Positions 1 to 64,000 of a stretch of 64,000 nucleotides of DNA are shown here, piece by piece. The notes below the pieces were generated by a model. That model searched no databases, was not told the DNA's origin, and saw only the letters and a program-made list of their open reading frames with translations. This DNA is from Eledone cirrhosa (lineage: Eukaryota): positions 26,908,001 through 26,972,000 of the forward strand of contig OZ024762.1 in NCBI GenBank assembly GCA_964016885.1, given 5' to 3'. Position numbers and translations under genes: made by a program. Positions within the stretch are counted from its first letter, which is position 1, and each line of letters opens with the position of its first letter.

Positions 1-18496: not shown

Positions 18497-18912
18497 TTAG
18501 TTAAGCAAAACAAGAGCACAAATTTCACAAGGATGACATTATTAAAAGATTGTCAACATATTTTAGTTTGATGTAAGAAATGTAGAGAATAATTATAATA
18601 ATATTAATAATAACAATTGTTTCTACTTCAGGCACAAGGCCAGCAATTACCCAGTGCATTACTGGTACTTTATTTTATCGACCCCGTAAGGATGAAAGGC
18701 AAAGTCAACCTCGGCGGGATTTGAACTCAGATCGTAAAGGGACGTAACTCCATGCTATGAAGCATGGCGTCCGACCCTCTAAATGTCCGTTTAAAATTGT
18801 TTCGCTACTCCATATAATATTTCTGGATCAAATGATTATAGATTATTGTTGATCTGGTTCAGTTGAAAATAATTAATATAGGAAAAATAGAGCAGTTCAT
18901 CGGAACTTCAAA
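18491..18912 (+). repeat. ~255-bp direct repeat, copy 1 (SINE-interrupted); copy 2 at 21667-21922
   Basis: TATTCATTAG..CATCGGAACTTCAAA is shared. Only copy 1 contains the SINE. Confidence 0.85.
18617..18781 (-). mobile_element. SINE copy (5'-truncated)
   Basis: GGCACAAGGCCAGC..ACTGGTACTTTATTTTATCGACCCCG..GATTTGAACTCAG, as at 8780. Confidence 0.9.
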
Positions 18913-21520
18913 TCTGACATAACCAATGATGAGATTGACTTCCTACTTATGACTAGGCAGACCATCATTGAATTCAACAAAGCACTCTGGACTAGAAAAG
19001 ACAGAACAGACAACTTTGAAGGACTGAAGGACCACAAATCAGACTTCGACCGCAAACCATCCATCAGGCTTATAAACCCGACAAAGTCGGACATAGGGTG
19101 AATCAGTAAGAACATCCTAGACGGCGTTATGCCTAAAGTTAAGCAAAACGCGAGACTTAGCCTATGGGTTAGCACCCAGGAAGTAATCTCATGGTTCAAG
19201 AATATTGAGGACAAACAGGACACAAAATTCATCCAGTTTGACATAGAGAGTTACTATGCATCTATTACCTTACCGCTCCTTACGGCCGCCCTGGATTTTG
19301 CCGAAACACCCACGCCCATCACCGACCAGGAAAGAAATATCATTCTCCACGCCAGGAAGACAGTCCTACTTTTCGACAACTCCAAGTGGATAAAGAGAGC
19401 TCCCGACTCCCCCTTCGACGTCAGCATGGGCGCGACCGATTCGGCCGAGGTCACAGATCTTATAGGATTATTCCTACTATTTAAACTCACCAAAATGTTT
19501 CCCGCATTCGGCGTTGGATTGTACCGAGACGATGGGCTCCTTACCCTCAAAGCGTTCAAACCCAGTAGTACAGACTGGGTCCATAAACAACTTATCAACT
19601 TTTTCCGGGACTGGGGATTTAAAATCACCCTACAAACGTCCATAACACGAGTAAATTTCATGGACGTTACCCTCAACCTCGAAATGATATGTACTACCCA
19701 TACAGGAAACCAAGCGACAGCCTACACTACATCCATCGCCGCTCTAACCATCCTAGAAACATCTCCAATAATCTGGTTAAAAACATCTCCCTCCGCATAT
19801 CTCGTTTGTCCGCTAATGAGCAGATATTCGACGAACATGCGCCTCATTACAACCAGGCCCTCAAGCGGGGTGGCTTCCGGGAGGAAATATCCTTTTATCC
19901 AGCTTCCTTTAGGTGAACCAGCAGGCAACGCCGCCACTCACGCAACGTAACGTGGTTGAATCCTCCCCCACAATGCCGAGGTGGCAACACTTATCGGGAA
20001 AATCTTCTTTAGGCTCCTCGAAAAACACTTTCCACCACAACACCGCTACCACAACATAATCAACAAAAACATTATCAAGCTATCCTGCAGCACCACACCT
20101 AACTTCGCACAAAACATCGTCTACTCAAACAACAAAAAACTCAACCCCTATGGAAGAAACAACCTAGAAATTAGTGGAGAGCCGACCAGGAGGTGTAACT
20201 ACCCTGATCCCGAGAACGTAACGTGATCTACCAGAGCAATGTGAGGACGGACACCTCCAACAAAGCTAATATAGGATTAACCGCTTGTGACTTTAAGACC
20301 CGGCTCTACCAACACCGACATACTTTCCGAAATCAGGTCCGGCGACATGCCACCACACTTTCGGGCCATATCTGGGACCTCTAAGATAATAATATAACTT
20401 ACCATCTTACTTGGAGCTTACTGTCCAGAGCTAACTCTTACACGGAAGGCCGCTGTCCGTGTAACTTATGCTCGGAGGAAACATTACAAATGCTGTTTTC
20501 GAAGGATCAACTCCTAAACAAAAAACACGAACTGGTAACTGCATGCAAAAACAGATTGCGGAAGACTTACCTCGCCCTCAAACACCCTAATGATCCGGGT
20601 GGGTAGACATGGGCTGAAACATCCCACTTGCCGAATAATATAGAGAAAACCCCAACTTATATAGGTAGATGTACCTCTTTACTTTTTCTCTATATTTTCT
20701 TCTTCCCTTTGTCTCCTCCTATCACTTCTTTCCACCACCGATCTTCTTCCTCGTTCGTTTCTTGTTTTTATCCCCTTTCGCCTACCCTGAGGCAGCCCAT
20801 CGGGCCTCTTTAGCCTCAGTACCCCCACCCCAGTCACCTATAGATAGCATTGGCCGATTACGCTATACTATCTATTCATATCAGCTGTTTTAGACCCCAG
20901 AGATGTGGTATTAATTTTTAATAACCAATTCCAAATTTTCAATAATTCTCATCTAGCAACTCATTCTATAGCATTGGCCGAAAAAGCAGAACCAACTAAA
21001 TATAGCAGCTGTGTTAGACTCCTTAGTTTTTGTTTTATTTCACTTCTCAATTTCCAATCTTGCATTCTGATATATCTTTCTCTCATTTTTAAATATATTT
21101 TTTTTTATTATATTTTTTCATTGTCCCCTAATCCCATTTGATTTACCAATTCTATAACGTCCCTCCTTCTTTTTCTAAAGAAACCTATTGTCGCCTACCT
21201 CTTCTGGCCTACTTTCATACACATTCCTTAGAATTTGCCGGGTAGATTTCATCTTCAACGTTTGACCGACTCTACCCACCCTCCTATCGTTCTACAGGCA
21301 AGTTAAGCCACCCCACCTCGCACCCACTGCCATGATAGACTTTTCTGTGTCTGCTACACATTTTGACCAATCATCTTGAAAACTACAATCTTCCCATATA
21401 AGGAAGTACCCCTTGAAAAGTTCGGCTATTTATCTACCAGACTAAAAAAACTCTTACTTTAGTCCAGAAATAGCCGTCGAAACGGCTTGAGCTCTGCCGT
21501 CGGGGTCATACTTTCTCCTA
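18913..21520 (+). mobile_element. Penelope-like element (RT + GIY-YIG), decayed, with 3' pLTR
   Basis: LKDHK..RLINPTKSDIG, QFDIESYYASI, GLYRDDGL, NFMDVTLNL, PYRKP, SNHP, WLNPP, IGLT..FKTRL, CNLC. Contains frameshifts and stops. Hammerhead at 21408. Confidence 0.92.
21408..21506 (+). ncRNA. Type I hammerhead with U3-A8 core variant
   Basis: acccc TTGAAAA g-tt-cggctattt..aaatagccg-tc GAAA cggc-ttgagctct-gccg TC ggggt, with a GUC triplet. Its 3' half recurs inverted at ~14830-14877. Confidence 0.8.
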
Positions 21521-22319
21521 TACATACATATATATATACACAGTTCAAAAGTAACCAATCTTAAAGAGAGAGATGGAGATAAAGGCAAGTGCTCAATGTG
21601 CAATATGCACTGGAAGGCAGCTAGGTGGCTGGGTTCATGTAGAGGTTAGGTGCACAGAGCTGGAAATATTCATTAGTAAAGCAAAACAAGACCACAAATT
21701 TTACAAGGAAGACATTATTAAAAGAGTGTCAACATATTTTAATTTGATGTAAGGAATGTAGAGAATAATAATAATAATATTAATAATAATAATGTCCGTT
21801 TACAATTGTTTCGCTACTCAATATAATATTCCTGGATCACATGATTATAGATCATTATTGATCTGGTTCAGTTGAAAATAATTAACATAGGAAAAAATAG
21901 AGCAGCTCATCGGAACTTCAAAAGGAATATAAATTAAAACAAGGAAAGAATGTTACATAAATGTAATGTTCCATATATTGGTATTTCACTATGGTGTCCT
22001 GGGTATATCAATAGTCTGCCATAGTCGAGCAGTATTCTTCTGTCGAGGCTGCATTATGTGAGATCTGCCTATGGGTAACAATATGGCCGCCAATGGACAT
22101 ATTTACATTACTAATTAGAGGGTGGTTTCAGGGGAAGTAACTCCTCGAGAGATTAGAAATTCTGGGTAGTTTATAGTTAAGTGCTAATTTTTTAATTTTT
22201 TAATTGAGAGAAAATGTAAGGGAGGCAACTTATAATTATTTAAGTTAGTTATACCTATTTAACTTATTAACTACAAGTAAAAATGCTGCTAGATGACTAT
22301 GTTGGGTCAAAAATTCTGT

Positions 22320-23530
22320 TGGCGAAGAAATTAGCCCTTCGATGTTGATAGCTAATAGTTACCTCCGTTCTATCCTTAATCGGTAGAGGTCGTGATAGAG
22401 TTATGTAATATGCTTCGGTAAGACAGAGGTCACAAGATTTCTTCGTCCATTGAACGGTCGGGCCCTAGCTAAGATATCCCATGTTAGTGAGTGTTCAATG
22501 TTGGTTAATTTAAGGTTTTTAATGAGCCTAGCTAGAGATGTCAAACATCAGTTGTTAGGGTCTCGGAAGGAAAAAGAGTGCGCGTTATAGTGTACCTTAA
22601 AAGGGTTAGATGTAGACCCGATATAGGAGCTGGTATGCGAAGCAGTTTTAACCGTGCCCCTATAAACTATATTGGGTGTCAGGCAATGTCAATTTAGTGG
22701 GCATGCATTGGTGTAACGGCAGTTACAGTTACTTCTGCGGTAAGTGAGAGTAGGGTTGTTTAACCTAAGCGGTTGGTCAGTGTTAGAAGGCTTAGATGTG
22801 GGAGGTGTGCTACTAGAGTAAGTATTGGTGTAGTGGCGTGGTGTATTTGATGGGGGTGGTGGTACCGCGGTGTGGGAGTTATACTGTCTTAGTTTATGAT
22901 GGTTACTGAATGCGATGTGGCTAGCTAGGTTAGGTGTTGTGGAGAATGAGATTTTAATGTTATTTTTATTAAAGCGTTTGTAATATCTATGGTTGGGGGG
23001 GGGGGGAATCTTTAGATAGGATAGAGAAGAAACGTTTAGGGATATTAATGGCTAGATTAGATGAGAATGGGGGGTTAAGACAGGTGATAATTCTAGGCCT
23101 AATCTTTCTAGGGGTTCTAGTGGAGTTGGTAGGGGCCTTCATAGGGTTATTATTACCTGGGCATTTGTTATTTGTCATCCCATTGCTCATTCCTATTCTA
23201 GGGTTGATTTTTAGTTTGCTACTTGGAGTGGGAAGCAGGCCACTGTCACCATTAAGGTTCCCTGTATAAGTGCTGTTACTGCTAAAATCCCGGCGAATCT
23301 GGATATATGCTAAGGTATTTCTAGTTCTAGTGTTAAGTTTATTCTGGTTGTGGTGAATTGCTGTGTTATGGCATTTAGGTATGTAGTAAATGGACTGTTC
23401 ATAACCAAATTCAGAAAGAGCCTTATTATAATATGCCGCATTGTTTATAAATATCTCCTCCTTTGCTGATAGCATGGAGATCCTATACGAGATAGATTTG
23501 ATTACTGCTCTGATGACTGCCGGTGGGTGG
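22320..23530 (-). mobile_element. Penelope-like element C-terminal fragment (thumb, linker, GIY-YIG)
   Basis: HPP..RISMLS, CLNPPFS, FSTTPNL, CNCRYTNACPL, VYRGTV..YIGST on the minus strand. Confidence 0.85.
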
Positions 23531-23821
23531 TATAAAGATTTTTATAAAATAAAAATAGTCAAAGTTAATAATTTCTAGTAAAAATATATATGTGGGGTAT
23601 ACTATTTAAGTTTTATTTTATATCATCAAGTAAATAGAGGAAATTCCTAGAAGGATTTATAAACGTAGAAAAAAAACTTAGAGAAAATCTATTATAATAT
23701 AACGTCATCTTTTGTTTACAAAATCTATGGAGGTTTGAGCGAAAATCTCAGGCTAAACAAAAGAAGATCAAAGGCTTAATATATAATGAGAAAACCAAAA
23801 TAATACATTGTAGAATATAAT

Positions 23822-23934
23822 TGTTTCTACGTTAGGCACAAGGCCAGCAATTACCCAGTGTATTACTGGTACTTTATTTTATCGACGCCGTAAGGATGAA
23901 AGGCAGAGTTAACCTCGGCGGGATTTGAACTCAT
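23822..23934 (-). mobile_element. SINE copy with 15-bp target-site duplication
   Basis: ATTGTAGAATATAAT at 23807-23821 and 23935-23949. Confidence 0.9.
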
Positions 23935-23984
23935 ATTGTAGAATATAATGAAAGATGTGTAAGGATAACAGTGACTCGTGAAAG

Positions 23985-24560
23985 GTCTTGTAGGATTTAT
24001 GATTACAAAGTCCAAATAAATCGGTTCTTCGATTTATTATTGTGTTGAAATTCTAGATAATGGTAAATTTTTCTGCTAGACATAAATTACAAACACTAGA
24101 TATGGAAGCATTGGAGTACGGCGATGCGTTGTTTATTTTACGCAAAGAAATTTCGTAATTTGTGTTTTTGTCTTTTAAGGACCAAATAAGTTCTGAGAGT
24201 GCGGTGCTGGTCCTTATAAGTGGAGATTTAAACGTAGAAAAATGATTATAGATTCTTGCTTTAAAAGAGGTAGAAGTAGAGCCAACAAGCAAGATTCTAT
24301 AATACTTGATCTATTTAAGCAAGATTCTAAATACTTGATCTTTTTAAGCATCTTAACTTAAACATTGAATTCGAGAATAATGATAAACTAGCAAATTTCC
24401 TTGATATATCCCTTAATCTAGATACCGGCCTATATTACCCATATCATAAGGATCATGAGAACTTAAATTACGTTAACTTTAAATCTAACCACCTTAATAA
24501 CGTTAAAACTGCCATAGTCAAAAGCGTAGAAAAAAGAATTTCTAATTTATCTTCTAACCA
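23985..24560. mobile_element. Back-to-back PLE fragments: GIY-YIG end (minus, to ~24290) and RT part (plus, ~24340-24560)
   Basis: Minus: VGSTSTSFKARIYNH..TALSELIWSLK..CNLCLAEK. Plus: NFLDISLNLDTGLYYPYHK..KSNH..KRISNLS. Confidence 0.8.
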
Positions 24561-24599
24561 GCAGTAAAGCCCGGCGTTGCTCGGGGCTGCAATAAATAC

Positions 24600-24869
24600 G
24601 AGAGTGTAATGTTCATCAATGCAACCCTTAGAGGTGAACTAGCTTACAAATTTGGAAGGGCCCTAGATAAACTTAAACTAAATATTAAGATAGTGGAAAG
24701 ACCAGATACTTCCATAAAAACACTTATTAGTAATGCATACCCTTTTCAACGACCTCACTGTATAGATAAGAAATGCATAATCTGTAAACTAAGCCCCCAT
24801 ATTAACTGCAAAACTAGAAACATAATATATAGCATAAGATGTACTGAGGGACAATGTAAAGATAAGAAT
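24600..24869 (+). mobile_element. Fragment of a different PLE type (Cys-rich linker before GIY-YIG)
   Basis: IKIVERP..HCIDKKCIIC..NCKTRNIIYSIRC..C. Confidence 0.6.
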
Positions 24870-25012
24870 ATAATTGTTTCTACTTTTGGCACAAGGCCAG
24901 CAATTACCAAGTGCATTACTGGTACTTTATTTTATCGACCCCGTAAGGATGAAAGGCAAAGTTAACCTCGGCGGGATTTGAACTCAGAATGGCAAGGACC
25001 GTAACTCTATGC
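24870..25012 (-). mobile_element. SINE copy with 14-bp target-site duplication
   Basis: GTAAAGATAAGAAT at 24856-24869 and 25013-25026. Confidence 0.9.
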
Positions 25013-25152
25013 GTAAAGATAAGAATGTACAGCCGTACTAAGAGTGAGAAATGATATTTCACTTTTTCCATTCATATATATGTATATATATATGTATATA
25101 TAGAATAAGAAAAAGCGAAGTACTTTCAGATGTTAAAGTCTTTAATGATAGC

Positions 25153-25210
25153 GCTGTGATACATATTTCAAGGGCGACGGTGTGCCAGTGCCGCGACATC
25201 TTCAGACAGC
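25153..25210 (-). ncRNA. Type I hammerhead (left arm of inverted repeat 25103-25255 / 25571-25740)
   Basis: Minus strand: gctgt CTGAAGA tgtcgcgg..ccgtcgccctt GAAA tatgta TC acagc. Confidence 0.8.
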
Positions 25211-25615
25211 TTGTTACATATTAAGGTTATGTTTCCGAGGCAATCCAAATTGAATTGATCAATTCTACTGTCCCTGCTTAATTTAGGGTAGTATTGAGAC
25301 CTATTGATACTCATACTCTCCCAACCCCACTAGCTTTCGGCTGACTGCCACTGGCTGGGTGGCTAGCAGTAAGCTACATATTACAGGCTTGAATAGCTCA
25401 TTGTTTGGTTGAGAGAGGTAACTGCCTAGACGAATTTCGTAGAACTCTGCGGTAGATGATGGTCAACTTCCTTCGGACCTGCGCCTGCGCAGACCGGTGG
25501 GCGTGAATTGGTAGTCACAAGGGAACGGGCGAAGAACTCAAGAGCACACGCTTTATCCGTTCCCATGTCGATTCAATTTAGATTTTCTCGGAAACATAAC
25601 CTTATTCTTTAACAA

Positions 25616-25689
25616 GCTGTCTGACGATGTCGCGGCACTGGAGCACGGAACCGTGTGGCCACTGTGGCCATTGAAATATGTATCACAGC
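25616..25689 (+). ncRNA. Type I hammerhead (right arm)
   Basis: gctgt CTGACGA tgtcgcgg..ctgtggccatt GAAA tatgta TC acagc, with an AUC triplet. Confidence 0.8.
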
Positions 25690-25842
25690 ATTTTCATTAA
25701 AGGACTTTAACATCTGAAACTACTTCGCTTTTTCTTATTCGATATATACTCCGTCACTCCTATGTGGGATAAGTACGTTGAGTGCTTGAATTGAATTAAT
25801 CAATGTTTACCTTAAGTATATATATATATATATATATATATT

Positions 25843-28800
25843 TATAACTTTGATAACTTTGATAACTTTGATAGGTTTGGGCCAGTATTGGCCCAGGCCA
25901 TGTTTAACTTAATAGCACCACCTGGCGAAGTCTTACAAATCAGTGTTTGGGCACCATGGCCCACTCGAGCAGAGAGTTATTGTTTACGGAGGCATATCCG
26001 GGTGTAGGAGGCTTACCGGGATTTCTTGAAGGAATTTATCCAAAGACTTCTTGAACTTGATGGGGTGTGTCTCTGCTTTGATGTGTGTTGGTGTAATGTT
26101 AAAGAGTGCAGGGCCAATTGAGGTGAAATAATTGTGCCGTATTGTTGTTATGTGATGCGAGTGGGATTTTTGTTCTGGGCGGAGAGCACGGGGCCCAAGC
26201 CTTCGGTGTACACTAAAGGTGATGCCAACATCATTTGGGCAAAGCTGATGGAATATTTTTCACATCATACAGATAATGTAGCGCTCACGGCGACGTGGAA
26301 GAGAATAAAGTTTGAGCTTTTCTAATCAGCTCCAATAGTCAAGGCCTGTCATGCCATCTCTCTTTTTTGTAATTGACCTTTGGGGTGCTTCAACTTTCAT
26401 GATACTTTGTTTCGTGTGGGGTGACCACAGTGGACAACAGTATTCAAGGTGGGGTCGGGCAAAGGTGGAGAAGAGAAGTATAACAGTGTGGATATCTCTC
26501 GACTGGAAAGTTCTAAGAATCCTGGAACACATTCTGCGGGCCATATCAACTTTGCTGTTTATATGAGTGGCCCAGCTTATTTTGTTGTCTACAATTACTC
26601 CCAGGTCTCTGATCTTATCGGATGCTACTAGAATTTCACCCGAAGGAAGAGAATATGGTAGTTTCAGGGCATCCTTTTTTCCAAAGTGGATTAATTAAAA
26701 TTTATCTTCATTGAACAGCATATTATTCATCTCTGCCCATTGGATAACAGCCAGTAGGTCTGGCTGAAGGCAAGTCCAGTGACCCGCCTCATTGATGACC
26801 CTTTGGAGCTTGGAATCATCTGCGAAGATTCTGATGTTGCTGTGCTTGATGATGTCAGTAATGTCATTAATGTAGATGATGAAAAGAAGTGGGCTCAACA
26901 CAGTGCCTTGTGGGATGCAACTGCTGACATTGGCAGGGCTTGATTTTACTCCTTCGACTACAACATGCTGGGTTCTGCCTGTCAGGAAACATTTGATCCA
27001 CTGTAGTAACCTTCCAGAGACACCAACATTGGATAGATTGTTCAGTAGAATCTTATGATCAACCCTGTCGAAGGCCTTGCTGAAGTCAAGATAGATGACA
27101 TCAGTGTTGGACCCCTCTCCCAAGGCTCTCAAACATCGACAAATGATGCAGGAGCCGCGTTAGGCAGTCCCTTCCATTACGGAACCAATGTTGGTTGGAG
27201 TTCAGCAGGCCGTTGCTTTCAAGAAAGTGGGTTATTCGTGATACCAACACCCTCTCAAATACCTTGATAATATGAGATCGGACGGTAGTTCACTGCAAGG
27301 GACTTATTTACCTTTTTGAAGACTGGGACAACGGATTGGGACAGAAAGTTTTCAGCAATATAGCCAGTGTCCAGTGAGGTCCTCCACACATTAGCAAGCG
27401 GAGATGCAAGTTGGTTTCGACACACCTTCAGGACACAAGCAGAGAACCTGTCAGGGCCTACCACTGAATTGTGTGTAATTTCGTTTATTGCCGCTAAGAC
27501 ATCTGGGGCGCCAAACGTTATGTCTGATATAGTTTGTTGGGGGTTAATATCACTGATACGGCCCAGATCGTCCATATCAGGATTGTTGAAACCAGAGCAG
27601 TATTGTTTCTGCAGTATCTCGTCCATGGTTTTGGCATTGTCCTGGAGTGTGCCATTCTCATCAGCTAGGGGGCCAACAGTGGAAAAGGTGACCTTGTGTT
27701 TTTTAGAAAATGAAAAGAACACTTTAGGGTTGAGTTCTATTTTCTCAATGGCCCACTTCTCTTCAGCTATTCTCTGGTTATTGATGATGGTCATCATGCG
27801 TTGCTAGAGGTTATATTTATTTGACTCAAGCAGGGTGATAGCCATTGAATGCGTGTGTTGCTGTTGGCAGTATTTTAGTGTGTTAATTTTTTTGTTTGTT
27901 CTTTTTATTTTTCCGATAATTGTTTTTCTGTTTTGGGGGATACTGCACTTGGTTTTGTTCACAGGTTTTGGTGGGGTGTGTTTTGTACATATATTTGTGA
28001 CAGTGTCTACAAAGATGCCAAGGTGCTTTGATGTTGGTGGAAGTGTGTGCGTGTGTAAAAGACCAGTAGACATGTGATAGTTCGTTCATAATTGCATCCC
28101 AGTTGGCATTGTAGAGATCCATGTTATCAAATGTGTGGGCTGGAGAGAGGACCCTGGGATTAGCTTTCGGCTGGTGGAATCTCAGGTTTCAAAGAACCAT
28201 GTAATGGTCGGAGAGAAGGGTTTTTTCCACAGTAATATTATGTATAGTGTTAGTGTGGTTACTAAACACTAGATCTAGAATGTTCTTCTGATGCCTCGTT
28301 CGTGCAAGGACAAGTTGAGACAAGAAAAACTCATTCATGAAGTCAAGAAGTGATTCGACAGCCTCTTTGTCAGTGGTTGAGGCCGTGGAGCCTGGTTTCA
28401 AACTACATGTAGACCAATCGACACAGAGTAGATTAAAGACTCCCATCAAAAGTATGTTGCTAGAATGGTACTGTTTAATAAAACATTTAATACTGTTGAG
28501 GCATTCTTTGAAGCAGATTATAGGGGTCTGTGGTGGCCTATAGAGCCCAACTAATGTCAGGTCATTGGCTTTATTGTGCACAGTGACTGATTCACAGTAT
28601 CCATTAGAGAATGTTGTGTTGCCATCTGCCGTAAAGGAATCATGCAGGAAAATGGCAGTTCGACCCTTCCCTCTACCAACACGATCCGCACGGATGGTTG
28701 TGAAATGTCTCTCTTACGTCGGCCTCCAAGTGGGAGTTGTCAAGGTGGATCTCAGTAAGAATGAAGAAGGGGATGTGAAATAGATGGTTACCAACCCAAT

Positions 28801-29240
28801 CCTCAATGAATTGGATCTTCCATTTCTGTGCATTGATGGATGGGCTGATACCTTGTGTATTGAGTAAGAATGTGGACGCTAGTGTGGTGGCTGGTTTTGA
28901 CGGTTGTAGGGGGCTTGTTTCGAGATTGTGTGTTAGTGACAGCAAGAATAGTGTTGGGTGATGGCTAAAATGTTTTTCTCTATCTCTTTTTCCAGGTTCA
29001 TGGCTAAAAAAGAAAGATTTTTTTTTCGTTCAGGAAGCAGTTTTTGATTGGATTTGTGGTTACAACATTGGATAGGGTTGCAGTTCCCTCTTTTGTTGTT
29101 GTTGTGTTTGTTGTAATTGTGTCTTTGTGAAAAAACTGGAGCAACGTTATTTTGGTTGATGTATTTGTTGTAGTTGTTGTAATCGTGTCCTTGTGAAAAG
29201 ATTGGAGCAGCATTACTTTTGTTGTTTTTGTTGTAATACA
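25843..29240 (-). mobile_element. CR1-group LINE, decayed
   Basis: APE (LLNTQGI, ILTEIHL, GLYRPP, ILDLVF, SDH) and RT (NYRPIS, YLDFSKAFDRVDH, PQGTVLSPLLF, FADDSKL, RPHLEYC). 3' tail of 9-bp ATAACTTTG repeats. Confidence 0.92.
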
Positions 29241-29244
29241 TATA

Positions 29245-29420
<176 letters not shown>

Positions 29421-29487
29421 TATATATGTATATATATATGTATGTATATATGTACATGTATATATATATATATGTATGTATATATGT

Positions 29488-30045
29488 CTCATGGTCCGGT
29501 CGTTGGCGACTAAACTGGCAACCCCACCAAGGTTTCTTGGTGAGGAGGGTGACTTTGGACATCCTGTAGGACTAAAAACAAAACCTGTCAAAGGGCAAAG
29601 GAGCTCTTAAGAGTCAATGACCATCCAAAATCACCGGGAGAGATGACCCCTTAGCCTTTGTCAAGGCAGAATTCTAGGAGAAGGAAAATTCTGATATAAC
29701 ACCTGCAACCCTGATGGTATCCAATGATGTTGACTTGTTCTTCTTTTTGGTAAATATCATCTTGGTTAAGAGAGTGGGACTGGCTTTGTGCAGTGCCTTT
29801 GCTCACTATAAAAGCTTCACGGCACAGGCATTGCTTTATATCTGGAGATCTCTCTGCACTTGTCGTCACATGGTACCATGGGCCCAGCACTATGTGTCAA
29901 TAATTGTCACAAGTGTAGTGTTTGTACCAGAGTTTTCAAATCGCTGACTGGACTAAAAAGCCACGCTCGTTCAGCGCATCGGTAGGGGTTCTCCTACATG
30001 GATATAAAGTAGTGGCCGTACTCGAAAACGAGTTGGCAACCACCA
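29488..30045 (+). mobile_element. ~550-bp bipartite non-autonomous RTE-derived element, copy 1
   Basis: The RTE-type 5' motif CTAGGAGAAGGAAAA(T/C)TCTG is joined to a 3' part encoding a terminal C2H2 finger ([22 protein letters not shown]). Flanked by (TA)n. Confidence 0.75.
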
Positions 30046-30162
30046 TATATATATATATATGTATGTATATATGTATACATATATATATATATGTATGTAT
30101 ATATGTATATATATATGTATGTATATATGTCTATATATATATATGTATATATCTATATATAA

Positions 30163-30302
<140 letters not shown>

Positions 30303-31108
30303 ATATGTATATATATATTGAGTTAAGAACTCAGGGTAGTCCCTTACAATTAAATAGCTCTAAGAAAAAAGATTTTCCGAGCCGTACAATATAATTGAAT
30401 AAACAAGAGAGATGAACAATAATATAAACATACATGTGTTCGAATCGTAAGGACTAACATTCAATCGAGATGTCCTTCATGCATTTGCTGTTGATTATGA
30501 GAACGGTTTCCTCAGATGAAGATCGATATATTTGATATGCCGCTGGCAGGGAAACAGCCATCCTAATGCCTGTGCGTCCAGCAGACATATGAGTTCTTTG
30601 AAGGGTTTGCCAGCCGTCGCGTTTGTTAGAAAAAGCTATCAACGAAAAATGACGAAAAGAACGATGAACCGTGTGCAACCAAAACCCAGTAGAGAGTTGA
30701 AGGAACACAAGGAGCTCTGAAGGGGGGGGGGTATATATTTAGTTGATGACCACCTATAGACAACAACAACAACGACAACGACAACTACAATAACAACAAT
30801 GACAATAACATCAAACCGCCGACCAAAGTTATCTACACTGGTCACAATAGTCGTGCTGATGCCAACACCCTATTGACAACAACAACAACTAAAACAACAG
30901 CTACAGTAAAAACACTTACAACGACAACAGCAACAAACAACAACAACAGCAAGAACACAGTCCAGCGTCGTGTATACAGGTCGTAATTAAAACAACGATT
31001 GTTGAGAGCTTTCTCCTGCTTACTCCTCTTTTTACCAAAACAATATTTTCCCAACACATACAGCTCCAGCACTGTTGAGCACTTTGAGAATAAGCGGCTG
31101 AAAATAGG

Positions 31109-33814
<2,706 letters not shown>

Positions 33815-33832
33815 AATGTATATATATATATG

Positions 33833-34019
<187 letters not shown>

Positions 34020-34088
34020 TATGAAGAGAGAAGAAACATTTAGATATAATTAGTAATAAAATGTATCATACCTAAACTGCTCCTAAAT

Positions 34089-34178
34089 TCCTCGACTACG
34101 TAGTTTCGTGGCATAAACAAAAACAATATATCATAAAGATATAGAGTCCCTGCGAGGTCTGCCGACTTATCAAGAGGA
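34089..34178 (-). ncRNA. Type I hammerhead with U3-A8 core and palindromic stem III
   Basis: Minus strand: tcctc TTGATAA gt-c-ggca..tgcc-ac GAAA ctacgtag TC gagga, with a GUC triplet. Confidence 0.85.
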
Positions 34179-34279
34179 TACCTCATTTTACTAGTCTCAA
34201 GAACGCGTCTACACGACGTGAGAAAGAATCCCAAAAGGCGGAGGGGGAGATAGTCACGCGATATAACGGTCGAGAAACA

Positions 34280-34332
<53 letters not shown>

Positions 34333-34361
34333 AAAGAATAAAGGTGTAACACACAAGTTAT

Positions 34362-34758
34362 TATATATTGGTAAACGGAATAGAAAATGCTGACAAATTG
34401 TTCACAGTTGAAAAATGGTTTAATTAGGAATAAAAGAGTATTAGTGATTGTATGGGTTAGTATTCAGTTGTGGTTTTAAGTTTTTAAGTTTTTACCGGTT
34501 GCGCATTTCTAAATGCTTTTCAAAAATAATTTTGAGATAGAGTGTCCGTGCTGTTTGCTCTGATCAGAGCAAACAGCACGGATACTCTATCTCAAAATTA
34601 TTTTTGAAAAGCATTTAGAAATGCGCAACCGGTAAAAACTTAAAAACTTAAAACCACAACTGAATACTAACCCATACAATCACTAATACTCTTTTATTCC
34701 TAATTAAACCATTTTTCAACTGTGAACAATTTGTCAGCATTTTCTATTCCGTTTACCA

Positions 34759-34765
<7 letters not shown>
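34362..34765. repeat. 404-bp spacer-less palindrome
   Basis: Centre TGA|TCA at 34563/34564 with 202-bp arms. One mismatch seen (AGTGTCC vs GGATACT). Confidence 0.95.
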
Positions 34766-34784
<19 letters not shown>

Positions 34785-34790
<6 letters not shown>

Positions 34791-34855
34791 GATGAGATTC
34801 CTGATGATTTCTAAAGAATGAAACAGTTCTAGCCCTGTAGAATCTCATCTATATT
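34785..34855 (+). ncRNA. Type I hammerhead with 16-bp stem I
   Basis: aatatagatgagattc CTGATGA t-ttct-aa-agaa-t GAAA cag-ttctagcc-ctg TA gaatctcatctatatt. A truncated relative with CTGGTGA lies at ~8466-8500. Confidence 0.88.
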
Positions 34856-34927
34856 AAAACTTTTATACTCTGCAATGTATTGAGTACCTTACTTACTGTG
34901 GTTACCTCCGACTCAACCCGGAATAAC

Positions 34928-37055
<2,128 letters not shown>

Positions 37056-37110
37056 TACCTAACTGTACCAAGGATTACACACATTTTCCAATATATATAT
37101 GTATATATAC

Positions 37111-37140
<30 letters not shown>

Positions 37141-37144
<4 letters not shown>

Positions 37145-37539
37145 TGTTATTCTTTGGGAGGGTCATGTTGCCAATAAGAAACACACGCATCAGTTGCTTT
37201 CACTCCAATTTATTATAAAGTAAAAAAATTTTTAAAAACATTTTTTCAAAACATTCTTTTTTTTTTTTTTAGAAATATACGGTTGGTTGGTTCCCAAACC
37301 GGACGGTTGTTCATATATTGTCAAAGTTCTTTCGTCACACATTCTGTGACCTCTTCAGTGACTGGGGATTCTTTTCTTTGTTTTGTGCCTCTCCTTTGTT
37401 CTGTCCTACGCCATCTTGTTTTTGTGTGTGTGACACGGACAAGATTGCAAAAGTGTTCAACTAGCACCACTACGTTGCTAGTCCGTACAGTTTGAGGAAG
37501 GTTCCAGAAGATCTGTGTAGGCAGGTGCTAAAGAGGTTA

Positions 37540-37542
<3 letters not shown>
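37141..37542 (-). mobile_element. Solo pLTR of the 31.1-33.7 kb PLE family with hammerhead at 37320-37362
   Basis: Reverse complement of 33315-33717, with an identical hammerhead core. Confidence 0.92.
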
Positions 37543-37587
<45 letters not shown>

Positions 37588-37702
37588 CGAAGGAAATGTG
37601 GTAAGGAACCAGGTGGACCATAACGCACCAAAGTACTCAATACTTGAGGTAGTAGAGTGGGTAATAGGAACCAGTAAGACCCCCAGTAAGACCTTATTGG
37701 TT

Positions 37703-37754
<52 letters not shown>

Positions 37755-38454
37755 TGGAAACCTGTTGGTTGGTCGTGTTTTCCTTTATTGCATTGCGTGA
37801 TTTGAAATTTAAATCGACAGAAATCGGAAAGTTATAACTTACTAACTCTTTAAAATTAACCAAAAACTACTGTATATATATTTTGATCCGATTATTTTAC
37901 GTATGTTACCGTTTTTAATGGGTTTATTTTCGCTGTTTGATATATTCTTCTAAAAAATCGAGAAACACTCACGTGCTCTCTTTGTCTGCCATACAGAATA
38001 TAGAAGGCTAGTTAAGTAACGTAATCTAATTTTTATTTTATTTTATTTTATTTTATTTTGTGTAACGTGATTTAATATAATTGCATTTTTCTTTTTAACT
38101 CAGTGAGCATATATATTTGTTATTATTTTTGATATACTGATATTGTGATAACTACGTTTCACGATATATATATACTGTGTCCGTTGTTTATATTTGTAAA
38201 CAAGCCGATACTGCAGTTAAAATCAACTTATATAAATCCTTCGCGATTCTATATCTTTAACTTATTTGCCTTTCATCAACTTATTTTAATCTGTTTACTT
38301 TGTCTCCTCTCCTTTTATATTTCATGTTGATATCATTTGTTTTCACTTTGTTTTGGTGTTTTCACTGCGAAATATTATTGTTTTTCGAACAACATTAATC
38401 ATTGATATTTAAGGTTGTCTTTGACCGTTTCAAGTATAGGCTGCTATCTTTCAC

Positions 38455-38562
38455 GCTGTCTCTCTCCTTCTTTCTTTCTCTCTATCTCACTCTCTAGATC
38501 GCACACGCTCTTTCTCTCTCTCTCTCCCCTCTAAATCGCACCTTGAATTTCTCTAGATCGCA

Positions 38563-38655
<93 letters not shown>

Positions 38656-38765
38656 TTCCCCTCTAAATCGCACCTTGAATTTCTCACTGGACTTATCACT
38701 CTTTCCCTCTCTCTTTCTCCCTCTCTAACATTTTCCCTACCCTTCCCGATCTCTCTTTCTCCCCT
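38455..38765. repeat. (CT)n polypyrimidine microsatellite with short duplications
   Basis: Direct reading. CCCCTCTAAATCGCACCTTGAATTTCTC occurs twice. Confidence 0.9.
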
Positions 38766-39057
38766 CCACAGCGAAATGCGGGGAGAACAATAGCACGCAA
38801 AGACAAAACCACGTAAATGGTATAACTGAAGTAGTAGACTAAAATTCTAACTAGGAAACCGAATGATTCTCGGCTTCAGAGTTAAGAATAAAGTAAATAA
38901 AATACAGAGGAAATTGAAATTAAATAAATACATACACGCATCCTTATACGTACATACACAAACATACGCGAAAATACTCGCCTTAGGTATACAAATACAC
39001 GCACGTACACAAAAAAAAACTCACGCACATACAGAACACACGCAACGCCTGTATACG

Positions 39058-39093
<36 letters not shown>

Positions 39094-39126
39094 CGTGTGT
39101 GTGTGAGTGTGTAAATAAATATTATA

Positions 39127-39221
<95 letters not shown>

Positions 39222-39223
<2 letters not shown>

Positions 39224-39541
39224 CATCATCAGCATCGTCATCATTTTACGTCCGCCTTTCCCTGCTTGCAAGGGTGGGACGGGTCTTATTCAGCACAGCA
39301 CCTCTCCACTTGTCACAGTCCTTCGTCATCTCCACCGTGAGCTTCAGCGATCTGAGGTCTGTTCTCACCACCTCCGCCCATGTTTTTCGTGGTCTACTTC
39401 TACCACATCTTCCTTCAACTGGCATTTCCTGGCACTTCTTCACCCATCGGTCACCCTCCATGCGCATCACATGTCCATACAACCTCAGTCTCCTCTCTCG
39501 CACACTACATTCTATTCCTCTCAGACACAGTTTCTCTCTCA
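39222..39541 (-). mobile_element. 3'-terminal fragment of the same RTE family as 5031-8300
   Basis: Close match to 5031-5345, with a (TGA)n-like tail. Confidence 0.95.
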
Positions 39542-39840
39542 TATATATAGAATATTTTAGTATCGTGAGAGAGTAGAGGTTTAAAGGGATAAGCGGTACA
39601 TATAGTTAGTTGCCAAAAGCTGGTGCATGTGTGCTCAATACTTGTGCCTACAGGGTTAAATATCAGAAGCGTTAATATTTAGAGGGCGAGAATATAAGCA
39701 GAGCGGTTACAAATGAAAGGATTACAAAGGAGAATACAGACTGTTAGAACATGTTTATACAAATGTATAAACATGTTCTAACAGTAAGTATTCTCCTTTG
39801 TAATCCTTTCATATGTATGTATATATATATATATATATAC

Positions 39841-39940
<100 letters not shown>

Positions 39941-40570
39941 GTATAATAAACAATATTCGGGAAACCTCTGGTAATGAGGTAATTATATTGTATTGTTTAT
40001 TATACATTAAATTTAGCTCTGGTACTTACATAGAGCACTCTTCACTCCAATGACTTTTTCAATTTTCAATGGAAACTTCAATACTTATATATAGCTTATT
40101 CCTCACCTTTCACTCATTCTCTGCTACTCCCTCTCCCACTTAAACCGGTTTGACCTGTGCGAAATTCTTTCCTCCCGCACACTTTGACCAGGTTGGTTGT
40201 TTCTCTTTTTTCTCTCTGGTCTACGATTTCACAGAACTTATGTTCACCGATTTCAGGGACTAGACTCCTTCTTCCTCCCGTTTGACCTGTGCGAAATTCT
40301 TTCCTTGCCCACATTTCGACTAGGTTTGATGGTCTTTATTCAATCTCGTCCACAATTTCACAGAACTTATATTCATCCATTTCTGGACTTGACACATTCT
40401 TCCTCACTTTTCATTGCATTACCATCTTTGATTGTTTACAGTCTCGCTCGTTCCCCTTATTTACGTATCCCAAAGACTTTCTTTAGCCGTTGCTCGCACC
40501 AACCGGAGGTATATGGTCTTTAAAGCGATGAAATACCAATGATGGTTGGAAGATCACTGATGACGGACTA

Positions 40571-40617
<47 letters not shown>

Positions 40618-40674
40618 GGAAAAAATGAAACGAAATATCATTTCCCACTCTTAGTACGGCTGTTATTTAAATAT

Positions 40675-40996
40675 AAGTATGTACGTGTACATACATATAT
40701 GTATACAGACGTACAGTAGTATGTATATATATATACATACATGCACACATATATATATGTACGTATGGATTCACCGAACATTTATTATAATGCTCGGTGT
40801 GTTTGTAAACAAACATCCCGTATTAAGCCGTAGTGTCCCGTATTATGCCGTAGATGGTTGCTGGACAAACACACCGAGCATTATAATAAATGTTCGGTGA
40901 ATCCATACGTACATATATATATGTGTGCATGTATGTATATAAATATACATACTACTGTACGTCTGTATGCATATATGTATGTACGTGTACATACTT
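40675..40996. repeat. Fold-back inverted repeat (~132-bp arms, ~58-bp spacer)
   Basis: ..GGATTCACCGAACATTTATTATAATGCTCGGTGTGTTTGT and its reverse complement. The spacer contains TCCCGTATTA(A/T)GCCGTAG twice. Confidence 0.92.
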
Positions 40997-41016
40997 TTAT
41001 ATATATATATATATAT

Positions 41017-41531
41017 ATATTGTTATACTTTGGGAGGGTCATGTTGCCAATAAGAAACACACGCACCAGTTGCTTTCACTTCAATTTATTATAATAAATT
41101 TATAAATTTCTGGTTGGTTGGTTGGTTGGTTCCACAACCAGATAGTTGTTTATATATTGTCAAAGTTCTTTCGTCACACATTATGTGACCTCTTCGGTGA
41201 CTGGGGATTCTTTTCTTTGTTTTTGTTCCTCTCCTTTGTTCTGTCCTACGCCATTTTGTTTCTGTGTGTGTCTCACAGAAACAAAATGGCGTAGGACAGA
41301 ACAAAGGAGAGGCACAAAAACAAAGAAAAGAATTCCCAGTCACTGAAGAGGTCACAGAATGTGTGACGAAAGAACTTTGACAATATATAAACAACTATCT
41401 GGTTGTGGAACCAACCAACCAGAAATTTATGAATTCCTAAATTTATAAATTTATTATAATAAATTGAAGTGAAAGCAACTGGTGCGTGTGTTTCTTATTG
41501 GCAACATGACCCTCCCAAAGTATAACAATAT
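41017..41531. mobile_element. Fold-back dimer of a PLE pLTR with two divergent hammerheads (41159-41201 minus, CCGAAGA; 41339-41381 plus, CTGAAGA)
   Basis: ~250-bp arms homologous to 33430-33717, with a 7-nt loop at 41267-41273. Confidence 0.92.
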
Positions 41532-41583
41532 CGGTTTCAACACACGTTTTCAGATAAAGAATCTTGCTAAAAAAATTCAGAAA

Positions 41584-41641
<58 letters not shown>

Positions 41642-41687
41642 CAAAAAATATTAATAAATGAAGACGCTCACATTATCAAAATGTATG

Positions 41688-41749
41688 TTTTATTATATAT
41701 ATTTCGGAGGTACTGTGCTGTTTTTTCAGTACGTCCTCATCAGATAAAA
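41688..41749 (-). ncRNA. Type I hammerhead ribozyme
   Basis: Minus strand: ttttat CTGATGA gga-c-gtactg..cagtac-c-tcc GAAA tatata TA ataaaa. Confidence 0.88.
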
Positions 41750-41774
41750 TACATAAATTGATGTACGACATACC

Positions 41775-42982
41775 TCAACTGTCTTGATGGTTTAATTTCA
41801 GTCTTGGCAGTGATTTATTACAACAAAACTCTATGTTTATATACCACAAGAAGGAATAACATGACAAACTAAATATGACGAGGAGAGGGATGTGAAGCGA
41901 TGTGATCTTTTTCAAGTATGGGAGGTGGTTGATGCTCCCACCAATTCTTTTGATGGGGCAGGTCAAAATGCTTACACATTATCCAATGTATGTATTGTGC
42001 AGCTCTGTCATGCCTGTTTATGTATTCGGTTGGAGCTATAGGACTGCACATTGAAATTATATGGTCAATGGTCTCTGGTTGTTTTTTACATACACGGCAT
42101 AATGGGTTGCATCCATTTTTTATTATGTTGGCTTGGTAATTTTTTGTTGGCAGACACTGATCTTGTGCTGATATAATCAGTCCTTCAGTTTCCGATTTCA
42201 GTCCAGAGGATGCCAACCACTGATGGGTTAAAGTTTTGACAACATCAGGATTGATAGCTGTTTCTGGGTATTTTCCATAAATGGCTTATCTTGCCATTTC
42301 TTAGCCAGTTTCTGTAGCAGTTCTTTCTTTGTAGTTACTTTTACCTGCTTTGCTTTTTCTGTGTTTTCTATTTCAGCAGTAAATGGGACTTCTGAAATTT
42401 GTAGTCCATTACTGTATCTTTGTGCATATTTTGTAATGGAGTATGATCTTTTGATGCATTCGTGTTTCAAAACGAGTTTGATCATCCAATCATGTGATAC
42501 CCTTAGATATGTAGATAATCCAATTGTTGCAGTTTTCAACGCAATGTCTAACTGGATTAACCCACGTCCTCCTTCTTTCCTAGGGAGATATATTCTATCT
42601 GTATCTACCTTAGAGTGATGCATTCTGTGCATGGTTAAAAATGGTCTAATTTTTGTATCGAACCTACGGATCTCTGTGCTTGAGCAGTTGATGACATTGT
42701 AACTGTAGGTTACTACTGGTATGGCAAGCGTATTTATGGCATCGATCATATTCCTTGCATTCAATTCTTTTCTTAAGATTGCTCTTACTCTGTGGTAACA
42801 TTCCTTCCTTATCCTTTCCCTCATTGTCGAGTGCTTGATTCCGTCTCCTTCACAAACACCTAGATATTTGTAAGTTTCCTCTTGATCAAGTTCTCTTATC
42901 ACATTCCCCCGATCAAGACTAATGTCTGAACTCTTCAGCAGCTTTCCTTTGGTGAACGTTGCTTTGGCGCATTTATCTAGTC
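41775..42982 (-). mobile_element. R4/Dong-clade LINE fragment
   Basis: YKYLGV, RIYLPRKEGGRGL, SETEGLIISAQDQ, CRVC..ETIDHIISMC and RHD motifs. Abuts (TTA)n at 42983-43027. Confidence 0.9.
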
Positions 42983-43027
<45 letters not shown>

Positions 43028-43029
43028 GG

Positions 43030-46000
43030 TCTAAGCGGACGTATTTTGCTCGCTCACAGTAAGTCGCTTTATTTGCCTGTTAAAATTATTTGTTGTTAAA
43101 TATTTCTTGTTGTGTAAGGGATATAAGTCCTTAGACTTTGCTCCGTGAAGGGGAAAGTATAATAGTTGGGACTTTTGGCCCAAATATTTGAACTTTTTTT
43201 TACATGTTAAAAAATTTACTAAGAAAAAAAAATCGCTGAACCACGCCCCCCCCCCCCCCCCGATATGTCGGCTGTCGTGCGACAACGACGTAGAAGTTGA
43301 GAGGTACGCTACAGCGAAATTAAGACACATTGATAACACAAACATCACCACAAACAAGGTAAACAAAGACACCAATGATACCAATAAGAACTCTAATTTT
43401 GAAAAAAATGACAGTAACAGCGACAACTGTTAAAAATACAGATAACAAAAAAAAAATAACAAATACAACAACAATATCAACACCACTAACATGAAAACAA
43501 ATAGCGACAACACCAACAGCAACAATACCAACTGCACCGAGAACAACGGTGGCAACAAAGACAACAATGATAACAGCGACAGTGCTAACAACAACACCAA
43601 CAAGAAAAACGACAACAACACTCCCAACGAAAACAAGAAGAACACTTTCGCTGCGGCAGCAGCAAAAAAAGAGGCCATGCTTCAACATGGACCTCTCAAA
43701 CAAAGATGAAAAGTTGGCCCAGGCATGGAAGCTCATCAAGCAAGAGCAAACTTGGGCCAACTTAACTGTCCCGGTAGAAGCTATTGAGGCAGTGGAGCGC
43801 AAAACGGTGCATTATAGATGCATCCCAGCACAAACCGAAAGGGCAGCTTTAATCCCACAAGAATATGTCGAAGTCGCGCTGAGGTGCATCGGAGAAGACA
43901 CCCAGTACATAGAGAGGGGCAGACAGTACGGCACCATTTCGGTGTTGTTCAAGTCAGAAGCCCTCGCTATGAAATACGCTATGACTCCTTGCAAAACCAG
44001 CAAGGTCATAATGTACCCCTCCCACATGGGAAAAAGAACCATTCCCAGAATCCCACCAGGACTCGACATGTGGTGGCTTCTGGGATGTGTGATTGTGGAG
44101 GGGACGGATACAGTCCCTATAGAAGTGACCAGAACGGCCAGAGAGGATTGGTCCGGGGTTGACCTGGAGATCCTTCTCCAGATCAGACCCGAGAATGTAA
44201 AGACAATCCCGGACCACATCCGCCTTCAGAATGGGACGGTCATTCACATTATGACCGAAGGCAAAAGGCCGCAGTGTTTGTGGAGAAAAAACCCATTTGC
44301 GAGCCTTCTGCCCTCAACTGCTGAAAGAGGCAAGGGGTCGAAAGGCTCCACTGCTGCCGACGCCGGGGCGAGGACCACAACCAACACCAGCACCGGCAAA
44401 ACCACCAACAACAACACCAATAGAAAGACCACCACCAACATTTACCACCCAGGGAGGAAACGAGGAATGCTGTCAAATTCCACCTCCCCCCAAAATACAC
44501 ACACCAATAAAACCATAAACATACATACAGACACACTTACAGACACAGACTCGTCATCTACCAGTAGTGAAAATGAGGGAAATCCCAAATCCCCCAAAAT
44601 ACAAAAAAAGGAACACAAAGAGAAAAAAAAAACTCAACAAAGCACAAAAGCACCCATAATAAAAAACGCAGACACCACCCACGCAAACATATCTCCAATA
44701 ACACCAACATCAACACCGCCATCATCATCACCAGAATCACCCAAACGCAAACAACCGATACAGATGCAAGAACAAATATACACACAAACATCTGAAACCA
44801 CAGACACCGCACTCACAACAAACACAGATACAACCGAAACAACACCACCAAAACCATCACCACCACAGCCACGCAAACAAATAAAATCACACCAACAAAA
44901 CATACAAAACTTCGTGCTCGTCAGGATGGCCAACAAGGAACTGATGGCCCTCGTAGCACGAAGTGAAAATATAAAAAAAGAGGGGGAAATTTTTAAATCG
45001 AGCACATTTCGCGTGCCGGAAGATTTGGTTCTGGTGCGAATGTCGCTCGACATATTCAAAGAAATACGAGACAGCTTTCCTCGGAACGTGGGAACCCCGA
45101 ACGTAAAACCTACTTCAAGACTTTTAAAGGGGTTCCCAAAAGAAACCCCACTAACTATGGAGGTCGAACAACCCGACCTTCACAAGAGCCCGGAAGGTAA
45201 GTAAACCTTCCTCTCTCTTTTTAACCTGCCAACATGGCCGTATTAAGAGTAGGATGTTTAACTGTTCGAGGCCTGGGATCATCCTGGAAGCAGGGTCACC
45301 TGCTCAACGACCTCAGGTCTATACAAATGGATGTAATTGCAGTTAGCGAGACCAGGATTTCCGACACGCGCGCACTAGCCCCCATTTTCGACGACTATCA
45401 AATCTCTGCATCTGTTAGCCGGCCGGGAATGGGAGGCGGGGTGGCAGTGCTGTTTAGGAAAGGCCTGGATCTCAAGGTAAGGTCGATCTTCCGGGACCCG
45501 GACGGGAAGTTGGTGGTCCTAGACGTGAACAATAATGAAGGTGGTGCCTTTAGACTGGTGGCCGTCTATGCTCCTACTGGGGCAGGACGGCCGGACTTCT
45601 TTAGACGCCTGGAAGCCTTTCTGGGTACGTCTCGCCCTTTACTGTTAGCGGGGGACTGGAACGGCATCTTAGACGCACGCTGGGACTTTGTGGGAGTATC
45701 CGATAGGAGCGGGGAGGGGGTGCAAAAGCCTCAAGAACCTGTTCAGCCAGTTCCAACTGTTTGACAGGTACCGATTAGATTTCCCTAATGCGCCAGTGTG
45801 GACTTGGGCTAACCGCATATGGTCATCTAGATCATATATAGACAGGATATTCAAAACGTGAAATAGTGTAAGCTGTCCACGTTTTGAAACGGTCGCCTAT
45901 TCAGATCACAAGTTTGTGATCTGTATGGTCGACCTAGATAAGACGCGTAGGTTAGGACTTGGTTACTGGAAGCTAAACATGTCACTTCCGGCACGTAAGG

Positions 46001-48880
46001 CTTACAAGGACCAGGTCAACAATTTAGTTAAGAAAAAGTTAACAGGAGGAATCGTCAACAATAGATGGTGCGGGGCTCTCAAAAGAGAGATTAGAGTAAT
46101 GTCGATAGAGTTTAGCAAAGAAGTAGCGTTAGAGAAAAATAGAAAGAAGGGGGAGTTGGTAGATAAGTTAGACGAGACTATTGGTAGTGGCATTGCAACT
46201 GATGTACTAGCGGCGAGAATGGCATTAAACCATTTCTTCAATGCGAAACACGAAGGTTGCATTGTCAGAGCTAAGTCACGTGCTCTGAGAAACGAGGGAA
46301 CCAAAGCTGTTCGATGGGCCCGCGTGGCAGAGGCGCAGCGTGGTAATAAAACCACGATTCGGTCTTTGACGGACCGAGACGGGCACAAGCTGAGCGATTC
46401 CAAGAGGATGTGTGAGGGCTTTCGCTAACATTTTGCTCGGTTGTTCGGAGGAAGTGGCGGGTCAGTGATGGTGGCGGACTTCAGTCCCTACCTCGATGGC
46501 TTGCCGCAACTCTCGACGGCTGAAGCTGGGCGCTGCGAAAGGCCAATTACTTCAGCCGAGATTCAGGATGCCCTTGTCGGCTGCATGAGGCGCAAGTCAC
46601 CCGGTTTGGATGGTCTGCCCTACGAGCGTTACGTAAATATGACAGAGTTGTTCTCCAATCTCCTCGAAGCCCTCTACTGCAACTGGCAGCAAAACGGGAG
46701 TATTCCCAGTTCTGTGAACCGAGGCGTAGTGACGCTGATAAGGAAAGACGATAACAAAAGGGACACATTAGACAATTTCAGGCCCATAACCTTGCTCAAC
46801 ACAGAGTTTAAGATTTTGGCCAGGGTGTGGCGCTTGTCGTCGGGGATTTGGTGAGGGAGGCACAAACTTGCGCAATCCCAACCAGGTCCATACACGACAA
46901 CCTCCACCTAATGCGATACATCATAGAGAGGGTGGGGTGTAAACCTGGCTTCGGTGGGGCTCTGATCAATTTAGATCAATCGAAAGCATTCGATAGTGTC
47001 GACCATCGGTACCTGGAGGCTGTCCTCAAGGCGGCTGGCTTCGGCCCCGTCTTCAGAAGCTGGATCGCTGCAATGCACAGCGGCACCTGCTCGATGGTCA
47101 AAATTAATGGCCACCTCTCGGAACCGTTTCAGGTCTCCCGATCGGTCCGTCAAGGGTGCCCTCTCTCCTCCCTTCTATACGTATTGACTCTCGAGCCTTT
47201 ACTGCGGAAGCTGGAGCTGTTGCAGGGCATCCCGCTCGAAGCGGGACGCGGAAAGGTTGTGTCGGCTTATGCGGACGACATCACCGTGATGGTGTCGGAC
47301 ACCTCAGAAATCGAGGTGGTCGGAAACTTATTGAAAGGTTGACGGGAGCAAAACTTAAACCGGAAATGTCAGTGGGCTTGCAACTCGGCACCTGGAGAGG
47401 CAAGTCCATGCCTTCCAACAGCATCGTTAGGCGCAGGACGGACGGACCGGTAAAGTTGCTAGGGGTTTGGTTCGGGCCAGACCTCCAGGTGGATAAGAAT
47501 TGGGACGAGATGACGGGCAGGGTAGTCAGTCTCACCCAGAAATGGGCTGGGATGAAGCTATCACTGAAAGGTCGGACGGAGGTGGCGAACGCGTACATCG
47601 CGTCCGTCATCTACTACCGTCTGACTGTCGTCCCTTTCCCCCGTTCGCGCCTCGCCATCTTGGAGCGGCTCCTCCTAAAATTCTTGTGGAGGGGTCAGGT
47701 TCCGCTGGTGAGGCGGTCCATCTACGGCCAGCACCCTCTACGTGGACGGCTGGGCATGCCGTGGATAATGATGCGCAGACACGCGCTGAAGCTACGGCAT
47801 CTCCGGATAATCTGCCTAAACGGTGAACAGGTGTGGTCGTCGTTTGTCAGACGGGCCTTTCCGCAGCTCGTTTCTTTGACTGAGTTGCAGTCCTGGGTCA
47901 AGAAGAGACCGAGACTGGGTGACTGGCATCTGGAATGTTGCCAGGCCTCACTGCCCTCTACCAGGCGGGCAATGCGGTCAGTGGAACTTCCACTCTCGAG
48001 TTCTATAGAGGATTAGTGGTGGGCAAGTGCGACGACGCACATGAGTGGCTCTGGGAGGAAACGAAGTCGAACTAACCAGTCTGTACCGGAGGACTTTCGA
48101 GCCGGGGACGATGGATAATTTCCAAAAATCCCTCGCTTGGCAGTGTTACCGGGGGGCACTGCCGGTTCGAGGTAAACTCTACAGGCACGGAAGTGCGGTC
48201 AGACAGACCTGCCCGAGACGCGCGCAGAGCGACGAAACCGTTCTGCACGCACTCGTCCAGTGTCCGTGCATTACTGACTTGTGGAGTTATGTTGAACAGC
48301 TGTTGTCGCGTGTAGACCGGATCCGGCTATCGGCCGAGTCCATAGTGAAGATCGACCCGCCGCCTTCTTTTGGCCAGGAAGGGCAGGCAATTTTCCTCTA
48401 TCCGGTGGCAGTAGCGAAAGAGGTTGTATGGTGGACGAGGTGGAAAGGACTGAAGACAGACACTTTTCTCTTCGGCCAATCCCTCATCAACTTTTTCAAG
48501 TTTCTCTTCAGTACATTTGCTGAAAGGTGGGTGAATGTGGCGAGAATGGCCCGTGTGAGTGGGCCTACTCTGGTCATGCGGCTGTGGGTAATTAAAATTT
48601 GAAGAGGAGATGGGTGCCCTTCCAGAGTGCTCTCGAAGCGTCGGGTCGTTCAGGACTGGTGGGGTACCTGAGCGAACCCTAGGTGGTCATCCCCCCAATT
48701 GGGGAACTTTTTCTTGTAATTTTATTGTTACTTTATTGTTACTTTGTTATTGTTACTTTGTTATTGTTACTTTGTTATTGTTATTCATATTGTTTGATCG
48801 ATTTTTCTGTAAAACCCCACTGTCCCAGTCTTTTGTATTGTCCCCTATATGTCGGCCCTTGTGGCCAATAAATGAAATCA
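43030..48880 (+). mobile_element. Near full-length Tx1/L1-clade LINE, ORF2 disrupted
   Basis: ORF1, then ORF2 pieces with APE (VRGL, SETR, VYAP, AGDWNG, SDH, GYWKLN), RT (KSPGLDGLP, NFRPITLLN, LDQSKAFD, QGCPLS, YADD) and a terminal CP..ETVLHALVQC. Ends CCCTTGTGGCCAATAAA. (TTA)n on both sides. Confidence 0.93.
43549..45204 (+). CDS. Tx1-type ORF1 (gag-like, Thr/Pro-rich linker); probably carries indels
   Basis: 551-aa ORF directly upstream of the APE ORF. Confidence 0.7.
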   Translation: MATKTTMITATVLTTTPTRKTTTTLPTKTRRTLSLRQQQKKRPCFNMDLSNKDEKLAQAWKLIKQEQTWANLTVPVEAIEAVERKTVHYRCIPAQTERAALIPQEYVEVALRCIGEDTQYIERGRQYGTISVLFKSEALAMKYAMTPCKTSKVIMYPSHMGKRTIPRIPPGLDMWWLLGCVIVEGTDTVPIEVTRTAREDWSGVDLEILLQIRPENVKTIPDHIRLQNGTVIHIMTEGKRPQCLWRKNPFASLLPSTAERGKGSKGSTAADAGARTTTNTSTGKTTNNNTNRKTTTNIYHPGRKRGMLSNSTSPQNTHTNKTINIHTDTLTDTDSSSTSSENEGNPKSPKIQKKEHKEKKKTQQSTKAPIIKNADTTHANISPITPTSTPPSSSPESPKRKQPIQMQEQIYTQTSETTDTALTTNTDTTETTPPKPSPPQPRKQIKSHQQNIQNFVLVRMANKELMALVARSENIKKEGEIFKSSTFRVPEDLVLVRMSLDIFKEIRDSFPRNVGTPNVKPTSRLLKGFPKETPLTMEVEQPDLHKSPEGK

Positions 48881-48894
48881 TTATTATTATTATT

Positions 48895-61765: not shown

Positions 61766-64000
61766 TGTTTCTTTTATTTGCCACTAGGGCATCAAAAGTG
61801 GGACAAGTACAAAGGGGGGAGTTTACACAAAAAGGCGTCCTCAATAAGGAGGAGGCAATAACAAAATATAAAAATAAAATAAGATATAACAAAAAATAAA
61901 ATTTTTAACAAAATCCTCAATAGAGAGGAGGCGCCTTGGGGGGTCGCACACACCCCCGAAAAAAGTGTGCAACCCTTCTCCTCAGGAGCACAGAGAAGGG
62001 GTGCTCCCTTGGTCTTTCATCTTCCTCACCTATAGTCTGATGTAGAGTGAAGGCCCATTCACACGGGCCATTCTCGCCACTTTCACCCATCTTTCATAGA
62101 AACGGCTGGGGTGCAGCACCTCTCTCTCCATCCTGATCCTTCTTCCGAAATGATATCGGAAGAAACGGACCAGTTGTTGGCCAGAGAGAAAGGTGCCTGA
62201 CCTCAGTCCTTTCAGACGCGTCCACCATACAACCTCTTTCGCCATGGCTATTACGCACAGAAACACCGCCTCTGCTTCATCTTTGAAGGGGGGAGGCGGC
62301 TTGATCATTACAATAGACTCGGTGGTCAACCGGATCGGTCCCACCCTTGACAGCAGTTGTTCGACATAGCCCCACAGATCGGCTACGCCCGAGCAGTGTA
62401 CCAATGCGTGTGCAACGGTTTCCTTGTCGCACACGCATCTGGGACAGATCTTTTTGGCGGGGTCCCTACCCGGGCGCCCGTGTCTGTAGAGCCTTTCTCG
62501 AACGGGTAAAGCCCCTCGGTAGCACTGCCAGGCCAGGGACTTCTGGAAGTTGTCCATAGGTCCCGGGCTGAATGTCCTACCGAACAGGCTGGCCAGTTCG
62601 TCCTCCTCCATGTCTAGGGCTTCTCCGAGGGCGTCGTCGCACCTGCTGCGTACCAGCCCTCTATAGAATGTTGCGGTGGAGTCTCCACTGATAACCGGAT
62701 CCGCCTGCCAGAGGGCGGTGAGCTCCCGGGCACACTCAGTGTGCCAGGCGCCCAGTTTTCTCGGTCTTTGCTTGACCCAGGATTGCAGCTCGGTGAGTGA
62801 GACGAGTCTGGGAAAGGTTCGTCTCACAAACGAGGCCCACACCGGTTGTCCGGTGAGGAATACGTAGAGGTGCCGTAGCCTTAATGCGTGTTTACGCATC
62901 ATTAGCCACGGCATCCCCAGCCCTCCTTTCGAAGGGTGTTGACAGCAGATGGATCTCCTCACCATAGGAGCCCGCCTCTTCCAAAGGAATTGGAAGAGCG
63001 CGCGCTCCATCTTGGTGAGGGTTTCCCTTGGGCAGGGCACTACGGTCAGGCGGTAGTAGATGACGGACGCTATGTAGGTGTTCGCCACCTCCGCCCGACC
63101 TTTCAGGGATAGTTTGCAACTGGCCCACTTCTGGGTCAGTGCAAACACCCTGTTCGTAACCTCCGCCCAGTTTTTCTCCACCTGGAGGTCCGGTCCGAAC
63201 CAGACCCCGAGCAACTTCACCGGGCCCTCCATCCAGCGTCCGACGACGCCATCGGAGGGCATCGGTCTGCCCCTCCACGTGCCGAGTTGCAAACCGATCG
63301 ACTTGTCCCGGTTCAGCTTAGCCCCTGTGAACTTTTCGTACGCCTCCAGTAAGGTGCCGACCGCCTCGATTTCGGAGGCCGTCGACACCATTACTGTCAC
63401 GTCATCGGCGTAGGCCGACACCGCTTTCCGCAATCCCGGTTCCAAAGGGATGCCCTGCAACAACTCCAACTTCCGCAGTAGTGGCTCTAGAGTCAACACA
63501 TACAGAAGGGAGGAGAGAGGGCACCCTTGTCGGATGGACCGCGCGATTTTGAACGGCTCCGAGAGGTAGCCGTTCACCTTGACCCTAGAGCAGATGCGGC
63601 TGCTGTGCATAGCAGTGATCCAGCCCCTGAAAACGGGTCCGAAGCCTGCCGCCGCTAGCACCGCATCCAGGTAACCATGGTCGACCCTATCGAACGCCTT
63701 AGATTGATCCAAGTTGATCAGAGCCCCACCAAAGCCGGGTTCGTTCCCAACCCTCTCTATGATGTATCGCATGAGGTGGAGGTTGTCATGGATGGACCTG
63801 GACGGGATAGCGCATGTCTGCGCATCTCCCACCAGGTTGCCCACGACAAGCGCCAACCTCTTTGCTAGCACCTTGGCCAAAATCTGTAACTCTGTATTTA
63901 GCAGTGTTATGGGCCTGAAGTTACTTATTTCGTCCCCCTTGTTCTCGTCCTTCCTCACTAGCGTGACTACGCCCTTGGTCACAGTACAGGGAATTCTCCC
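61765..64000 (-). mobile_element. Tx1/L1-clade LINE, 3' part; continues beyond the window
   Basis: Homologous to 46700-48880. The 3' end runs into (TATC)n. Confidence 0.95.
62030..63982 (-). CDS. Tx1-type ORF2 reverse transcriptase and zinc finger (partial, open frame)
   Basis: 650 aa without a stop: NFRPITLLN, LDQSKAFD, QGCPLS, YADD, KGGLG and CPRC..ETVAHALVHC. Confidence 0.92.
   Translation of the reverse strand: MTKGVVTLVRKDENKGDEISNFRPITLLNTELQILAKVLAKRLALVVGNLVGDAQTCAIPSRSIHDNLHLMRYIIERVGNEPGFGGALINLDQSKAFDRVDHGYLDAVLAAAGFGPVFRGWITAMHSSRICSRVKVNGYLSEPFKIARSIRQGCPLSSLLYVLTLEPLLRKLELLQGIPLEPGLRKAVSAYADDVTVMVSTASEIEAVGTLLEAYEKFTGAKLNRDKSIGLQLGTWRGRPMPSDGVVGRWMEGPVKLLGVWFGPDLQVEKNWAEVTNRVFALTQKWASCKLSLKGRAEVANTYIASVIYYRLTVVPCPRETLTKMERALFQFLWKRRAPMVRRSICCQHPSKGGLGMPWLMMRKHALRLRHLYVFLTGQPVWASFVRRTFPRLVSLTELQSWVKQRPRKLGAWHTECARELTALWQADPVISGDSTATFYRGLVRSRCDDALGEALDMEEDELASLFGRTFSPGPMDNFQKSLAWQCYRGALPVRERLYRHGRPGRDPAKKICPRCVCDKETVAHALVHCSGVADLWGYVEQLLSRVGPIRLTTESIVMIKPPPPFKDEAEAVFLCVIAMAKEVVWWTRLKGLRSGTFLSGQQLVRFFRYHFGRRIRMEREVLHPSRFYERWVKVARMARVNGPSLYIRL

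Follow-up and report, generated by a model that had tools for sequence, protein, structure and literature searches.

The closest described systems are the endonuclease-bearing PLEs studied by Craig et al. 2021, which have an inverted 5'-truncated copy beside the 5' end, often a tail at one end only, and (TA)n targets (PMC8557442). In that work the tail is ascribed to endonuclease resolution, the mechanism producing the inverted repeats is stated to be undefined, and the Neptune/Nematis group is defined by a CX2-5CxxC finger between RT and endonuclease. In Schistosoma, PLE remnants contain dual minimal hammerheads on opposite strands about 100-700 bp apart (Cervera and de la Pena 2014, PMC4209133). 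For the Poseidon element of Anolis, Frangieh et al. 2024 report that in vitro both strands are cut and extended by the PLE, which initiates at two neighbouring internal positions delimiting the tail, with hammerhead cleavage being dispensable; the joining of two cDNAs into a palindrome is not addressed in the sections of that study considered here (PMC11167929). As for RNA editing, ADAR hyper-editing of repeats is reported to include lizard Penelope RNA, octopus and a palindromic Harbinger (Porath et al. 2017, PMC5625713), and an A-to-G-hypermutated avian retroviral LTR and inverted repeat was carried into DNA by reverse transcription (PMC12925331). The APOBEC editing treated in PMC2873906 and PMC4866542 is G-to-A and so different from the A-to-G changes described below.

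Here we report the analysis of a palindrome in the genome of Eledone cirrhosa, located in a stretch of 64,000 nucleotides (contig OZ024762.1, positions 26,908,001 to 26,972,000; hereafter the window). We read the palindrome as two 5'-truncated copies, arranged head to head, of a Neptune-like PLE, with a 58-nt tail on one arm. The pair was probably made in one insertion, in which both nicked (TA)n ends primed a single RNA at two fixed sites with 58 nt between them.

The focal fold-back and its parent element

Compared with its own reverse complement, the sequence 41017-41531 has 92.5% identity over 523 columns (23 mismatches and 4 gaps, both arms summed), and RNAfold predicts a single long hairpin with a 7-nt loop at 41267-41273 and -415.5 kcal/mol, so the palindrome and loop given in the preliminary description are real. 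This inverted repeat is far beyond chance, yet far from unique in the genome; the assembly around the window is 3.0 Gb in size and microsatellite-rich. The left arm (41019..41271, minus strand) is a 5'-truncated 3' end (pLTR) of a Neptune-like PLE with 93-96% identity to other genomic copies, and the right arm (41274..41529, plus strand) is a 5'-truncated copy of the same pLTR, with 96-97% identity to other copies over arm and tail. According to the fold and the junction analysis, the loop and the junction lie inside a CA-rich tract, where the two bases 41272-41273 belong to neither arm, and the junction 33-mer occurs once in the whole assembly. The arms are 4-5 substitutions and two indels apart, some of these at recurrent family alleles.

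On both sides the pair is flanked by (TA)n target sequence, at 40998..41019 on the left and 41586..41638 on the right. The left arm is tail-less and passes straight into (TA)n, whereas the right arm has 58 nt more before (TA)n, namely a tail (41530..41587, plus strand) that is common to many loci. The palindrome was earlier drawn as ending at 41531, and this boundary has to be moved, as the right arm goes on into a family tail missing from the left arm. The end of the left arm would be priming site 1 and the end of the tail priming site 2; AATAT is the motif in which the pLTR and the tail alike terminate. Across the pLTR end and the tail, 41506..41586 (plus strand) likely holds the start codon and the first 27 codons of the parent ORF, as suggested by translation and by the frame running into the ORF N-terminus at another locus (L083). 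The earlier remark that the palindrome has no ORF is thus right in that there is no coding unit, and incomplete in that this ORF beginning was overlooked. As the tail sequence leads on into the ORF N-terminus at L083, the tail is a piece of the ORF start.

Inverted truncated partners, one-sided tails and opposite-strand hammerhead pairs have already been described for PLEs, and the focal locus is therefore an ordinary PLE insertion product of a known kind, not a MITE family. With the PLEs of PMC8557442 it has in common the inverted truncated partner, the one-sided tail, the (TA)n targets and the CX2-5CxxC linker of Neptune/Nematis.

The arms had been derived in their entirety from the pLTR belonging to the PLE at 31.1-33.7 kb, which our comparison contradicts. 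Actually, they have only 78-82% identity, with gaps, to 33418-33717, against 93-97% to other genomic copies, and in all 24 other copies fetched of the 31.1-33.4 kb ORF family the 3' UTR is different and without a focal-type arm. We accordingly reject the focal-type arm as the native pLTR of that PLE (0 of 24 other copies end in such sequence), and also a pLTR common to two PLE clades, as other copies of the neighbouring ORF family end in a different 3' UTR. The absence from all 24 copies shows 33424..33713 (plus strand) to be a foreign piece, namely an older arm without tail that comes from the Neptune-like family and has been joined to an unrelated PLE ORF at its 3' end. An inverted second copy of the chimeric junction (33315-33713) lies at 37145..37542 (minus strand) with 93-95% identity and the same junction, so that the chimera of decayed PLE ORF and foreign tail-less arm (31060-33713; 37145-37542) is present in two inverted, convergent copies. 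It may have arisen by a template switch between two PLE RNAs or by an insertion followed by local duplication. A Pfam search of the neighbouring PLE's frames gave no relevant match, its PLE identity coming from motifs read by eye.

Judged from the sequences compared, the parent of the focal arms is a different, very abundant Neptune-like PLE. Other copies of the focal arm extend upstream into a single ORF having RT, a CX4CxxC finger and then a GIY-YIG-type endonuclease motif, the arrangement of PLEs with C-terminal endonuclease. Pieces of this ORF (L105, L093, L095, L097, L103) have YVDD, and also a VVY...YIGET motif that contains two Cys and two His; Pfam gives an RVT_1 match with E 7e-5, below its cut-off, and no GIY-YIG match. 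The parent also has further features of PLEs, namely a pLTR overlapping the ORF start, partial tandem arrangement, an optional tail and an inverted 5'-truncated partner. The finger, located upstream of the endonuclease motif, fits the CX2-5CxxC of the Neptune/Nematis group, and from this finger, the (TA)n targeting and general features of the group we tentatively take the parent to be Neptune-like.

As the preliminary description stated, there is one hammerhead per strand. The right-arm motif (41339..41381, plus strand), read from the sequence against the description in PMC4209133, is by inspection a minimal type I hammerhead with intact core, having CUGAnGA and GAAA boxes, an extra base after A9, G10.1-C11.1, stems I and II and a short stem III of 2 bp, with a weak CUU triplet. 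The left-arm motif (41159..41201, minus strand) departs from the minimal type I at U4, which is changed to C, and is likely inactive as far as its sequence tells. This change is the CTGAAGA versus CCGAAGA arm difference pointed out before, and at this site the family alleles are T in 62 and C in 11. The extra base after A9, the short stem I and the unstable stem III needing a dimer are as in the Schistosoma hammerheads, while the 6-bp stem II, the CUU triplet of the focal subfamily and the mutated left core are unlike the Schistosoma pairs (PMC4209133). The proposal that the transcript would be a long hairpin sequestering its ribozyme agrees with the predicted fold, which buries the single sense hammerhead. 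Rfam shows no hammerhead among 150 listed of the 313 window matches and none on the homologous 33400-33720, and its miRNA matches are dismissed as generic hairpin matches below the gathering score. Hammerhead cleavage is also not supported as the cause of truncation. None of 48 arms ends within 155-165 nt of site 1, where a hammerhead cut would stop the cDNA, and 31 run past it, which indicates that the templates were uncleaved and that the hammerheads would be passengers of the pLTR.

Two related observations concern ribozymes elsewhere in the family. In the younger-looking L105-type subfamily the triplet is CUA and stem I has 5 bp, against CUU and 4 bp in the focal subfamily, and the ribozyme thus looks better; and at L115:1468-2198 about six tandem 70-nt units with the hammerhead core only resemble a small retrozyme-like array. 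The window further includes a decayed LINE that encodes endonuclease, RT and, at the C-terminus, a PHD finger (5051-8118, minus strand), a long inverted pair of 73% identity with several ORFs (46696-48479 and 62177-64000; no Pfam match in the two frames tested), and a dispersed repeat of 500-550 nt in four copies of 89-96% (29488-30044, 51309-51826, 55039-55544 and 57372-57928).

Fold-backs and A-to-G changes across the genome

On the whole, the Neptune-like 3' end has 21,806 exact matches to a 35-nt pattern genome-wide and the tailed end 11,695, a ratio of about one half that is only rough because the two counts use different patterns. The suggested search for further fold-backs of this arm finds 600 loci with a fold-back pattern near the focal fold point and 0 with a control pattern; fold-backs similar to the focal one thus number at least 600 in the genome. 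Among the first 100 ends, neighbouring ends at most 6 kb apart are head-to-head in 26 cases, tail-to-tail in 2 and tandem in 2. Comparison of the fold points shows that junction cores mostly differ, with 45 distinct among 51 and 5 recurring, at least two of the latter being local duplicates.

These results do not support a 'MITE-like' family amplified from one palindrome, as had been supposed, since 45 of 51 cores are distinct, the focal junction is unique and there is no terminal-inverted-repeat transposase logic. Some MITEs are palindromic, and the focal fold-back is like them in this, but in its family the junctions vary between copies, and the copies are made by an RT. A MITE proper, with uniform copies, fixed terminal inverted repeats and a transposase, is moreover rejected by arms of 38-3,812 nt and by a tail that makes the termini asymmetric. 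Non-LTR retrozymes (bioRxiv 10.64898/2026.07.22.740005) are likewise short, non-coding, pLTR-derived and equipped with hammerheads, but consist of head-to-tail tandem hammerhead units, whereas the arrangement here is head-to-head with opposite-strand hammerheads, and they are rejected as well.

Fold-backs of other families are also present in the window. One of an unrelated family abuts the focal one at 40614-41007 (arms 40664-41007, 88%); it has about 50 extra nt on the left side only, like a one-sided tail, and its ends recur beside (TA)n at other loci. Further inverted repeats are located at 34330-34765 (99.5%), 17851-18427 (98.8%), 25094-25749 (82%) and 39708-39817 (93%), with about 30 extra nt on one side at 34362-34765. 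They probably represent the same insertion geometry in other PLE families.

Hyper-edited copies were sought with two patterns, each requiring two A>G changes, which gave 8 and 10 matches at 15 loci in total. Among them, 10 loci have an arm with 10 or more A>G changes at non-polymorphic sites and no more than 2 T>C; L112, L115 and L150 are not hyper-edited, and L142 and L145 have 5 changes only. The T>C control patterns gave 1 match (not hyper-edited), 0, and 6 matches at 5 loci, of which 2 are hyper-edited. At the 10 hyper-edited loci the A>G changes lie mostly from about 270 to 100 nt upstream of site 1. The family thus shows the clustered, strand-specific A-to-G changes characteristic of ADAR hyper-editing fixed in DNA. 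The edited share by 5' neighbour is 0.52 for A, 0.37 for T, 0.20 for C and 0.18 for G, and by 3' neighbour 0.43 for G against 0.31-0.33 for the others. These shares fit the neighbour preference of ADAR, and a restriction to duplex is seen in L165, described next.

Two fold-backs are mirror-edited. In L163 the tailed arm has A>G at 16 of 128 sites and the tail-less arm T>C at 29 of 53, and in L165 the corresponding figures are 23 of 54 and 15 of 81, with the T>C of the tail-less arm at 14 of 42 paired sites versus 1 of 39 unpaired. Because the A>G of the tailed arm and the T>C of its tail-less partner both mean A-to-G on the hairpin transcript, L163 and L165 are likely whole fold-back RNAs, edited as duplex and copied from the tail; the confinement of T>C to the paired part in L165 argues against cDNA editing in a DNA:RNA hybrid. 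It is thus likely, from these two sequences, that fold-back hairpins are transcribed, ADAR-edited and copied back whole. The focal locus itself is unedited (T>C at 1 of 46 and A>G at 1 of 94 sites), so the earlier ADAR idea holds up for the family, through two mirror-edited fold-backs elsewhere, and finds no footprint in the DNA of the locus for which it was put forward.

Edited copies are rare, being found in 1 of 70 pairs and, as a lower bound, at a dozen loci among some ten thousand insertions. Differences shared by the arms comprise 41 A>G, 23 of them from L083, versus 12 T>C; without L083 they are 18 versus 12, which given the base composition is no general A>G excess. The dense strand-specific A-to-G in duplex RNA is like that in PMC5625713 and PMC12925331, and unlike there the changes here stand in assembled chromosomal copies of an endogenous retrotransposon, together with mirror-edited hairpin copies. 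Our search of the open-access literature found no report of such edited chromosomal retro-copies. In addition, two tail-less convergent arms 10 kb apart, L143 and L144 (G000:C2:324750436 and 324760534), have the same 22 A>G changes, and in the endonuclease region of a young subfamily (L081, L087, L094, L097) a cluster of A/G sites gives K/R, I/V and N/S differences, of the kind that editing produces.

One tail per pair and the origin of the pairs

From 105 loci we obtained 71 head-to-head pairs in 70 loci, leaving out 35 loci without a recognisable end pair; L045 and L046 in this set are local duplicates. The tail is on exactly one arm in 68 of the 71 pairs (one interrupted), on both arms in 2 and on neither in 1 (p 5e-17 against 50%), and in L083, one of the two two-tail cases, an arm runs into a tandem unit. 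Pairs chosen irrespective of the fold point give the same picture, with the tail on one arm in 24 of 26. Of these 24, 11 have a tail-less arm that exceeds the tailed one, 10 show the reverse, and in 3 the two are equal (within 5 nt). The one-sided tail is thus near-obligate here (68/71) and 58 nt long, unlike the PLEs of PMC8557442 with their 30-40 nt tails. At polymorphic positions the arms of a pair agree in 508 of 514 calls and disagree in 6, against 45.5% disagreement in shuffled pairs. In A>G-rich pairs, too, most changes are shared between the arms, the shared and private numbers being 27 and 1 in L083, 23 and 4 in L110, 25 and 8 in L111, 10 and 2 in L113, and 5 and 0 in L145. The pattern of L083 is confined to its own two arms, and an edited master subfamily behind it is rejected on this ground.

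The one-tail rule, the fact that either arm may be longer, the arm concordance and the shared changes of the A>G-rich pairs together favour priming at two ends on one RNA over snap-back. Both nicked ends of the (TA)n target would prime reverse transcription on one RNA, at the two AATAT sites, whose motif could pair with the 3' end of a TA-repeat. One cDNA would start at each site and stop independently of the other, and their 3' ends would then be joined with little or no homology. In the focal case both cDNAs would stop in the CA-rich tract about 260 nt upstream, giving a near-perfect palindrome. LINE-1 twin priming is comparable, in that both target ends prime one RNA and an inversion results, but there the internal site at which the second primer anneals varies, and the two parts have no overlap; in the present case the starts are at fixed sites near the 3' end, and the arms therefore overlap and form palindromes. 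A literature search for twin priming applied to PLEs found nothing. The tail is ascribed to endonuclease resolution in PMC8557442; our data point to two priming sites on one RNA. The Anolis Poseidon element is similar in having the ORF start inside the pLTR and, as tail, ORF-start sequence between two RT start sites, and the two-strand cutting and two start sites found for it in vitro agree with priming from both ends; it differs in belonging to another clade and in a start site that is not target-homologous, whereas the motif at both sites here could pair with (TA)n (PMC11167929). Against our reading stand the substitutions and indels between the focal arms and the weak correlation of arm lengths in pairs (rho 0.38, p 0.07).

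The making of the palindrome by retrotransposition, as first proposed, is supported. The proposal of a simple snap-back fares worse, as it meets a one-sided tail with either arm the longer. In a fuller version, which we consider unlikely but the most serious of the alternatives, a tail-primed cDNA folds back, is copied as DNA to AATAT at site 1 and joins the other target end, and later central deletions shorten either arm. One tail, concordant arms and shared A>G changes would follow from it equally well, several junctions lie at natural short palindromes and are symmetric (L081b, L086), and the focal pair is itself nearly symmetric. Long palindromes lose central DNA, and a one-sided central deletion after snap-back would give one tail, identical arms and either arm shorter, although our literature search on such loss found nothing. 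The lengths speak against it. Among the 24 unselected pairs, 11 have the greater length on the side without tail, several of them by hundreds to 2,000 nt with the tailed arm still reference-identical (L096, L100, L103), so that frequent large one-sided deletions soon after insertion are needed. At L110, L111 and L113 it is the tailed arm that is shorter, a result that the fold-back of one tailed cDNA cannot give directly. Two start sites have, besides, been seen in vitro for another PLE (PMC11167929).

The second alternative, to which we give a distinctly small chance, is that the hairpin transcript of an earlier fold-back was copied again in full, starting at the tail, the palindrome being a non-autonomous unit; this comes closest to the 'MITE-like' description. 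L163 and L165 do carry the footprint of a recopied hairpin RNA, and 5 junction cores recur among the 51; as two loci show a whole fold-back recopied, some pairs, possibly the focal one, may inherit rather than create their shape. For the focal locus, however, the unique junction and the unedited arms speak against it, and for the family the 45 distinct cores and the local duplication behind at least two of the repeats. It is very improbable that the two ends primed on different RNA molecules: the focal arms do differ at indel and substitution alleles found elsewhere in the family, and the Anolis protein has been modelled as a dimer (PMC11167929), but the one-tail rule, the 508/514 concordance and the locus-private shared edits are left unexplained. 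That the fold-back is a library or assembly artefact is hardly credible, since, although none of the contigs (fragmented) and reads listed from public runs bridges the exact focal junction, the arms differ by substitutions and indels, the one-sided tail is rule-like, the junctions vary, and the X1 and X2 contigs, which may come from the assembly's own sample, hold antisense-to-sense joints of the Neptune-like family at depths of about 10-290.

Meaning for the PLE family

Returning to the priming of one RNA from both target ends, a locus made in this way and then transcribed would give a hairpin that is ADAR-edited and occasionally recopied whole from its tail by the PLE enzyme; DNA footprints of such a recopied, edited hairpin are present at two other loci and not at the focal one. 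We see a somewhat better than even chance for the wider picture, in which PLE twin priming continually seeds fold-backs, whose hairpins are ADAR-hyper-edited in their paired part and then copied whole from the tail, or, via the duplex, edited element RNA is inserted anew. RNA edits would in this manner enter the inherited DNA, destroy the hammerhead core, mark individual RNA molecules like a barcode and so expose the inverted-repeat mechanism, and they may also supply subfamily variation.

To what is known of PLEs the family adds a one-tail rule with counts behind it, a model of priming at two sites that can be tested, and hairpin retro-copies with mirror edits. According to PMC8557442 it is not settled how PLEs come by their inverted repeats and one-sided tails. 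The young pairs, in their thousands, together with the nearly strict rule of one tail and the barcodes left by RNA editing, now give a specific model, which can be put to the existing in vitro PLE system. The mirror-edited fold-backs provide evidence, at the level of DNA, for transcription of such hairpins where insertions are passed on to offspring, for their being substrates of ADAR and for their return into the genome, and they link the insertion geometry of a retrotransposon to the double-stranded RNA load of the genome.
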